Shown: positions 1 through 64,000, counted from the stretch's first letter. The stretch is DNA of 64,000 nt from Pontiella sp. (GCA_050290185.1 JBNKHE010000002.1:96001-160000), one strand, 5' to 3'. The notes: generated from the sequence alone by a model not told the origin. Program-made: numbers and translations.

Positions 1-513
1 CCAGACCAGCGCGAGATATTCTTTTTCCGTCTCGCGCGCCTTGAACTGGCGTTGCAATTCCATCATCGCCGATTCCGATTTCGCCACCACCATCACGCCG
101 CTCGTGTCCTTGTCGAGCCGATGCACAATACCCCCACGGTCCAACGACTCAAAAACCGGATGATGGAACAGAAGCGCATTGACCAGTGTACCCGATTCAT
201 TACCCGCCGCCGGATGTACGACCAGTCCGGGCGGCTTATTTAAAACCAGCACGGCATCGTCCTCGTAAAGAATGTCGAGCGGGATATTCTCCGGCAGGAC
301 TTTCTCCTCACTCTCCTCGGGCATAGACCACACAAGAACATCGCCGGCTTTCAGCTTCTGGTTCGGTTTGGATGTGACGTCGTTGACCTTTACCAGCCCA
401 TTTTGGATCAGTGTTTTCCACTGCGAGCGCGATATATCCGGCACCTGCTCCGCCAGAAAGGCATCCAGCCGAACACCTCCGCAACCTGATTCCACTATCT
501 GCTGTTCATTCAT
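1..513 (-). CDS. rluD: RluA/RluD-family 23S rRNA pseudouridine synthase (3' end runs off the window)
   Basis: Not in the ORF track; hand translation from ATG 513 gives MNEQQIVE...RLDAFLAEQVPDISRSQW (S4 domain), ILYEDDAVLVLNKPPGLVVHP and catalytic motif HRLDKDTSG. Confidence 0.9.
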   Translation of the reverse strand, partial: MNEQQIVESGCGGVRLDAFLAEQVPDISRSQWKTLIQNGLVKVNDVTSKPNQKLKAGDVLVWSMPEESEEKVLPENIPLDILYEDDAVLVLNKPPGLVVHPAAGNESGTLVNALLFHHPVFESLDRGGIVHRLDKDTSGVMVVAKSESAMMELQRQFKARETEKEYLALVW

Positions 514-550
514 CACTGCCTTTGCTTCCTTAGCGACCTTCTGTACAATC

Positions 551-578
551 TTCCGTGTTTTCGGTGCATTCCGTGGTT
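551..578. repeat. Single arm of the 9-10-nt-period triplet repeat family
   Basis: TTCCGTG tt TTCGGTG ca TTCCGTG gtt; same layout as the right arms at 1419, 37515, 44660 and 56350. Confidence 0.5.
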
Positions 579-612
579 AATAATCCGGTTTTTGGATAGT
601 GGAGAGCATGCA

Positions 613-1371
613 ATGGACATTCAAGCAGAACTCATATCGATCGGCAACGAGTTGCTCAGCGGACGAACGCTCAATACGCACGGGCAGGATCTCGGCGCAG
701 CACTTGCCGCCATCGGCCTCCAGCTGGTGCGCGACACCACCATCCCCGACGAGATTCCCATTATTCAAAGCACAGTCCGGGAAGCCCTGGTCCGCACCGG
801 CCTCGTATTCGTCAGTGGCGGCCTCGGCCCCACCGTCGATGACATCACCCGCGATGCCCTCGGCCAATTACTGAATCAAAAGATTATTTTGCACCAACCG
901 ACCGTCGGAATCATGACCGAACGCTACGCCGCGCGAGGACGGGGAATGACCCCTGTAGCCGAACGGCAGGCACTGGTACTCGAAAATGCCGTTGTGCTAC
1001 CCAACTCCGTCGGCGCGGCACCCGGTCAACGCATTGCTCTTCCTGAAGAAAAAACCCTATTCGTAATGCCCGGCCCGCCCAACGAATTCAACGCCATCCT
1101 CAACGAAGAAATCGTTCCCTGGCTCAAGCTTCGCTATGCCCACGCACGCCCCAGGCTGGTACGTATCGTTCAAACCCGGGGAATTGGCGAATCCGACATT
1201 GTAACCATCCTCGAAGAGACCCATTTCCAGCCGGCCGATGTCGACCTCGGATTCTATCCCGGCAAGGGCAAGGTTGAAATCCGTCTCACCGCCCAGCCCG
1301 GTCAGGAATCCCAAATCGACGAAGCCGAACAAACCCTGCGCTCACTACTCAGCGACCATCTTGATCAATAG
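613..1371 (+). CDS. cinA: CinA-like protein, N-terminal molybdopterin-binding-like (pyrophosphatase) and middle domains only; no C-terminal PncC domain
   Basis: ISIGNELLSG, SGGLGPTVDDIT, MPGPPNE, GIGESD motifs; ATG 613 preferred over the ORF-track start 592. Confidence 0.85.
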   Translation: MDIQAELISIGNELLSGRTLNTHGQDLGAALAAIGLQLVRDTTIPDEIPIIQSTVREALVRTGLVFVSGGLGPTVDDITRDALGQLLNQKIILHQPTVGIMTERYAARGRGMTPVAERQALVLENAVVLPNSVGAAPGQRIALPEEKTLFVMPGPPNEFNAILNEEIVPWLKLRYAHARPRLVRIVQTRGIGESDIVTILEETHFQPADVDLGFYPGKGKVEIRLTAQPGQESQIDEAEQTLRSLLSDHLDQ

Positions 1372-1376
1372 GGTTT

Positions 1377-1438
1377 CACCACAGAGATCGCAGAGGAGCA
1401 CAGAGAGTTTCGATTTCACTCCGTGATCCGCTGTGGTT
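1377..1438. repeat. Palindromic triplet-repeat element between convergent genes; may act as a terminator
   Basis: Left arm cacCACAGAG at CGCAGAG gag CACAGAG; right arm CTCCGTG at cCGCTGTG gtt. Confidence 0.65.
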
Positions 1439-1442
1439 TAAA

Positions 1443-2711
1443 TCATTTCCGGCGGATGAGGGCAGAGAAGGCGCCATCGGTTTCGGATTCGGGGGGAAAG
1501 CATTTACTGGTTTTAACCAAGCGGAATTCGGGATGATCGGCAATCCAACGGGCGACGAGGTCTTCGTTTTCCTCGGCTTCGAGGCTGCAGGTGCTGTAAA
1601 CAATCCGGCCCTTTTCGTTCAGTAATGCCGCACAGGCGGTAAGGATCTGATATTGGAGCTCAACAATTTTTTCAATCCGTTCCGGATCAATGCGCCAACG
1701 TGCGTCGGCGCGGCGGCGTAAGACTCCGGTGTTTAGACAGGGCACATCAAGCAGGATAGCGTCGAACTTGCGGTCTCCGAGCGCCTTCGTCGGATTGCGG
1801 GCATCGCCCTGAACGATTTCGATCCAGTCGAGTTTCAGGCGCTTTTTGTTTTCCTTGAGCACGGCAATGCGATCGGCATGCAGATCCATGGCCACCAGTT
1901 CACCGGAACCGGTCATGCGACTGGCCATCATGGCGGCTTTTCCGCCGGGCGCGGCGCAGGCGTCAAACACGGCTTCGCCGGGACGCGGAGCGAGTAGATC
2001 GACGGAGATCGAGGTAGCCGGATCCTGCACGGTAAACCATCCTGCACCGTAGCCAGGCACTTTTTTCACGGCCACGCCGCGCGGCAGGACGAGAAAGATT
2101 TCACGGTCGGAAAAAGGATGCAGCAGCGGCTCGACACCGGCCTCGCGCAGCTTGTCGATGAACTCCGCGGCATCGACGACCGACTGGTCGATGCGCAACG
2201 TGGTGGCGGGCGGCTGGTTGTTCCATTCCGCCAGCGCAAGAGCATCGGCCTCGCCGTATTGCCGGATCCAGCGGTCGAGCAGAAACCTGGGGTGCGATAG
2301 CCGAACATGCGCGGGTTGCTCTTCCAGCGATTTAAGCACGTCGTCGCGTTCGCGCTGGGCGCGGCGCAACACGGCATTGATCATCTTGGCGGCCCCTTCC
2401 CCGCCGGGACGGGCCTTGGCCGCTTCGACCGTTTCGTTGATGGCGGCATACGCATCAACCTCCATAAAGAGGAGTTGGTAGAGTCCGACCTGAAGCACGG
2501 CCTTGAAAAAGGGTTGGGGCGGCTTTTTCAACCATTGCTTTTCCAACCAGTCGAAGATGCTGCGGTTGCGCACGGTTCCGTTAACCATCTCAAGCACAAA
2601 AGCGTGGTCGTCCCTCACCTTGGCGAGTTGGCGGTCCGGGAAGCTCCCATCCACGAGCCATTGGGCGATGATTTCCGCGGCAACGAGCCTGCTATTCCTC
2701 TTTTTGGCCAT
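1443..2711 (-). CDS. rsmB: 16S rRNA m5C967 methyltransferase RsmB/Sun
   Basis: NusB-like N-terminus (YAAINETVE, INAVLR), VQD, DACAAPGGK, LLDVPC and YSTCS motifs. Confidence 0.93.
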   Translation of the reverse strand: MAKKRNSRLVAAEIIAQWLVDGSFPDRQLAKVRDDHAFVLEMVNGTVRNRSIFDWLEKQWLKKPPQPFFKAVLQVGLYQLLFMEVDAYAAINETVEAAKARPGGEGAAKMINAVLRRAQRERDDVLKSLEEQPAHVRLSHPRFLLDRWIRQYGEADALALAEWNNQPPATTLRIDQSVVDAAEFIDKLREAGVEPLLHPFSDREIFLVLPRGVAVKKVPGYGAGWFTVQDPATSISVDLLAPRPGEAVFDACAAPGGKAAMMASRMTGSGELVAMDLHADRIAVLKENKKRLKLDWIEIVQGDARNPTKALGDRKFDAILLDVPCLNTGVLRRRADARWRIDPERIEKIVELQYQILTACAALLNEKGRIVYSTCSLEAEENEDLVARWIADHPEFRLVKTSKCFPPESETDGAFSALIRRK

Positions 2712-2798
2712 AAATCCCTTTCTGAAAACATCCGCACTCTAGCGATTCCTCGTCGATTTAAAAGAAAAAGCAAGGTGCTGGCTCAGCTCAACAGTTCA

Positions 2799-2814
2799 TG
2801 GCACATAACCTGCT
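2799..2814 (+). promoter_or_regulatory. Putative sigma54 (-24/-12) promoter
   Basis: TGGCACATAACCTGCT matches TGGCACGNNNNTTGCW with correct GG-N10-GC spacing; ends about 55 nt upstream of ATG 2869. Confidence 0.55.
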
Positions 2815-2868
2815 AAACCTACGAGTAATTATTTTCGAAGAAAATTAACCGAAAAGGATTAGATCCAC

Positions 2869-4221
2869 ATGAAAACGAAAATCAAACCAATGGTATCATG
2901 GAGTATTTGGGCCGGCGGTCTGTCGCTGGTCATGGGTATTGTGACCCGCAATCAGCTGGTAGCCGGATTTCAGGCCGACAACACGGGAATGAGTGCAGTC
3001 ATCGCCGCCGTATTCGGCGCAGGGCTGGTCATCTCCTTTCTGGCAGCCCGTCAACTGCATAAAGAATGGGGCGTGTTGAAGCTGATTTCGGAAACCGACA
3101 CGATTCCGGATTCGAAGAAGGAATCCGATTTGGCCGCCGTATTCAGCAAGCTGGCCTCCTATAAGACCAAGGGCGAAACCGTTGATATCAATGCCGCCAT
3201 CGACACCTACCATTCCAAGCACAATTCGCGGGTACGCTCCGTCTCCATTATTGCGGCTTTGGTCATTTCGATGGGGTTGCTGGGAACGGTCGTTGGCTTG
3301 ATCATGTCGATTTCCGGTCTGGGCGGCATGGTTGAAAACATCGGCCTTTCGCGCACCACGATGATGGAAGCACTCAAGGCTACCGTTGCCGGCATGGGCA
3401 CCGCCTTCTACACCACCTTCTTCGGGGCACTTGGGGGACTGATTCTGCGCGCGGTCGCCGTATCCCAGCTCAACTCGCTATCCGAACTGTGCGCGGAGGC
3501 CACGGAATATGCCGACGCCCACTTGACGACAAAACTTGAAAGCAAGGAAGAAGAGCTCAATCAGAAGGTATCGAAGGTCATCGCCAGCTTTGATGGCATG
3601 CAGAAAGAAATCGAAGCGATCACCGTTCGGATTTCCGAATCCTTTGACTCCACGATGCGTAGTTTTGGCAATGCTCTGGGTGAAGCCGGTGAACATGCCA
3701 TGACCGCAACCAAGGAATGCATCAATGGCATGACCGACCAGATGGCCGTGTTCGGTAGTGAAATCGGCGCCTCATTCGGCACCTTCAATGCATCGGTTGA
3801 AAAAGCCGGCGAGGAGGTGCTCGAAGCCATCGGTACCGTCAATCTATCCATCGAAAAGTCGGGCGAAGAACTGCATAGTGCCTTTGGCGGCCTGAACCAG
3901 TCGCTGGAAACAGCGGGCGAAGGCGTAGCTGAATCGTTCAACGGACTCAACGATACCGTAAAGGAATCGACCGATATAGTCAGCGGATCCCTCGCAGACT
4001 TCAAGCTGAGTATGGATGGCACTTCTCTGGAACTCAAGGACGCTATAGGCGAACTCCACAGCGCCATCAGCGAAGCCACCGGCGAAATGAAGACCCTTTC
4101 CAAGGCTCGGCTCGATGCGGATGCTTCCGAGATCGCCGGCCACCTCTCCGTAGCGGCCACCTCGATCCAGAAGTTCCTGAACACGAAGAATACACACGAC
4201 GAAAACCAGAAGGTGGCGTAA
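2869..4221 (+). CDS. MotA/TolQ/ExbB-family ion-channel subunit with long helical C-terminal tail (ZorA-like architecture)
   Basis: About four hydrophobic segments; family motifs SMGLLGTVVGL and GMGTAFYTTFFG; about 250-aa tail with 18-aa periodicity. Confidence 0.8.
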   Translation: MKTKIKPMVSWSIWAGGLSLVMGIVTRNQLVAGFQADNTGMSAVIAAVFGAGLVISFLAARQLHKEWGVLKLISETDTIPDSKKESDLAAVFSKLASYKTKGETVDINAAIDTYHSKHNSRVRSVSIIAALVISMGLLGTVVGLIMSISGLGGMVENIGLSRTTMMEALKATVAGMGTAFYTTFFGALGGLILRAVAVSQLNSLSELCAEATEYADAHLTTKLESKEEELNQKVSKVIASFDGMQKEIEAITVRISESFDSTMRSFGNALGEAGEHAMTATKECINGMTDQMAVFGSEIGASFGTFNASVEKAGEEVLEAIGTVNLSIEKSGEELHSAFGGLNQSLETAGEGVAESFNGLNDTVKESTDIVSGSLADFKLSMDGTSLELKDAIGELHSAISEATGEMKTLSKARLDADASEIAGHLSVAATSIQKFLNTKNTHDENQKVA

Positions 4222-5445
4222 ATGCGTGCGGCAACCCGACAGGAAGCAGCCTCCGGATCGGAAGGCGTATACGAGTCCTTCTCGGACATGGTGCTTTGCA
4301 CGGTAATCGTGCTCATCACCCTCGTGGTCGTACTGGCCCTGAATGTGGTACAGCAGCTCAATGTATACATCGAGCCCAACCACTTCAGTGGCGGTGCCAC
4401 CCGACCCTGGCTTTATCTCCAGGCGCAGAATACCGACTATTCAAAAACCTCCTCCGAAGGGCTCTCGCTTGAGCGCGCAGTATACGGGACCCGTCCGTTC
4501 GTGACGGTCAACCTGTTCAGCCCGGTCACGGCCAACTCGACCACCACCGTTCAGGATGGCCAGACCATCTCGGAGAGGGAAGGACAAACCTTCGACGGGC
4601 AGTGCGACCTAACGGCCTATAATTTCCTGCAGCTGGCCGCGGGCATCGAGCCCGGTTCGTTCCCGGTTGCCGGGAACCAGACCGCCCTCATGCTACCCAA
4701 GTTTTCGCACAAGGGCATTCTGGTCGAGTCCGGCGAGTCCAATGGATATATCGCCGAGCCCGACAATGCGCTTGCCTTGAAAGCCATGGCACTGGCATGG
4801 CCCATCTACGGCAATGCGCTCTATGCGCGTCGTGCGGCCAGTGACTACTTGAATGCGCGCACCAAGATCTTCGTCGAGGTTCTTGAATCAACCGACGACC
4901 AGCACCGGATCATGATCGGCCATAGCGTATTCACGCTTCCGCAGGATGTTGAAAACGGCAAGCTCGGCTGGCTGGCTGGTTTTTCTTCCGGCTTGACGGA
5001 AATGGTCTATCTCGGCAAGGCATGGAGCGATCCGGAAAACCAAACCAACAAGCGCATCGATTTCTTTGAAAAGAACGGCTTTGCCGATGCCGCGGCTGAT
5101 TACCGCGCATTCAGTTTCCCCAAGGGGTGGAGCCGGGCGCAACAGGAGCTGTTCGACGTAGCATGGGCCACCAACCCTGCCTTGTCGGAGAAGGCTCTGA
5201 AGCAGTATGCCCGGAACGCGGAGAACCAGATTGCGGTATCGTCGGCAATTATCAGCGGAACGAATGCACAGGAATACCTGCCACCGCTGCTGCGCCACCG
5301 CAATGCCTGGAAGGCCTATACCGATTTCTGCCTCTCACTCTCACAGGAAAGCGGCGATGCACCGCCAACGTGGCTCATGACCGAGTTTCTTGAACCGCTT
5401 GGCTTCGAACAGGCAGTCGTACGGGGTTTGAATACCGACTCCTAG
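4222..5445 (+). CDS. MotB/ZorB-like single-pass membrane protein with uncharacterised extracytoplasmic domain
   Basis: Starts immediately after the previous stop (TAA ATG); N-terminal YESFSDMVLCTVIVLITLVVVLAL has an Asp at the start of the TM helix, as in MotB/ExbD/ZorB. Confidence 0.65.
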   Translation: MRAATRQEAASGSEGVYESFSDMVLCTVIVLITLVVVLALNVVQQLNVYIEPNHFSGGATRPWLYLQAQNTDYSKTSSEGLSLERAVYGTRPFVTVNLFSPVTANSTTTVQDGQTISEREGQTFDGQCDLTAYNFLQLAAGIEPGSFPVAGNQTALMLPKFSHKGILVESGESNGYIAEPDNALALKAMALAWPIYGNALYARRAASDYLNARTKIFVEVLESTDDQHRIMIGHSVFTLPQDVENGKLGWLAGFSSGLTEMVYLGKAWSDPENQTNKRIDFFEKNGFADAAADYRAFSFPKGWSRAQQELFDVAWATNPALSEKALKQYARNAENQIAVSSAIISGTNAQEYLPPLLRHRNAWKAYTDFCLSLSQESGDAPPTWLMTEFLEPLGFEQAVVRGLNTDS

Positions 5446-6623
5446 AAAACCGCTCCCGGAAACTCTTCCAAAAGCAGCTCGATCTCGAGCTGCTTTTTTT
5501 CTTCCCGCAACAGCTTAAACCGAAGCGTCTCCCCCACCGAATGGTTGAATGTGATGCGCAGAACATCATACTCGTCCTTCACCGGTTTTCCATCCACCTC
5601 AAGAACCTGGTCGCCGACCTGGACCCCCGCGCGATCCGCCGGCGTATCGCGCCATACTTTCGCCACCCTTAAGCGGTGGTCTCCGGAAAACCCGAACGAG
5701 TTGAAGGCGGCACCCACCCATGGCCACTCATGCTTCCCTTTTTCGATCAGTGAGTTGGCAATTACCATCGCCAGATTCGAGGGCACGGCAAAAGCGATTC
5801 CAATGCCCTTCTCCTGCGCCTCAGTCAGGATCGCCGCATTAATCCCGACCAACCGTCCATCCACATCAATCAACGGACCGCCACTGTTCCCTTCGTTAAT
5901 AGCCACATCGGTCTGGATAAAATCCTCATAGGGAAGCACCTGCATACGGCGACCTTTTTGGCTGACATGACCAACGGTAACCGAACTTTGCAGGCTGAAC
6001 GGGGATCCGATCGCAATAACCATTTCCCCGATGCGCAAAGCATCAGAGTTTCCAAACTCCACGGCGGGGAAAACGGCGTCATTGGAATCGCCGGGGGCCG
6101 CGTCAGGAGAGGCGGCACCGTCGCCCTTGATCCTCAACACCGCCAGATCCGTTGCCTTATCGTGCCCCACCTCTTCGGCCTTGAGCTTGGTTCCATCATT
6201 GAGCACGACTTCAATCCACTTCACCCCTTCAATGACATGGTAGCTGGTGATGATATCGCCGCGCTCATCGATGATCACCCCCGACCCTTCGCCGGCCAGT
6301 TGTTCAGGCACATAGCGGTATTCCTGGAGAAATCCGAAAAGGTCGCGCTGTACCAGCTTAAGCACATACTGGGTCTTTTCCGTACGGATCACCACCACGG
6401 ACGGCATCACCTTTTCCACGGCATCCCCCAGCGCATCATTGAGCTCGCGGGCAATGTTGTAGTCGGAGACCGGCCGTTGCCGCGGAGCAAATGAACTGAC
6501 CGGTGCGGGATCAACAGGGGCCAATGCCTGATCGGCCCTATGGCGCCGCCAGGTCGAATGCAATGCACTCGCAATCATCAGGATGCAAAACCCAATCACC
6601 AGCCATTTGTTGCGGCTCTTCAT
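5442..6623 (-). CDS. htrA: HtrA/DegP-family serine protease, one PDZ domain
   Basis: N-terminal TM, GSGVII, TSYHVI, TDLAVL, IQTDVAINEGNSGGPL, C-terminal PDZ. Confidence 0.9.
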   Translation of the reverse strand: MKSRNKWLVIGFCILMIASALHSTWRRHRADQALAPVDPAPVSSFAPRQRPVSDYNIARELNDALGDAVEKVMPSVVVIRTEKTQYVLKLVQRDLFGFLQEYRYVPEQLAGEGSGVIIDERGDIITSYHVIEGVKWIEVVLNDGTKLKAEEVGHDKATDLAVLRIKGDGAASPDAAPGDSNDAVFPAVEFGNSDALRIGEMVIAIGSPFSLQSSVTVGHVSQKGRRMQVLPYEDFIQTDVAINEGNSGGPLIDVDGRLVGINAAILTEAQEKGIGIAFAVPSNLAMVIANSLIEKGKHEWPWVGAAFNSFGFSGDHRLRVAKVWRDTPADRAGVQVGDQVLEVDGKPVKDEYDVLRITFNHSVGETLRFKLLREEKKQLEIELLLEEFPGAVF

Positions 6624-6853
6624 TCTTCAACCTCAAATGGGACTTCTGCAAGCTCGCCGTCCTTCTTCACCAGCTTTTCGATTTTTTGTTCCACCTCGTT
6701 GAGCTTCTTGGAGCAAAGGCCGACGAGTTTTGACCCTTCCTCGAAATGCTTGATCATGTCTTCAAGACTCAGTTCGCCGCTTTCCATCTCCTCGACCAAC
6801 TGTTCAAGCCGCTCCAATGACTGCTCGAAATCCGCGCTCTTCTTTTCTGCCAT
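6620..6853 (-). CDS. xseB: Exodeoxyribonuclease VII small subunit
   Basis: FEQSLERLEQLVEEMESGELSLEDMIKHFEEG; adjacent to xseA. Confidence 0.95.
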   Translation of the reverse strand: MAEKKSADFEQSLERLEQLVEEMESGELSLEDMIKHFEEGSKLVGLCSKKLNEVEQKIEKLVKKDGELAEVPFEVEE

Positions 6854-6877
6854 AACCGCTCTCCCCGGGACGTCTCT

Positions 6878-8209
6878 TTACTCTTTTTCCACAATATTTG
6901 AAACCACTTTACCATCTGCAAACTGGGTGACCAGACTTTCCCCGATGCCAACCGTATCCACACTGCGCACCACGGTGCCATCCGGCTTGCGGGTCAGGCT
7001 ATAGCCCCGCCGCAACACGCCCAGCGGGTTGAGCATGCGCAACTGGCTTTCCAACCGTGTCAGTTGCTGCTGGTCGCGCTCGATCTTCCGCTCCATCCGG
7101 TGCTGCATAGTCATGGCCAGCTCATCGATTCGCTGATGGGTTTGCTGTACGCCGGAATACAGCAGGTGCGACATTTGTACATTTGCACTATCCAGCCGCT
7201 GCGCCCGTCTTTGCGCCCCCAGTTTAAGCAAATCAGCCATCCGCGTTTCCATCGAACTGATGCTCTGCCGGTATTGCCGGATCAGGTTGGCCGGTTCGCG
7301 GAACACATAGCTATGCGCCTGCCGGTTCAGCCGAAGGCGAAAATCCTGCGCCATGGTTTTCAGGCTCTGCTTCAGGCGGCGGTCGTACAGGAGAACAGAT
7401 TCCTCCAACTCGCCCTTTTCCCGCACGGCCAGCTCGGCGGCGGCCGAAGGCGTTGGTGCCCGCACATCCGCCACAAAATCGGATATGGTAAAATCGATCT
7501 CGTGGCCAACGGCCGATATAACCGGAATATCCGACCGGGCAATCGCGCGGGCCACAACCTCTTCGTTGAAGTTCCACAAATCCTCGATGCTTCCGCCGCC
7601 ACGGCCGACAATCATCAAATCAATATCATCACGGGTATTGAGATAGTCGATCGCCTTGACGATTCCCCGCTCTGCGCCGGCCCCCTGCACCTTGGCGGGA
7701 ATCAGCAGAATCTGGATATTCGGGAAACGGCGTGTGAGAACATTGATGATGTCACGGATTGCGGCACCGGTCGGCGATGTCACGATTCCGATTTTCTGCG
7801 GCAGCAGCGGCAATGGCTTCTTGCGGCCGGCATCAAACAGTCCTTCGGCCGCCAGTTTGGCCTTAAGTTTTTCGAACTGTTCCTGCAGGTTGCCCTTGCC
7901 CGCCTCCTCCATCTCGGAGGCAATCAGCTGGTAGCGCCCGGAAGCTTCGAACACGCTGGGCCGCGCATACATCTGGATCTGCAGCCCATCCTTCGGCCGG
8001 AACGTCACCCGCGCATTGTCGTTGCGGAACATCGCGCACGAAACCGCCGCACCTGCATCCTTCAAGGTAAAATACCAGTGCCCGCTGGAATGGATCGTAA
8101 CGCGTGAAAGTTCACCTTCCACCCAGACCTCGCCGATACCGCTTTCGAGCACCATCCGCGCCTTGCGGTTGACCTCCGCTACCGTATAGATTTTGCGTTC
8201 ACCGCCCAT
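6878..8209 (-). CDS. xseA: Exodeoxyribonuclease VII large subunit
   Basis: SGHWYFTLKD, TSPTGAAIRD, RGGGSIEDLWNFN, SAVGHEIDFTISD, PTPSAAAE. Confidence 0.97.
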   Translation of the reverse strand: MGGERKIYTVAEVNRKARMVLESGIGEVWVEGELSRVTIHSSGHWYFTLKDAGAAVSCAMFRNDNARVTFRPKDGLQIQMYARPSVFEASGRYQLIASEMEEAGKGNLQEQFEKLKAKLAAEGLFDAGRKKPLPLLPQKIGIVTSPTGAAIRDIINVLTRRFPNIQILLIPAKVQGAGAERGIVKAIDYLNTRDDIDLMIVGRGGGSIEDLWNFNEEVVARAIARSDIPVISAVGHEIDFTISDFVADVRAPTPSAAAELAVREKGELEESVLLYDRRLKQSLKTMAQDFRLRLNRQAHSYVFREPANLIRQYRQSISSMETRMADLLKLGAQRRAQRLDSANVQMSHLLYSGVQQTHQRIDELAMTMQHRMERKIERDQQQLTRLESQLRMLNPLGVLRRGYSLTRKPDGTVVRSVDTVGIGESLVTQFADGKVVSNIVEKE

Positions 8210-8218
8210 TTCAGTTTT

Positions 8219-9004
8219 TTAATCCTGAAGTCTGATTCGTATCCGTTCAATCTCCCGCGCTTTACCGGTCTTCATATCGACATCGACAATCGCGCCTTCG
8301 AGGGTTGGGTCGCCGGTGGCGACGTCGAACTTGTGCGGGACGCCGGTCAGGAATTTCTTGACGACAGGCTCTACTTCGCGGCCGAGAATGGAATCCCGCG
8401 GACCGGTCATTCCAAGATCGGTGATGTAGGCCGTCCCGTTGGGAAAGACCGTTTCATCGGAGGTCTGGCAGTGGGTGTGCGTACCGAAGACGGCCGAAAC
8501 GCGGCCATCGAGAAAACGGCCCATGGCCATACGCTCGGAGGAGGCTTCGCCGTGCATGTCCAGGAAGATCACCTTGTCGTTGGCCAGTTCGCCCTTGAGC
8601 ATCCGATCCGCCATCTGGAACGGGCAGTCGTAACTGGGTTGCGTAAATACACGGCCGATCAGCTGCATCACGGTGATAGGTCCTTCGGGGGTCTCGACCC
8701 GCACCCAGCCCTTGCCGGGGGCTCCCTTCGAAAAGTTGGCCGGACGAATAATGAGCGATTCCATATCGATACCCGCCACCATCTCCTTGCTGTCCCAGGC
8801 GTGGTCGCCCAATGTAATTACGTCGGCTCCGGCATTCAGCAAAGCATTGGCTATTTCCGGTGTCGGACCGCGCCCCGCTGCCGCATTCTCGCCATTGGCG
8901 ATCACAAAATCCACGCGCCCCTCATCCTTCAACCGGCCAACGATCTGGTTAAACGCATTGCGTCCCGGCCGCCCGACAATATCTCCTACCAATAAAACCT
9001 TCAT
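8219..9004 (-). CDS. ymdB: YmdB/TIGR00282-family metallophosphoesterase
   Basis: GDIVG, NGENAAAG, TLGDH, RPAN, DMHGEASSE, GTHTH, TDLGMTG; ATG 9004 preferred. Confidence 0.9.
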   Translation of the reverse strand: MKVLLVGDIVGRPGRNAFNQIVGRLKDEGRVDFVIANGENAAAGRGPTPEIANALLNAGADVITLGDHAWDSKEMVAGIDMESLIIRPANFSKGAPGKGWVRVETPEGPITVMQLIGRVFTQPSYDCPFQMADRMLKGELANDKVIFLDMHGEASSERMAMGRFLDGRVSAVFGTHTHCQTSDETVFPNGTAYITDLGMTGPRDSILGREVEPVVKKFLTGVPHKFDVATGDPTLEGAIVDVDMKTGKAREIERIRIRLQD

Positions 9005-9082
9005 ACTTCCTCTTTTCACTAATTGGCCGGGAGTTTACATGAAAGCTCCGTGGTGTCGAGAACTCCGCGGATTGGGGCCTGA

Positions 9083-9122
9083 TGCAAAAGCCCGGGTTCT
9101 TTTAACGGACCCGGGCTTTGCA
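9083..9122 (-). terminator. Intrinsic terminator closing the ECF/VWA locus
   Basis: Minus strand AAAGCCCGGGT-loop-ACCCGGGC followed by TTTT, about 12 nt after the stop at 9134. Confidence 0.7.
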
Positions 9123-9133
9123 AATGACAATTT

Positions 9134-11233
9134 TTAATCGGATGCGCCGGCATTCAAAAGCCGGGCTTTTTCCACCAGGCGAATGAACTCGGAGCGGTAG
9201 CCTTCCGCATCTTCGCCACGGGCGGTTTTAGCGCGTTCTATGACTTTCCCAAAGCTCGCATTGCCCTTGAATTCGGAGTCACGCAGCAGGAGACCGAATT
9301 CGGCAACCTCGCTGGCGAAACGGAAATTATCCGACGGCCTGCGACCTTCAACATCAGCCGCGGCAACCGTGCGCACCAGCAGCTTGCTCACATCGCTGTC
9401 CGGTTGTTTGTAGCGCAGTTTCACCGTCATCAGGTCATCGCTATCAACCAGCTGTGTCCGCTGGTACATCAGTTCCTCCGCCACCGGAACGGTCTCACCG
9501 GATCCTGCCGGAATCAGCTCGTAGAGCGCGGTCACCGTATGTCCGGCGCCCAGTTCGCCCGCATCTTTTTTATCGTCGTCGAAATCCTCCTTGGCCAACA
9601 TGCGGTTTTCGTAGCCGATCAAACGGTAGGCCTTAATCTGGGCCGGGTTGAATTCCACCTGGATTTTCACATCCTTGGCGATGGTCAGCAGCGTACCGCC
9701 CATTTCGTTGACGAGCGTCTTCTTTGCCTCGAGGATATCGTCGATGTAGGCATAGTTGCCGTTGCCCTTGTCGGCCAGCTTTTCCATCTTGGAATCCTTG
9801 AGATTGCCACGACCGAATCCAAGCACGGTGAGGTAGATCCCGGACTTTCGTTTGTCCTCGATGATACGTACCAGCTCGCCGTCGGAACTGACGCCGATGT
9901 TAAAGTCGCCGTCGGTCGCAAGGATCACGCGGTTGTTGCCGTTCTTGATGAAGCCTTCCTGCGCAGTCCGGTAGGCCAGTTCAATGCCCGCCCCGCCCGC
10001 GGTGGAACCTCCGGCATTCAATCGTTCAATTGCCTCGGCGATCCGTTCCTTGTCGGCGGTCGGCTCCAACACCAGCCCGGCGGCACCGGCATAGACCACG
10101 ATGGAAACCCGGTCCTCGGGCCGAAGCTGATCGACCAGCAGACGCATGGCGGACTTCAACAACGGAAGCTTGTCGGGGCTGTCCATCGATCCGGAAACAT
10201 CCAGCAGGAAAACGAGATTGTTCGACGGGAGATCCCGGGTGTCGACCTTCACGCCCTGCAGCCCCACCATCGCCAGCTGGTGACCATCGTTCCATGGACA
10301 GTCGGCAACCTCCAGCGAGATGGCAAAGGGATCCTCGCCCTCGGGTTCCGGATAGTTATAGTCGAAGTAGTTGATCATCTCTTCGATGCGCACGGCATCG
10401 GGCGGAGGAAGCTGGTTGTCGTTCAGGAAGCGCCGCACATTGGCATAGGCCGCCCGGTCGACATCGATCGAGAACGTCGACAGCGGGTTGTCCATTGCCA
10501 TCTTGAAAGCGTTTTCCGGAATCCAATCATACTGTTCCGTATTGAAATCGGATGCCGCCCGAGCGCGAGAAAAAGCCCCCTCGCGTTTATACTGCACCAC
10601 CCCCGATGCACTGAATCCGTCCGTATCAAACAATGCAAGGCCGTACGTGGAGGACTTATCAGCGACGGCGCTTCCTCCGGCTAGCCTGGGCATACTAACG
10701 ATATCGGACGGCACCTGAACCGGAGCTTCCGCGCCTGCCTGTTTGGACTTCGCCACCACCTGCTTACCCCACTTGGCCTCGGGGATCGGCATCGAGCCTT
10801 TATCCACGGGTACATGGATCTCTTCCCGGGCTATTTCGACCGGCTCTTTCTTGATCGCTACCACCACCGGCTCATGTTTTTTCGGGAAGATATTGAACAC
10901 AACAACACTGCCGGAAATGACGATAAACAGCGACGCCAGCGCACCGGCGGCCAAGGTCGACTTGAACTGCGGGCTGTACCAGATTTTCCCGAACCAGTGG
11001 CCGGACCCGGTCTTTTTGCGATGAATGGCATACCAGGGCTTCAGCGTTTCGGGGGCCGGAGCGCCGGCCAGGGCGTCGCCCAGCAGGGAGAGCGCTACCC
11101 GTTGCGCTTCCAGTTCGGCGCGGCACGCCACGCAGCTTTCCAGATGCTGTTCTAGGGCGCATGATTCGCTTTCACCAAGTTCGCCGTGCATGTAGGCGAC
11201 CAACTGTTTTTCAAATTGATTACATTTTTTCAT
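9134..11233 (-). CDS. Zinc anti-sigma (zf-HC2)-TM-YfbK-like VWA protein, copy 1
   Basis: N-terminal C...HLESCVAC, one TM, STFSIDVD, VRIEEMINYF, MIDAS LLDVSGSM, ATDGDFN, YRLIGYENR, DAGELGAGH (DUF3520-type C-terminus). Confidence 0.88.
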   Translation of the reverse strand: MKKCNQFEKQLVAYMHGELGESESCALEQHLESCVACRAELEAQRVALSLLGDALAGAPAPETLKPWYAIHRKKTGSGHWFGKIWYSPQFKSTLAAGALASLFIVISGSVVVFNIFPKKHEPVVVAIKKEPVEIAREEIHVPVDKGSMPIPEAKWGKQVVAKSKQAGAEAPVQVPSDIVSMPRLAGGSAVADKSSTYGLALFDTDGFSASGVVQYKREGAFSRARAASDFNTEQYDWIPENAFKMAMDNPLSTFSIDVDRAAYANVRRFLNDNQLPPPDAVRIEEMINYFDYNYPEPEGEDPFAISLEVADCPWNDGHQLAMVGLQGVKVDTRDLPSNNLVFLLDVSGSMDSPDKLPLLKSAMRLLVDQLRPEDRVSIVVYAGAAGLVLEPTADKERIAEAIERLNAGGSTAGGAGIELAYRTAQEGFIKNGNNRVILATDGDFNIGVSSDGELVRIIEDKRKSGIYLTVLGFGRGNLKDSKMEKLADKGNGNYAYIDDILEAKKTLVNEMGGTLLTIAKDVKIQVEFNPAQIKAYRLIGYENRMLAKEDFDDDKKDAGELGAGHTVTALYELIPAGSGETVPVAEELMYQRTQLVDSDDLMTVKLRYKQPDSDVSKLLVRTVAAADVEGRRPSDNFRFASEVAEFGLLLRDSEFKGNASFGKVIERAKTARGEDAEGYRSEFIRLVEKARLLNAGASD

Positions 11234-11847
11234 GATACCACCCCCGCCTGGCGCAGGCTTTGGGTTAATTTGCGGGTTGCGGAATGGATCAGGGAACCGA
11301 CATAGCCTTCCGAGCGATTGATCACCGAGGCAATCTCCTTGTAGGACATCTCCTCCTGCAAACGCAGGACGAGCACTTCCCGTTCCTTCGGGCGCAGGGA
11401 ACCCAGGTGCTGCAATACCAACGCATGCCGCTCATCTCGATCGCGCCGCTTCTCATCATCATTGGCGGCATAGCGCTCTTCCTGCTTCGACTGCCGGTCA
11501 TGCAAGGACCGCAAGCGAGACTCCTTACGGATAAAGTCGACCGCCGCATTGTGCGTGGTCCGGAACAGCCATCCCTTGATAGGCACACGCCGGTTCATGA
11601 CTTTGTCCCAGTTTTCGTGAAGTCGGATGAACGCTTCCTGCACCACATCCTGGGCCGCATCCTGATTATTCAACACCCGCGTTGCATACCGGAGCAAGGT
11701 TGCCTGATATTGTTCCATAACACCCTCCAGATCCATTGATGCCGTATCCTTAACCGCAGGGGATGGCTCCAAAGGTGATTTATCGGCCTCAGGCTTTGTG
11801 CCGTGGATGATCTCTGTTTTCTTCATGTCCAACGTACCAAATACCAT
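11230..11847 (-). CDS. ECF sigma factor, copy 1
   Basis: AQDVVQEAFIRL, WLFRTTHN (region 2); LRPKEREVLVLR...MSYKEIA (region 4); ATGA overlap with the anti-sigma gene. Confidence 0.92.
   Translation of the reverse strand: MVFGTLDMKKTEIIHGTKPEADKSPLEPSPAVKDTASMDLEGVMEQYQATLLRYATRVLNNQDAAQDVVQEAFIRLHENWDKVMNRRVPIKGWLFRTTHNAAVDFIRKESRLRSLHDRQSKQEERYAANDDEKRRDRDERHALVLQHLGSLRPKEREVLVLRLQEEMSYKEIASVINRSEGYVGSLIHSATRKLTQSLRQAGVVS
11231..11267. repeat. Direct repeat at sigma/anti-sigma junction (copy A; copy B at 20831-20867)
   Basis: catgataccacccccgcctg/tgcgcaggctttgggtta, 36 of 37 nt identical, 9600 nt apart. Confidence 0.85.
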
Positions 11848-11898
11848 AGGTCGATCCCCTAGTCCATCGGTCCTGTCAATTTACGGACTTCATAGTGG

Positions 11899-11925
11899 AT
11901 ACGCCTTCCGGGTGTATTTTCTTTG
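11899..11925 (-). promoter_or_regulatory. Putative autoregulatory ECF promoter for sigma copy 1
   Basis: Minus strand CAAAGA-aaatacacccggaagg(16)-CGTAT; same boxes and spacing as 21410-21436. Confidence 0.7.
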
Positions 11926-11946
11926 CGGCGTCCCGAACAATATTTA

Positions 11947-14900
11947 TCACGCGCTCCGTCTCAGACGGCCCAGCCAGCATCCTGAAACCAGAATGAGACC
12001 GGCAGACAGAGCAACCACAACCGTCTGGACCGCACGTCCGCCCCGGGAGGGCGCGGCGCTGAACTTCACTTCCATCTCGGTATCGGACTGGAGCTGCAGC
12101 GTACGCGTGAATCCGAGTCGGGTTCCCTGCTGGGCCATGACCACCCGTATCGGATGGACTTCGACGGCAGCCGCCTGCTGCTGGTCGAGCATGCGTTCCG
12201 CAAGGTTACTCAGTGCACTGCTTTCCTTTTCACCCAATTGCGCCTCGATCTTCTGCACATCGTTACCCGACCATTGCTCGACCGGAACCATTTCGTTGCC
12301 ATCGGTCAGGTTCAGCGACTGCTTCAGCTGGTTGCGGCGGTTAACCAGTCCAACCACACCCTGCTGCCGCACCAGATTGCGGTACTGCACCCGGGCGTCC
12401 TCATTGAGATCCTGCTGTCCCTGCGAGTAGGAGATGGCCTGTTCGAACGCCTTGCGGGCACCGCGCTGATCACCGCTTTCCATGTAGCTGTTGGCCGTCA
12501 CGATGCTTTCCTTGGCGCTGTCGCCAAACTGCTGCGAGGTATCGGCGTTATAGCGGATGTATTCAGCTTCGCTGAAGGTCGCCATGCGCGACTTCCAGGG
12601 GGATGCCGCTTCCTGGTATTCCAGTGTTCCATCAAAGCCGGAATAGCGGTATCCATCCGGTGCATAAAACGTCCAGACCACATCGCGCAGGGGCAGCTTG
12701 AATTGCGGGCCCATAAAATCGAGCTTGCGACCAAACCAACTCTTTTTCCACGACTGGGCATACATGACCTCCACCGCCGCGGACTGGTCTGTCCCGGGTT
12801 CGATAGGAATCAGGTAGAGGCCCTCCTCCACCAGCGGGCGAACCGCAGTCTCGTTGACAAAGACCGACCAGATCTGCGCACCTTCCGGAAGCCGCATTTC
12901 AAGGAAGCGGAGCGCACCGGGATCGAGCGTCATGGCCATGTTGTTGAGGGTCTGGCCGTCCATGGTAATGAGTGAATCGAGCCGGACGGAGCGGACCTGC
13001 GCCGGCAGGACTTCGGCGGCATCATGGCGCACGGCATTGAGCTTCAGGGCATAATCGCGTTCGGTGGCGCGATAGCAGAGTACCGCATCGGACAGATCGC
13101 CGGCACCAAAGCGGTGCGGAATGCTGCGGGCATCCTCGGCTCGCAGCGACTCGGGAACCTCAGCCGGCTTGACCTGCAGGCGTCCACTGGAAAGAACCGT
13201 AATGTAGCCTTTCTGGCTGTCGGTGCCGACTGTCTGCAGCGGATGGATGACGAGTTCTGAATTGTCGTGGGCGAACGGAACCTGATACGCCACTTCCATA
13301 CCGTAGCGGTCTTCAACCTTGCCGTGCAGTTCCACTTCCCAGAGACCCTCTTCCTCATTGATTCTGCGCACCCGGGCAATGTTGCGTCCGGAAACCACCA
13401 GCGCAATGTCCGGACGCGGCGGCTGAAGCAGGAAGGTTTTCACGCCGGCATGCTCGATCTCGTATTGTACATAGCAACGGACCTTGAGCATTCCTTCCGA
13501 AAGCGCAATGCGTTGCAGAACTTCGGTCTTTACCTGGGGTTCGAGCACCTCCGAATGGAGATGGATCGACCAGTCGGGGCGCAACAGCCGGTAGGCCAGG
13601 CTGCCCTCCTGCCGGATACCCATCTCACGCGGATTGATTTCGCTGACGCCATCGCGCAACGCCGGTGTGATCCGGATACCGCGCTCCACAGTTACCCCCA
13701 GGGAGCCTGTATGCTTCAGTACCCCATCGATTCGGATGCGCGGCATCGTGAAATCCGCATCGAGGTCGCGGCCGGATCGGCTGAGCACCAGATTCAGCGG
13801 CACGTCTCCCAGGATCTGGCGCTTGAAGTTGACGACCACCTCACGGGCGGCACTATTCACTTCATCCCAATGACTGATGGCGTCGCCGGTCAGCGAATCG
13901 ACATCAAACCCCTCTGGAATCCGAATACGCAACGAAAAGATTCCGGACTTGCTGACCTTAATATTGAGTCGGCTCGTCATGCGCATCTGCTCAGTGGCGA
14001 TATCCAGGCTCGTGTCTTCGACCAGACGCAGCTCGGGCAGCACCTCGTCGGCCGAAACGTGGGCCGAAAACGGCAAGAGATTGTAGCGGAAGGCCCGCTT
14101 GATCGAGCCCTCGGCGGAAATCTCCAGAAGACGGGCGGCATCGCCGATATTGATTCCGCTCAGTGCATCGACCGACTCGATATCGATCTGAACCGCATCC
14201 GGCGAAGCCATCGCCACCACACCGCGCTGCATGGCGGCCCCCTGAACGGCGATCCCTTGGAGTGTGATATCGTAGGGGAGTTTGTCGCGCGCAATCTGCG
14301 CACCGATCTGCATGCGGTAAGACTCGGTGGCCGGCACCGACAGCACCACTTCCAGCAGGCCGGTATCGGGATCGTAGCGCCAGGTGGCCACTTCGCTGCC
14401 GCGAACCTCCGTAATGCTCATGCCGGCAGGAACATCGAACCGCAGGTTCTGCAACTCGCCCTGTGCAATGTTAAACCGGACATCGTGCCGCAGATCAACC
14501 ATACCGGGTTGGAAGTCGGCCAGCGTGTTGACATCGCAGAAAAAACGCGCCTGCTCCAGATCGGTTTTGCGTTCCTCGGGTTTCCAGCCAAGCGTGCATA
14601 GACTCGTTCGGCTGCCGAACAGCACCTCCGCCCGGACCCCTTCCTGCCGGATGCGGATGGCCTCTTTCGACTGCAGGTTCCATCCTTCGACCGGCAGGGT
14701 AATGACTGCCGCATTTTGCAGGGATGCGGGAATCCAAAGGTTTGCGTTCCATACGCCTTCGTCATAATCCGCTTCCACCAGATAATCGACCGACACCTTG
14801 TATTTCCCACCGCGTTCCACGTGCAGCGTGCATCCGTTTTCATCCTGCACAACCTGCAGACGGCGCGAGGACAGATCGTAGTTCTTAATCACGAAACCGG

Positions 14901-17900
14901 GCCCAAGAAGCTGGAGCGTTTCGCCTTCTTCAGCCTTCATTTCCAGTTCCATGTGCACATTAACATTCACGCGGCTTTCGGTTTCGAACTCCGGCACGGA
15001 AACCGTCAAATCAACGCGTTGCGCCACTGCAGATTTGGGTGTCGACGGTTCTTCCTTGCCCTGTACCGTCGTGCATCCGGCGGCCAAAACCGCCATCACG
15101 GCCAGAATCAGGCCCAACAGCCTGATCTGTACCGAACCCTCCGAACCGGTGGTCGGCATTTCGGGCTGATAGGCGGGCATCTTTTTTTCGCCACGCCGTT
15201 CCGGGTCGCTTTCACCGGACCGGCGACCGGCCAGCCAACAGGTGGTAAACAGCAACGCCAGCGGGAACAGAAGGGTTACCCATGCCAGATAGGGGCTGAA
15301 GGCGCAGACTGCGGCCAGTAACGCAACTGCCGGCATCAGCAGTTTTTGTTTTCGCGTAATCAGCACCCACCCCAGCGGCACCAGGCCCACCAATAACAGC
15401 AGCAGGGTTTGAGCGGCTTCATATCCGGCTCCTACCATTTTAAGATTCACCAACAATCCACCGTCGGAACCGGAAACCGACTTGGTGAAGACCCACTCCG
15501 TCGGTATATCGGCCGATACGGTAAGCATTCCAAGTACAACATACAGCGCCACACCGCCAACCACCAGAACCCCACCCAGCTCAACGAGGACCAGTAAAAA
15601 CCGGATAAAGGAAAAACCACGCAGGCGTCCGCGCAAATACAGCGCAGCAGCCAATAACGCCACGGCAACGATCCAGAAGACCAGCATTTCAGAGCCAAAG
15701 TTCAACAGCATGGCTCCCAGTCCCGTTTTCCGACCGGACAACGGTCCTGGCATTTCCATATTCCCCTTAGCAGAGGCAAGACGTTTCCCGTCCGGCAACC
15801 GGAATGCCCAGCGGGCGAAAACCGCCTGGGCGTCCACTTCAGGGGCCTTGAATTCCATCCAGGAAACCATGCCCGGCTCCTTGAGCTGCTGGGCATAAGT
15901 GATCTCCACCTTGAGCGGAGCGTTGGGATCGCGCCGGCGTTCCACCGGAATCAGTACTTCACCGTCACCACGATCGAGAACCTGGGTCTTGCTCCCCTCC
16001 ACCTTGACAGACCACAGCGATGCATCCTCCGGAAGGCGCATCGAGAAATATTGGCGGTCCGTATTCTTGACGTGATAAACTGCCACGGTGACGGCTTCGC
16101 CGTCCTTGCTGATGGTGGTGTCGAAGGTGGTATGATCCGCCACCTGGGTCAACAGTGGCTGGATTGAGAAACGCTTGATCCGCACCTGCGCCTCGTGCGG
16201 AGTGGCCACATACTTGTAGGCATGCATGATCGTATCGTTGACCAGCAATGCATACTCTTCCGGAATCTCGCCGACATCAATCGGCAGGATGGTCGTATCA
16301 TGCCCGATTTCCTCATCGAGCGAGAGATTGGCGGCACCGGCCAGAGCGATATAGCCCGTTTCATTTTCGATATCCAGCGTTCGAATCCCGCCGAGCAACA
16401 GCTCTTCCCCCTGGTATTTTGCCGGATGATCGTAGGTGACCAGCAACGTGTAGTCGCCGAGTACCTTCTGCTGAAGATGGATCGTCCATTCATCGCCGTC
16501 CCGCGTCCAATTGCGGATATCCCGCCCGTGCAACTCCACATTACGGTATGCCGGCGGAACCCGCAGTGTAAAACTGCGCGTCGGCGCATTGGCTACGTTG
16601 TAGGTGACCAGACAGCTGCCAAATACCCCACTCTCGCCCAGTGAAACCAGCTGGAACGATTCAGCATGGATCGACGATTCCTCCTGGCGGACGCTGACGC
16701 GTCCGGACCAGTCCGGGCTCTTGAACCGGAAAGCCTGCCGCGCATCGGTAATCCGGATCGGCAGCGAGCCGGTATTCACTTCGCGCAACCCGGCAAGGTC
16801 GGTTCCCTCCAGACGGGTTCCCGTTTCGCCACGTAGCACAAGGAAGCCACGCTCGGACCGGGCCCCCGACACCTTGAATGTGGGAATGCCGAAACCCGTG
16901 GCCCCTTCCGGCAGGGTTCTTTCCAGCCGCACCTGAAGTAACGTGCGCGTGTCCACCGCCTTTTTGAAATAGACCTTGATCCAACGCGAACCCTCGCGGT
17001 CGCGCACATCGTAGTCCGCCACGTTCTGGCCTTCCACGGCGGCAACGGTCCAATCCTTCGATACCTCCAGTTCCACCTCCCGGGTGGGTGCGTCGCGAAC
17101 TTCGAGATCGACCTTTGCGTCGACCGAGGCATCAAATTCGCTCAAAGCCAGCACCAACTGATTTTCCGCATCGAGCGAGGTCACAATGTTATCGGCCGTG
17201 AGCTTCATACTGAATGGCATGTTTGCGAACATATAGGCATACAGTCCGCGCGCCGGCCGGCTGAGTGGGTCCCAGTTGATGGCATCCGGTTCCACCTGGG
17301 TCAGTCCACCCAATCCATCGACCAGCAACTTGATGGTGCTGTCCGTGCCCACCAGCACCACGCCGTTGGCGCGGATAACATCCTGCGGCTCAATAACCGG
17401 AAATTCAAAGGAACAGGGAAAATCCGAAAGCGACTGCTCCGCCTGCACCGTCAGAACATATTGTTTTTCGTGGGGACGGCTTAGCTCGACATGCAGCTGG
17501 CGCGCCGTATCGTTTCCACGTACATCCCAGGAGAGAACATCTTCGCCGTTGACCTGGATAATGTTCAGGCCGGCCGGCAGCGCCAGCGAGAGTTCCTTCA
17601 TGCGGCCCTGCGGAATGGTGTAGATAAACTGTCCCTGCAACAACAGGGCGCCGACTTTGGCCGAGCCCACAAAAATGCTGTCGCACGAGGCTACGAGTTC
17701 CCCGGAAAGTTTTTCGAGTTCGGGGCTCCAATCGATCCGTACCGTACCGGTCGGCGGCAGATAGGCCTGAAGGCGTTTTTCGTCGAGTTTCTCCGTGCTC
17801 GGGGCGTTGGCCACCTCGACCTTGTAGCCCTCTTTTTCGGCATCCAGCGTGATTTTTCGCACCGTGGCGGACGGCAGCCCGAAAACCGCCGCCCGCCGCT

Positions 17901-18216
17901 GACCGGAGGAGAAGACCTTGGCTTCAAAATCGATTTCGACGTCCTGCTTGCCGTTCTTGCCAAACTCGATGTAGTAAGTGCCGTCCTCCAGCACCATCTC
18001 CGCACCGCGCGGCAAATCCAGTTTTGTGGGAACCACGCCGCCCTCCAGCACCATGATGCGAACCGGAGCCCCTTCAACCTGCGCCTCGAACGTCATTTTC
18101 AGGGCCAGCTCATCTTCGGAAATTCGGCCTGTCAGTTCTACCTGCTTGATCGCCACATCAGCCACGGCCACACCGGCGAGCAGACACATCAAAAAAACCA
18201 TCCATATACGTTTCAT
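11947..18216 (-). CDS. 2089-aa exported/membrane hypothetical protein with twofold internal duplication
   Basis: Signal peptide, beta-rich repeats, central cluster of TM segments, C-terminal TM anchor with basic tail (GRLRRSA); GGAGG-like RBS upstream. Confidence 0.8.
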   Translation of the reverse strand: MKRIWMVFLMCLLAGVAVADVAIKQVELTGRISEDELALKMTFEAQVEGAPVRIMVLEGGVVPTKLDLPRGAEMVLEDGTYYIEFGKNGKQDVEIDFEAKVFSSGQRRAAVFGLPSATVRKITLDAEKEGYKVEVANAPSTEKLDEKRLQAYLPPTGTVRIDWSPELEKLSGELVASCDSIFVGSAKVGALLLQGQFIYTIPQGRMKELSLALPAGLNIIQVNGEDVLSWDVRGNDTARQLHVELSRPHEKQYVLTVQAEQSLSDFPCSFEFPVIEPQDVIRANGVVLVGTDSTIKLLVDGLGGLTQVEPDAINWDPLSRPARGLYAYMFANMPFSMKLTADNIVTSLDAENQLVLALSEFDASVDAKVDLEVRDAPTREVELEVSKDWTVAAVEGQNVADYDVRDREGSRWIKVYFKKAVDTRTLLQVRLERTLPEGATGFGIPTFKVSGARSERGFLVLRGETGTRLEGTDLAGLREVNTGSLPIRITDARQAFRFKSPDWSGRVSVRQEESSIHAESFQLVSLGESGVFGSCLVTYNVANAPTRSFTLRVPPAYRNVELHGRDIRNWTRDGDEWTIHLQQKVLGDYTLLVTYDHPAKYQGEELLLGGIRTLDIENETGYIALAGAANLSLDEEIGHDTTILPIDVGEIPEEYALLVNDTIMHAYKYVATPHEAQVRIKRFSIQPLLTQVADHTTFDTTISKDGEAVTVAVYHVKNTDRQYFSMRLPEDASLWSVKVEGSKTQVLDRGDGEVLIPVERRRDPNAPLKVEITYAQQLKEPGMVSWMEFKAPEVDAQAVFARWAFRLPDGKRLASAKGNMEMPGPLSGRKTGLGAMLLNFGSEMLVFWIVAVALLAAALYLRGRLRGFSFIRFLLVLVELGGVLVVGGVALYVVLGMLTVSADIPTEWVFTKSVSGSDGGLLVNLKMVGAGYEAAQTLLLLLVGLVPLGWVLITRKQKLLMPAVALLAAVCAFSPYLAWVTLLFPLALLFTTCWLAGRRSGESDPERRGEKKMPAYQPEMPTTGSEGSVQIRLLGLILAVMAVLAAGCTTVQGKEEPSTPKSAVAQRVDLTVSVPEFETESRVNVNVHMELEMKAEEGETLQLLGPGFVIKNYDLSSRRLQVVQDENGCTLHVERGGKYKVSVDYLVEADYDEGVWNANLWIPASLQNAAVITLPVEGWNLQSKEAIRIRQEGVRAEVLFGSRTSLCTLGWKPEERKTDLEQARFFCDVNTLADFQPGMVDLRHDVRFNIAQGELQNLRFDVPAGMSITEVRGSEVATWRYDPDTGLLEVVLSVPATESYRMQIGAQIARDKLPYDITLQGIAVQGAAMQRGVVAMASPDAVQIDIESVDALSGINIGDAARLLEISAEGSIKRAFRYNLLPFSAHVSADEVLPELRLVEDTSLDIATEQMRMTSRLNIKVSKSGIFSLRIRIPEGFDVDSLTGDAISHWDEVNSAAREVVVNFKRQILGDVPLNLVLSRSGRDLDADFTMPRIRIDGVLKHTGSLGVTVERGIRITPALRDGVSEINPREMGIRQEGSLAYRLLRPDWSIHLHSEVLEPQVKTEVLQRIALSEGMLKVRCYVQYEIEHAGVKTFLLQPPRPDIALVVSGRNIARVRRINEEEGLWEVELHGKVEDRYGMEVAYQVPFAHDNSELVIHPLQTVGTDSQKGYITVLSSGRLQVKPAEVPESLRAEDARSIPHRFGAGDLSDAVLCYRATERDYALKLNAVRHDAAEVLPAQVRSVRLDSLITMDGQTLNNMAMTLDPGALRFLEMRLPEGAQIWSVFVNETAVRPLVEEGLYLIPIEPGTDQSAAVEVMYAQSWKKSWFGRKLDFMGPQFKLPLRDVVWTFYAPDGYRYSGFDGTLEYQEAASPWKSRMATFSEAEYIRYNADTSQQFGDSAKESIVTANSYMESGDQRGARKAFEQAISYSQGQQDLNEDARVQYRNLVRQQGVVGLVNRRNQLKQSLNLTDGNEMVPVEQWSGNDVQKIEAQLGEKESSALSNLAERMLDQQQAAAVEVHPIRVVMAQQGTRLGFTRTLQLQSDTEMEVKFSAAPSRGGRAVQTVVVALSAGLILVSGCWLGRLRRSA

Positions 18217-18256
18217 ATTCCACCTCGTCAGTTAATCGTCCCCAAATACTTGCCAA

Positions 18257-20833
18257 TCAATTTTCCAGCCCGGTCGCAATGGAAATCAGCTGTTGCAGTT
18301 CTTGCACCTGGCCATCGAGATTCAGGGCCAGCACAACCGGTTGCATCCGGGCCAGAACATCCGTCATTTCCGTCCCCTCGGTATAGGGACTGCGGCGCAG
18401 CCGTTCGGCAAACTCCGCCACGCAGGCGGCCAGCTGGAACCGCGCATCTGCATCCTCGAAGCGGGCCTTGCGGTAGGAATCCATTACCCGGCTGCTGATC
18501 TCTTCGATAGCGCCGTTGTCGGCCCGGCGATAGCGGACATAGACCGTAGCGATCGGATCTTTTTCCAATCCGTCTGGTTTGAGTTCAACGTCATAAAGCG
18601 CCGTCACGGACTGGCCGGAGCCAACCTCGCCGGCATCTACCGTATCATCGCGGAACTGCTCCTTGGTCAGTTGGCGGTTTTCGTAGCCGAGCTGGCGATA
18701 GCGCAACACGCGGTCGGGATTGAATTCGATCTGGATCTTCACGTCGCTGGCAATTACATGGAGTGTGGAAGCCAACCGGTCAACAAACAGCTGACGGGCT
18801 TCATCCATCGTATCGACATAGGCATACATGCCGTCGCCGCGATTCGCCAGGCGCTCCAGCAGATCGTCGTCGTAGGTTCCCGCCCCGAAGCCGAGCACGG
18901 AAAGATAGATGCCCTTGGTGCGGTAGTCGGCCACCTGCTCCAGAATTGCATCCGGATCCAGCTCGCCCAGATTGGCAACGCCGTCGGACATGATAATGAT
19001 CCGGTTGGAATCGCCGGCTTCGAAACCATCGGACGCCATCAGGTAACCCAGTTCCAATCCCTTGTCGAACTGCGTCGGACCGCCCGGGTGCAGGGCGTTG
19101 ATGGCCGCAAGCAGGTCGGCCTTGTTGCTTACAGGTGTATGCTCGCAAACCAATCGTGCATCGCCGCCAAACTGTACAATCGCCACCTTGTCCTCTGGGT
19201 CGAGATGATCGAGCAGTAGAGACAACGACTGCTTAACCAGACCGAGCCGTTCCGGTGTGCTCATCGAGCCGGAGGTATCGATGACCAGCGTAAGGATGGC
19301 TTTGCGGTGGTCGTCACGCCCGATGCGGCGTCCCTTGATCCCAACCTTGAGTACATCCATGCGCCCCCGGAACGGCGACGGCGCCATTTCGCTGTGCACA
19401 GCAAAAGTCTGCTTGCCGGCGGGCGGGCGGTAATCATAGTCGAAGCTGTTGATGAATTCTTCCGTGCGCACGGCCTCGGTATCCGGCATGGCACCGCCCA
19501 GCAACAGCTGCCGTGCCAGCCCGTACGACGCCGTATCAACATCGATTGAAAATGTGGAGAAGGCATTGTCCGCCGCCATCACGTAGGGATTGAAAACGGC
19601 AGGCTTGCGTTCCCGCGGCGTCACGGCCGCTTCATCCTTGAAGTCAGATCTCCGGGCCCGACTTACATCGTCAGGAATTTTTTTCGCACTCTTTTTCGTT
19701 TCGGATGGATCTGGTGTAATAACATTATCGGCAACTCTTCCCCATGGCTCCGTACTATATGCATCCAGATCCTCGCCCCCGAACAGATCATCCATGCTGT
19801 CACCTGCATCCATGGCCCCTGCGAACAGACCGTCTATGCTATTATCCTTCCCGACTGCGGGAACCGGCTGGGGAAGAGCAGTATCTGTCGTAGGTTCATT
19901 GGCAAACGGATCTCCGTAAGCGTACTGCTCATTTTTATCCTGCGAGCGTCCCGTATCGGAGTCCGACAACGTTGAATACCCGGACAGGTTAACCGACTCG
20001 GTGGCTGGTTCCGGCTCTGTTGAAACCGCATAGCCAAAGACGGACGTTTCGCTGATCTCAGCCCGGTCGACGATTTCCGCTGAGCCTAAACCTGTCCCGC
20101 CTATCAACCCTTCCGAGGTTCCTTCCAGATCCGGCATCTGTATTTCGGGCATAGACCGGGTTTTCACCTTTGCCACAATGCGCGAGGAGGGCTTGGGCTG
20201 GGCGCTCTTGACCACCTTCACCTTGGGTTTCTTGAGCATCATCTTCGGCCGCTCCACCGCCGCCGCGGCAAAGGTTTGGTCCGGCACATCCTTATCCGCG
20301 TGACCACCCTCTGCACCGAAGAAATCCTGTGAATAGTCGTCCATTACGTCCACTTTGGGCTTTACCACCACCGATCTGCGTAGCTTGGGCGTTGCTTTTA
20401 TCTCGTCGGAGACCTGTAACTTGTTCAACTTCATTCTGGGGCGCTGTACCGGGGCCGCTTCGAAAGAAACCTCACTCTTTTGCACCACCTGAACCATGAC
20501 AAAGCTCATCGAAACCATGATAAACAAAGCAGCTATGACTCCGGTGACTAGTGCTGCCTTGAACTGCGGGCTGACCCAGATGCGGGCAAAGGCATTGGTG
20601 CGGATATCGACTTTCCTTACGGGCAGATGCCGCCATGCGGACATGCGGACGGGAGTGGGCACCGCAGCCATGACCTTGCCCGCCAACCGAAACGTCGTGT
20701 TCAGTACTTCAAGTTCGGCCCGGCAAGACGCGCAGCTTTCCAGATGGGCCCGCAGGGCATGGTAGTCCCGCTCGTACAACTCGCCATGCAGATAACCCGG
20801 CAGCAGTTTTTCAAATCGTTTGCATTCCTTCAT
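18257..20833 (-). CDS. Zinc anti-sigma (zf-HC2)-TM-YfbK-like VWA protein, copy 2
   Basis: True start ATG 20833 (MKECKRFEK...HLESCASC), TM, STFSIDVD, MIDAS VIDTSGSM, YRQLGYENR, DAGEVGSG. Confidence 0.88.
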   Translation of the reverse strand: MKECKRFEKLLPGYLHGELYERDYHALRAHLESCASCRAELEVLNTTFRLAGKVMAAVPTPVRMSAWRHLPVRKVDIRTNAFARIWVSPQFKAALVTGVIAALFIMVSMSFVMVQVVQKSEVSFEAAPVQRPRMKLNKLQVSDEIKATPKLRRSVVVKPKVDVMDDYSQDFFGAEGGHADKDVPDQTFAAAAVERPKMMLKKPKVKVVKSAQPKPSSRIVAKVKTRSMPEIQMPDLEGTSEGLIGGTGLGSAEIVDRAEISETSVFGYAVSTEPEPATESVNLSGYSTLSDSDTGRSQDKNEQYAYGDPFANEPTTDTALPQPVPAVGKDNSIDGLFAGAMDAGDSMDDLFGGEDLDAYSTEPWGRVADNVITPDPSETKKSAKKIPDDVSRARRSDFKDEAAVTPRERKPAVFNPYVMAADNAFSTFSIDVDTASYGLARQLLLGGAMPDTEAVRTEEFINSFDYDYRPPAGKQTFAVHSEMAPSPFRGRMDVLKVGIKGRRIGRDDHRKAILTLVIDTSGSMSTPERLGLVKQSLSLLLDHLDPEDKVAIVQFGGDARLVCEHTPVSNKADLLAAINALHPGGPTQFDKGLELGYLMASDGFEAGDSNRIIIMSDGVANLGELDPDAILEQVADYRTKGIYLSVLGFGAGTYDDDLLERLANRGDGMYAYVDTMDEARQLFVDRLASTLHVIASDVKIQIEFNPDRVLRYRQLGYENRQLTKEQFRDDTVDAGEVGSGQSVTALYDVELKPDGLEKDPIATVYVRYRRADNGAIEEISSRVMDSYRKARFEDADARFQLAACVAEFAERLRRSPYTEGTEMTDVLARMQPVVLALNLDGQVQELQQLISIATGLEN

Positions 20834-21393
20834 GATACCACCCCCGCCTTGCGCAGGCTTTGGGTTAGCTTTTTTGAAGCGGTATGGATCAGGGTGCCGA
20901 CATACCCTTCCGTGCGGTTGAGCACCCCGGCGATATCCCTGTAGCTCATTCCATCCAGCAACCGCAGCACCAGCACTTCGCGCTCCCGGGGCTTGAGTGT
21001 GTTGATGTGCTGGAACACGAGGGCCTCGCACTCATCCAGATAGTCACGTACTGCATGATCGCACCGGTTAGCGGGATCATGTGAAAGTTGCTTGTGCAGC
21101 AGACGCAGACGGGATTCTTTGCGGATATAATCGACCGAAACATTGTGGGTGGTGCGGTACAGCCACCCCTTTAATGATCCCTCCTGTTTCCGGAGACGTC
21201 CCCAGTTTCCATGCAGACGGATAAACACCTCCTGAACGATATCCTGGGCGGCATCGGCATTGTTCAGCACACGGGATGCGTAGCGCAACAGGACAGACTG
21301 GTACATTTCGATCGCCGCCTCCAAATCAAGTTTATCCGGCTCCCCGCCCTTGAGCCCTTGGATGTCATCGCTCATGTCGCGCCTTTTCCCCAT
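20830..21393 (-). CDS. ECF sigma factor, copy 2
   Basis: AQDIVQEVFIRL, WLYRTTHN, LKPREREVLVLR, MSYRDIA; close paralog of 11230..11847. Confidence 0.92.
   Translation of the reverse strand: MGKRRDMSDDIQGLKGGEPDKLDLEAAIEMYQSVLLRYASRVLNNADAAQDIVQEVFIRLHGNWGRLRKQEGSLKGWLYRTTHNVSVDYIRKESRLRLLHKQLSHDPANRCDHAVRDYLDECEALVFQHINTLKPREREVLVLRLLDGMSYRDIAGVLNRTEGYVGTLIHTASKKLTQSLRKAGVVS
20831..20867. repeat. Direct repeat at sigma/anti-sigma junction (copy B)
   Basis: 36 of 37 nt identical to 11231-11267. Confidence 0.85.
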
Positions 21394-21409
21394 TGGTCTT
21401 TCACATATA

Positions 21410-21436
21410 ATACGTTCTGCGAGCCAAAAATCTTTG
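21410..21436 (-). promoter_or_regulatory. Putative autoregulatory ECF promoter for sigma copy 2
   Basis: Minus strand CAAAGA-tttttggctcgcagaa(16)-CGTAT, 16 nt upstream of ATG 21393. Confidence 0.7.
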
Positions 21437-21564
21437 TAAAAAAGTGTGAAATTTCATGCACACCCAGATGCAATTCAATCCTTGTGGTGGTTTTGAAATA
21501 TTTATGGCAATCTAATGTCATGTTGTACTGGAATTCCTTGCACGCGGAAAGCCAGCACGTACCA

Positions 21565-21591
21565 GTAGAGCCGCCACTACAAGTGGTGGCT
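21565..21591 (+). repeat. REP-like hairpin (GTAG + stem-loop)
   Basis: GTAG-AGCCGCCACT-aca-AGTGGTGGCT, intergenic. Confidence 0.5.
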
Positions 21592-21639
21592 CCCGTGCGC
21601 AGAGGAAACATCAGAAAATTGACCGAACAGTAGTGAACA

Positions 21640-23109
21640 ATGGATAGGCCTATGACTTCCCTGCGCACAACCTGCATCGAGAAGGCCCGATCCGATATCC
21701 AGGATTGCCTGGTGGTCGGAGCCGGGATCAATGGTGCCGTCGCCGCGGCTGCACTGGCCGGCCAAGGGGCGAAGGTGACGGTAATCGACAAGAGCGACTT
21801 TGCCTCGTTCACCTCGCAAGAGAGTTCCAATCTCGCATGGGGCGGCATCAAGTATCTCGAAACCTACGAGTTCGGTCTGGTGTGGAACCTGTGCAAATGC
21901 CGTAACCGGCTGATGAAAGCGTATCCCGCCCAGGTGCGCGAGATCCGTTTTTTCACCAGCATCGCCAAGGGGTTCCGCAAGCCGCGGATTCTAATTTATC
22001 TCGGCGCACTCCTCTATTGGTGCATGGGCCGTTGCCAAACGAAACCTCCGCGGCTGCTTTCGCGCAAGACGATCCAGCGCGAAGCGCCGATGGTAAACAC
22101 GGCCCCCCTCGCCGGCGGGCTGGAATATTCCGACTGCTACTTGATTCAAAATGACACGCGCTTTGCCTTCGGGTTTATTCGAAACATGCTTAAAAACGGC
22201 GGCAGCGCCATAAACTATATGGAATTGGTCTCCGCTGAACAACGTGATGGGTTGTGGCAGTGCACACTGCGGAACCAGGTCGACGGCGAAGCCCATAGTC
22301 TCCGAACAAAAACCATCATTAATGCCGCCGGGCCCTTTGTCGACCGCGTCAATGACCTACTCGGCATCGAATCGGCCTTTAAACATATTTTTTCAAAGGG
22401 CGCGCACATCATTGTTCCGCAGATCACCCCGATCAAACAGGTGCTCACCTTTTTTGCATCGGACGGCCGTCTCTTTTTCATGGTGCCCATGGGCGAACGC
22501 ACCTGTATTGGAACCACCGACACCCGCGTTGACAATGAAGTTGCAGAACCCACCGCTGATGATGTCGATTTTTTATTATCCAACGCCAATGCGCTGCTTG
22601 CGCTAGACCAACCGCTCACCAAGAACGATGTGATCGCCACGCGTTGCGGCGTGCGACCGCTGGCGGTACGAAAAGATGCCGATGTCGGCAATACCGAATG
22701 GATGGCTCTCTCCCGGAAGCACGAAATCGATCTCCATCCTAAAGAGAAGGTGCTTAGCATATATGGAGGGAAGCTTACCGACTGTCTCAACGTGGGTGAC
22801 GAGGTTGCCGGGATGATCGAGTCTTTCGGCATTGCGCTGAATCCAGCCAAACAATGGTACGGCGAGGAATCCCAACCAGAAATCCCGGCCAATGATGAGT
22901 GCATTCTTGGTCCCATCTACCGGAGCGAAATTCAGCGCATGGCCGAAGAGGAAATGGTCGTGCACCTGGAAGATTTCCTCCGGCGGCGCACCATGCTTGA
23001 ACTCACCATGGGCAAGGAAACATTGCGTTCCGATCCAGGGTTACGCGAAGCCGCCATCATCCTGTTCGGCGATGCGGCGGATAGAGAACTGAACCGCTAT
23101 TTTGAATAA
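21640..23109 (+). CDS. glpD: FAD-dependent glycerol-3-phosphate dehydrogenase/oxidase family
   Basis: VVGAGING, DFASFTSQESSNLAWGGIKYLE, INAAGP, KGAHI, IGTTD, GVRPL, GGKLT, LEDFLRRRT. Confidence 0.8.
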   Translation: MDRPMTSLRTTCIEKARSDIQDCLVVGAGINGAVAAAALAGQGAKVTVIDKSDFASFTSQESSNLAWGGIKYLETYEFGLVWNLCKCRNRLMKAYPAQVREIRFFTSIAKGFRKPRILIYLGALLYWCMGRCQTKPPRLLSRKTIQREAPMVNTAPLAGGLEYSDCYLIQNDTRFAFGFIRNMLKNGGSAINYMELVSAEQRDGLWQCTLRNQVDGEAHSLRTKTIINAAGPFVDRVNDLLGIESAFKHIFSKGAHIIVPQITPIKQVLTFFASDGRLFFMVPMGERTCIGTTDTRVDNEVAEPTADDVDFLLSNANALLALDQPLTKNDVIATRCGVRPLAVRKDADVGNTEWMALSRKHEIDLHPKEKVLSIYGGKLTDCLNVGDEVAGMIESFGIALNPAKQWYGEESQPEIPANDECILGPIYRSEIQRMAEEEMVVHLEDFLRRRTMLELTMGKETLRSDPGLREAAIILFGDAADRELNRYFE

Positions 23110-23127
23110 GCGGCCGGACCGGAACGA

Positions 23128-24546
23128 TCAATCGTAGACGGGCTGAGCAATGCTGGCGTTGCCAGCGACGCCAACGCGCACCCACTTCTGCCACTTAAGT
23201 TCCGTGCGCGTAACCAGACGCTTCAAACTGCGAACCAATGCCTGTAGCTCGATCATATCGACTGCATAAAACAGCAACCAGGCAGTCGGCGCGAGCAATA
23301 GCAGGTTGCGGTGGAAGCGAATCTTGGGATCGACCAGAATCTGTATGCTTACCACTGTCGTCAACAGGCCGATGACAAACGCCAGCGGCATGTAGTCGCT
23401 GGTGGCAATGGTATAGAGAAAGAAGACTCCCAGCATGACCGCTTCGGTCAACAGCAGCAGTTCGGCATAGACCGCGATCGGCAGCACGAGTAACGTCAGA
23501 TAGGGATTGTGTTCCCTGCGAAGGCTGAAGAAGAGCTTGCGGTGCTTGATAAAGGTCAGGATGCGGCCGTACTTCCAGCGCAGGCGCTGGTTACACAAGC
23601 CTCCCCAATCGGAAGGCCCTTCGGTGTAGATCACGGCATCGCAAGCGTAGCGCGTCTTGTAGCCATGCGACAGGATGCGGGTAGACATCTCGATGTCTTC
23701 GGTGATGATGGAATGATCAAAGCCACCCATCTTCTGCAGAACCTCCCGCCGGTAGGCTGCGGCAGCCCCGCCAATAATGTAGACCGAATTGAACAAGGAG
23801 TCGGAACGCTTGAAAAAGAAACCATAGAGGTATTCCATCTGCTGCATCCACTCAATGGGCTTTTTGCGATTCCCTACAATCACGTTGCCTGCAACACCTC
23901 CAACCGATGGATCATCAAAATGCTTCACCAGATTGGTGATCGCATCCGGATCCATCACGCTGTCGGCATCGATGGTGATCACGATTTCACCGGTGGCGTG
24001 AATCAGTGCGCGGTTCATGGCACGAGCTTTGCCGCCGTTCGAAAGGTTCAGGTATTTAACCGAGGCGCGCTGGATTGGATCCTGTTTGTAATCGGCCACA
24101 AAGCGGGTCACCTTTCCGTGTGTGCCGTCTGTCGACCCATCATTCACAACAACGACCTGCAGGTGCGGATACGCGGTGTTGATCACCGACCACATAGTCC
24201 TGACAATACCGACTTCCTCGTTCCAGGCCGGAATGATTACGGATACCGATGGTTTCCGGCGGTTGGCGGCCGCCTTTGTACGACGTCTCGCAACCATGGA
24301 GTAAAACGGGCTGACGGAAAGCTGGAGGACATATTTCGCCAGCAGTGGCATCAATAACACCAACATAACCAGGCGAATGGAATCAAAGCGAACGACCGCG
24401 TGGTATTCGCGTGTCGCCGCAAGATAGAAAATGCCGCTCGTCGCCGCATACAAGGCTCCGATAAAACACACCATTTCCCTCGTTGCTTGAAACCGTTTCT
24501 TCATAAACATAATGCTTACTTTCCTACGCATGTTATGTGCCAACAA
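23128..24546 (-). CDS. GT2 processive glycosyltransferase (PgaC/IcaA-like)
   Basis: IIPAWNEE, NDGSTD, GGKARAMN, IDADS, TEDI, QRLRW motif, flanking TM helices; start uncertain. Confidence 0.88.
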   Translation of the reverse strand: MLAHNMRRKVSIMFMKKRFQATREMVCFIGALYAATSGIFYLAATREYHAVVRFDSIRLVMLVLLMPLLAKYVLQLSVSPFYSMVARRRTKAAANRRKPSVSVIIPAWNEEVGIVRTMWSVINTAYPHLQVVVVNDGSTDGTHGKVTRFVADYKQDPIQRASVKYLNLSNGGKARAMNRALIHATGEIVITIDADSVMDPDAITNLVKHFDDPSVGGVAGNVIVGNRKKPIEWMQQMEYLYGFFFKRSDSLFNSVYIIGGAAAAYRREVLQKMGGFDHSIITEDIEMSTRILSHGYKTRYACDAVIYTEGPSDWGGLCNQRLRWKYGRILTFIKHRKLFFSLRREHNPYLTLLVLPIAVYAELLLLTEAVMLGVFFLYTIATSDYMPLAFVIGLLTTVVSIQILVDPKIRFHRNLLLLAPTAWLLFYAVDMIELQALVRSLKRLVTRTELKWQKWVRVGVAGNASIAQPVYD

Positions 24547-24782
24547 AAGCCCAAATTATATAGCGTTTGGGTCGGTAAAAGTGGCCGCTTATAAGGGAAT
24601 CCCCGCTCCCGCACAACCCGCCAGTGCGACTATTTCACTGCCCGGCGGGAAGCATGTTCAAGGCCGGAGGGATCAAATATTCGTTTTTGCCAGTTTTTTA
24701 CGGATTTAGTGATCGCGATATGCACAATTTCGCATTCTCCGAATCCGCAAATAGCACACACGGCATAGCAAGATGGGGTCAT

Positions 24783-24825
24783 AAAAAGAGCGCGCACAGG
24801 TGGAGCGATCCGTTGCACCTGCACG
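24783..24825 (-). terminator. Possible intrinsic terminator after the GH43 gene
   Basis: Minus strand CGTGCAGGTG-loop-CACCTGTGCG then CGCTCTTTTT. Confidence 0.4.
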
Positions 24826-24863
24826 ACTTGAGGATTCCACGGCACAGCGGCCAGCGGAACCAT

Positions 24864-25934
24864 CTAGTCAAAGAAGTGCAAGTCCCACTCGGCCATCCAT
24901 TCCAGATACGGCATATCATCTTTGAACTGGAGGGGAAGCCAGATGTAGCGACTGTCGGCCAGATTACGCGGATTCCAGCGGTCAGCCATAAAGATGAAAG
25001 CCCCCTTCTTTCCCTGAACCGGAAGGATGTAGGTGCTTTGAGAATGAAAGGTCGTTGAGGCATCGTTGCCGATGCAGGGATTCCCCAGGTCGGTCCACTC
25101 GCCCATGATTGAATCGGCCACATGCAACCGCGCGGCATTGGGATCCCAGCCCGTGCAGCCGGAAGTGATCAGGAAGTATTTGCCTTTGTGCTTGAAGATG
25201 GCCGGTGCTTCGTTGTGCCCACCGGGAAGAATTCGGCTCCACTGGTCTGTGAACGAAGTGTAATCGTCCGACAGTTTCGAGATGTGGAGCGTGAAGTTTT
25301 CTTCGGAGGAATGGATGTGGTAGGCCGTGCCATCGTCGTCGACAAACAGGGTCATGTCGCGCGACATCTGGCCCGCTTTAAAATCGCGCTTTAAAAGTTT
25401 CGCGGACTCATCCCTGCCCGTCGTTTTGGCTTCCGCTTGATGGTTGATCGGCCAGATTTCGGCATTGGGGCGGTAGGAACGGAGATATTTGTAGGGACCG
25501 GTGACCGTATCGCTGACGGCCACACCGGTCCGAGCCGCCTCGTAGCCCTTCCCCTTCAACTCAAGATGGAACCACATCACATACTTGCCGGTCATTTCGT
25601 TATAGACGACCTTCGGGCGCTCCATGATACAGCCGGGCCGGATTTCCGATTCATGCCTGTTCACGACCGCCAGCGCAATGCCTTCGTTCGTCCAATCCAC
25701 CAGATTGGTGGAGGAATAACAGCTTATGCCGTCGCGCGCCGCGCCACCCTTGCGCTTGAACTCGCCAAACCAGTAGTAGACACCATCGTCATACAGCATG
25801 CCCCCGCCATGGGCGTTGATCACCTCGCCACGGGTATCCTTCCACTCGTCACCGGGGTTGAACATGCCATCGGCAGCGGCAGCACCTAAAACCCCCATTG
25901 CGAGTTCTGTTGCGAGAAGCAGGCTTGCATTCAT
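24864..25934 (-). CDS. Secreted glycoside hydrolase family 43 (subfamily-24-like, exo-beta-1,3-galactanase type)
   Basis: INAHGGG, YYWFGE, ERPKV, MSRDMTLFVDDDG, SEEN, EAPA, FHSQST; signal peptide. Confidence 0.85.
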   Translation of the reverse strand: MNASLLLATELAMGVLGAAAADGMFNPGDEWKDTRGEVINAHGGGMLYDDGVYYWFGEFKRKGGAARDGISCYSSTNLVDWTNEGIALAVVNRHESEIRPGCIMERPKVVYNEMTGKYVMWFHLELKGKGYEAARTGVAVSDTVTGPYKYLRSYRPNAEIWPINHQAEAKTTGRDESAKLLKRDFKAGQMSRDMTLFVDDDGTAYHIHSSEENFTLHISKLSDDYTSFTDQWSRILPGGHNEAPAIFKHKGKYFLITSGCTGWDPNAARLHVADSIMGEWTDLGNPCIGNDASTTFHSQSTYILPVQGKKGAFIFMADRWNPRNLADSRYIWLPLQFKDDMPYLEWMAEWDLHFFD

Positions 25935-25953
25935 GGCCGGAAACCCATTTTTG

Positions 25954-26751
25954 CTAATCCTTGTACGCCCTGATTTTACGAGCCTTGCTATTCAGGAACT
26001 TGTTGAGGGGGCAGTTGCGCTGCCCCCGTATGCCGGCGATCACGCATGCAGCATTCAGCTCGGCCCCTTTTTCATTGGTGTGGACATGGTGGTCGGCAAA
26101 GAATTCCTGCCGCACCTCCTCCTCGTCGCCGAAATCGTCAAAGCGGTCCGCCACAATATGATTCAGGTGAATGAACCAGGCGTCTTCCTTCTCTGCGGCT
26201 TTCTTGGACCATCCTCCATAATCGTCGTGCCCCGAACGTCCGCACTTTCCCTGATCGGTCCATAGGCAGCGCGGGATGGGCGAACATACAATTACGACCG
26301 CCCCCTTCTCATGGGCTTCCTTGATATACTGCTTCATGTACCAGCCATAGGAATGGACTGCTTCCTTCTTGCCTTCCTTTCCAGTCACCTCCTGCGTATC
26401 GTCGTCCATGCCCTTGAGCGAAGAACGCCCATTGTCCTTGCTCAGGGAACCGCCGTCATTGTGGCCAAACTGGATCATCACAAAATCGCCCTCTTCCAGC
26501 TCATCGAGCACCTTCTGCCACAGCCCGTCACGCCGATAGCTCCGGCTACTGGTGCCGCCAAGGGCACGATCTTCCACATGAATGTTTCTAAGATAGCTCT
26601 CGAGCTTGCCCCCCCAACCATAGTGGTCCCCCCGGTGCGTTTCCACCGTCGAATCCCCCACAATGTACAGGGTCGGCCAGTTGGCATAAGATGTTCCCGT
26701 AAGGGCGAAAATCGTTAAAGAAACGGCTATAAATGTTCCTGCTCTTGACAT
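25954..26751 (-). CDS. SGNH rhamnogalacturonan acetylesterase-like (CE12)
   Basis: VGDSTV, GWG, ALGGTSSRS, IQFGHND, DHHVHT; signal peptide from ATG 26751. Confidence 0.85.
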   Translation of the reverse strand: MSRAGTFIAVSLTIFALTGTSYANWPTLYIVGDSTVETHRGDHYGWGGKLESYLRNIHVEDRALGGTSSRSYRRDGLWQKVLDELEEGDFVMIQFGHNDGGSLSKDNGRSSLKGMDDDTQEVTGKEGKKEAVHSYGWYMKQYIKEAHEKGAVVIVCSPIPRCLWTDQGKCGRSGHDDYGGWSKKAAEKEDAWFIHLNHIVADRFDDFGDEEEVRQEFFADHHVHTNEKGAELNAACVIAGIRGQRNCPLNKFLNSKARKIRAYKD

Positions 26752-26840
26752 GATAAACCTCCAATGGAGTCTTGTATCAAAATGAAGGGATAGCATAGCC
26801 CAACCTATGAAAAATGACAAGGCAGCGGCAGCCGGGACTC

Positions 26841-28376
26841 TCAAACCCAAAGCTGCCGGTCGAGCGTGCGGTACTGGATGGCTTCGGCCACGTGGTTGGC
26901 CTCGATGGTTTCGGCATCTGCGAGGTCGGCAATGGTGCGGGCAACCTTGAGGATGCGGTCGTAGGCGCGGGCACTGAAGTTGAGATCGGACATCGACGTG
27001 CGCAGGATTTGCTCGGCGTCCGGCTCCAGCCGGCAGACCTGATGCAGGGTCTTGCTGCGCATGTTGGCGTTGCAGTGCGTGCCGGGCTGTTTCCGGTAGC
27101 GTTCCTGCTGAATCTCCCTGGCACGAACGACGCGATCGCGGATGGCGGACGACGGCTCGCCCTTTTCGAGTCGGGTCAACTGCTCATAGGCAATGGCAGG
27201 CACCTCGACATGGATATCGATGCGGTCGAGCAGCGGGCCGGAAATCTTGCTGCGGTAACGCGCGATCTGCGTCGGCGAGCAACGGCACTCGCGCTTGGGA
27301 TCGGTCTGGTAACCGCACGGGCACGGGTTCATCGCGGCCACGAGCATGAAGCGGCAGGGATAGGTGACGCTGGCGGCGGCGCGGGCGATGGTCACCTCGC
27401 CGTCTTCCAACGGCTGGCGCATCACTTCCAGCACGCTGCGCTGGAATTCGGGCAACTCGTCGAGAAACAGCACGCCGTTGTGACCGAGACTGACTGCGCC
27501 GGGCATCGGGTTGGTGCCGCCACCAAGTAGACCGGCATCGGAAATGGTGTGGTGCGGCGAATGGAACGGACGCCGCGCCACCAGCGCCTGATGCGATTTG
27601 AGCGACCCGGAGATGCTGTGGATCTTGGTCGTTTCCAGTGCCTCGTCGAGCGACATCGACGGGAGGATCGACGGAATCCGTTTGGCCAGCATGCTCTTAC
27701 CCGTTCCGGGCGGGCCGATCATCAGTAGATTGTGCCCGCCGCTCACCGCCACTTCCAATGCGCGCTTGGCAAACTCCTGTCCCTTTACGTCGGCAAAGTC
27801 ATCTTCATAGAGACTGTTGGCCTCGAAGACGGAACGAATGTCGAGCTCATAGGGATCCAGCTTGATGTCCTGATTGAGAAAATCGGCCGCCTCGCGCAGG
27901 TTGCGGACGGGAAATACCTTGATCCCGTCGACTACCGCCGCTTCTTCGGCGTTTTCGGCGGGCACCATCATCGCTTTGTAGCCGGCATTGCGCGCCATGA
28001 GCGTGATCGGCAGAATTCCGCGAACCCGGCGCACCGCACCACTAAGCGCCAGCTCCCCCACCACACAGATGCGGGATAGCAAATCATCCTTGATGTCTTC
28101 GAGCGCGGCGATAATACCGAGCGCGATGGGCAAATCGAAGCTGGGCCCCTCCTTCTTCATGTCGGCCGGAGCGAGATTGATGGTGGTACGGCCCATCGGC
28201 GGCCGGAAACCGGAATTGATCATCGCCGTCCAGACCCGATCGGAGCTTTCCTTCACGGCGGCATCGGGCAGACCGACGATCACCACCTTGGGCTCGCCGT
28301 GCCCGGCATTCACCTCGATCTCGACAGGAAACGCCTCGATCCCCACCACCGCTCCGGAATTGATTTGTGAAAGCAT
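26841..28376 (-). CDS. comM: YifB/ComM-family AAA+ ATPase
   Basis: VGLPDAAVKES, INLAPADMKKEGPSFDLPIA, GPPGTGKS, PHHTIS, LFLDELPEF, AAMNPCPCG, SARAYDR; ATG 28376. Confidence 0.93.
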   Translation of the reverse strand: MLSQINSGAVVGIEAFPVEIEVNAGHGEPKVVIVGLPDAAVKESSDRVWTAMINSGFRPPMGRTTINLAPADMKKEGPSFDLPIALGIIAALEDIKDDLLSRICVVGELALSGAVRRVRGILPITLMARNAGYKAMMVPAENAEEAAVVDGIKVFPVRNLREAADFLNQDIKLDPYELDIRSVFEANSLYEDDFADVKGQEFAKRALEVAVSGGHNLLMIGPPGTGKSMLAKRIPSILPSMSLDEALETTKIHSISGSLKSHQALVARRPFHSPHHTISDAGLLGGGTNPMPGAVSLGHNGVLFLDELPEFQRSVLEVMRQPLEDGEVTIARAAASVTYPCRFMLVAAMNPCPCGYQTDPKRECRCSPTQIARYRSKISGPLLDRIDIHVEVPAIAYEQLTRLEKGEPSSAIRDRVVRAREIQQERYRKQPGTHCNANMRSKTLHQVCRLEPDAEQILRTSMSDLNFSARAYDRILKVARTIADLADAETIEANHVAEAIQYRTLDRQLWV

Positions 28377-28502
28377 GCCTTCCCCTTGCGCAAACAGAGG
28401 AAACATTAACCCTTTTCCAGTTCATGTTACTAGAAATTCTTTATGCAAGTATGGTATTTACACACAAAGACACCACTACCCGCAACCGGGGTTCGTACGC
28501 CG

Positions 28503-31500
28503 CTACGGCTCGGTTCCAAGGAGATAGAACCGATACGGCGATTCAGCCGAACTGTTCGTGAAGCCGAGTGTGCCACCCGTACCGGGGATCGGCGTTCCAA
28601 GCGGAATCCATGAGGCGTCCAGCAAATGGTCCTTGTAGTATATCTGGTAATTCAATCCGCTGATCGAAGACCAACTAAACACAACGTTTGTTCCGCTGGC
28701 CTGTACCTCGCCCAGAACCGGTCCATCCGCGGGGATCGCATTGGAGGAGCCAGGCGTTGGAGACGATAGCGAAAGGATCGTATCGCCACCAGCGGGATAA
28801 CGCCCTTCCGACAGATCGGCCGTCTGCACCCCGAACGAGACGGTATCAATCTCCCGGCCATCCGGCGCATACAACCCGATAGACTCGCCTCCTTTGTCCA
28901 ACGAGAAACCGGTATGCAGAGCGGGTTGGTTGGTGGAGTTCTGTTCCGGTTCCCCGTCGGCCCAGACCAGCAGGTAGCCGTCTGGAGGGATGGAGTAGTG
29001 TCCATTGTCCGGAATCTGGAATTCGAACGGGTTGGAAAGCTCGTCGGTCAGGTAGCATCCGCCGAGATCGACGGCAGTGGTTCCCGGGTTGTACAGCTCG
29101 AACCAGTCCTCGTAATCGCCATCAGCCGGGTCGGCCAACGTGACATCGTTGTCCGCCATCCATTCGTTGATAACGATGGCGTCCAACGGGTCCGTGATAA
29201 CTTCAGTGCTGATCACCGTCAGTGCGGCGCTCGCTCCAGGAACGGGATCACCGAACCGGTCCACACCTGCAATCGACAAATTGTTCGTGCCGGGAAGCAG
29301 CGGCACCGTCATGCTCCATGCTGTGACACTCGTCCAGTCGAGCGGATAGCCTACGCCGTTGACCAGAATATCGGCAACCTGTAGCGGCGCAGTACCGGTC
29401 AGGACCACGCTGTTGCTCGAGACCGAGAACGAGGGGGAACCGTCGACAGCAAAATCGGCGGATGGCAGTATGCCCTGGAGATAGGTGCGGCGAGCGGAAA
29501 TGAAATTGATGATGGATTGTGGAGAAGCTACCGACACGCCGTTCTTCAGAAGGTTTTGATAACGTTCGTTCAAGATCGCGCCGGCAACACCGGGTGCCAT
29601 CGGCCCATCGACCGCTTCCTGGAAAGCCATAAGGTATTCCCTGTGGATCGATGAAATCGAGGTGATCATGTTGAACAGCACCGAGTCCTGGCTCCAGTAG
29701 ATGCTCTCGGTCGTGCCATGGCTCCCGTTACCGAGGGCCAGTTCAATATCCCACATCAGCAGGCGCCATCCGTTGCCGTCCGGCTTGAAGGCATACATAT
29801 TCTTGCCGCGGTCGTAGGCATAGCTGTCCCAGCTCCCGCAAACATGGTGCGTTACGATGGGACGAAGGAAATTGCGCACATCCATCCTGTCATGCACCCG
29901 GTCTTCCCAATCCGGCGATGCGCTGTTATTAACCGCCACCACCAGATTGGTAAAGTTGAACCAGTTTTCATGATCCCGGGTCGCGCGCGGTCGCCAACTC
30001 CAGCGATACCACTTCAGGTCGATGCCTCCCGTGCTCTTGTTTACCAGCCCGATGCGGCCGTACACACTGCCCTGGTCGACAAAGTTGTCGGCAAACTCGA
30101 ACCAGCTTTCGATCTTGCGTAGCTCCGTCTGCGAGTCGTCGGGGAAATATTCGTCGAGCATTTCACTGTTGGGTTGCTGGGTATCCAGATAAATACTTCC
30201 GCGTTCATTGCCGTTAACCATCATGTGCATATGGCGCCGGTAGTTGTACTGCTGTCCCAGCTTTCGTGCAATCCAGGTGCCGGTCAGGTCAACCTGTGTG
30301 GTTGAATCATACCAGAAGCTGCCGTTATCGTCTTCCGCCTGGATAACAAACGGCTCCGAACCCAGAAAGCGTTCGCCCGGCTGGAAATTAACTTCATAGT
30401 CACAGGCGAAGGAGCCCACAGGCCCATTATAGGCAGGCGTATGGAACGGACTGGCGCTGTACATGGTGCCGACGTTGTAGACCACCCGGTGGTTTCCATA
30501 GACAAACGTCGCATCAATCGGGTCGTTGGCATTCTTCTCGCGACTGCCCCAGAAACTGAGATTGGTTGCCGTTACCCACAACCGATACGTGCCGAGGCCG
30601 CCGGCAAGTTGTGATTCTCCCCAGCCCACCAGGCATTCATGCGCCGGGGCATTTGCCGGGAATTGCGAACTTGCGGAACCATCGGAGCCCGAAATATAGA
30701 ACGCAACCAGCGTGCCGTCCGAATGGCCTGCCAGGGTCGCCGAATAGAGGCCGTCGCCGGCAACGGCATCGCCGCCGGTGCCGGCGTCATTCATGGTCGT
30801 GGTGGAATACGATGCCGACGGATCAATACGGTAGTGAAGCGTCAGCAAGGAGATCCCGTCCGGATCGGTGGCGCGTGCGGTCACCACCACCGCTTCGTCC
30901 GCCGCCGGAAGAACGGGGCTGTGCGCAACATCGTAGATGGCCGGTCCCGCATTGGCGACGAGCCGTGAGTTGGCCTGCCCCGGTGTTCCGCAATTGTCCG
31001 GAACCTCCAGACCCTGGCTGGCTTCCATCCAGTTGCCGCGCAGCCGGAAAAGGATCTGTTTCGCCCCCTTCAGCCAACGCACCTTGGCCCGGATGGTTCC
31101 CGTATCCGATCCCGTGATCGCAGGGACGGCGGAAAGATTGTTGTAGGCCTTGTTGCAACCCGTGTCACCACGTGCAACGGAAACCAGATGCAGCGCATCC
31201 GAACCACTGACGCCGATTCCACTTTCGACATAGGAGTTCCGAACAACGCCTCCAAAGCCCCAGCTGGAGGAACCACTTGAAAAATCGCCATTCTGAACAA
31301 GACTGGCCCCGCCGTTATTCAGGAATTCGACGTCATCGACCTGCACTTCACCGGCCCCCTGCAACAACAGTTCGAGACGGTTGCAATCGGCAGCCTCACC
31401 ATAGCTTCCTCCTTCATCCACCACGGAGGCCGCCTGCCCGTTTTCCAGAATCTCCGTAACGTCGACGGTCGTCCACGGCGCCTTGGCCGTTTCATCGCTG

Positions 31501-34500
31501 TCGGCCCAGCTGGCAGGCTGGCGATTGTCGGCGTCGGGATCGATCAGCTCCAGCGAGCTGCCACCACCGTCGCTCCATTCCCCCCAACGACCTCCGTCTA
31601 GATAAGTCACCTCCTCTACCGGAATGTAGAAGATGTTGGTGGTTGCCACATTCTGGCTATTGGTTGAGATCAAGTCCTCCCACATCGAGAGGCGGATCGT
31701 GTCACTCGAATTGCCAAGAGATCCGATGTAGTTGCCGTAGGTGTTCGCACTGTTGAGCTGGGTGTATTTCGCGATCAGGTTGGTGGCGTTTTCGGCCACC
31801 ACCAGATACCCATGGCCGGCGATGAGCGAGTTGCTTGGAAATTCGTAGGAAATGCCGCCCTGCAGCTTCCATCCCGAGAGATCCACCGGACTGCCGGTGC
31901 GGTTGTACAGCTCGATATATTCATCGTTCTTCGAATCGGAAATGGGGTGATACATGATTTCATTGATCACAACCGGCCGCTGCAAGGGCACTGTATTGGC
32001 GCTGCCTTCCGTTACGGAAGCCATAGCCTGGAATCCGGGGGCTCCGTCGGGATAGCGGCCTTCGGACACCCCGTTCTCCTGGCCGCGGAAGGAGACGGCG
32101 TCGATGACGCGCGTCTGGTTGGAATTGACCAGAAAGATCTGTTCACCATCGGCCGATAGCGCAAAGCCAAGTTCGTTCTGATCGAAAGCAAGGAAACCGC
32201 GGGCGGCGATGTAGGTACTGTCGGCGATACGGTATTTGTTGGTGCCGGCTTTATCGCTCAGCCATGCTCCGGACAGGTCGATTGGTGCAGCCGTTGTATT
32301 GAACAGTTCGACATAATCGATCTGCGGCAAGTCGGTGTGCGCGAGGTATTCGTTGATCACCACGCCGCGGGCGGGTTCGCTGCTATATCCATCGAATGTG
32401 CCGGGCGCCCCGCCGATCCGGTCGCTGGCCGACCACGCGCGCGGATCGCCTTCGCCATAGCTCGGATGGCTCAGCACCAGCGAATGGCCCGTGCCGAAGG
32501 CGGCCACAGGCCATGGCGCCTTGTCGTTGTAGTCCACCTCCAGCAGGATGCCGTCGAGTTCGTTGCGGAAACGCAGAAGTCCCCCGGAGTTCGACAGCTT
32601 GCCGTCGTAGGGGCCGAGGCAATCGACACCGTAGAACGCCTGCGCCGCAACGGGATCCTTGGCCACCACTAGGAACTGGCCCGGAGCCAAGGTCGTGCCG
32701 TCGGGGAAGGTGTAGTCGATCTCGCCGCTGAAACGGTGTCTGGTCAGGTCTTCGGTAATCAGGCCGGTGTTGTAGAGTTCGACAAACTCCAGGCTGTTCG
32801 TGCCGCCCCATTCGGAGGGCGTGTCGACCATGATTTCGCTGATCACCATCGCGCCGCGGCGGCTGCTCGGTCCCAGCGGTTCGAAGGGAAGCTCCAAGCT
32901 CGACGCAATCGCGCCGCTGCCGGTGGACTCGTCACGGTAGTTGGCGGTGATCGCAGTGGAGGTCTCTCCGGAGGCGAGGGCCAATCCCACCTCGATGCTG
33001 CCCGACATGGCAATGGTCGCCGATCCAAGCCGCTGCCACGACGACCCATCGATTCCCGCAAAACCTTCAAACAGGTTTCCGGTTCGGCGCAAGCGTAGCC
33101 ACATGCAGGGAAAACTGGTTGGGAAATATCCTTCCATGCTGGAGGTTCCACCCGTCGAACTGCGCGACATGAATTGACAGCCAACCGGTCCCGGCGTGGT
33201 GAAAACGGCGGCGAACACATCATCCACATCCAGCCCGTCGCGCGCCATCAGCCCCGCCCGCGCCCAGGCATCGGAAAACTCCATACCATCCAGACGCACC
33301 TGTATGTCGAAATCTCCTGAATAGGTTTTATGGCTGAAGCCGAACTCGTCGGCGGCGTCGCCGATTCCGCTGCCCGAGGCCGTGAGATCCACTCCTCCAT
33401 CCACGCCGCCCAAGACACTGGCGCTGCCGGGCGAACCGATGTCGTCCACCACATAGGGTAGAGCCACAAAGGTGGCCTGGCTGTCGGCCGCGATGGTATT
33501 GGCTGAGCTGGAACGGTCCTGCACGGTGGAAACGTGCAGTGTGTAGGTGACGCCGAGGGTTTGCTGGACGGTGTTCAGAATCACGGAAGAGGTATCCTCC
33601 CCGAATACCGCATCGGTGATGGCCAACGATCCAGTGGGCGATGAAATGGAATAGTTACCCGTGTCCAAGGCCATCGCAGGGCTTACGCCCTCGTTGAAGG
33701 CCACTTTGACCCCGTCGGGGAAAATGCTCACGGCGCGAACCAAGACGGGCGCATTGGTGTCGGCAAGAACGGTCAGCGTTGCGCTGCTGCTCGTGTCGAG
33801 ATAGGGAGTACCGAGATAGAGGTTTGCGGCAACGGCATGAAACATCGCCCCGTTGTCGGCCAGCGTGGTTTCCGCGATGGTGTAGCTGGAGTTTGTTGCC
33901 CCTGATATGGGTGAAGAGTTCCTGTACCACTGCACATACACCGGAGGCGTGCCGCTGTACTTGATCTCAAACGAAGCGGAATGGGATTCCTCTACGGTCT
34001 GGCTATCGGGCTGTCCCACGATCCCGACAGGGCCTGTAGCCGCCACATCGGGGCCCCATTCATGGTTTTTCAGTACTTCCGCCGCTGTCAGTGCGCCGTC
34101 GTAGATACGGAACTCGTCTATGCTGCCAAAAAAATATGGATCCGACCAGTTGGACCGGCCGATATAGTTGTTCACCGTGTATCCCATGTCCGAAGGCGCG
34201 ATGGTCATCCCTGTGTTTTGGGCGACAAGTTCACCGTCCACATAGAGCTTGCCGGTCGTTGAGGCATGGTCGTATGTCCAGACCACATGGACAGGAATCC
34301 CGGTCGGGAGACGCGTGCCCGACCATTCCATCCGCTGCTCGCTCCCGCCGTTTTTGATCGCCCCGCGCAACGCACCGGAACTAGCCTGGGGAGTGAGAAA
34401 CATGTTAACGCTTGTGTTGTTGCCAAAATCGAAGATCCGCGCCCAAGTCGAGCTGCCCAAATCGGTTAGCCAGCATTCCACGGTAATCGAATCAAGACTG

Positions 34501-34721
34501 GAGAGGAGCCCGTTCGGCAGGTCCACATAGGCCCCGGATCCGTTCAGGTCCACCGAACCTCCACTGATGGACGCACTGCCCTTCAACGTGCCATCCGCCG
34601 TCCCCACCCCATCCGCAACATCGTTGGAAAAGTCGTAGCGATGAAGCAGGTCGGCCCCGAGGGAATGTCCTCCGAGCGCAAGAAATCCAAAAAAAACCAA
34701 CAGCTTTATTCTACGACGCAT
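28503..34721 (-). CDS. About 2070-aa secreted multidomain protein: LamG, Ig-like, four lamin-tail domains, CotH-like kinase
   Basis: Signal peptide from ATG 34721; LamG (WARIFDFG, GSIDEFRIY); VISEIM/VINEYL/VINEIM/VINEWM...ELYN repeats; CotH-like WDSY...KNMY...LMWDIE. Confidence 0.82.
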   Translation of the reverse strand: MRRRIKLLVFFGFLALGGHSLGADLLHRYDFSNDVADGVGTADGTLKGSASISGGSVDLNGSGAYVDLPNGLLSSLDSITVECWLTDLGSSTWARIFDFGNNTSVNMFLTPQASSGALRGAIKNGGSEQRMEWSGTRLPTGIPVHVVWTYDHASTTGKLYVDGELVAQNTGMTIAPSDMGYTVNNYIGRSNWSDPYFFGSIDEFRIYDGALTAAEVLKNHEWGPDVAATGPVGIVGQPDSQTVEESHSASFEIKYSGTPPVYVQWYRNSSPISGATNSSYTIAETTLADNGAMFHAVAANLYLGTPYLDTSSSATLTVLADTNAPVLVRAVSIFPDGVKVAFNEGVSPAMALDTGNYSISSPTGSLAITDAVFGEDTSSVILNTVQQTLGVTYTLHVSTVQDRSSSANTIAADSQATFVALPYVVDDIGSPGSASVLGGVDGGVDLTASGSGIGDAADEFGFSHKTYSGDFDIQVRLDGMEFSDAWARAGLMARDGLDVDDVFAAVFTTPGPVGCQFMSRSSTGGTSSMEGYFPTSFPCMWLRLRRTGNLFEGFAGIDGSSWQRLGSATIAMSGSIEVGLALASGETSTAITANYRDESTGSGAIASSLELPFEPLGPSSRRGAMVISEIMVDTPSEWGGTNSLEFVELYNTGLITEDLTRHRFSGEIDYTFPDGTTLAPGQFLVVAKDPVAAQAFYGVDCLGPYDGKLSNSGGLLRFRNELDGILLEVDYNDKAPWPVAAFGTGHSLVLSHPSYGEGDPRAWSASDRIGGAPGTFDGYSSEPARGVVINEYLAHTDLPQIDYVELFNTTAAPIDLSGAWLSDKAGTNKYRIADSTYIAARGFLAFDQNELGFALSADGEQIFLVNSNQTRVIDAVSFRGQENGVSEGRYPDGAPGFQAMASVTEGSANTVPLQRPVVINEIMYHPISDSKNDEYIELYNRTGSPVDLSGWKLQGGISYEFPSNSLIAGHGYLVVAENATNLIAKYTQLNSANTYGNYIGSLGNSSDTIRLSMWEDLISTNSQNVATTNIFYIPVEEVTYLDGGRWGEWSDGGGSSLELIDPDADNRQPASWADSDETAKAPWTTVDVTEILENGQAASVVDEGGSYGEAADCNRLELLLQGAGEVQVDDVEFLNNGGASLVQNGDFSSGSSSWGFGGVVRNSYVESGIGVSGSDALHLVSVARGDTGCNKAYNNLSAVPAITGSDTGTIRAKVRWLKGAKQILFRLRGNWMEASQGLEVPDNCGTPGQANSRLVANAGPAIYDVAHSPVLPAADEAVVVTARATDPDGISLLTLHYRIDPSASYSTTTMNDAGTGGDAVAGDGLYSATLAGHSDGTLVAFYISGSDGSASSQFPANAPAHECLVGWGESQLAGGLGTYRLWVTATNLSFWGSREKNANDPIDATFVYGNHRVVYNVGTMYSASPFHTPAYNGPVGSFACDYEVNFQPGERFLGSEPFVIQAEDDNGSFWYDSTTQVDLTGTWIARKLGQQYNYRRHMHMMVNGNERGSIYLDTQQPNSEMLDEYFPDDSQTELRKIESWFEFADNFVDQGSVYGRIGLVNKSTGGIDLKWYRWSWRPRATRDHENWFNFTNLVVAVNNSASPDWEDRVHDRMDVRNFLRPIVTHHVCGSWDSYAYDRGKNMYAFKPDGNGWRLLMWDIELALGNGSHGTTESIYWSQDSVLFNMITSISSIHREYLMAFQEAVDGPMAPGVAGAILNERYQNLLKNGVSVASPQSIINFISARRTYLQGILPSADFAVDGSPSFSVSSNSVVLTGTAPLQVADILVNGVGYPLDWTSVTAWSMTVPLLPGTNNLSIAGVDRFGDPVPGASAALTVISTEVITDPLDAIVINEWMADNDVTLADPADGDYEDWFELYNPGTTAVDLGGCYLTDELSNPFEFQIPDNGHYSIPPDGYLLVWADGEPEQNSTNQPALHTGFSLDKGGESIGLYAPDGREIDTVSFGVQTADLSEGRYPAGGDTILSLSSPTPGSSNAIPADGPVLGEVQASGTNVVFSWSSISGLNYQIYYKDHLLDASWIPLGTPIPGTGGTLGFTNSSAESPYRFYLLGTEP

Positions 34722-35035
34722 AATAACTCCAAACAGAAATTGTCCACCACACACCGGCCTCCGTTGAAACCCGGAAAGTGAACCCGCATATACTGAAGAT
34801 ATCCAGATGCCAAAAACGATACGTTGTGACGAAACGGGCTCACAGTACACTAACTAGCTCCATACCACATAGCCCTATATATAAATAACGATAAACAGAA
34901 GCCCAAACCCCGCGTGCCTTATTATCTCTTTTAAGCGATTACGGTCGGCTGCCGCCTGGATCGCTCCTGCTTCCGCAACAATTTTGCGCGCATTTTTCCA
35001 GACATTGGAAACGCGCTGCCCTAAGCTCTCAATTC

Positions 35036-37477
35036 TTGAGAAAAATGAACTTTTCGGGACAGACAGGAACTAATGAACCAACAAAAGATACCCAGTCCAT
35101 GAGCGCACACGAAGATACCGACAACGTAGAGATTGAAATCGTACCCGAACAGGAGGTTCCGGACATCCTTCCGGTCATGCCGTTGAAGAACTTTGTCCTG
35201 TTCCCGCAGATGGTTGCCCCGCTGGTGATCACTTCGGACGAGTCGAAGAAGCTGGTGACCGAACTATCGACCCGGACGCCGCATTTCATTACGGCCCTGC
35301 AACGCCGGGACGAGATTGACGAAACCAACATCACGAAGGATGATCTCTATCGCATCGGCTGTGTGGCCCGTCTGATCAAGACCTTGAACTTCCCCGACGG
35401 ATCGACCCATATCCTCGTCGAAGGCCTCTCTCGTTGCGAACTTCAGGATCTGTTGACCGAGGAAGAATACCCGACCGCGCATTATCAGATGATCGAGGAC
35501 GCCAAGGATGACTCGATCGAGCTCGAAGCACTGGCGCGCAATGCGTCCGAAAAATTCCAACAGGTGGTGACGATGTCACCCAACATGCCGGATGAGCTGA
35601 CCATTGCCATCTTCAACATGGGAACCCCATCTCAGCTTTCCGATTTAATTGCCACCAACCTGCCCATTCCTGTTGATGATCGGCAAAAGCTCCTGGCAGA
35701 TAATCACGTGGCCAGCCGGATCAAGACGTTGATGGAGTTCCTCAACCGCGAGCACGAAGTGTTGAAGCTCGGCAACAAGATCCAAAGCAAGGTCAACGAA
35801 ACCTTCTCCAAAACCCAACGCGAAATCTATCTGCGTGAACAGCTCAAAACCATTCAGGAGGAGTTGGGCGAAGACGATCCCCAGACCGCCGAAATTCTTG
35901 AACTGGAAAAGAAACTCGAAGAGGCCAAGCTTCCGGAAGAAGCGCAGAAGGCGGCCGACAAGGAACTGGAGCGGCTAAAGGCCGTTCCCTCCGCCTCGCC
36001 CGAGCACGGGGTGATCCGCACCTATCTAGACGTCATGGCCGAGCTTCCCTGGAACAGGGAAACGGAAGATCAGCTCGATATTCTCGCCGCCCGGAAGATT
36101 CTCGATAAGGATCACTACGGCCTCGAAAAGGTGAAGGAACGTATTCTCGAATACCTCTCCGTGCTCAAGCTCAAGAGGGATATGAAAGGCCCGATCCTCT
36201 GTCTCGCCGGACCGCCCGGCGTCGGCAAGACCTCGCTCGGAAAATCGGTCGCCCGCGCACTCGGACGCGAGTTCGTCCGCATGTCGCTCGGCGGCATGCA
36301 CGATGAAGCCGAAATCCGCGGCCACCGCCGCACCTATATCGGAGCCATGCCCGGTCGTATTATTGAAAGCGTACGGCGTTGCGGTGCGAACAACCCCGTC
36401 TTCATGCTCGATGAGATCGATAAGGTCGGCCAGGATTTCCGCGGAGATCCCGCCTCCGCCCTGCTCGAAGTGCTCGACCCCGAACAGAACAGCACCTTCC
36501 AGGATCACTATCTCGATGTGCAGTTTGACCTTTCCAAAGTGATGTTCATCACCACCGCCAATATGCTCGACACCATCCCCGGCCCGCTGCGCGACCGCAT
36601 GGAAGTCATTCGCCTGCCCGGCTACACCCTGCAGGAAAAGGTTCAGATTGCCCGCCGCTACCTTGTCCCGAAGGCGATTGCCGAGCACGGGCTCAAGAAA
36701 ACGCAGATCAAGTTCTCTCCGGAAGTGCTGGAAAAAATCATCGCCGGCTACACCGCCGAAGCCGGCGTCCGCAACCTCGAACGCCAAATCGCCAACGTGT
36801 GCCGCAAGGTGGCGCGCGGCTTTGCCGAAGGCAAGACCCGCGCGGTCGAGGTCACCGAACGCAAGCTCAAAGGGTTTCTCGGACCGGTGAAGATCGAGAA
36901 GGACGTGGCCGAAAACGCCGCCATGCCCGGCGTCGTGACCGGGCTGGCATGGACGCCCTACGGCGGCGATATTCTGTTCATCGAAGCTACCCGCATGGCC
37001 GGCAAAGGCGGACTGATCCTGACCGGCTCGCTCGGCGACGTCATGAAAGAGTCTGCCCGCGCCGCACTCAGCTATCTCAAGGCGAACGCCTCCACCTTCA
37101 AACTGGATGAAGAGCTGTTTGCCAAGAGCGACATCCATATCCATGTGCCTGCCGGTGCCACGCCGAAAGACGGTCCGTCGGCCGGCGTCGCCATTGCCCT
37201 TTCGATCCTCTCCATGCTGCTCGACCAACCGGTACGGCCCGACCTCGCCATGACCGGTGAGATCACTCTGCGCGGGCGGGTCATCCCCGTCGGAGGCGTG
37301 AAAGAAAAAGTGCTCGCCGCCGCCCGCGCCGGCATCAAGCACATCATGCTTCCGGAAAAAAACAAGGTCGACCTCGCTGAAATCCCGGCCGAGGTGAAAA
37401 AGAAACTGACCTTCAAGACCGTTAAGAATATCGACCAGGCCCTGCGCTATGCGCTGAAACTGTCCGAACAGGAATAA
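35036..37477 (+). CDS. lon: ATP-dependent Lon protease (start may be 35045 or 35099)
   Basis: DHYGLEKVKERILE, GPPGVGKTS, RGHRRTYIGAMPG, DEIDK, PKDGPSAG, GGVKEKV. Confidence 0.97.
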   Translation: MRKMNFSGQTGTNEPTKDTQSMSAHEDTDNVEIEIVPEQEVPDILPVMPLKNFVLFPQMVAPLVITSDESKKLVTELSTRTPHFITALQRRDEIDETNITKDDLYRIGCVARLIKTLNFPDGSTHILVEGLSRCELQDLLTEEEYPTAHYQMIEDAKDDSIELEALARNASEKFQQVVTMSPNMPDELTIAIFNMGTPSQLSDLIATNLPIPVDDRQKLLADNHVASRIKTLMEFLNREHEVLKLGNKIQSKVNETFSKTQREIYLREQLKTIQEELGEDDPQTAEILELEKKLEEAKLPEEAQKAADKELERLKAVPSASPEHGVIRTYLDVMAELPWNRETEDQLDILAARKILDKDHYGLEKVKERILEYLSVLKLKRDMKGPILCLAGPPGVGKTSLGKSVARALGREFVRMSLGGMHDEAEIRGHRRTYIGAMPGRIIESVRRCGANNPVFMLDEIDKVGQDFRGDPASALLEVLDPEQNSTFQDHYLDVQFDLSKVMFITTANMLDTIPGPLRDRMEVIRLPGYTLQEKVQIARRYLVPKAIAEHGLKKTQIKFSPEVLEKIIAGYTAEAGVRNLERQIANVCRKVARGFAEGKTRAVEVTERKLKGFLGPVKIEKDVAENAAMPGVVTGLAWTPYGGDILFIEATRMAGKGGLILTGSLGDVMKESARAALSYLKANASTFKLDEELFAKSDIHIHVPAGATPKDGPSAGVAIALSILSMLLDQPVRPDLAMTGEITLRGRVIPVGGVKEKVLAAARAGIKHIMLPEKNKVDLAEIPAEVKKKLTFKTVKNIDQALRYALKLSEQE

Positions 37478-37481
37478 GGAA

Positions 37482-37544
37482 GCCACGGACCAACACGGAT
37501 GAACACCGATCCAGTTCCGTGTTAATCCGTGTTCTTCGGTGACT
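37482..37544. repeat. Palindromic triplet-repeat element after lon
   Basis: CACGGAC caa CACGGAT gaa CACCGAT ... TTCCGTG tta ATCCGTG ttc TTCGGTG. Confidence 0.7.
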
Positions 37545-37563
37545 AATACCAGGAGAACATGTT

Positions 37564-39348
37564 TTGAAAAAGTTGCTGCTGACCAGTTTTGTTTTTCTTT
37601 GCGCCCTTTGTGGTTATTCCAAATCCATGTCGGGCGACGACATTCTGGCGTTTGTCCGCTCCAAGCTGCCAAACGACCCGATCAAGCTTACAGGCACCCT
37701 GAAGGTCAAGGCCAAGAACGGTTTTACCAGCGCCAGCTTGCCCGTGGTGATGGAGCTCGACTGGGGTGCCGCCACGCCGACCGCTTCCTACAAGATCGAC
37801 AAGGAATCGCTCTCGATCGCGTGGAACAACGACAAGCCCAGCTACTCGTTCTCCAATCCCAAGAACAAGCCAACCTCCAACATCCTCGATACCGGCATAA
37901 CGTGGGCCGAGCTCAGCTTCTCCGTCCTCTGGTGGCCGAATGCTAAACTGATCAAGGAGGAGAAAAAAATCAACCGCGACTGCTACGTGGTCGATGTACC
38001 GGTTCCAAACTCGAAAAACACCATGCGCCTTTGGATCGAAAAGAAAATGGGCATGCTACTCGAAGCCCAGACACTCGATCCCAAACAGAACGAACTGAAC
38101 CGCCTGAAAATCGTCAGCATCAAGAAAATGGACGGCATGTGGGTCGCCAAGGACCTTGAACTGCGCGAGAAGAAAACGGGCTCGAAAACCACGCTCGAAA
38201 TTTCCGGTCTCGAATGGAAAAACGGACCGCCAAAAATTGATGAACCGGAAACCGCCAAAGCCTTCGACCCCGCCGAATCCGTCAACGAACTGGCCGTTGA
38301 TCTATACAAAAAGCTCGCTACCGAAAACGACGGAAACCTCTTTTTCTCGCCCTACTCCATCTCCTCCGCCCTCGCCATGACCTATGGCGGCGCACGCGGT
38401 GATACCGCCGAACAGATGAACCAGACACTCCACTTTGGCGGACAAGGCGCAACCCACCCGGCCTTTTCCTATCTGCGCAGAACGCTCAACAACATTCAGG
38501 CCAAGGGACACCTCCAACTCAGCGTCGCCAACGCCCTCTGGCCGCAAAAAGATTATGCCATCCTGCCCGACTACCTCGCCTTCACCAGGGAATTCTACGG
38601 CAGCGAAACCCAACCCTCTGACTACAAGACCGATGCCGAAGGCGTACGGCAAAAAATCAATAGCTGGGTCGAAAGTAAAACCAACGACAAAATCAAGGAC
38701 CTGATCGGCGAAGGCGTGCTCAATCCGCTAACCCGCCTCGTGCTGGTCAACGCCATCTACTTCAAAGGTGATTGGGCCCAACAATTCAAGGAATCCGCCA
38801 CCCGCCCCGCCCCGTTCACGTTGACAGACGGAACCAAGGTCGATGTGCCGATGATGTCGCAAACCGCCGACTTCAAACGAGCCCGCACCGACAAGCTCCA
38901 AGCCCTCGAACTGCCCTACGCAGGCGGCGAGCTTTCCATGATTATCCTGCTTCCGAATCCCGGAGAAAAAATCGAACCGGTTTCCTTGGACGATCTCGAA
39001 TTCCACAAAATGGAAATCAATGTGCAGCTCCCCAAATTCAAACTCGAATCCTCCTTCAGCCTGAACGGCACGTTGGCCGGCATGGGCATGCCGCTCGCCT
39101 TTTCAGATAAAGCCGATTTTTCAGGAATGGACGGCTCGCGAGACCTGTACATTGGTGCAATCGTTCACAGAGCCTTTGTCGAAGTCAACGAACAGGGAAC
39201 GGAAGCGGCCGCGGCCACCGCGGTTGGCATGCAAGTTTACAGTATACCCTCGCAATTCATTGCCGACCATCCGTTTCTGTTCCTCATCCGCGAAAACTCA
39301 ACCGGCACGATCCTGTTCATCGGCCGGGTGATGAATCCCTCAACGTAG
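37564..39348 (+). CDS. Secreted fusion: LolA-like (lipoprotein-sorting-type) domain + serpin
   Basis: AGGAG RBS + TTG; N-half RDCYVV...RLWIEK...IKKMDGMWVAK; C-half NLFFSPYSIS, INSWVE, LVNAIYFKGDW, LPKFKLE, EQGTEAAAAT, ADHPFLFLIRE. Confidence 0.85.
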   Translation: MKKLLLTSFVFLCALCGYSKSMSGDDILAFVRSKLPNDPIKLTGTLKVKAKNGFTSASLPVVMELDWGAATPTASYKIDKESLSIAWNNDKPSYSFSNPKNKPTSNILDTGITWAELSFSVLWWPNAKLIKEEKKINRDCYVVDVPVPNSKNTMRLWIEKKMGMLLEAQTLDPKQNELNRLKIVSIKKMDGMWVAKDLELREKKTGSKTTLEISGLEWKNGPPKIDEPETAKAFDPAESVNELAVDLYKKLATENDGNLFFSPYSISSALAMTYGGARGDTAEQMNQTLHFGGQGATHPAFSYLRRTLNNIQAKGHLQLSVANALWPQKDYAILPDYLAFTREFYGSETQPSDYKTDAEGVRQKINSWVESKTNDKIKDLIGEGVLNPLTRLVLVNAIYFKGDWAQQFKESATRPAPFTLTDGTKVDVPMMSQTADFKRARTDKLQALELPYAGGELSMIILLPNPGEKIEPVSLDDLEFHKMEINVQLPKFKLESSFSLNGTLAGMGMPLAFSDKADFSGMDGSRDLYIGAIVHRAFVEVNEQGTEAAAATAVGMQVYSIPSQFIADHPFLFLIRENSTGTILFIGRVMNPST

Positions 39349-39371
39349 ACGCGACGCCCTCGTCGCGTTTT
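39345..39371 (+). repeat. REP-like hairpin/terminator overlapping the serpin stop codon
   Basis: GTAG-ACGCGACG-ccct-CGTCGCGT-TTT. Confidence 0.6.
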
Positions 39372-39400
39372 ACCCCTTAAATGAACGCAGGAGAATACTC

Positions 39401-39778
39401 ATGAACGCCATAGCAAAACTGTTTCTATCCATTGGTTCCATCAGCGGCGCACTGGCCGTATTGCTCGGAGCCTTCGGCGCACACGGCCTGAAGGAAAAAC
39501 TGAGTGCCGAAGTGATGGCCGTCTACAAAACCGCCGTGGAATACCAGTTTTACCACACGCTCGCCCTGTTGATCGTCGGCGTGCTCGCGTTGAACACTCA
39601 GTCAAAACCACTCACCGCCAGCGGCTGGCTGTTCACCGCCGGCATCCTGATCTTTTCCGGCAGCCTCTACGCCCTCAGCATCAGCGGCATCAAATGGCTT
39701 GGCGCCATCACCCCCATCGGCGGCCTTTGCTTCATCGTCGGCTGGGTGCTGCTGGCGGTGGCTGCATTCAAATCGTAA
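39401..39778 (+). CDS. DUF423 (YgdD/TMEM256) membrane protein
   Basis: LGAFGAHGL, YQFYH, IFSGSLY, ITPIGG. Confidence 0.92.
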   Translation: MNAIAKLFLSIGSISGALAVLLGAFGAHGLKEKLSAEVMAVYKTAVEYQFYHTLALLIVGVLALNTQSKPLTASGWLFTAGILIFSGSLYALSISGIKWLGAITPIGGLCFIVGWVLLAVAAFKS

Positions 39779-39831
39779 CGCCCGGATCGTTGTAGGCCGA
39801 GTTCCCGACCCGACCCGGCGCGCGTGCACAC

Positions 39832-39868
39832 CGTCAGCAACCTGAGCCGTTCCGCCCCGCACAACTCC
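39832..39868. repeat. 37-bp direct repeat; detached copy of the arsA 3' end
   Basis: cgtcagcaacctgagccgttccgccccgcacaactcc identical to 41928-41964. Confidence 0.9.
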
Positions 39869-39891
39869 TCCCCGACCCACGGGGTGAGAAT

Positions 39892-40224
39892 ATGAAATGG
39901 ATCCTTTCCATAGTGATGATTTGCCTGTTTGTGGCAGGTGCCCGGTCAGAGGACTACCGGATCTTTACGGATCCCGAGGGGCGTGTGATCGAGGGACAGA
40001 TTACGTCTTTAAACAGCTAAAAGGGCCAGATCGAAAATGAGCGAAAGGATGGCAAACGGTTGTGGGTTCCGCCCACGGTGTTTTGCACGGAGGATCATCA
40101 GGCATACATCAGGGACTGGGCCGCCGCCTATCGGCTCCTGGGTGATAGCAACTGGATAAGCAAAGCTGGAAATAAATCCGGACGACGATTGACAATTTAC
40201 TGTGTGACGGGATGCGTTGGATGA
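39892..40224 (+). pseudogene. Truncated paralog of the downstream SHD1-like secreted protein
   Basis: MKWILSIVMICLFVAGARSEDYRIFTDPEGRVIEGQITSLNS*(TAA 40018-40020)KGQIENERKDGKRLWVPPTVFCTEDHQAYIRDW aligns with the N-terminus of 40235..41665. Confidence 0.75.
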
Positions 40225-40234
40225 AGGGGGATCG

Positions 40235-41665
40235 ATGACAGCGAGAATAGTCGGGCTGGCGGTTTTGCTGGTTGTAACCGTGGCATGCGCAGACGAATAC
40301 CGCACTTTTACCGATACGCAGGGGCGTACGATGGAGGCCAAGCTGCTTGAGGTAGACCCGTCCCGGGGACGCGTACACATTGAGTGCGATGACGGGAGAA
40401 GGGTCTGGGTCGCGCCTCGGATCTTTTCGGAGAAGGATCAGGAATATCTCCGCAAGTGGTTCAATGCCTGCGAGGCCATTTCGGAAACCTCGTTGGAGGT
40501 ATCGGTCGAACTGGAAACCAAGTCCGTTAATAACGGCAAGCCCTTATACGATCTCGGAAACAGGGATGATGGGATGGAGGGGGCTCAGTGGGCAGTGCCG
40601 ACTCAGCAGATAAGCTACAATGTGATTTTAAAAAATCTTTCCGATATGACGGTTAGTGGACTTAGAATTGAATACCGTTATTTCGTGGATATCGTGAACA
40701 AGAAAAATAAGGTGATCAATAGATATCAAGTTCCTGGGCTGAATGAAATTGAATCGATCCGACGCAACGCTCAAGAGATGGTGCGCACCACTATGAACCC
40801 TTTGGCCAGGCATTTCAAACTGGGGAGACGAACATCAGAAGAAAAAGACGAAAATGGATGGTATAACTCAGAAGTCGTCGAAGTTAATCGTGGTGAAGAT
40901 CACTTGGTTGGGATTTGGATTAGAATATATGGGTTATCTGTTGACGAGTGTGGGCCCATGCGGGAGGTCAGCTTTCCGGAAGATCTAAAAGATGTTGCCG
41001 AATGGGATGTGTCAGCTCCAATGAATACGCGATCTGCCATGATCGGGCCTTCGACGTTGGAGGAAATCCAGCTTCGGGGAAAGGCAAAGAGCGTTGAGCA
41101 ATTCAAGGGGTGGATGGATCAGCTTTTTTGGAAAGTTAATCCCCGGGAGGACGTGATTGCAATGCGCACGCAACTGGAGGGGCTCAAGGTGTACTATGAG
41201 TCGGGGTACGATCCCGATGGCTACTATGCCGGCCAGGTTGCGTTCAATTGCTCGCTCGCATCGCTATATGCAGAAGAGGCCTATTGGTATGAAATCTTTC
41301 TGCAAGGGGACCAGGTGAACAAGAGTCCGAACTGGGGAAACCGTATTGACAAGATATATGCCGAGCTGTCGATTCTCTATTCCTCGTGCAGCGATGCAAG
41401 TATTCATGATGGTGCGAAAGCGATCAAATATGCGAATCTCCTGTTGGACAAGGATAAGAAGTCCGACCAATATCTGGAGTTGCTGGCCCGGGCCTATGCG
41501 CGCAACGGGCAGTTTGATTTCGCGGTAAAGACGCAGGAGCGGGCGATAAAGCGGCTGTCGAAAAGCCGAAAGGATGAAGCCGATTTGGCCGCATACCGAA
41601 ACCGCCTGACGCTCTATCAAAGCGGTAAGGCATTCACTCTCGAAAAGGACAAGAACGCAAAATAG
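40235..41665 (+). CDS. Secreted protein with SHD1-like N-terminal domain and C-terminal TPR-like helices
   Basis: Signal peptide, YRTFTDTQGRTMEAKL...FSEKDQEYL; C-terminal LELLARAYARNGQFDFAVKTQERAI; ATG 40235. Confidence 0.7.
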   Translation: MTARIVGLAVLLVVTVACADEYRTFTDTQGRTMEAKLLEVDPSRGRVHIECDDGRRVWVAPRIFSEKDQEYLRKWFNACEAISETSLEVSVELETKSVNNGKPLYDLGNRDDGMEGAQWAVPTQQISYNVILKNLSDMTVSGLRIEYRYFVDIVNKKNKVINRYQVPGLNEIESIRRNAQEMVRTTMNPLARHFKLGRRTSEEKDENGWYNSEVVEVNRGEDHLVGIWIRIYGLSVDECGPMREVSFPEDLKDVAEWDVSAPMNTRSAMIGPSTLEEIQLRGKAKSVEQFKGWMDQLFWKVNPREDVIAMRTQLEGLKVYYESGYDPDGYYAGQVAFNCSLASLYAEEAYWYEIFLQGDQVNKSPNWGNRIDKIYAELSILYSSCSDASIHDGAKAIKYANLLLDKDKKSDQYLELLARAYARNGQFDFAVKTQERAIKRLSKSRKDEADLAAYRNRLTLYQSGKAFTLEKDKNAK

Positions 41666-41921
41666 AACAGGAAGAAACACACGAACCGCAAAATCCTGCT
41701 CCTCTACTATGAAAAAACGAATTGGCTCAGGCACTTTCCAGATGATTGGGATCTACAGGAGCAATTAGCCATCCTCCGGGGGTTTTGGTGTATTTTATGT
41801 GTGCCATTTCACGTTACTTCATTGCTGTCTAGAAAGACAGCCTTCCCTGCTCCGTTCCCCTCTGCTGGCCCTGCGAGATGATCTATCTCACTCAGAGCGA
41901 ACAGAGAATCAGGGGTATATC

Positions 41922-43694
41922 CTACTGCGTCAGCAACCTGAGCCGTTCCGCCCCGCACAACTCCGTTCCGATCCAGGGCGAAATAGCCGTTCGTTTTACC
42001 GACAAGCCGGACGCGATTTCGCGGATGTATTCCGTTTCGTGCAATCCTTTCGCACACAACACCGGATCGGTTGTTCCGGAAACGGCAAAGCTGCGGTTGA
42101 TGATCCAGCCATAGGGTTCGATGCCGGCGCGGCGAAGGTCGCGCTGCAGATCCTGGGCCTCGTGCGTCGGCGTCGCTTCGGGCAAGGCCACGATCAGCAC
42201 CTTCGTGAATTCCGGATCGCGGATGCGCGGTAGCAATTCCTTTACTTCCTCCGGCAGGTCATCGGCCGACTTGGCGACTTCGCGGTGGTAGGCCTCGGTC
42301 GAATCGAGCAGCAGCAGCGTGTGGCCGGTCGGCGCGGTATCGAGCACAATAAACTGGTCCGAACCCTTGGCTACGGTATGGGCGAAGGCTTGAAAGACGG
42401 CGATCTCCTCGATGCAGGGCGAACGCAATTCCTCTTCCAGCAGCGCCAGATCGTCGGCGGAAAGCTTGCTGCGGTTTTTTTCAAGTACGCCTTCGCAATA
42501 GGATTGGGTTTCGGCTTTAGGATCGATCCGTTCGACGCGTAAATTGGACCGTCCATCCCCGATGGTTTCGGCCACGTGCGCCGCGGGATCGGTGGTGGAA
42601 AGCAACACGGAATGACCGCGGCGCGCCAGCTCGGCGGCGATGGCCGAGGCCATAACAGTCTTGCCGACCCCGCCCTTCCCCATCGTCATAATGACGCCGC
42701 GTTTTTGTGCTTCCAGCGACGCAAAAAGCTCGTCCCATTCCTGCACGTTTTCCAACGCCGCCGGCAGCGCGTTTTGCAAAGCATCGGGCGCATCCAGCCA
42801 CGCTGGATCGGATTCACCGTTGGCGACGGCTTGCAGGGCATCGATCCCCATCACGCCATGCGGACGAAAGGGGACCTGCGTTTTTTCCACGTCCTTGAAA
42901 ATGGTGGGCAACCCATCCAGTGCATCCTGCGATTTACGGGAAAAAGCGCGGGCAACATCATCATCGCCTTCGCTGTAAAACACGCCATTCAGAATGAGAT
43001 GCTGGTTGGTCAATCCCAGTCCGGCCAACTCTCCGCTGGCGCGGGCGGCTTCGGCGAGGCTCATGGCCTCGGCGCGGGCCACGAGCATGAGCAGCGTTTG
43101 CTCGGGATTTTTGAGCGCGGCCACGACCTGTTCGTAGAGCATCTTTTGCGCGGCCAGTCCGGCAACGGGGCCGAGGCAGGAACTGCCGGTTTCGTTGGTG
43201 GCGATAAAGTCGTTCCACGCCGAAGGCAAATTGAGCAGTCGCAGGGTGTGACCGGTCGGTGCGGTGTCGAGCACGATGTGGTCGTACTGGCTGATGACCT
43301 TTTCATCGCCAATAAATTTTGAAAATTCGTTAAAGCCCGCGATCTCGACCGTGCAGGCCCCGGAGAGCTGTTCTTCCATTTGCTGGACGGCTTCGTCGGG
43401 CAGGACGCCGCGATAGGGTCCAACCATGCGTTCGCGGTATTCTGACGCCGCCTGCATAGGATTGATGTTCATCGCGTCCAGCCCCGTCACGCCGTTGACT
43501 GGAACGGGAGTGGAATCCAGATCGGTCTCAAGCACTTCGTGCAGGTTGGAGGCCGGATCGGTGCTGATCAGCAGCACGCGCTTCCCGCGTTCTGCCAATC
43601 CGACGGCCACGGCGCACGACATCGATGTTTTCCCCACCCCGCCCTTGCCGGTGAAGAAGAGAAAGCGTGTCGCCTTGTTGAGTAGTTCGTTCAT
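41922..43694 (-). CDS. arsA: Arsenical pump-driving ATPase
   Basis: Two GKGGVGKT P-loops, two DTAPTGHT, SGACT, SSCLGP; true start ATG 43694 (MNELLNK). Confidence 0.95.
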   Translation of the reverse strand: MNELLNKATRFLFFTGKGGVGKTSMSCAVAVGLAERGKRVLLISTDPASNLHEVLETDLDSTPVPVNGVTGLDAMNINPMQAASEYRERMVGPYRGVLPDEAVQQMEEQLSGACTVEIAGFNEFSKFIGDEKVISQYDHIVLDTAPTGHTLRLLNLPSAWNDFIATNETGSSCLGPVAGLAAQKMLYEQVVAALKNPEQTLLMLVARAEAMSLAEAARASGELAGLGLTNQHLILNGVFYSEGDDDVARAFSRKSQDALDGLPTIFKDVEKTQVPFRPHGVMGIDALQAVANGESDPAWLDAPDALQNALPAALENVQEWDELFASLEAQKRGVIMTMGKGGVGKTVMASAIAAELARRGHSVLLSTTDPAAHVAETIGDGRSNLRVERIDPKAETQSYCEGVLEKNRSKLSADDLALLEEELRSPCIEEIAVFQAFAHTVAKGSDQFIVLDTAPTGHTLLLLDSTEAYHREVAKSADDLPEEVKELLPRIRDPEFTKVLIVALPEATPTHEAQDLQRDLRRAGIEPYGWIINRSFAVSGTTDPVLCAKGLHETEYIREIASGLSVKRTAISPWIGTELCGAERLRLLTQ

Positions 43695-43711
43695 AAGAAT
43701 CCTCGATGACT

Positions 43712-43761
43712 GGAGGGATGACGTCCTCGTCGTCCGCGGACCGTGAGGACACGGTCCCTCC
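43712..43761. repeat. Inverted REP-like doublet between arsD and arsA
   Basis: GGAG-GGATGACG-tcct-CGTCGTCC and, on the other strand, GGAG-GGACCGTG-tcct-CACGGTCC. Confidence 0.7.
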
Positions 43762-43769
43762 AAGTAGGG

Positions 43770-44120
43770 TTAGCAGCACCCTTTGCAACCGCTGCAGTCG
43801 GTCACGTCAATCGTCTGGGTCGTGCCGAGAAATGAAGCGAGTTGATCCAGATCGGGATATCCACCGGAACTGATTTGTTCGTCGTCGACAAAGACCAGCG
43901 GCAAAGCATCGGTGCCCTTTTCCTTGAGCGCGGCGGCTACCGCTTCGTTGCTCGTGTAGGCGGCGGGTTCCTGCGACAGGTTATAGCGTTCGACCTTGAC
44001 GGCGGACGCATCGAGGTTTTTCAAAAAGCCGGCCAGCTGGACCAGAACGGGATCGACATCGGGACCGCAGACGCCGGTCGAACAGCACATGGCGGGATCG
44101 TAGATTTTCAGTGTTTTCAT
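43770..44120 (-). CDS. arsD: Arsenite metallochaperone
   Basis: IYDPAMCCSTGVCG, RYNLSQEP, C-terminal CC. Confidence 0.95.
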   Translation of the reverse strand: MKTLKIYDPAMCCSTGVCGPDVDPVLVQLAGFLKNLDASAVKVERYNLSQEPAAYTSNEAVAAALKEKGTDALPLVFVDDEQISSGGYPDLDQLASFLGTTQTIDVTDCSGCKGCC

Positions 44121-44141
44121 ATTTCGTTTCTCCAATACGGT

Positions 44142-44588
44142 TTATTGCTTCAATGAGTCAGGAAGAGTTTCGACGAAGGCTTTGATTTCGTCGCGAACGG
44201 TGCGATAGCAGTCGAGCTGCTCTTCTTCGGAGCCGCCCTTTCCGGCGAGTTCACGCGCCATTTTCGGCGGATCCTGGAAACCGACGTGGATAACCTTGCA
44301 ATCGGCGGGGAACCAGGGGCAGGTTTCGTGCGCGTGGTTGCAGACGGTGATGATGTAGTCGAGCTTCACGTCCTTGAACTCGTCGATGTGCTGCGACTTC
44401 TGGGTGGTGATATCGACGCCCGCCTCGCCCATGACTTTGACGGCGTTGGGATTGAGACCGTGGGTTTCGATGCCGGCGGAATAGGCTTCGATCTGATCGC
44501 CTTTCAGCGCACGCGTCCAGCCTTCGGCCATCTGACTGCGGCAGGAGTTTCCGGTGCAGAGATACAACAGTTTGATTTTTTCACTCAT
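44142..44588 (-). CDS. arsC: Thioredoxin-type (LMW-PTP fold) arsenate reductase
   Basis: CTGNSCRSQMAE, TVC...ETCP, FQDP. Confidence 0.93.
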   Translation of the reverse strand: MSEKIKLLYLCTGNSCRSQMAEGWTRALKGDQIEAYSAGIETHGLNPNAVKVMGEAGVDITTQKSQHIDEFKDVKLDYIITVCNHAHETCPWFPADCKVIHVGFQDPPKMARELAGKGGSEEEQLDCYRTVRDEIKAFVETLPDSLKQ

Positions 44589-44615
44589 GACATTCCTTTT
44601 CTGTTCAATTCGTTG

Positions 44616-44687
44616 ACCACAAAATACTCAAAACCCACAAAACGGATCAGGCTTGTTACTTTTGAGTTTCTTGTGCCTTTTGTGGTT
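44616..44687. repeat. Palindromic triplet-repeat element between acr3 and arsC
   Basis: acCACAAAA ta CTCAAAA cc CACAAAA ... TTTTGAG tt TCTTGTG cc TTTTGTG gtt. Confidence 0.7.
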
Positions 44688-44691
44688 TCAA

Positions 44692-45747
44692 TCATGCTTT
44701 CTCAAACCAGCCGGTCGTGCGGTTGGCGAAGCCGACGAGGGCGAGCATGACGGGGACTTCCACCAGCACGCCGACGATCGTGGCGAGCGCGACAGGCGAG
44801 GTCGTTCCAAAGAGGGCGATGGCGACGGCGACGGCCAGCTCGAAAAAGTTGGAGGCGCCGATCATTCCGGCGGGCGCGGCGACGTTGTGCGGAAGCTTCA
44901 GCCATTTGGCGGCAAGGTAGGCGATGAAGAAAATCAACACGGTCTGGATGACCAGCGGCACGGCGATCAACCCGATATGGAGCGGGTTGTCGAGAATCAC
45001 GTTACCCTGGAAAGAAAAGATGATCACCAGCGTCAGCAGCAGGCCCGTGATGGTGGTTTTGCTGAACTTGGGCAGGAAGACGTTTTCGAAATAGTCCGCC
45101 CCCTTGGTCTTCAGCATATGACCGCGCGTCAGCGCCCCGCCGGTCAGCGGAATGACCACGAACAGCACCACGGAGAGGAACAACGTATCCCACGGAACAA
45201 ACACATCGCTGACGCCCAGCAGAAATTTCACGATCGGCACGAACGCCACAAGAATGATGAGGTCGTTGGTGGCGACCTGCACCACGGTGTAGGCGGGATT
45301 GCCTTTGGTCAGATGGCTCCAGACAAACACCATGGCCGTGCAGGGCGCCGCGCCGAGCAATACGGCGCCAGCGAGATAATCCTTCGCCAAGGCCGGCGGA
45401 ATCAGGCTCTTGAAGATGACGTAGAAAAAGAGCCACGCAATGCCGAACATGGTGAACGGCTTGATCAGCCAGTTCGATACCCACGTCACGAACAGCCCCT
45501 TGGGATTCCGGCCGACATTCTTCACGCTCTTGAAGTCGACCTTCATCATCATCGGATAGATCATCAGCCAGATCAGCACCGCCACGGGAATCGAGACGTT
45601 GGCGTATTCGAGCTTGCCGAGAAATTCCGGGATGGCCGGCAGGTACTTGCCGATCAGAACGCCGGCCACCATGCACAGCGCAACCCAGACGGTCAGGTAC
45701 TTTTCAAAGAAACCGATTCCTGCATCCTGCTTTGATTCTTTATTCAT
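44692..45747 (-). CDS. acr3: ACR3-family arsenite efflux transporter
   Basis: FFEKYLTVWV, MIYPMM, NWLIKPF, APCTAMVFVWS, SNFFELAVAVAI, VEVPVML. Confidence 0.96.
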   Translation of the reverse strand: MNKESKQDAGIGFFEKYLTVWVALCMVAGVLIGKYLPAIPEFLGKLEYANVSIPVAVLIWLMIYPMMMKVDFKSVKNVGRNPKGLFVTWVSNWLIKPFTMFGIAWLFFYVIFKSLIPPALAKDYLAGAVLLGAAPCTAMVFVWSHLTKGNPAYTVVQVATNDLIILVAFVPIVKFLLGVSDVFVPWDTLFLSVVLFVVIPLTGGALTRGHMLKTKGADYFENVFLPKFSKTTITGLLLTLVIIFSFQGNVILDNPLHIGLIAVPLVIQTVLIFFIAYLAAKWLKLPHNVAAPAGMIGASNFFELAVAVAIALFGTTSPVALATIVGVLVEVPVMLALVGFANRTTGWFEKA

Positions 45748-45917
45748 AAGAACACCTAAATTTGGGGACTAATCCGCGCGAGCGGAATGTTCGACAAAAT
45801 AATTTTGGACAGAATGATTCCTGACACTGACGCTGGGTGAAAATTATTTCGCCGCTTCGCTGCCGTATTTTCAAGTCAACCTCACTTCGTGTGTCCATAA
45901 TCATTTTGTAAACCTAC

Positions 45918-46295
45918 TCATTTGGAGGGGCAGCACGCTTCGCCGCGCTGCTTGCGGCAAAGGTCTTCGCGGGTGATGGCCACGATGTTGTCCAACGCCT
46001 CAAAGTCAGCCTTCAACTCATCGGACGCGGCAAAGTTTTTTTCCAGCCATTGGAAAAGCGGCTCGCTACCGGCAGGCTTCACCAGCTTGTAGTAAACCCA
46101 GCGTCCATCCTTACGACTTGCAACCAGTCCGGCCTGTTGAAGAATGCCCAGATGGCGCGACGCGGTCGCCCCGCTGACTTCCAGCAGTTCCGTGATCTGG
46201 CAGGCGCACAGCTCGTCATAGCGACCGAGAGCCGCCACCACCCGCGCCCGGTTCCGGTCCGAAAGCGCCTTCAGAATGTCCAATGTCGTTTCCAT
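45918..46295 (-). CDS. arsR: ArsR/SmtB transcriptional repressor
   Basis: KALSDRNR, ELCACQI, SRHL..L...GLV..RKDGRWVYY; heads the ars operon. Confidence 0.93.
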   Translation of the reverse strand: METTLDILKALSDRNRARVVAALGRYDELCACQITELLEVSGATASRHLGILQQAGLVASRKDGRWVYYKLVKPAGSEPLFQWLEKNFAASDELKADFEALDNIVAITREDLCRKQRGEACCPSK

Positions 46296-46397
46296 TGGCG
46301 TCTTTATAGTTAGTCGTTTAGCTAAATGTCAAACTGGAATTTCATTTACTGCGTTTGGGAGATGACGAAGCTCAGTCGAGTCTGCCATCTTTATCCG

Positions 46398-46973
46398 ATG
46401 AAAAAGCCCCCCACATTCCACATCCGGCGACTCTCGGTGAACGAAATCATGCCGACGTACAAACCGGTGGAAATCGGCGAACATTGCGCCAACTGCGGGA
46501 ATCATGGTTCGGTATGGTCCTGCCCGCCACATGCCTTTGATCCGGCTGAATATCTTCAGGACTATCCTTATGCCTATGTTTTGATTGGTACGGTTTATTT
46601 ATCGGGATTTGAAACGCAGGCGGAGTCGATCGCCTATTACTACCGCACGCGAACCCGCATCAACCGGGCGTTGCTGGAGTATGAAAAAACCGTCACCGAT
46701 GCGCAGGCCCTCTATGCCGGGCATTGCGATAGCTGCGAACCCTGCACGCGCACCCAGGATACCGCCTGCATGCATCCTGAAAAACTCCGCTACTCGCTTG
46801 AATCGCTCGGCCTTAAGGTTTCCGACATCACGGAAAAATATTTCGATGAACCGCTCCAATGGGCCGCCGGGAAAACGCCGGATAAACTCCTGACCGTCCC
46901 GGCCCTGCTGACCAAGGAAGCGATCGATCAAGAAGAGCTGCTGTTGTTTCTTGAAGCCAAGCTACAATCGTGA
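46398..46973 (+). CDS. DUF2284-like Cys-rich predicted metal-binding protein
   Basis: CANC...WSCPP, GHCDSCEPC, C.HPEKLRYSLESLG; ATG 46398 preferred. Confidence 0.78.
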   Translation: MKKPPTFHIRRLSVNEIMPTYKPVEIGEHCANCGNHGSVWSCPPHAFDPAEYLQDYPYAYVLIGTVYLSGFETQAESIAYYYRTRTRINRALLEYEKTVTDAQALYAGHCDSCEPCTRTQDTACMHPEKLRYSLESLGLKVSDITEKYFDEPLQWAAGKTPDKLLTVPALLTKEAIDQEELLLFLEAKLQS

Positions 46974-46997
46974 GCGAAGCCCTCTCTGCTGTCAGCT

Positions 46998-47024
46998 CTA
47001 GGTGGCGCACCCAGCCTAGTTTTT
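46998..47024 (+). terminator. Possible intrinsic terminator
   Basis: CTAGG-tggcgcacccag-CCTAG-TTTTT. Confidence 0.4.
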
Positions 47025-47130
47025 CGCGATTTCGAGGCAATTCGTTCCCGCAATGAGGATGGAGACAGGTTCATTCAAATCGTGCGGAATTGAGAAAACA
47101 CAGGTGTATAGAACGCTTAACCACAAAGTG

Positions 47131-47162
47131 AAAAGCGTTGCCGCATACCACAGGCAACGTTT
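47131..47162 (-). terminator. Possible intrinsic terminator after the DUF2779 gene
   Basis: Minus strand AAACGTTGCC-loop-GGCAACGC-TTTT. Confidence 0.45.
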
Positions 47163-47239
47163 CACTCGCTTTGTTTCTTTTGTCAAAAAAACAGGTTTCC
47201 CCGGATAGAAGTACGCAGGTCCTCTCATGCCCAAAAGCG

Positions 47240-49174
47240 TCAGCCGATGAGAGCGCGCCACGCTTCCCAGATCATGACCATGGCAAACGTGTCGAGCTCG
47301 CAGTAGCGTAGCAGGGCCTGTTGGACGGACTGGCGCTCCGTTTCGGAAATATCCGAGAACTGAAGCCGGGCGTAGGCGGTCATGGCAGCCCCGCCATCGG
47401 CGAGTATGTTGTCGGCTTCAACCTTTTCCAACTCATCCTGCGGCAGGTCGGCAAAGACGGGAGGCAGCAGTTTGTAGGGATCTTTCACCAAACCAGCGGC
47501 ATCGCGCTGGATCCAGGTTTGGTTCTGGAAGTTGCGGCTGTTGTAGATCGGTTGGCTGTATTTTTCCTGAAGATAGGCCGAACTGTTGAGTACGGCGGGC
47601 AGCACTTTCTTGATCGAGTTGCTGCCGCCCATTTCGAGCTGGTAGTAGTGGTTTTTAACCAGCTCGCACATATCCACCATATTTCGATGCCCTTCCCGTC
47701 CGTCGTCGCGGTTTTGGGTGATCGACCTGATCCAGTCGACCAGTTCGGGCCGGTCCGGAATGTCGGCGTCGCTATCGAGCAGTTGCTCCAGAATATGGTT
47801 CAGCACCGTGTTTTCATGGGCGGCATAACGGAAAATGGTGCCGTCATCCTGATCGAGCGAAGCCTTCAGCCGACGGACAAATTCGAAGTTGGGAAAAACG
47901 CCCGGCTCGGTATTCAGATATTCATCGGCGTGTTCAATCGTCCCGTCTTCCCGGACCACATGATGCGAAAACTGGAAGGCGACCAGCTCGTAGGGATGGC
48001 GGTCCTTGGTGAAGGGAACGGCGACGGCCGAGGTTTCGAAATCGATAAAATGCAACGGCCAGTTCCACGAATCAAATGCCGCGCGCAAGCCGTCGGTATC
48101 GATCCATGGAACCGGATCGTTGGCGACCGTTTTTTGCACCTGCAGCCATTGGCGGGCCTGCACCGGTTTCGCCGGATCAAAATCATATTCTTCGAGATCG
48201 CGCAGGAAAAACTTCCCCGCCTTCAAGAAAGCCTGCTTTTGGGTGCAGTTCCACAAATCCATCACATTGGGCGCATTGAAATCCTCATTGGAAAAACCCA
48301 TCGCCTCGCGCCAGCACGTTTTAAAGCCGCTCAATTTTCCCTTTTGTTCATCGGCCGGTGTGGTTCGGAACGAGCACTTGGCGCAAAGGCCGCAATCGAT
48401 GCGTGGCGGAATGCGGGTATCCGTTTCGTACGCCTGCGCAAGCGCACCGGCGTAACCGCCAAAATCATACGACTTGTTGCCGATTCGATACTTCGCCTCC
48501 CGGATCAGCTTTACGGGATCGTGCACATTGACCTTGATTAAAACCGGCGTTCCCAGCGACTCGGCCGACCGCTCCCCGACCCAACGCGTCTCCGTCTTTT
48601 GGCCGGTCGCCTTCACCAGCTTGATCCGTTGGTTCAGGCCGTCGACGGAACTGCGCGCCTGTTTGTTGGCCACCATCAGGCGCGGACGGATCACCGCCTC
48701 GGGAAACGCGTTTCGCAGGACCAGTTCCTGAAAGGCCACATCCAACATGTACGGTTTCCACGCCGGCGCAATCTTGCCGCTACGCTTACCGATCAACTCC
48801 GACCTGTGCCCGATCGACTTGGCCTTGACCTCGATCAGGTCCAGCACATTCCCCTCCTTGCGCAGAATATCGATGCGGACAAACAGGTTGTTCCAACGAA
48901 TCGCCGCTTCGAAAACCGTGACGTTTTCCCGCTCCAGCAAAGCCGCGGTTTCGGATAACGCCATTTCTGGATCCTGCGACTCGACCAGAATCCCGTCCGG
49001 ATGCATCGCCCGCGCCAGTTCGCCGACCTGGAAACCGCCCTCCGCCAACGCGGACAGAAACGAATCCTCCAGCGACTGGTCCGCATAGTCATCCTTCCCG
49101 GCATAAAACAGTTTGGTCGGACACTCCGTCGCCTGCAGGAAGCGGGATTTAGTCAGATAGCGGGGGCTGGGCAT
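47240..49174 (-). CDS. DUF2779-domain protein (PD-(D/E)XK-like N-half + RNase H-like C-half)
   Basis: LTKSRF...CP, RIDIL...LIEVK, DVAFQ, HFIDFET, PYELVAFQFS, SIKKVLP, LLRYCELDT; TGATG coupling to the HAD gene. Confidence 0.78.
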   Translation of the reverse strand: MPSPRYLTKSRFLQATECPTKLFYAGKDDYADQSLEDSFLSALAEGGFQVGELARAMHPDGILVESQDPEMALSETAALLERENVTVFEAAIRWNNLFVRIDILRKEGNVLDLIEVKAKSIGHRSELIGKRSGKIAPAWKPYMLDVAFQELVLRNAFPEAVIRPRLMVANKQARSSVDGLNQRIKLVKATGQKTETRWVGERSAESLGTPVLIKVNVHDPVKLIREAKYRIGNKSYDFGGYAGALAQAYETDTRIPPRIDCGLCAKCSFRTTPADEQKGKLSGFKTCWREAMGFSNEDFNAPNVMDLWNCTQKQAFLKAGKFFLRDLEEYDFDPAKPVQARQWLQVQKTVANDPVPWIDTDGLRAAFDSWNWPLHFIDFETSAVAVPFTKDRHPYELVAFQFSHHVVREDGTIEHADEYLNTEPGVFPNFEFVRRLKASLDQDDGTIFRYAAHENTVLNHILEQLLDSDADIPDRPELVDWIRSITQNRDDGREGHRNMVDMCELVKNHYYQLEMGGSNSIKKVLPAVLNSSAYLQEKYSQPIYNSRNFQNQTWIQRDAAGLVKDPYKLLPPVFADLPQDELEKVEADNILADGGAAMTAYARLQFSDISETERQSVQQALLRYCELDTFAMVMIWEAWRALIG

Positions 49175-49836
49175 CAGGGAAACTCCGGTAAACACAGATC
49201 GTTTTGTACGCCACCGAGCGAATCAAAGACGGGAAACCCGCAGACTTCAAGACGGGAGCGGCTGTTGTGGCCGTTCGCGACGAGCGCGCAGTTGACGCCC
49301 ATGGCTTCGGCGACTTCAAAGTCGTGGAGGGTATCGCCGATAAACAGGACTTCGCCGGGAGCGATGTCGAGGCCGGCGATATATTTTTTTCCGTTCTCGA
49401 CCTTGCCGGCGGCATAGATATCGTCGAGGCCGATGATGTCGCTGAAGAAGGGCGTCAACTCAAAGTAGTCGACAGCCTGCAGGAGCGTGTCGTGCTGGTA
49501 GGCGGAAAGAACGGCCTGGGGAATATTCCGTGAATGCAAGGCTTGGATCAGCTCGCGGGCGCCGTCCTGAAGGACGCATTCGAAACGGCGACGTTCGTAT
49601 TCCGCAATAAACTCCTCGGCCAGGATTTTGTAGGGGTTGGTTTCATAATCGAAGCCGAGCTGGCAGTAATATTGGTCGACCGGAAAGCAGAGCTTGTCGC
49701 GGTAGGTTTTGATCGTGATGGGCGGTAGACCGCGGCGTTGGAGCATGTGGTTGTTGATTTCGACGCAAAGCCAGGTGTCGTCCCACAGCGTTCCGTTCCA
49801 ATCCCAGATGATATGTCTACAGGGCATTTGTTCCAT
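49174..49836 (-). CDS. HAD-family hydrolase (phosphoglycolate phosphatase-like)
   Basis: IWDWNGTLWD, VLSA, GK, FIGDTLHD. Confidence 0.88.
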   Translation of the reverse strand: MEQMPCRHIIWDWNGTLWDDTWLCVEINNHMLQRRGLPPITIKTYRDKLCFPVDQYYCQLGFDYETNPYKILAEEFIAEYERRRFECVLQDGARELIQALHSRNIPQAVLSAYQHDTLLQAVDYFELTPFFSDIIGLDDIYAAGKVENGKKYIAGLDIAPGEVLFIGDTLHDFEVAEAMGVNCALVANGHNSRSRLEVCGFPVFDSLGGVQNDLCLPEFP

Positions 49837-49930
49837 GATTCCTTTTGATGGGCGACCTTAACAGATACGTATTTTATTTCGACAAGGTTATGCGGGAAAG
49901 GCATCGTTCACGGCAATTTTCAGGAGAGCT

Positions 49931-51313
49931 ATGAAACAGAACCATTTTACAACAGAAGTCACCCGGCAGCTATCCGCCCGGGTTGAGTCGGGCAAACTGC
50001 GGGGCTGGAGCCTTAAGACCACGGAATCGCGGAGCCATCAACGTTTGTATGCATCGCCGGACGGCCAAACGCTTTCGTGCCACCAGAGCCGGCGCGTCGA
50101 TGGCGTTGCGTACCAGCTTTCGGTATACAGCCCGGTGGAGGATCCCAACCGGGTGGGAACCGCTTTCATTGACCTGGTTCCCCACCGCTCGGTGGACGCC
50201 CAGATCAACGAGGCGCTTGAACTCTCCCGCGGCAGTCAAAATCCGGCATGGAAGCTGGCCGGTCCACCGGCGACGCCCCCGGAACCGGTGGAAACGTGCG
50301 ATCCCTCGATCCGGGATAATCCGGAAGCGGTGATGGAGGAGATCGATCATGCGTTTTCCGCGGCGTTTGCCGTAACGGAGGGCTGCCGACTGAACTCGGC
50401 CGAGCTCTTCCTGAACTACAGCATCAGCACACAGATCAATTCCGAAGGTCTTGCCTACGAGGTGGAACAGAGCGATGTCTATCTGGAGGCGGCCATGGAG
50501 CGCGCCGGTTGCGAGAACGACAAGGAAGTGCATGAGCACGACACCTCCGTCGCCGCGGCGGATCTGGACGTGAAGGGCTTTATCGAACGTTGCGCCCTGC
50601 AGGTGTCGGTTCTGGGCGATAGCGAGGAGCCCGAAACATCCGACAATGCATCGATCCTGATCGGCAAGGATGCGCTCTCGCAAATGCTCGAAGCCGTGGT
50701 GATCCAGCTCAACTGCACCAACGAATATCTCAAGCTGCCTTTCCTGAAGCCGGGCGACCGCTTTGGCGACGACACAGGCGATGCCCTCCAACTGCGACTG
50801 GATCCAACGCTCCCCTGCATGGCCCAATCCGCGGTCTATGCCATCGATGGCCTTCCGGCCCGTTCCGGCACGCTGATCGAAAACAACAAGGTCGTGGACC
50901 GCGTCATCGGCAACCGCTTCGGCCAATATCTGGGCCTGGAGCCCAACGGTCTTTCGGGCAACCTGGTGGTTGAAGCCGGAAGCCTGACGCCGGAGTCGCT
51001 AGCGGGAACCGAATATGTGGAGGTCATCAAGTTTTCATCGCTGCTGATCGACTCCCAAAAGCTGACGTGGAGTTCGGAAATAAAACTAGGGAGGCATGTC
51101 GCGGCGGACGGAACCGTGACACTGGTCAAAGGCGGTGTTGTATCCGGAAACCTGCGGGAAAACTTTACCGGATGCCGCTTCTCCTCCGAACTTGGAAGCG
51201 TCAGTTCACCTCCAAGCAGCTACACTCAGGCTTTGGGCTATCGCGGCCCGGACGCCATGTTCATCACCCGCGGCGTAAGCATCGCCGGACAAACCAAAGG
51301 AAACCGAGCATGA
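49931..51313 (+). CDS. Divergent TldE/PmbA-like subunit
   Basis: DG....TLIEN..V, GNLVVEAG, VSGNL; no HExxxH; ATGA-coupled to a TldD-like gene. Confidence 0.7.
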   Translation: MKQNHFTTEVTRQLSARVESGKLRGWSLKTTESRSHQRLYASPDGQTLSCHQSRRVDGVAYQLSVYSPVEDPNRVGTAFIDLVPHRSVDAQINEALELSRGSQNPAWKLAGPPATPPEPVETCDPSIRDNPEAVMEEIDHAFSAAFAVTEGCRLNSAELFLNYSISTQINSEGLAYEVEQSDVYLEAAMERAGCENDKEVHEHDTSVAAADLDVKGFIERCALQVSVLGDSEEPETSDNASILIGKDALSQMLEAVVIQLNCTNEYLKLPFLKPGDRFGDDTGDALQLRLDPTLPCMAQSAVYAIDGLPARSGTLIENNKVVDRVIGNRFGQYLGLEPNGLSGNLVVEAGSLTPESLAGTEYVEVIKFSSLLIDSQKLTWSSEIKLGRHVAADGTVTLVKGGVVSGNLRENFTGCRFSSELGSVSSPPSSYTQALGYRGPDAMFITRGVSIAGQTKGNRA

Positions 51314-52905
51314 ACACGATGCCCTATCCCCTGACGGACGAACTCCGCTCTTTTTTCCCGTTGCTCAAGAAACTGGTCGTGGAACTCGAAGCCGGAGTGG
51401 AAGACCGCCTCTATGCCTTTGCCGCGCTCGAAGATCTCGAACAGTTCCAGAGCAACGTGAGCCGGACCGAAACCAGCAGCATCACCGCCGACCGCGGACT
51501 CGTTCTGCGCATTCTCGCCGGCCACCGCAACTTCGAGTACGCCACCAACCGCTTCGACGAAGCCGAACTGCTGGCCGAAGCCGCCAAGCTGAAGGCAGAG
51601 GCCCTCGCCTTTCTCGACCAGCAAACCGAGCCTCCGGTCCATACCCCGCACGGATGGAACGACGAACCGCTGGATGCCTTGGCCGAACCGATCCTGGAGC
51701 AGATTTTTTCGGCCGGCAATGGAACCCTGCCAACCGCGGATACGCCCGTGCATTTTGGCAGCGCCTACGACCCGTCCCTTTCGGAATCCAAGAGCAAGGC
51801 CGAAACCACGGAACGCTGCAGGAAGATCAAGGAGGCGATCGAAAAAGCGGGCGACGACCAGCTCGCCTCGGCCGGTTGCATGATCCGCCGCAAGGCCAAG
51901 AGCCGGCTGTTTGCCGATCGCACCCGCCTGATGTCGCAAACGCTGTTTTCGAGCCTTTACTACCTCTACGCCGTCACTCCTTCCGGCAAAACCGTGCGCG
52001 GCATTATCGGTGGCATGGCCGGAGCCGAAGTCGCGGAATGCATCGACGACGCGCTGATTGCCAAACTGGTTGAAACCGCCATCAAGCTCGAAACCGCACA
52101 GCGCATCAAACCCGGCCGCTACCGCATCATCAGCGGCCCCGACGTCACCGGCGTGATCGCCCACGAAGCCTTCGGCCACACGCAGGAGGGCGACACCTGC
52201 CGGCTGGGCCGCAGCTGTGCGCCGGGGCTCCGTAAGAAAGGAACGCCGGTAGGCAACGAACACGCGACGATCATCAACAACGCGGGCGTCTTTGCGATGG
52301 GCAACACCCCGTGGGGCGTCAACGGTACGCACTTTTTCGACGATGAAGGCTTCATTGCCCGCCCGCAGGTGATCCTCGACAAAGGCACCCTGTCCTCCCC
52401 GATGAACGACCTGATCTCCTCACGGGTCGGTGACATCAACGGTCCCGCGCCGCGGCAATCGAACGGCAAACGCGAAAGCTGGAAACGACCGCTGATGCCA
52501 CGCCAGACCAATACCTACTTCACCGCTGGCGATAAAACCCTGGACGAGTTGGCGGAACTTTGCGGCAATGGCTACATTGCCGAACACGCGCATGGCGGCA
52601 TGGAAGACCCGAAAGGCATGGGACTTACCGCCGGCACGGAATATCTGGAGGAAGTCAAGGACGGCAAGCGCACCGGAAAACTCTTTCTGGGACCGCAGGG
52701 CGGACACGTTGAACTTTCCGATCCGGTGCCGCGCTTGCTCAACTCCATCATTGCCAAAAGCGTCATCTCGGAAGAAGACCCGATGAATGAATCCGGAGGC
52801 GAGCCCATCAACAAATGGGGCGGTTGCGGAAAATACCACAAGGAAGGGGTAGAAGCCGGTTGCGGCGGCCCCTGGATCCTGTGGGAGGGCATTACCTGCG
52901 GCTAG
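51310..52905 (+). CDS. tldD: TldD-family metalloprotease
   Basis: GVIAHEAFGHTQEGD, FFDDEG, SNGKRES, PRQTNTY, GGCGK; start ATG 51310. Confidence 0.88.
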   Translation: MNTMPYPLTDELRSFFPLLKKLVVELEAGVEDRLYAFAALEDLEQFQSNVSRTETSSITADRGLVLRILAGHRNFEYATNRFDEAELLAEAAKLKAEALAFLDQQTEPPVHTPHGWNDEPLDALAEPILEQIFSAGNGTLPTADTPVHFGSAYDPSLSESKSKAETTERCRKIKEAIEKAGDDQLASAGCMIRRKAKSRLFADRTRLMSQTLFSSLYYLYAVTPSGKTVRGIIGGMAGAEVAECIDDALIAKLVETAIKLETAQRIKPGRYRIISGPDVTGVIAHEAFGHTQEGDTCRLGRSCAPGLRKKGTPVGNEHATIINNAGVFAMGNTPWGVNGTHFFDDEGFIARPQVILDKGTLSSPMNDLISSRVGDINGPAPRQSNGKRESWKRPLMPRQTNTYFTAGDKTLDELAELCGNGYIAEHAHGGMEDPKGMGLTAGTEYLEEVKDGKRTGKLFLGPQGGHVELSDPVPRLLNSIIAKSVISEEDPMNESGGEPINKWGGCGKYHKEGVEAGCGGPWILWEGITCG

Positions 52906-52967
52906 AGCATTTTTAGCCATACCATGGCTATATGCCGAATCTGTACCTCGTTGTCCTCGGTCGGCAT

Positions 52968-53001
52968 AAAAAAACCCGCCTCGCAGGTGCGGGACGGGTT
53001 T
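52968..53001 (-). terminator. Intrinsic terminator of the RRM gene
   Basis: Minus strand AAACCCGTCCCGCA-cc-TGCGAGGCGGG-TTTTTTT. Confidence 0.8.
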
Positions 53002-53024
53002 CGGTAAAACGTGTGTTCGGGGTA

Positions 53025-53444
53025 TTAGTAGCGATCACGACCGCCACGGTCACGGCCACCGCCGCCACCACGGCCGCCACGGCTACCGCCGCCACCGTAT
53101 CCGCCACCACCGCCGCCGTAGCCACCGCCACCGCCGCCGTATCCGCCACCACCGCCGCCATAACCACCGCCGCCTTCGCGACGTGGGGGACGCTCTTCAC
53201 GGGGACGGGCAATATTTACACGCAGGTTGCGTCCGTCAAGATCCTGGTCGTTGAACATCTCAACAGCCTTCTCAGCTTCCTCGTGGGTGCCCATTTCAAC
53301 AAAGGCAAAACCGCGGGAACGGCTGGTGAACTTATCGAGCATCAGCTCGCACTTGACCACGGTTCCGGCTTGCGCGAACAGTGCTTCAAGTGAATCTTCG
53401 GTGGTACTGTAGGAAAGGTTTCCTACATACAGTCTTTTTTCCAT
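53025..53444 (-). CDS. RRM RNA-binding protein with Gly-rich tail
   Basis: RNP2 LYVGNL, RNP1 RGFAFVEM, (G6Y)n and RGG tail. Confidence 0.95.
   Translation of the reverse strand: MEKRLYVGNLSYSTTEDSLEALFAQAGTVVKCELMLDKFTSRSRGFAFVEMGTHEEAEKAVEMFNDQDLDGRNLRVNIARPREERPPRREGGGGYGGGGGGYGGGGGGYGGGGGGYGGGGSRGGRGGGGGRDRGGRDRY
53086..53174. repeat. Coding tandem repeat, 21-nt period (GGGGGGY)
   Basis: Repeated ccgccaccaccgccgccgta-type units inside the RRM gene. Confidence 0.8.
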
Positions 53445-53472
53445 TCTACTATCTCTCTACGTCACCCACCGT

Positions 53473-53554
53473 CTCCATGCCTGTCCCGACTCATTCGGCT
53501 TGCAGGGCGTCCCATGACGCCCGCGACGATCCATGGAGTCTTTCTGGATGACTC
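53473..53554 (-). promoter_or_regulatory. Candidate structured 5' leader of the RRM gene
   Basis: CTCCATG/CATGGAG closing helix enclosing GGGCGTC/GACGCCC and CCGA/TCGG hairpins. Confidence 0.4.
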
Positions 53555-53625
53555 GGAAACGACCATATAGCTCGGTCTTAAAAAATCAATGAAAATCCAT
53601 GGGCTTTACAGAACCCTAACACGCC

Positions 53626-55437
53626 CTATGCGTTGGACTTCTGACGGCTGGCTTTCTTTCGATCGTTTTCGGTGAGTAGCTTTTTCCGCATACGAATGAA
53701 GTGCGGTGTGATTTCGACCAGTTCGTCTTCGGCGATATATTCGAGCGCCTCTTCAAGGCTCTTCACCTGGGCCGGTGCAATCTTCATGGCGCGGTCGGTA
53801 CCGGAGGCACGGACGTTGGTCAACTGCTTCGCTTTCTGCATGTTTACCACCAGATCCTTGTCCAGACAGTGCTCGGCAACAATCATGCCTTCATAGCACT
53901 CTTCGCCTGGATTGACGAAAAAGATACCACGCTGCTGCAGGCCGTCGATCGCGAATGCCACGGCCGCCCCTTTGCCCTGCGAAACCAACACGCCGTTAAG
54001 GCGCTGCTGGATCGGCCCCTTGTAGGGCTCGTAGTGCAGGAAGCGGTGCGTCACAATGGCTTCGCCGGCGGAGGCGGTGAGCATCTTGGAACGCAGGCCG
54101 ATCAGACCGCGCGTGGGAATCTGGAAGCGGATGGTTTTGCGCAGGCCGTGCTGATCCATATCGATCATCTCGCCCTTGCGTACGCCCGCCACCTCGATAA
54201 CTTTACCGGCATATTCGTCGGGCACATCGACATGGAGGATTTCAATCGGCTCTTCCTTCTTACCGTGCTTCTCCTTAAAGATCACCTGCGGCTGAGCCAC
54301 CGACATTTCGAAGCCTTCGCGGCGCATGGTTTCGATCAGGATGGAAAGGTGCAGCACGCCGCGCCCGCTGACACGGAATGCATCGCCGCCGGTTTCCTCG
54401 ACGCGCAGCGCCACATCACGCTCGGTTTCCTTCAGCAGGCGTTCGCGCAAATGGCGGCTGGTCACAAACTGACCGTCCTGACCGTAGAAGGGGGAATCGT
54501 TGACGCTGAAGGTCATGGAAAGGGTCGGTTCGTCGATGCTGATCGGTGGAAGCTTTTCCGGTGTTTCAAAATCGGTGATGCAGTCGCCGATATCGATATC
54601 GGGAATACCGACGATAGCACAGAGATCGCCGCAAGGCACTTCCTCGACTTCACTACGACCCAGCCCTTCGAAGGTGAATAATTGCTTGATGCGGGTCTGT
54701 TCCTGTTCACCATTGCGCTTGATGCGCATGAGCGGTTGCTTGGTGTTGAGTGTCCCGCGATAAACACGGCCCACACCGATACGACCGACATAATCGCTGT
54801 AGTCAATGGAGGTTACCTGCATCTGGACGGGGCCGTCGTTGATCTTCGGCGCGGGGATGTGCTCCAATACGGCATCCATCAAAGGCAGCATTGAATCGCG
54901 CGGTCCATCGAGCACCGTATCGGCCCAGCCATCCTTACCGGAACAGTAAAGCATCGGAAAGTCGAGCTGCTCATCGTTGGCTTCCAGCTCAACAAAAAGG
55001 TCGAACACAAGATCGTGGATCACATCGGGGCGGGCGTCGGGTTTGTCGATCTTGTTGATAAGGACGAGCGGCTTCAGGTTTAGTTCCAGGGCCTTGTCGA
55101 GTACAAACCGGGTCTGCGGCATCGGACCCTCGGCCGCATCGACCAAAAGCAGTACGCCGTCGGCCAGATTCAACACGCGCTCCACCTGTCCGCCAAAATC
55201 GCTATGGCCGGGGGTGTCGATGACGTTGATCTTCACGCCCTTATAATTGACGCTGATGTTCTTTGATAGAATCGTAATGCCCCGTTCCCGCTCGAGGTCG
55301 TTGCTGTCGAGCAGGCATACCTGCATATCCTCGTTATCGCGAAAAAGGTGCGCCTGCTTGATGATTTCGTCCACCAACGTGGTTTTTCCGTGGTCGACGT
55401 GGGCGATGATTGCGATATTTCTGATTTCCTGGGCCAT
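53626..55437 (-). CDS. typA: Translational GTPase TypA/BipA
   Basis: [59 protein letters not shown]. Confidence 0.97.
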
Positions 55438-55693
55438 GGAGCCTCCAACGGAGCCGAAGCTCCGGTTATTCGTTAATGGTTATTTGTTATTCGGAACAGC
55501 GCTACCATTCATTTCTACGATTAACCAATTAACTGATTCCTAATAACGGTTCCCGTTTTGCGGGAACAAAAAGTCGCGCGAACATATAGCTTTCCGTCTA
55601 AAAAGCAACCCCAACGTGCCCAAATGATTTGGAATGCCGCAGACCGGAAAAATGACTGTAATTCCTCCCATGCTTCGGGCAACATGTTCTCCC

Positions 55694-56287
55694 ATGATTA
55701 CATTTCTCGAAGGCAAACTGGATGAAAAGCAGCTCGCGCGCGTCGTGATGAACATCGGCGGCGTCGGCTACGAGGTGTCGATTCCGCTCAGCAGCTACGA
55801 CCAACTTCCCGCAGAAGGTGAAAGCTGCCGTATCCTGACGTACCACCATATTACCGATTCCGATCAACGCCTGTTCGGGTTCTGCACGGAAGACGAACGC
55901 GAAATGTTCACCCGGTTGCTGACCATAAGCGGGGTTGGCCCCAAACTGGCGATCAGCACGCTGAGCGGCCTGCCGGTTCGCGAACTCAAATCCGCCCTGA
56001 TCAACGGCGATATCAAGCGCATCTCCTCCATCTCCGGCATCGGCAAAAAGACTGCCGAACGCATCGTGGTCGAATTGCGCGACAAATTCAGCTCCGGTGA
56101 ACAGCTCGATGCCTTCGCTCCGGCCGACTCCGCGCCCGGTGATCATCGCCTGCGCGACGCCGCCCTCGCACTGGCCGCCCTCGGACAGAAATCTGATGAC
56201 GCCACCAAAATGATCAAAGCCGTCGCCGGCAAGCTTTCCGCCAAAACCACCGTAGAAGACCTCATCCGAATGGCTCTGACTAAATAA
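55694..56287 (+). CDS. ruvA: Holliday junction branch migration protein RuvA
   Basis: MITFLEG, GGVGYEV, LFGF, SGVGPKLA, GIGKKTAERIVVEL. Confidence 0.96.
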   Translation: MITFLEGKLDEKQLARVVMNIGGVGYEVSIPLSSYDQLPAEGESCRILTYHHITDSDQRLFGFCTEDEREMFTRLLTISGVGPKLAISTLSGLPVRELKSALINGDIKRISSISGIGKKTAERIVVELRDKFSSGEQLDAFAPADSAPGDHRLRDAALALAALGQKSDDATKMIKAVAGKLSAKTTVEDLIRMALTK

Positions 56288-56295
56288 AACCCCAA

Positions 56296-56367
56296 GTCAC
56301 GAAGGCCACAAAGAATACCCAAATCCGTTTCGTTGCGAAACCTGGAGAACTTCGAGTCTTCGTGGTT
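56296..56367. repeat. Degenerate palindromic triplet-repeat element between ruvA and ruvB
   Basis: gtCACGAAG gc CACAAAG ... CTTCGAG t CTTCGTG gtt. Confidence 0.5.
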
Positions 56368-56415
56368 ATAATCCGTGACAACCGGTGTTTATCTATGGCT
56401 ACATAGCCCGCACGT

Positions 56416-57402
56416 ATGAACAACGAAATCATTACACCGGACAAGGAATTCGAGCAGAAGCTGCGGCCTTCGCGCTTCGCCGATTTTACGGGGCAGGACA
56501 AGATTCGCGAACGGCTCGAGCTATTTGTAAAGGCGGCGCGGCAGCGGGACGACGTCCTCGACCATGTTTTGCTCTCCGGCCCGCCCGGCCTGGGAAAGAC
56601 CACCCTCTCCTATATCCTGGCCGATGCCATGGATGTGAACATCAAGTGTACCTCCGGCCCGGTGATTGACAAACCCGCCGATCTGGCCGGACTGCTGACG
56701 AGTCTGGAACGCGGCGATGTTTTATTCATCGACGAAATCCACCGCATGCAACGCTCGGTGGAAGAATACCTCTATTCTGCGATGGAAGATTTTGTGATCG
56801 ATATCGTGATCGACCAAGGCCCCAATGCCCGATCCGTTCGGTTGAATATCCAGCCCTTTACACTGATAGGCGCCACAACGCGCAGCGGCATGCTATCCGC
56901 CCCGATGCGCTCACGGTTCGGGCTTGTCAACCGGCTCGACTACTACGATGCGGCTACCCTGAAGATTATCATCAAGCGTTCCGCCCGCATCCTGAACGTG
57001 GACATAGACGACGCTGGCGCGATGGAGATCGCGTCCCGGTCGCGCGGGACACCGCGCATCGCCAACAACCTCTTGCGTCGCGCTCGCGACTACGCGCAGG
57101 TAATGGCTGATAATCATATCACCCGCGACCTCGCCGATCAGGCGCTCAACCTGCTCGACATTGACGGCGACGGACTGGAGGAGATGGATAAACGAATTCT
57201 CTCCTGCATCATCGAGAAGTTCGGCGGTGGCCCCGTGGGAATCAATTCGCTGTCCGTTTCCGTCGGAGAAGAGTCCGACACGATCGAGGAGGTCTACGAA
57301 CCTTATCTCATCCAGGAAGGCTATCTTCAGCGTACTCCGCAAGGCCGCATTGCCACTACCCGCGCCTACGCCAAATTCGGCCTAACCCCGCCAAAAATGT
57401 AA
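56416..57402 (+). CDS. ruvB: Holliday junction DNA helicase RuvB
   Basis: [45 protein letters not shown]. Confidence 0.98.
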
Positions 57403-57491
57403 CCTTTCCGGAGCACACAATCAGTTGTGTCAACAAGTTGCATAAAATACGTTAAATATGTATTATTTATGCCTTTAACAGTGAAAAGGCT

Positions 57492-58289
57492 ATGGTTAGG
57501 CAATACGAAAACATCATCGTTATGGGCAAGAGCGGCGCAGGAAAGCAGCCCCGCATCGATGTACTCACCGAAACCTTTGGACTAACACAGCTCTCCACCG
57601 GCAACATTTTCAGAACCTATCTTGGTTTCTTCAACGAGCTGGGCTTCAAAGGAAGCCTGACCCGTTTCTACGACGTTTTCAGCAACACTTTCATCAAAGA
57701 TTCCGAAATAAAAGAAGCGCTCGACATCTCCGACCATCCAAACGCCGACAACATCGTGCTTGGGCTGAAAGCAAGGCATTATGTCAACCAAGGATTGTTT
57801 GTGCCGGACGAAATCACCAACGCCCTCTTCGAGTCGGCGTTCAGCGCGTTGGAATACTGCGGTGCCGTGCTGGACGGATTTCCACGGACGCTTGCCCAGG
57901 CCCGCTTCCTCAAGAACCTTGCCGACAAACAAGGCGTCCAACTGGACTTTATCCTCCTGGTCGAAAACGACGACGCAAGTATCATTCAGCGCGCCGTTGG
58001 CCGGCGCATCTGCAAAAACTGCGGCGAGGTGTACCACATCGAATACAAGCCGCCACCGGAAACCGGTTGCGGCGGCGACCCAAACAAACGTTGCGATGTG
58101 ATACAACGGAGCGACGATACGATCGACAACCTGAAGGCCCGTCTTCAAGAATTCCGTACGAAAGCCCTGCCCGCCATCGACCATCTGACCACGCAGGGCA
58201 TTCCGCTCTACACGGTTCCGGGCAATCTGCCGGACTTCTCGCCCGAAACCGTGAAAACCAGTGTTTTTGAAGCGATAAAAATCGCCTGA
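57492..58289 (+). CDS. Atypical adenylate kinase-family nucleoside monophosphate kinase
   Basis: GKSGAGK, LSTGNIFR, GLFVPD, LDGFPRT, GRRICKNCG...C...C, QRSDD. Confidence 0.82.
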   Translation: MVRQYENIIVMGKSGAGKQPRIDVLTETFGLTQLSTGNIFRTYLGFFNELGFKGSLTRFYDVFSNTFIKDSEIKEALDISDHPNADNIVLGLKARHYVNQGLFVPDEITNALFESAFSALEYCGAVLDGFPRTLAQARFLKNLADKQGVQLDFILLVENDDASIIQRAVGRRICKNCGEVYHIEYKPPPETGCGGDPNKRCDVIQRSDDTIDNLKARLQEFRTKALPAIDHLTTQGIPLYTVPGNLPDFSPETVKTSVFEAIKIA

Positions 58290-58577
58290 TTAGTCCACGC
58301 GGTGCGTAACTTCCACAAGATGGAAGCCGAACTGCGTCTTGACCGGACCCTGCACCTCGCCAACCGGCGCCGAGAAAACGACTTCGTCGAACTCGCGCAC
58401 CATCTGTCCGGGGCCAAACGTGCCCAACGCACCACCGTCCCGACTCGAGGGACACTTGGAATGCTTCTTCGCCAGTTCGGCAAAATCCGCGCCGTTTTCA
58501 ATCTGTTGCTTAAGGTCGAGGCATTCCGCCTCGGTGCCCACTAAAATGTGTCTTGCTACTGCCTGTGCCATGACCAC
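58290..58577 (-). CDS. ppiC: Parvulin peptidyl-prolyl isomerase
   Basis: [41 protein letters not shown]. Confidence 0.95.
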
Positions 58578-58601
58578 TCCTCTTCCATTAAGGTTAAAAA
58601 C

Positions 58602-59210
58602 TCAGGGTTTATCTCTTATCAAACGTTTGGCCCCATAGCCAACGTCTTCATATAATTCCTCTTCCGATAGATCGTCAAATTTTGCATGCACAATGCATTC
58701 CGACCTGTCTGGATAAATCCAGTTTCCCAGCCCAAAAACCATAATACCGCCAATAACGCCCAAGCCGCCGGCCTTCCACAGATCGCTTTCAGACTCAACG
58801 TCATCATATACGTCACCGTTATCGCCGCAATCCCCAGTCAGGGCCAGTAGCCCAAATCCCGTTGCTGCCACAACCGCCCCGGAAACCATCAGCGTACCTC
58901 CGGTCACCATCCGCACGCTATTGCGCCCCTCAACCCAATCACTGTTAAAATCTATCCGACGAGTCATTTCCTTCCCGGAAGATAGCCGAAAGGTTGCAAA
59001 ATCAACGTCCTTCGAAACATTTAGCGTGCAAGGCGTGATTCCCGTCTGCCTACCTGCCCTCACCGTCGCGCCCGGAGGAATCGATGTAAACAGGACTTTC
59101 TGCGTCGAGCAGCCCATCGACAGGAAACAGGTCAGCACCAACAATGCAGGGCAGAAAATCCGCCACGAAGAGCGTTTTTTCCGCATCATCTCAATATCTT
59201 CCACACGCAT
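58602..59210 (-). CDS. Putative lipoprotein with PEGA-like domain and two TM helices
   Basis: Lipobox-like LSMGC, SIPPGATV...GITP, two Gly-rich hydrophobic segments. Confidence 0.6.
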   Translation of the reverse strand: MRVEDIEMMRKKRSSWRIFCPALLVLTCFLSMGCSTQKVLFTSIPPGATVRAGRQTGITPCTLNVSKDVDFATFRLSSGKEMTRRIDFNSDWVEGRNSVRMVTGGTLMVSGAVVAATGFGLLALTGDCGDNGDVYDDVESESDLWKAGGLGVIGGIMVFGLGNWIYPDRSECIVHAKFDDLSEEELYEDVGYGAKRLIRDKP

Positions 59211-59284
59211 TCACGAAACCAAACACCCGCCTATTTCCTACCGTTTTCCAGCTTGTCGATGTAGCCCTGAACCGACCGGAAGGC

Positions 59285-60943
59285 TCATTGCGAGCCCTCC
59301 TTCAGTTGCTGTGCGCCGCCAAGTGTTGCAAACCCTGTATTTTCGAGATCGGTCCAGAGGGTACCTTCGCCGGAGTGGATGATGTTGAACTTCATCATTG
59401 GATTGAGCGTATCGGCGAAGCGCCATTGGGCATAGGCCAGCGGATCCTTGAATGCCGCGGTTTTGAGCTGGAGCCCGTTGGCCTTTTCGCCTTCTACCAT
59501 CTGGAGCGCGGACGCCTTCGCCTGCCCCAGCACCCGCACTTTGTTGGCGTTGATCGCCGCGGTCTGCTTTCGGATCTCGGCCACCTTCTTAAGGGTTTGC
59601 GCCTGAATCTGCGCCACCTGTTTTTCCAGATCAGCTCCGATCTCGGCCTTCAGCTTTTCGGTTTCCTGCTGGACCTTTTCGCCGTACTGCTTGATCAACG
59701 AAAGTTGCGTGTTCAGTTCAGCTTCCTTGCGGGCGGTGTTCTGCCGCTCCTTATTGGTCAGATCCTGCTCGACGGCAATACTGGCCTGCTGAATCGGCGC
59801 TCGGATGTCATCCGGCACCTCGACATGGCGGATCAACGCATTGTAAACCTTGATGTTCTTGCTCCCCAGCGTCTGTTCCAACGAAGCCGTCAGGTCGTTC
59901 TGGAACTTTTCACGCCCTTCGCCCACGATGAAATCCTTGGCGCGATACTCGGACCCCTTGTTGCGGGAGATCGACGTGATTTGCGGCATGATGATCTTAT
60001 CAATAACGGCGGGAAGATCGCCATAACGCCGGTAGATGCCGGCGATATCGCTCGGGTCAAACTCGAACTCGACGGTCATATCGAGGCTGATCGTGAAGCC
60101 ATCGCGCGACGGAAAGCTCACCAGTTCCTGCAGGGTCATTTCACCTTGGTTAAACGACGCGGCCGCCTGGGATGCCCGCTGCCGCCCGCCCTGTTCCATT
60201 TTCTTGTTGTAGTAATCGACGCGCTTGGCCTCCTGCATCTCGAGCATGTTGTTCTGAAGCGCATTGAGCGCCCGGTTCTGCCCCAGCTGCCGGGCCTTGG
60301 TAACCACCTTGCTTCCGCTCTGTCCCAGCAGGGAAACCTGATTGATCCCGATCTCGAGGACATCAACCTTGTACTCCTTGCTGTTCACATAGTAGAGCCC
60401 GGGTTGCAGCACATCCTTGCGGACGCCCTTCTGACTGTCGCCGGCAAACTGACCGCTTGGAGCCTGCTCGCCAGAGAGCGAGGTAATCACGCCGGCGTAG
60501 CCGATCGGAATACTGATGGCATCAACGATCTCTATGTTGTAGCCGTAGGGATTCATGCGGTACTTGCCCGGACCCAGCACGCTATGCCAGATGCCTTTCT
60601 GTCCGCGCGCGGCGATAAACTCGCCTTCCGGAAGTTCCTTCCCCACCTTGGAGGTCACGATCCCGACCTTGCCCGGCGGAATGATGGTGACCCGAACGAT
60701 TTCTCGATCATAGAAGATGGGATTGAGGAAATGACGGCCTTCGCCCAGCGGTTCTTCCCAGATGCCCTTCTGCCCCTTATTGGCCAGGATCTGGCCGGGT
60801 TCCAGCGGATCGCCGTTCTTGGCGGTAATGATGGCCATCCGATTTGGACCGACGTAGAAGCGGCAGAAGCCCCAAAGCCACATCGTTTCGATGGCAACGA
60901 CCAATAGAATAATACCCACAACCAGTTTTACAATCTTCTTCAC
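59285..60943 (-). CDS. SPFH/band-7 protein B with three N-terminal repeats
   Basis: N-terminal TM; FPSRDGFTISLDMTVEF; IRHVEVP; Ala/Glu/Lys coiled coil. Confidence 0.85.
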   Translation of the reverse strand: MKKIVKLVVGIILLVVAIETMWLWGFCRFYVGPNRMAIITAKNGDPLEPGQILANKGQKGIWEEPLGEGRHFLNPIFYDREIVRVTIIPPGKVGIVTSKVGKELPEGEFIAARGQKGIWHSVLGPGKYRMNPYGYNIEIVDAISIPIGYAGVITSLSGEQAPSGQFAGDSQKGVRKDVLQPGLYYVNSKEYKVDVLEIGINQVSLLGQSGSKVVTKARQLGQNRALNALQNNMLEMQEAKRVDYYNKKMEQGGRQRASQAAASFNQGEMTLQELVSFPSRDGFTISLDMTVEFEFDPSDIAGIYRRYGDLPAVIDKIIMPQITSISRNKGSEYRAKDFIVGEGREKFQNDLTASLEQTLGSKNIKVYNALIRHVEVPDDIRAPIQQASIAVEQDLTNKERQNTARKEAELNTQLSLIKQYGEKVQQETEKLKAEIGADLEKQVAQIQAQTLKKVAEIRKQTAAINANKVRVLGQAKASALQMVEGEKANGLQLKTAAFKDPLAYAQWRFADTLNPMMKFNIIHSGEGTLWTDLENTGFATLGGAQQLKEGSQ

Positions 60944-62463
60944 TTGGCACCTCCTTTCAAGGGAGCAAATGTGCTAAAGATGCCGCCCACCCCGTCGGCG
61001 GAATCGGAACTCAGCAGCGAAATCACCTGCGGGCCCAGTTTTTCATAGAGCACATAGCGGGCGAATCCAAGCCCGCTGCCGAAGGCGCTTACGCGGTTTT
61101 CAAGCACCGCCGCCTCGGCTTCGTTCTGCGCCTTGATGGCATCCTGCTCGCCGCCGGCCGACAACACGATGGCTTCGGCCTGGAACTCGGCAGCCTCGTA
61201 TTCCACCTGCGCCACATCGAGCTCCCTGTTCGCGGCAATCAGGCGGACGCTCTGGTCCTGCTCGGCGTCGATCACGGCGCGGATGCGTTTCGTATCAGCC
61301 TCCACCTTTTCGCGGTTCTGGATCGCGAGCATTTCCTGTTTCGTCAATTCGGCCTTCGACTTCGCCTGCACGATCTGTTGCTCATACTTGGCCGCATTCT
61401 GTACCGCCAACTCGCGGTCGCGGGTGATGCTGGCAATTGCGTCGGGCACGATAATCTTGCGAATGTTCACCGCCTTGATATCGAGCCCCCAGCCCTTGGC
61501 CTTTGAGCGCAGGTGTTCCTCCAAATCGTTCTGGAACTTCTGGCGGGTCTCCCCGACAATAAAGTCGACGGCCGGATGCTTGCTGCCCTCAATACGACTG
61601 AAACCGCGCGCACGCGGCAGGATAAGCTTCTTGATAATGTCATCCATGTCGCCGACGCGGTGGGTCAGGAACGCGGATTCATCGCGCTGGATCGCAAACT
61701 CAATATAGCCTTCCACCGTGACCGTAAAGCCGTCGAGTGTCAGGAAACTGATCACATCGCTGCCGGTCATTTCGAAGGGCTGGCTCTGGAGGTTGACCTC
61801 GACCGAGTTGTAGATGTAGGGATTGAGATAGTGCGTACCCGGATCCAGCAGCATACCCGTTACCCCTTTCATGCCCGGATCGACCATGAAGGTATTGCGC
61901 TTGTCCGCCGCCAGGTCGTTGTTGAGCACATCCTTGCCCGTCAGCGCGGTCACGACCCCCACATACCCCGGCTGAATGTCGATTGCCTTGAAGTCTGCCA
62001 CATCGTACGCATAGGGATTGATGCGGTATTTCCCCGGACGCAGGATTTCTTTCACAATCCCGCGCTGGTTGGCGTTTTCGGCAATGATCTTGCCGGGGGG
62101 AAGCTCTTCGCCGTAGAGACGGGTCATGACCGCCAGCCGGCCGGCCGGCACGTCGGTGATATCCTCGATTTTCCAGCTCCAAGTGTAGGGATTGCGAAAA
62201 TAACGGCCTTCAGGAAGCACGTCCAGCTGGATACCCTTCTGCCCCTCTTCCAACGCAATAACTTGGCCGGGCGGAAGATTCTCGCCGGTCTTTCGGATCA
62301 TCACCGCGATCTTTCCCGGCCCCGGCTCAATCCGGCAGCCAAACCAGAGAAACAATAAAGCACCGAGCACGACGGCAACAATTAGTGCCGGAACCGAGGT
62401 CAACAACGGAATGTTCAGTTGCACCTTCGGCGGCTTGAATTCAATGTGTTCACTCATACCCAC
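60940..62463 (-). CDS. SPFH/band-7 protein A with three N-terminal repeats
   Basis: N-terminal TM; FLTLDGFTVTVEG; IRKIIVP; AEA-rich coiled coil; GTGA overlap with protein B. Confidence 0.85.
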   Translation of the reverse strand: MGMSEHIEFKPPKVQLNIPLLTSVPALIVAVVLGALLFLWFGCRIEPGPGKIAVMIRKTGENLPPGQVIALEEGQKGIQLDVLPEGRYFRNPYTWSWKIEDITDVPAGRLAVMTRLYGEELPPGKIIAENANQRGIVKEILRPGKYRINPYAYDVADFKAIDIQPGYVGVVTALTGKDVLNNDLAADKRNTFMVDPGMKGVTGMLLDPGTHYLNPYIYNSVEVNLQSQPFEMTGSDVISFLTLDGFTVTVEGYIEFAIQRDESAFLTHRVGDMDDIIKKLILPRARGFSRIEGSKHPAVDFIVGETRQKFQNDLEEHLRSKAKGWGLDIKAVNIRKIIVPDAIASITRDRELAVQNAAKYEQQIVQAKSKAELTKQEMLAIQNREKVEADTKRIRAVIDAEQDQSVRLIAANRELDVAQVEYEAAEFQAEAIVLSAGGEQDAIKAQNEAEAAVLENRVSAFGSGLGFARYVLYEKLGPQVISLLSSDSADGVGGIFSTFAPLKGGAK

Positions 62464-62639
62464 CTCCTGTTGTTAAATGCTTAAAAAGGCTACCATGCTC
62501 CGTAGAGGCGGCCACTATATTTCCTGCACAAACTTGTAATGCACCGAGCCGTTCACTTTCCTCGTTAAAGCATTGAGGCGCGAGGCGCTAGCCTGCTAGT
62601 TTTCCCCTCCGCTAATGAATATTATTTGAAGGAGAAAAA

Positions 62640-64000
62640 ATGTCCATCCATCCAAATGCAGGAAAACCGGTCGCGAAAGAAGACCTGGCCGATATCGCCG
62701 AACTGATCAGCCTCTACTACGAAACCCAGCCGGATGTCACCAATCCAGACCAGAAGGTGGCCTTCGGCACCTCCGGCCACCGCGGCACCTCGCTGAAAAC
62801 CAGCTTCACCGAAGACCATATCATGGCCATATCGCAGGCCATCTGCGAATACCGTGCTGAACAGGGAATCACCGGCCCGCTCTTCATGGGCAAGGATACG
62901 CACGCCCTTTCCATCCCCGCCGAAAAGACGGCCTTGGAGGTTTTCGCCGCCAACGGCGTAACTGTGATGATCGACAAGGATGGCGGCTACACCCCCACCC
63001 CGGTCATTTCGCACGCAATCCTCGCCTACAACAAAGACCGCACCGAAGGACTGGCCGACGGCGTGGTCATCACCCCGTCGCATAACCCGCCCGACAACGG
63101 CGGCTTCAAGTATAATCCCCCAAACGGCGGACCGGCCGATACCGATGCCACCGGCTGGATTGCCGACCGCGCCAACGAGCTGCTGGCCGATAACAACGAC
63201 GAGGTCGAAAGTCTCTACTATCCCGATGCGCTCGCCGCCGACACCACCGTCGCCTACGACTTCATCACCCCCTATGTCGACGATCTCGGAAACGTCATCG
63301 ACATGGAAGCCATCAAAAAAGCCGGCCTGAAAATCTGCGCCGACGCCATGGGCGGCTCCGGCCTGCGCTACTGGCAGCCGATCGCGGAAAAGTACGGGCT
63401 CGACCTGACGATCCGCAACGCCGCAGTCGACTACACCTTCAGCTTCATGACCGTCGACCGCGACGGCAAGGTGCGCATGGACTGCTCGTCTCCGTATGCG
63501 ATGGCCAGTCTCGTCGCCCTCAAGGACGACTTCGACATCGCCTTCGGCAACGACCCCGACTACGACCGCCACGGCATCGTCACCAAATCAGCCGGCCTCA
63601 TGAACCCCAATCATTACCTTGCTGTAGCGATCAACTATCTTTTCACCCACCGCGAAGGGTGGAACAAGGATGCCGCCGTCGGCAAAACGCTGGTCAGCTC
63701 TTCGATGATCGACCGCGTTGCCGCTGATCTTGGTCGCGGCCTCCAGGAAGTACCGGTCGGCTTCAAATGGTTCGTGAACGGTCTCGTTGACGGTTCCTAC
63801 GGTTTTGGCGGTGAAGAATCCGCCGGCGCCTCGTTCCTGCGCAAGGATGGCTCCGTCTGGACCACCGACAAGGACGGCATCATTCTCAGCCTGCTGGCCT
63901 GCGAAATTCTTGCCGTTACCGGAAAAGATCCGGGCGAGCACTACCAGGATCTCGTTGCCAAATTCGGAAACCCGGTCTACACCCGCGTCGACGCCCCGGC
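62640..64000 (+). CDS. pgm: Phosphoglucomutase (3' end runs off the window)
   Basis: Not in the ORF track; hand translation MSIHPNAGK...[39 protein letters not shown]. Confidence 0.95.

Follow-up and report, generated by a model that had tools for sequence, protein, structure and literature searches.

A MotA/ExbB-type gene pair in Pontiella with a PEGA-repeat lipoprotein as its conserved partner

The A/B Locus

The window, a 64,000-nucleotide stretch of Pontiella sp. DNA (GCA_050290185.1 JBNKHE010000002.1:96001-160000), carries two abutting genes on its plus strand. Gene A (2869..4221) encodes a MotA/ExbB-family channel subunit of 450 aa, identified from its ORF, Pfam, hydropathy and the alignment of its homologues, while gene B (4222..5445) encodes a 407-aa protein with one membrane helix and a periplasmic domain without a recognised family, as defined by its ORF, profile searches and a structural model. 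Both ORFs were found where an initial inspection of the DNA, the sequence-only reading, had placed them. Pfam also identifies two of the neighbours that it named: rsmB (1443..2711, minus strand), which is fixed upstream and lies outside the system, and an htrA-type protease gene (5442..6623, minus strand), which is fixed and convergent and is retained where the A/B pair has been lost. A further neighbour is presumably xseA, a name assigned from its sequence. The absence of tonB and flagellar genes from the window was borne out, with the TonB matches lying outside it and FliG_C not found in the genome. The genome's other MotA_ExbB, ExbD and TonB matches in profile searches likewise all fall outside the window.

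Just past the B stop codon and within the 3' end of htrA lies a 12-pair hairpin followed by T (5470-5497); sites of this kind were near chance level, and promoter and terminator scans gave results at chance level. Elsewhere, the minus strand of 9134-18216 encodes an ECF sigma factor and a zinc-finger/vWA protein downstream of a 2,089-aa protein, for which PADLOC gave no match.

Among 5,746 candidates, 109 B homologues were recovered at E<=0.001; most share 60-81% identity and are named Pontiella or relatives, and a second group stands at about 42% identity. A has 154 homologues. A profile search with B gave 91 cluster representatives, including clusters labelled Desulfobulbaceae, Leptospiraceae and Planctomycetota, so the B family extends past the order, thinly. 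Two profiles run against a sample of 401 genomes of the phylum gave B matches in no genus but that of the window. Among loci of the window's clade with enough flanking sequence, rsmB is upstream in 22 of 23 and htrA downstream in 22 of 24, and mean conservation over 18 loci is 71% for B, 74% for rsmB and 63% for htrA. The B tree follows the housekeeping tree, and searches of phage, plasmid and viral collections gave no match to B. The A/B locus is fixed and vertically inherited within Pontiella.

Subunit A: Channel, Tail, and Ion

A matches Pfam MotA_ExbB (PF01618) over residues 107-185 with 35.8 bits against a cut-off of 22.9, and both of its channel motifs recur in 118 of 120 homologues, confirming the family originally proposed from those motifs. 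Its hydropathy profile has four hydrophobic segments, the first of them weak. The channel helices (residues 127-198; 3247..3462, plus strand) contain G136, T140, A179, T182 and T183, which are invariant in 37/37 aligned sequences. In PomA, the sodium site is formed by G154, T158, A182, T185 and T186, and the same source, available in part, describes three threonines conserved in sodium stators, two of which are alanine in proton stators (PMC10374538). Judged by motif spacing, the five residues of A are inferred to be equivalent to the PomA site. ZorAB has been called probably proton-driven because extra polar residues are missing, according to the text available to us (PMC11946911). The ZorA of 8VVN has T, T and S at the three corresponding positions, and the presence of hydroxyl residues there too makes the sodium assignment for A a soft one. 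The genus is described, in the accessible part of its account, as requiring at least 10 g/L NaCl (PMC7356697). The motor is likely sodium-coupled, as its channel residues suggest.

One homologue of A, P0204, begins as first-clade sequence and continues as second-clade sequence after a switch inside the last channel helix; it is either a recombinant or an assembly chimera.

Beyond the channel, A has a cytoplasmic tail (3514..4218, plus strand) supported by periodicity and alignment. A 3.6-residue amphipathic periodicity runs over the C-terminal ~235 residues, in agreement with the long helical tail described earlier at 250 aa. The length of this tail differs between homologues, and residues 415-430 at its tip are conserved.

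Subunit B: Helix and Periplasmic Domain

B has a single hydrophobic helix at its N-terminus, with the aspartate that the sequence-only reading had picked out. The residue is Asp22 (4285..4287, plus strand), the predicted ion carrier, and the motif around it aligns to the helix of ZorB in 8VVN; Asp22 is conserved in 79 of 91 aligned homologues, the others having four asparagines and eight gaps. The distant full-length relatives P0241, P0243, P0245 and P0246 carry Asn instead of the channel Asp, and possibly are non-conducting or are partnered with an altered A.

The rest of B, residues 46-407 (4357..5442, plus strand), forms a periplasmic domain that AlphaFold2 models with a pLDDT of 94.9 and a pTM of 0.93; the whole-B model has a pLDDT of 91.4. 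Searches of Pfam, PADLOC and NCBIfam with B gave no match at E<=1, and a B profile found none among PDB sequences at E<=10. Structure comparisons were equally silent. The whole-B model gave no Foldseek PDB match at E<=0.001, and VIA matched the membrane helix only, at Z<5; the domain alone had no match at Z>=2 in a set of 48,161 representatives and gave no Foldseek match at E<=0.001 in the PDB and viral sets, a lack of listed fold matches that neither proves a new fold nor excludes an OmpA-like family. Matches in the ESM Atlas were all below 0.9. The domain thus stays as unrecognised as it first appeared. A longer fused form of B was searched for and none was found, which is weak evidence. Among the relatives, two distant ones weakly match the ExbD or MotB_plug profiles, and 5 of 91 touch a ZorB profile.

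Two short stretches of B, IMIGHS and NKRIDF, had been read as degenerate OmpA-like traces. That reading is not supported: B has no OmpA profile match, and the model places the stretches at a hairpin and at a helix; the same residues are predicted, from the complex model described below, to line the pocket for a lipoprotein tail. PF00691 (OmpA) matched two other genes of the genome and PF02472 (ExbD/TolR) nine others, B being in neither set.

A wider group, P0285-P0318, comprises proteins of about 300-450 aa with the B helix motif and a dissimilar middle. Its aligned rows share a conserved C-terminal motif; one member of the group is labelled Planctomycetota and two have PDZ matches.

Lipoprotein C, the Third Gene

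The pair had been taken to stand alone, with no effector genes. The neighbourhoods of its homologues do not bear this out: the A/B pair is not an orphan, and a PEGA-repeat lipoprotein, C, is its conserved partner, linked to B and lost jointly with it. In all 27 paralogous copies, defined as B matches outside the window's clade with an assembled 3' end among 89 genomes of the order (two contig-end 5' pieces excluded), a C match follows B at 16-62 nt, on the same strand in 26 and convergent in one. In the window's own genome C is encoded on another contig, outside the window, beside phoH (G000:C7:101225-102571, equivalent to L051:10226-11572); it is a 448-aa protein with its lipobox cysteine at Cys24. 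At three loci (L008, L085 and L086) the window-clade C is 0.1-6 kb away from A. The B and C trees, built from 51 paired rows, contain the same deep groups, and both place the window's clade as sister to the convergent AB-C loci.

The tail of C is nearly invariant: identity within the clade is 96% over the final 16 residues and 66% over the remainder. The tails are clade-specific, nearly all having a final Phe or Tyr. A C profile found no PDB sequence at E<=0.001. The genome search returned LolA_like only and not Pfam LolA, which counts against a firm assignment of C to the outer membrane.

Another PEGA-repeat lipoprotein of the same genome (G000:C8:117347-118762; L172:6366-7766) was considered as the partner and rejected, since it sits among FHA and T2SSE-type ATPase genes; it likely belongs to a Tad-type pilus locus.

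At G000:C2:34904-35246 (L052:8905-9247) the window's genome has a broken remnant of a second-clade C, at a site where relatives hold a whole second A-B-C operon; the flanking genes are presumably rsgA-like and apt-like. The window's genome has lost its second-clade A-B-C copy. A 95-aa protein without a family follows the second-clade C (L043:8193-8480) and is retained in the window's genome despite the loss of the operon. In clade 3, C is followed by a protein of 1,080-1,220 aa (L046:11811-15467, L068:9098-12670 and L088:9517-12771), which we take to resemble an autotransporter; one of these proteins gave no Pfam match at E<=0.01.

Joint Presence and Joint Loss

Among 53 genomes of the genus, A and B are present in 42 and C in 41, and the same 11 are without all three. 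When only the window's clade is counted in these 53 genomes, 31 have B and C, 20 have neither, two have B only and none has C only; assignment to clades used score band, the length of the ORF and adjacency to phoH, and a few genomes hinge on the score band and phoH adjacency. The two B-only genomes, G429 and G433, are 78% and 71% complete; in one of them phoH sits where a contig begins, and the other gave no phoH. One of the 20 genomes with neither carries a B broken by stops; this is G299, in which the interrupted window-clade B (L047:4834-6247) accompanies an intact second-clade operon.

In genomes without the window-clade A/B pair, rsmB abuts htrA in 11/11 sampled rsmB loci, while their phoH loci have an intact C in 0/9 and remnants in 4/9, one ending too early to judge. 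A four-gene housekeeping tree was built for 30 of the 53 genomes, 19 that have the clade's genes and 11 that lack them, and presence and absence require at least seven changes on it. The pattern therefore does not stem from a single event; related genomes are non-independent, and no probability is attached to this count.

C also occurs without the motor. In another family of the same order, f2, a C-family protein is present in 29 of 33 genomes and A and B in one of 33; 15 sampled f2 neighbourhoods contained no B and no convincing A (one weak coiled-coil match). The f2 proteins cluster with the window-clade C, apart from the other paralogue clades. In 12 of the 15 the conserved tail is replaced by a membrane helix plus a basic stretch, and the remaining three lack both tail and helix. 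A genome of a sister genus (G402, 79% complete) has an intact C, and all that is left of B between rsmB and htrA is a remnant. C can thus persist without the motor and does not always need A and B. The exchange of tail for membrane anchor in f2 fits C as a tether whose inner end would be fixed by B in one case and by a helix of its own in the other.

Model of the B-C Complex

B residues 46-407 were folded together with C residues 290-448, a segment of 159 residues that leaves the first four PEGA repeats outside the modelled part. The model scored 0.64, and the best of three controls 0.00. Of 157 solved complexes, 116 pass the mark used, as do 2 of 215 mismatched pairs; these counts hold roughly here, where own alignments were supplied. 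Runs share at least 73% of their contacts, with a partner pLDDT of at least 78. Sequence searches gave no solved relative for either B or C, so the score is unlikely to reflect structures that the predictor had already learned.

On the side of C, the interface is limited to residues 433-448 of the supplied segment. In the model, C residues 433-438 slot in between strands 127-131 and 163-168 of B (4600..4725, plus strand), the closest pairs having an expected error of 2.1-3 Å, and Ser447 contacts B residues 234-236. The I232-G233-H234 hairpin together with N276 and R278 (4915..5055, plus strand) forms part of a predicted pocket for the end of the C tail. N276 and R278 are both in the modelled interface, and R278 is inferred to bind the terminal carboxylate of C. 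The periplasmic domain of B is accordingly annotated as the predicted receptor for the C tail, on the AlphaFold2 and complex models. It is probable, on the strength of this model, that the C tail binds B directly, and A, B and C very probably form one unit.

Comparison with Known Motors

The ZorAB-like architecture first proposed for the pair survives in part. Among solved structures the membrane parts are nearest ZorAB: an A profile finds ZorA of 8VVN as its best match (E 1e-10), and the helix motif of a broad B profile aligns to ZorB of 8VVN (E 0.0066). A TRIM5 coiled coil scored equally, which makes the ZorB helix match weak. Family scores are far below the ZorA cut-offs, with a PADLOC E of 9e-8 and NCBIfam scores of 23.9 bits against a cut-off of 500 and 15.9 against 700 and 100. 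Zorya ZorAB (types I-III; 8VVN, 8QYD) shares a MotA-type A with a long cytoplasmic helical tail and a B helix motif with an essential Asp. It differs in that the B described here has no OmpA-like profile match, A probably has four helices rather than three, three Thr are found at the ion site, the partner is a lipoprotein, and the locus is fixed and vertically inherited. The long ZorA tail is described as recruiting effectors (PMC11946911, consulted in part). The absence of zorC, zorD and zorE nearby was upheld by a profile search of 28 neighbours from several loci, which was negative. Across the genome, which is 95.5% complete, single profiles gave no match for ZorE and helicase cores only for ZorD; the ZorC profile also gave no match, its controls being silent too.

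The genome holds a complete Tol-Pal cluster, TonB and several ExbBD-type clusters. Its TonB_C matches are on other contigs, and C has no TonB_C domain. ExbBD-TonB and TolQR-TolA share the channel family, and the partner peptide is predicted to add a strand to the B subunit, as ExbD captures the TonB D-box by strand addition in the portion of PMC10907165 available. They differ from the present system in two respects: here the B domain is 360 aa and lacks an ExbD match, and the lipoprotein is held by its C-terminus, whereas TonB and TolA are anchored in the inner membrane.

PomAB and MotAB share the four-helix layout of A, judged by hydropathy, and the three-threonine spacing of sodium stators; here, in contrast, A has a long tail, no OmpA-like profile match is found, and FliG_C gave 0 matches in the 95.5% complete genome with a control positive in 4 of 14. 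The genus is described as non-motile in the accessible part of its account (PMC7356697). GldLM/PorLM of type IX secretion and gliding offers what appears, by analogy, to be the same layout of a tailed pentamer, a large periplasmic dimer subunit and a partner near the outer membrane; no GldL or GldM family is among the Pfam matches of A or B. The GldL tail has been proposed as an anchor, a point left open in the part of the source consulted (PMC9389320).

By profile, the pair departs from Zorya in its family score, in the lack of an OmpA-like match and in the lack of effectors in the locus, and B gave no match to ExbD/TolR. As far as its available text goes, a survey of MotAB homologues describes diverse non-flagellar forms with no mention of PEGA, lipoprotein or Kiritimatiell- (PMC12505986), and one of force transducers, likewise seen in part, does not mention PEGA or Kiritimatiell- (PMC12204202). 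No published description of such an A-B-C system was found in the literature searched, mostly open-access main texts, whose supplements could list these proteins. The output module of AB-C is undescribed, and its core is of a known motor kind.

Proposed Mechanism and Alternatives

The favoured model, held at a little better than even confidence, is an A/B motor that acts on a lipoprotein tether for envelope upkeep and not for phage defence. A and B would form an ion-driven motor of 5:2 stoichiometry, the stoichiometry and rotation being those of the family, and ion flow past Asp22 would turn B against the A ring. The periplasmic domain of B is predicted to grip the last 16 residues of C by adding a strand between two of its own, with the chain end placed at the IGH hairpin and N276/R278. 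The C lipid would sit in the outer membrane, and the A tail, about 35 nm long if helical, may serve as a cytoplasmic anchor or drag by analogy with the proposal for GldL. The motor would then tension or reposition an outer-membrane tether, and this physiological job is the weakest step of the model. Of the two options that the sequence-only reading had left side by side, the non-defence one is supported. Since the genome has Tol-Pal and Ton sets of its own and FliG gave no match, AB-C is an additional, dispensable system; with a complete Tol-Pal cluster and 11 of 53 genomes without A, B and C, any envelope role must be dispensable.

Two other roles would accommodate the same unit. A-B-C could energise outer-membrane transport or secretion, with C as a TonB-like force transducer to some outer-membrane protein. 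The predicted strand addition resembles ExbD with the TonB D-box (PMC10907165, seen in part), and three clade 3 loci have the long protein after C. That protein, which we take to be autotransporter-like, has no Pfam match, however; no outer-membrane gene is common to all clades, and the genome is already equipped with TonB and several ExbBD-type clusters, with C lacking TonB_C, so that this role seems unlikely. Slightly less likely again is a Zorya-like sensor, in which C would replace peptidoglycan as the anchor of B, and A with its tail would rotate on envelope disturbance to call in a cytoplasmic effector whose gene lies elsewhere, serving either defence or a stress signal. The proximity of both membrane parts to ZorAB among solved structures, the B relatives that touch the ZorB profile, repeated loss, and an HtrA protease as fixed neighbour are consistent with it, as is a long A tail with a conserved tip, of the type that recruits effectors in the available part of PMC11946911. 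It sits poorly with a housekeeping locus fixed between its flanks, a B tree that tracks the housekeeping tree, the lack of phage, plasmid and viral matches, and htrA staying in place after A/B loss, and also with the negative search for ZorC/D/E among the neighbours, the lack of a ZorE profile match in the genome and the helicase cores that are the only ZorD matches.

The membership of A in PF01618 and the two B relatives that weakly touch ExbD or MotB_plug would also suit an ordinary ExbBD, TolQR or MotAB paralogue to which C is linked by chance. The ExbD and OmpA profiles pick out other genes and not B, FliG_C was not found in a genus described as non-motile (PMC7356697, in part), and the linkage of B and C in 27/27 copies, together with joint loss, makes a chance-linked C unlikely; such a paralogue is very improbable.

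Implications

Known 5:2 motors, namely MotAB, ExbBD, TolQR, AglRQS, GldLM and ZorAB, vary in the partner held by the B subunit and in the load that is driven. To these the candidate motor would add a new B domain with a defined ligand, the 16-residue tail, so its coupling is directly testable by peptide, and material exists, as cultured Pontiella species are among the named sources of homologues. AB-C may represent a distinct class of 5:2 motor, with a Zorya-related core, a new peptide-gripping B fold and a lipoprotein tether between the membranes, and a sister family that has a passive anchor instead; this broader claim is tentative, at somewhat under even confidence. If the tether model is true, the locus would show that ZorAB has a relative outside defence and that an outer-membrane tether can be energised while bypassing peptidoglycan, and it would bear on the origin of ZorAB, on the pentamer tail as an anchor, and on how the two membranes are linked in these bacteria.
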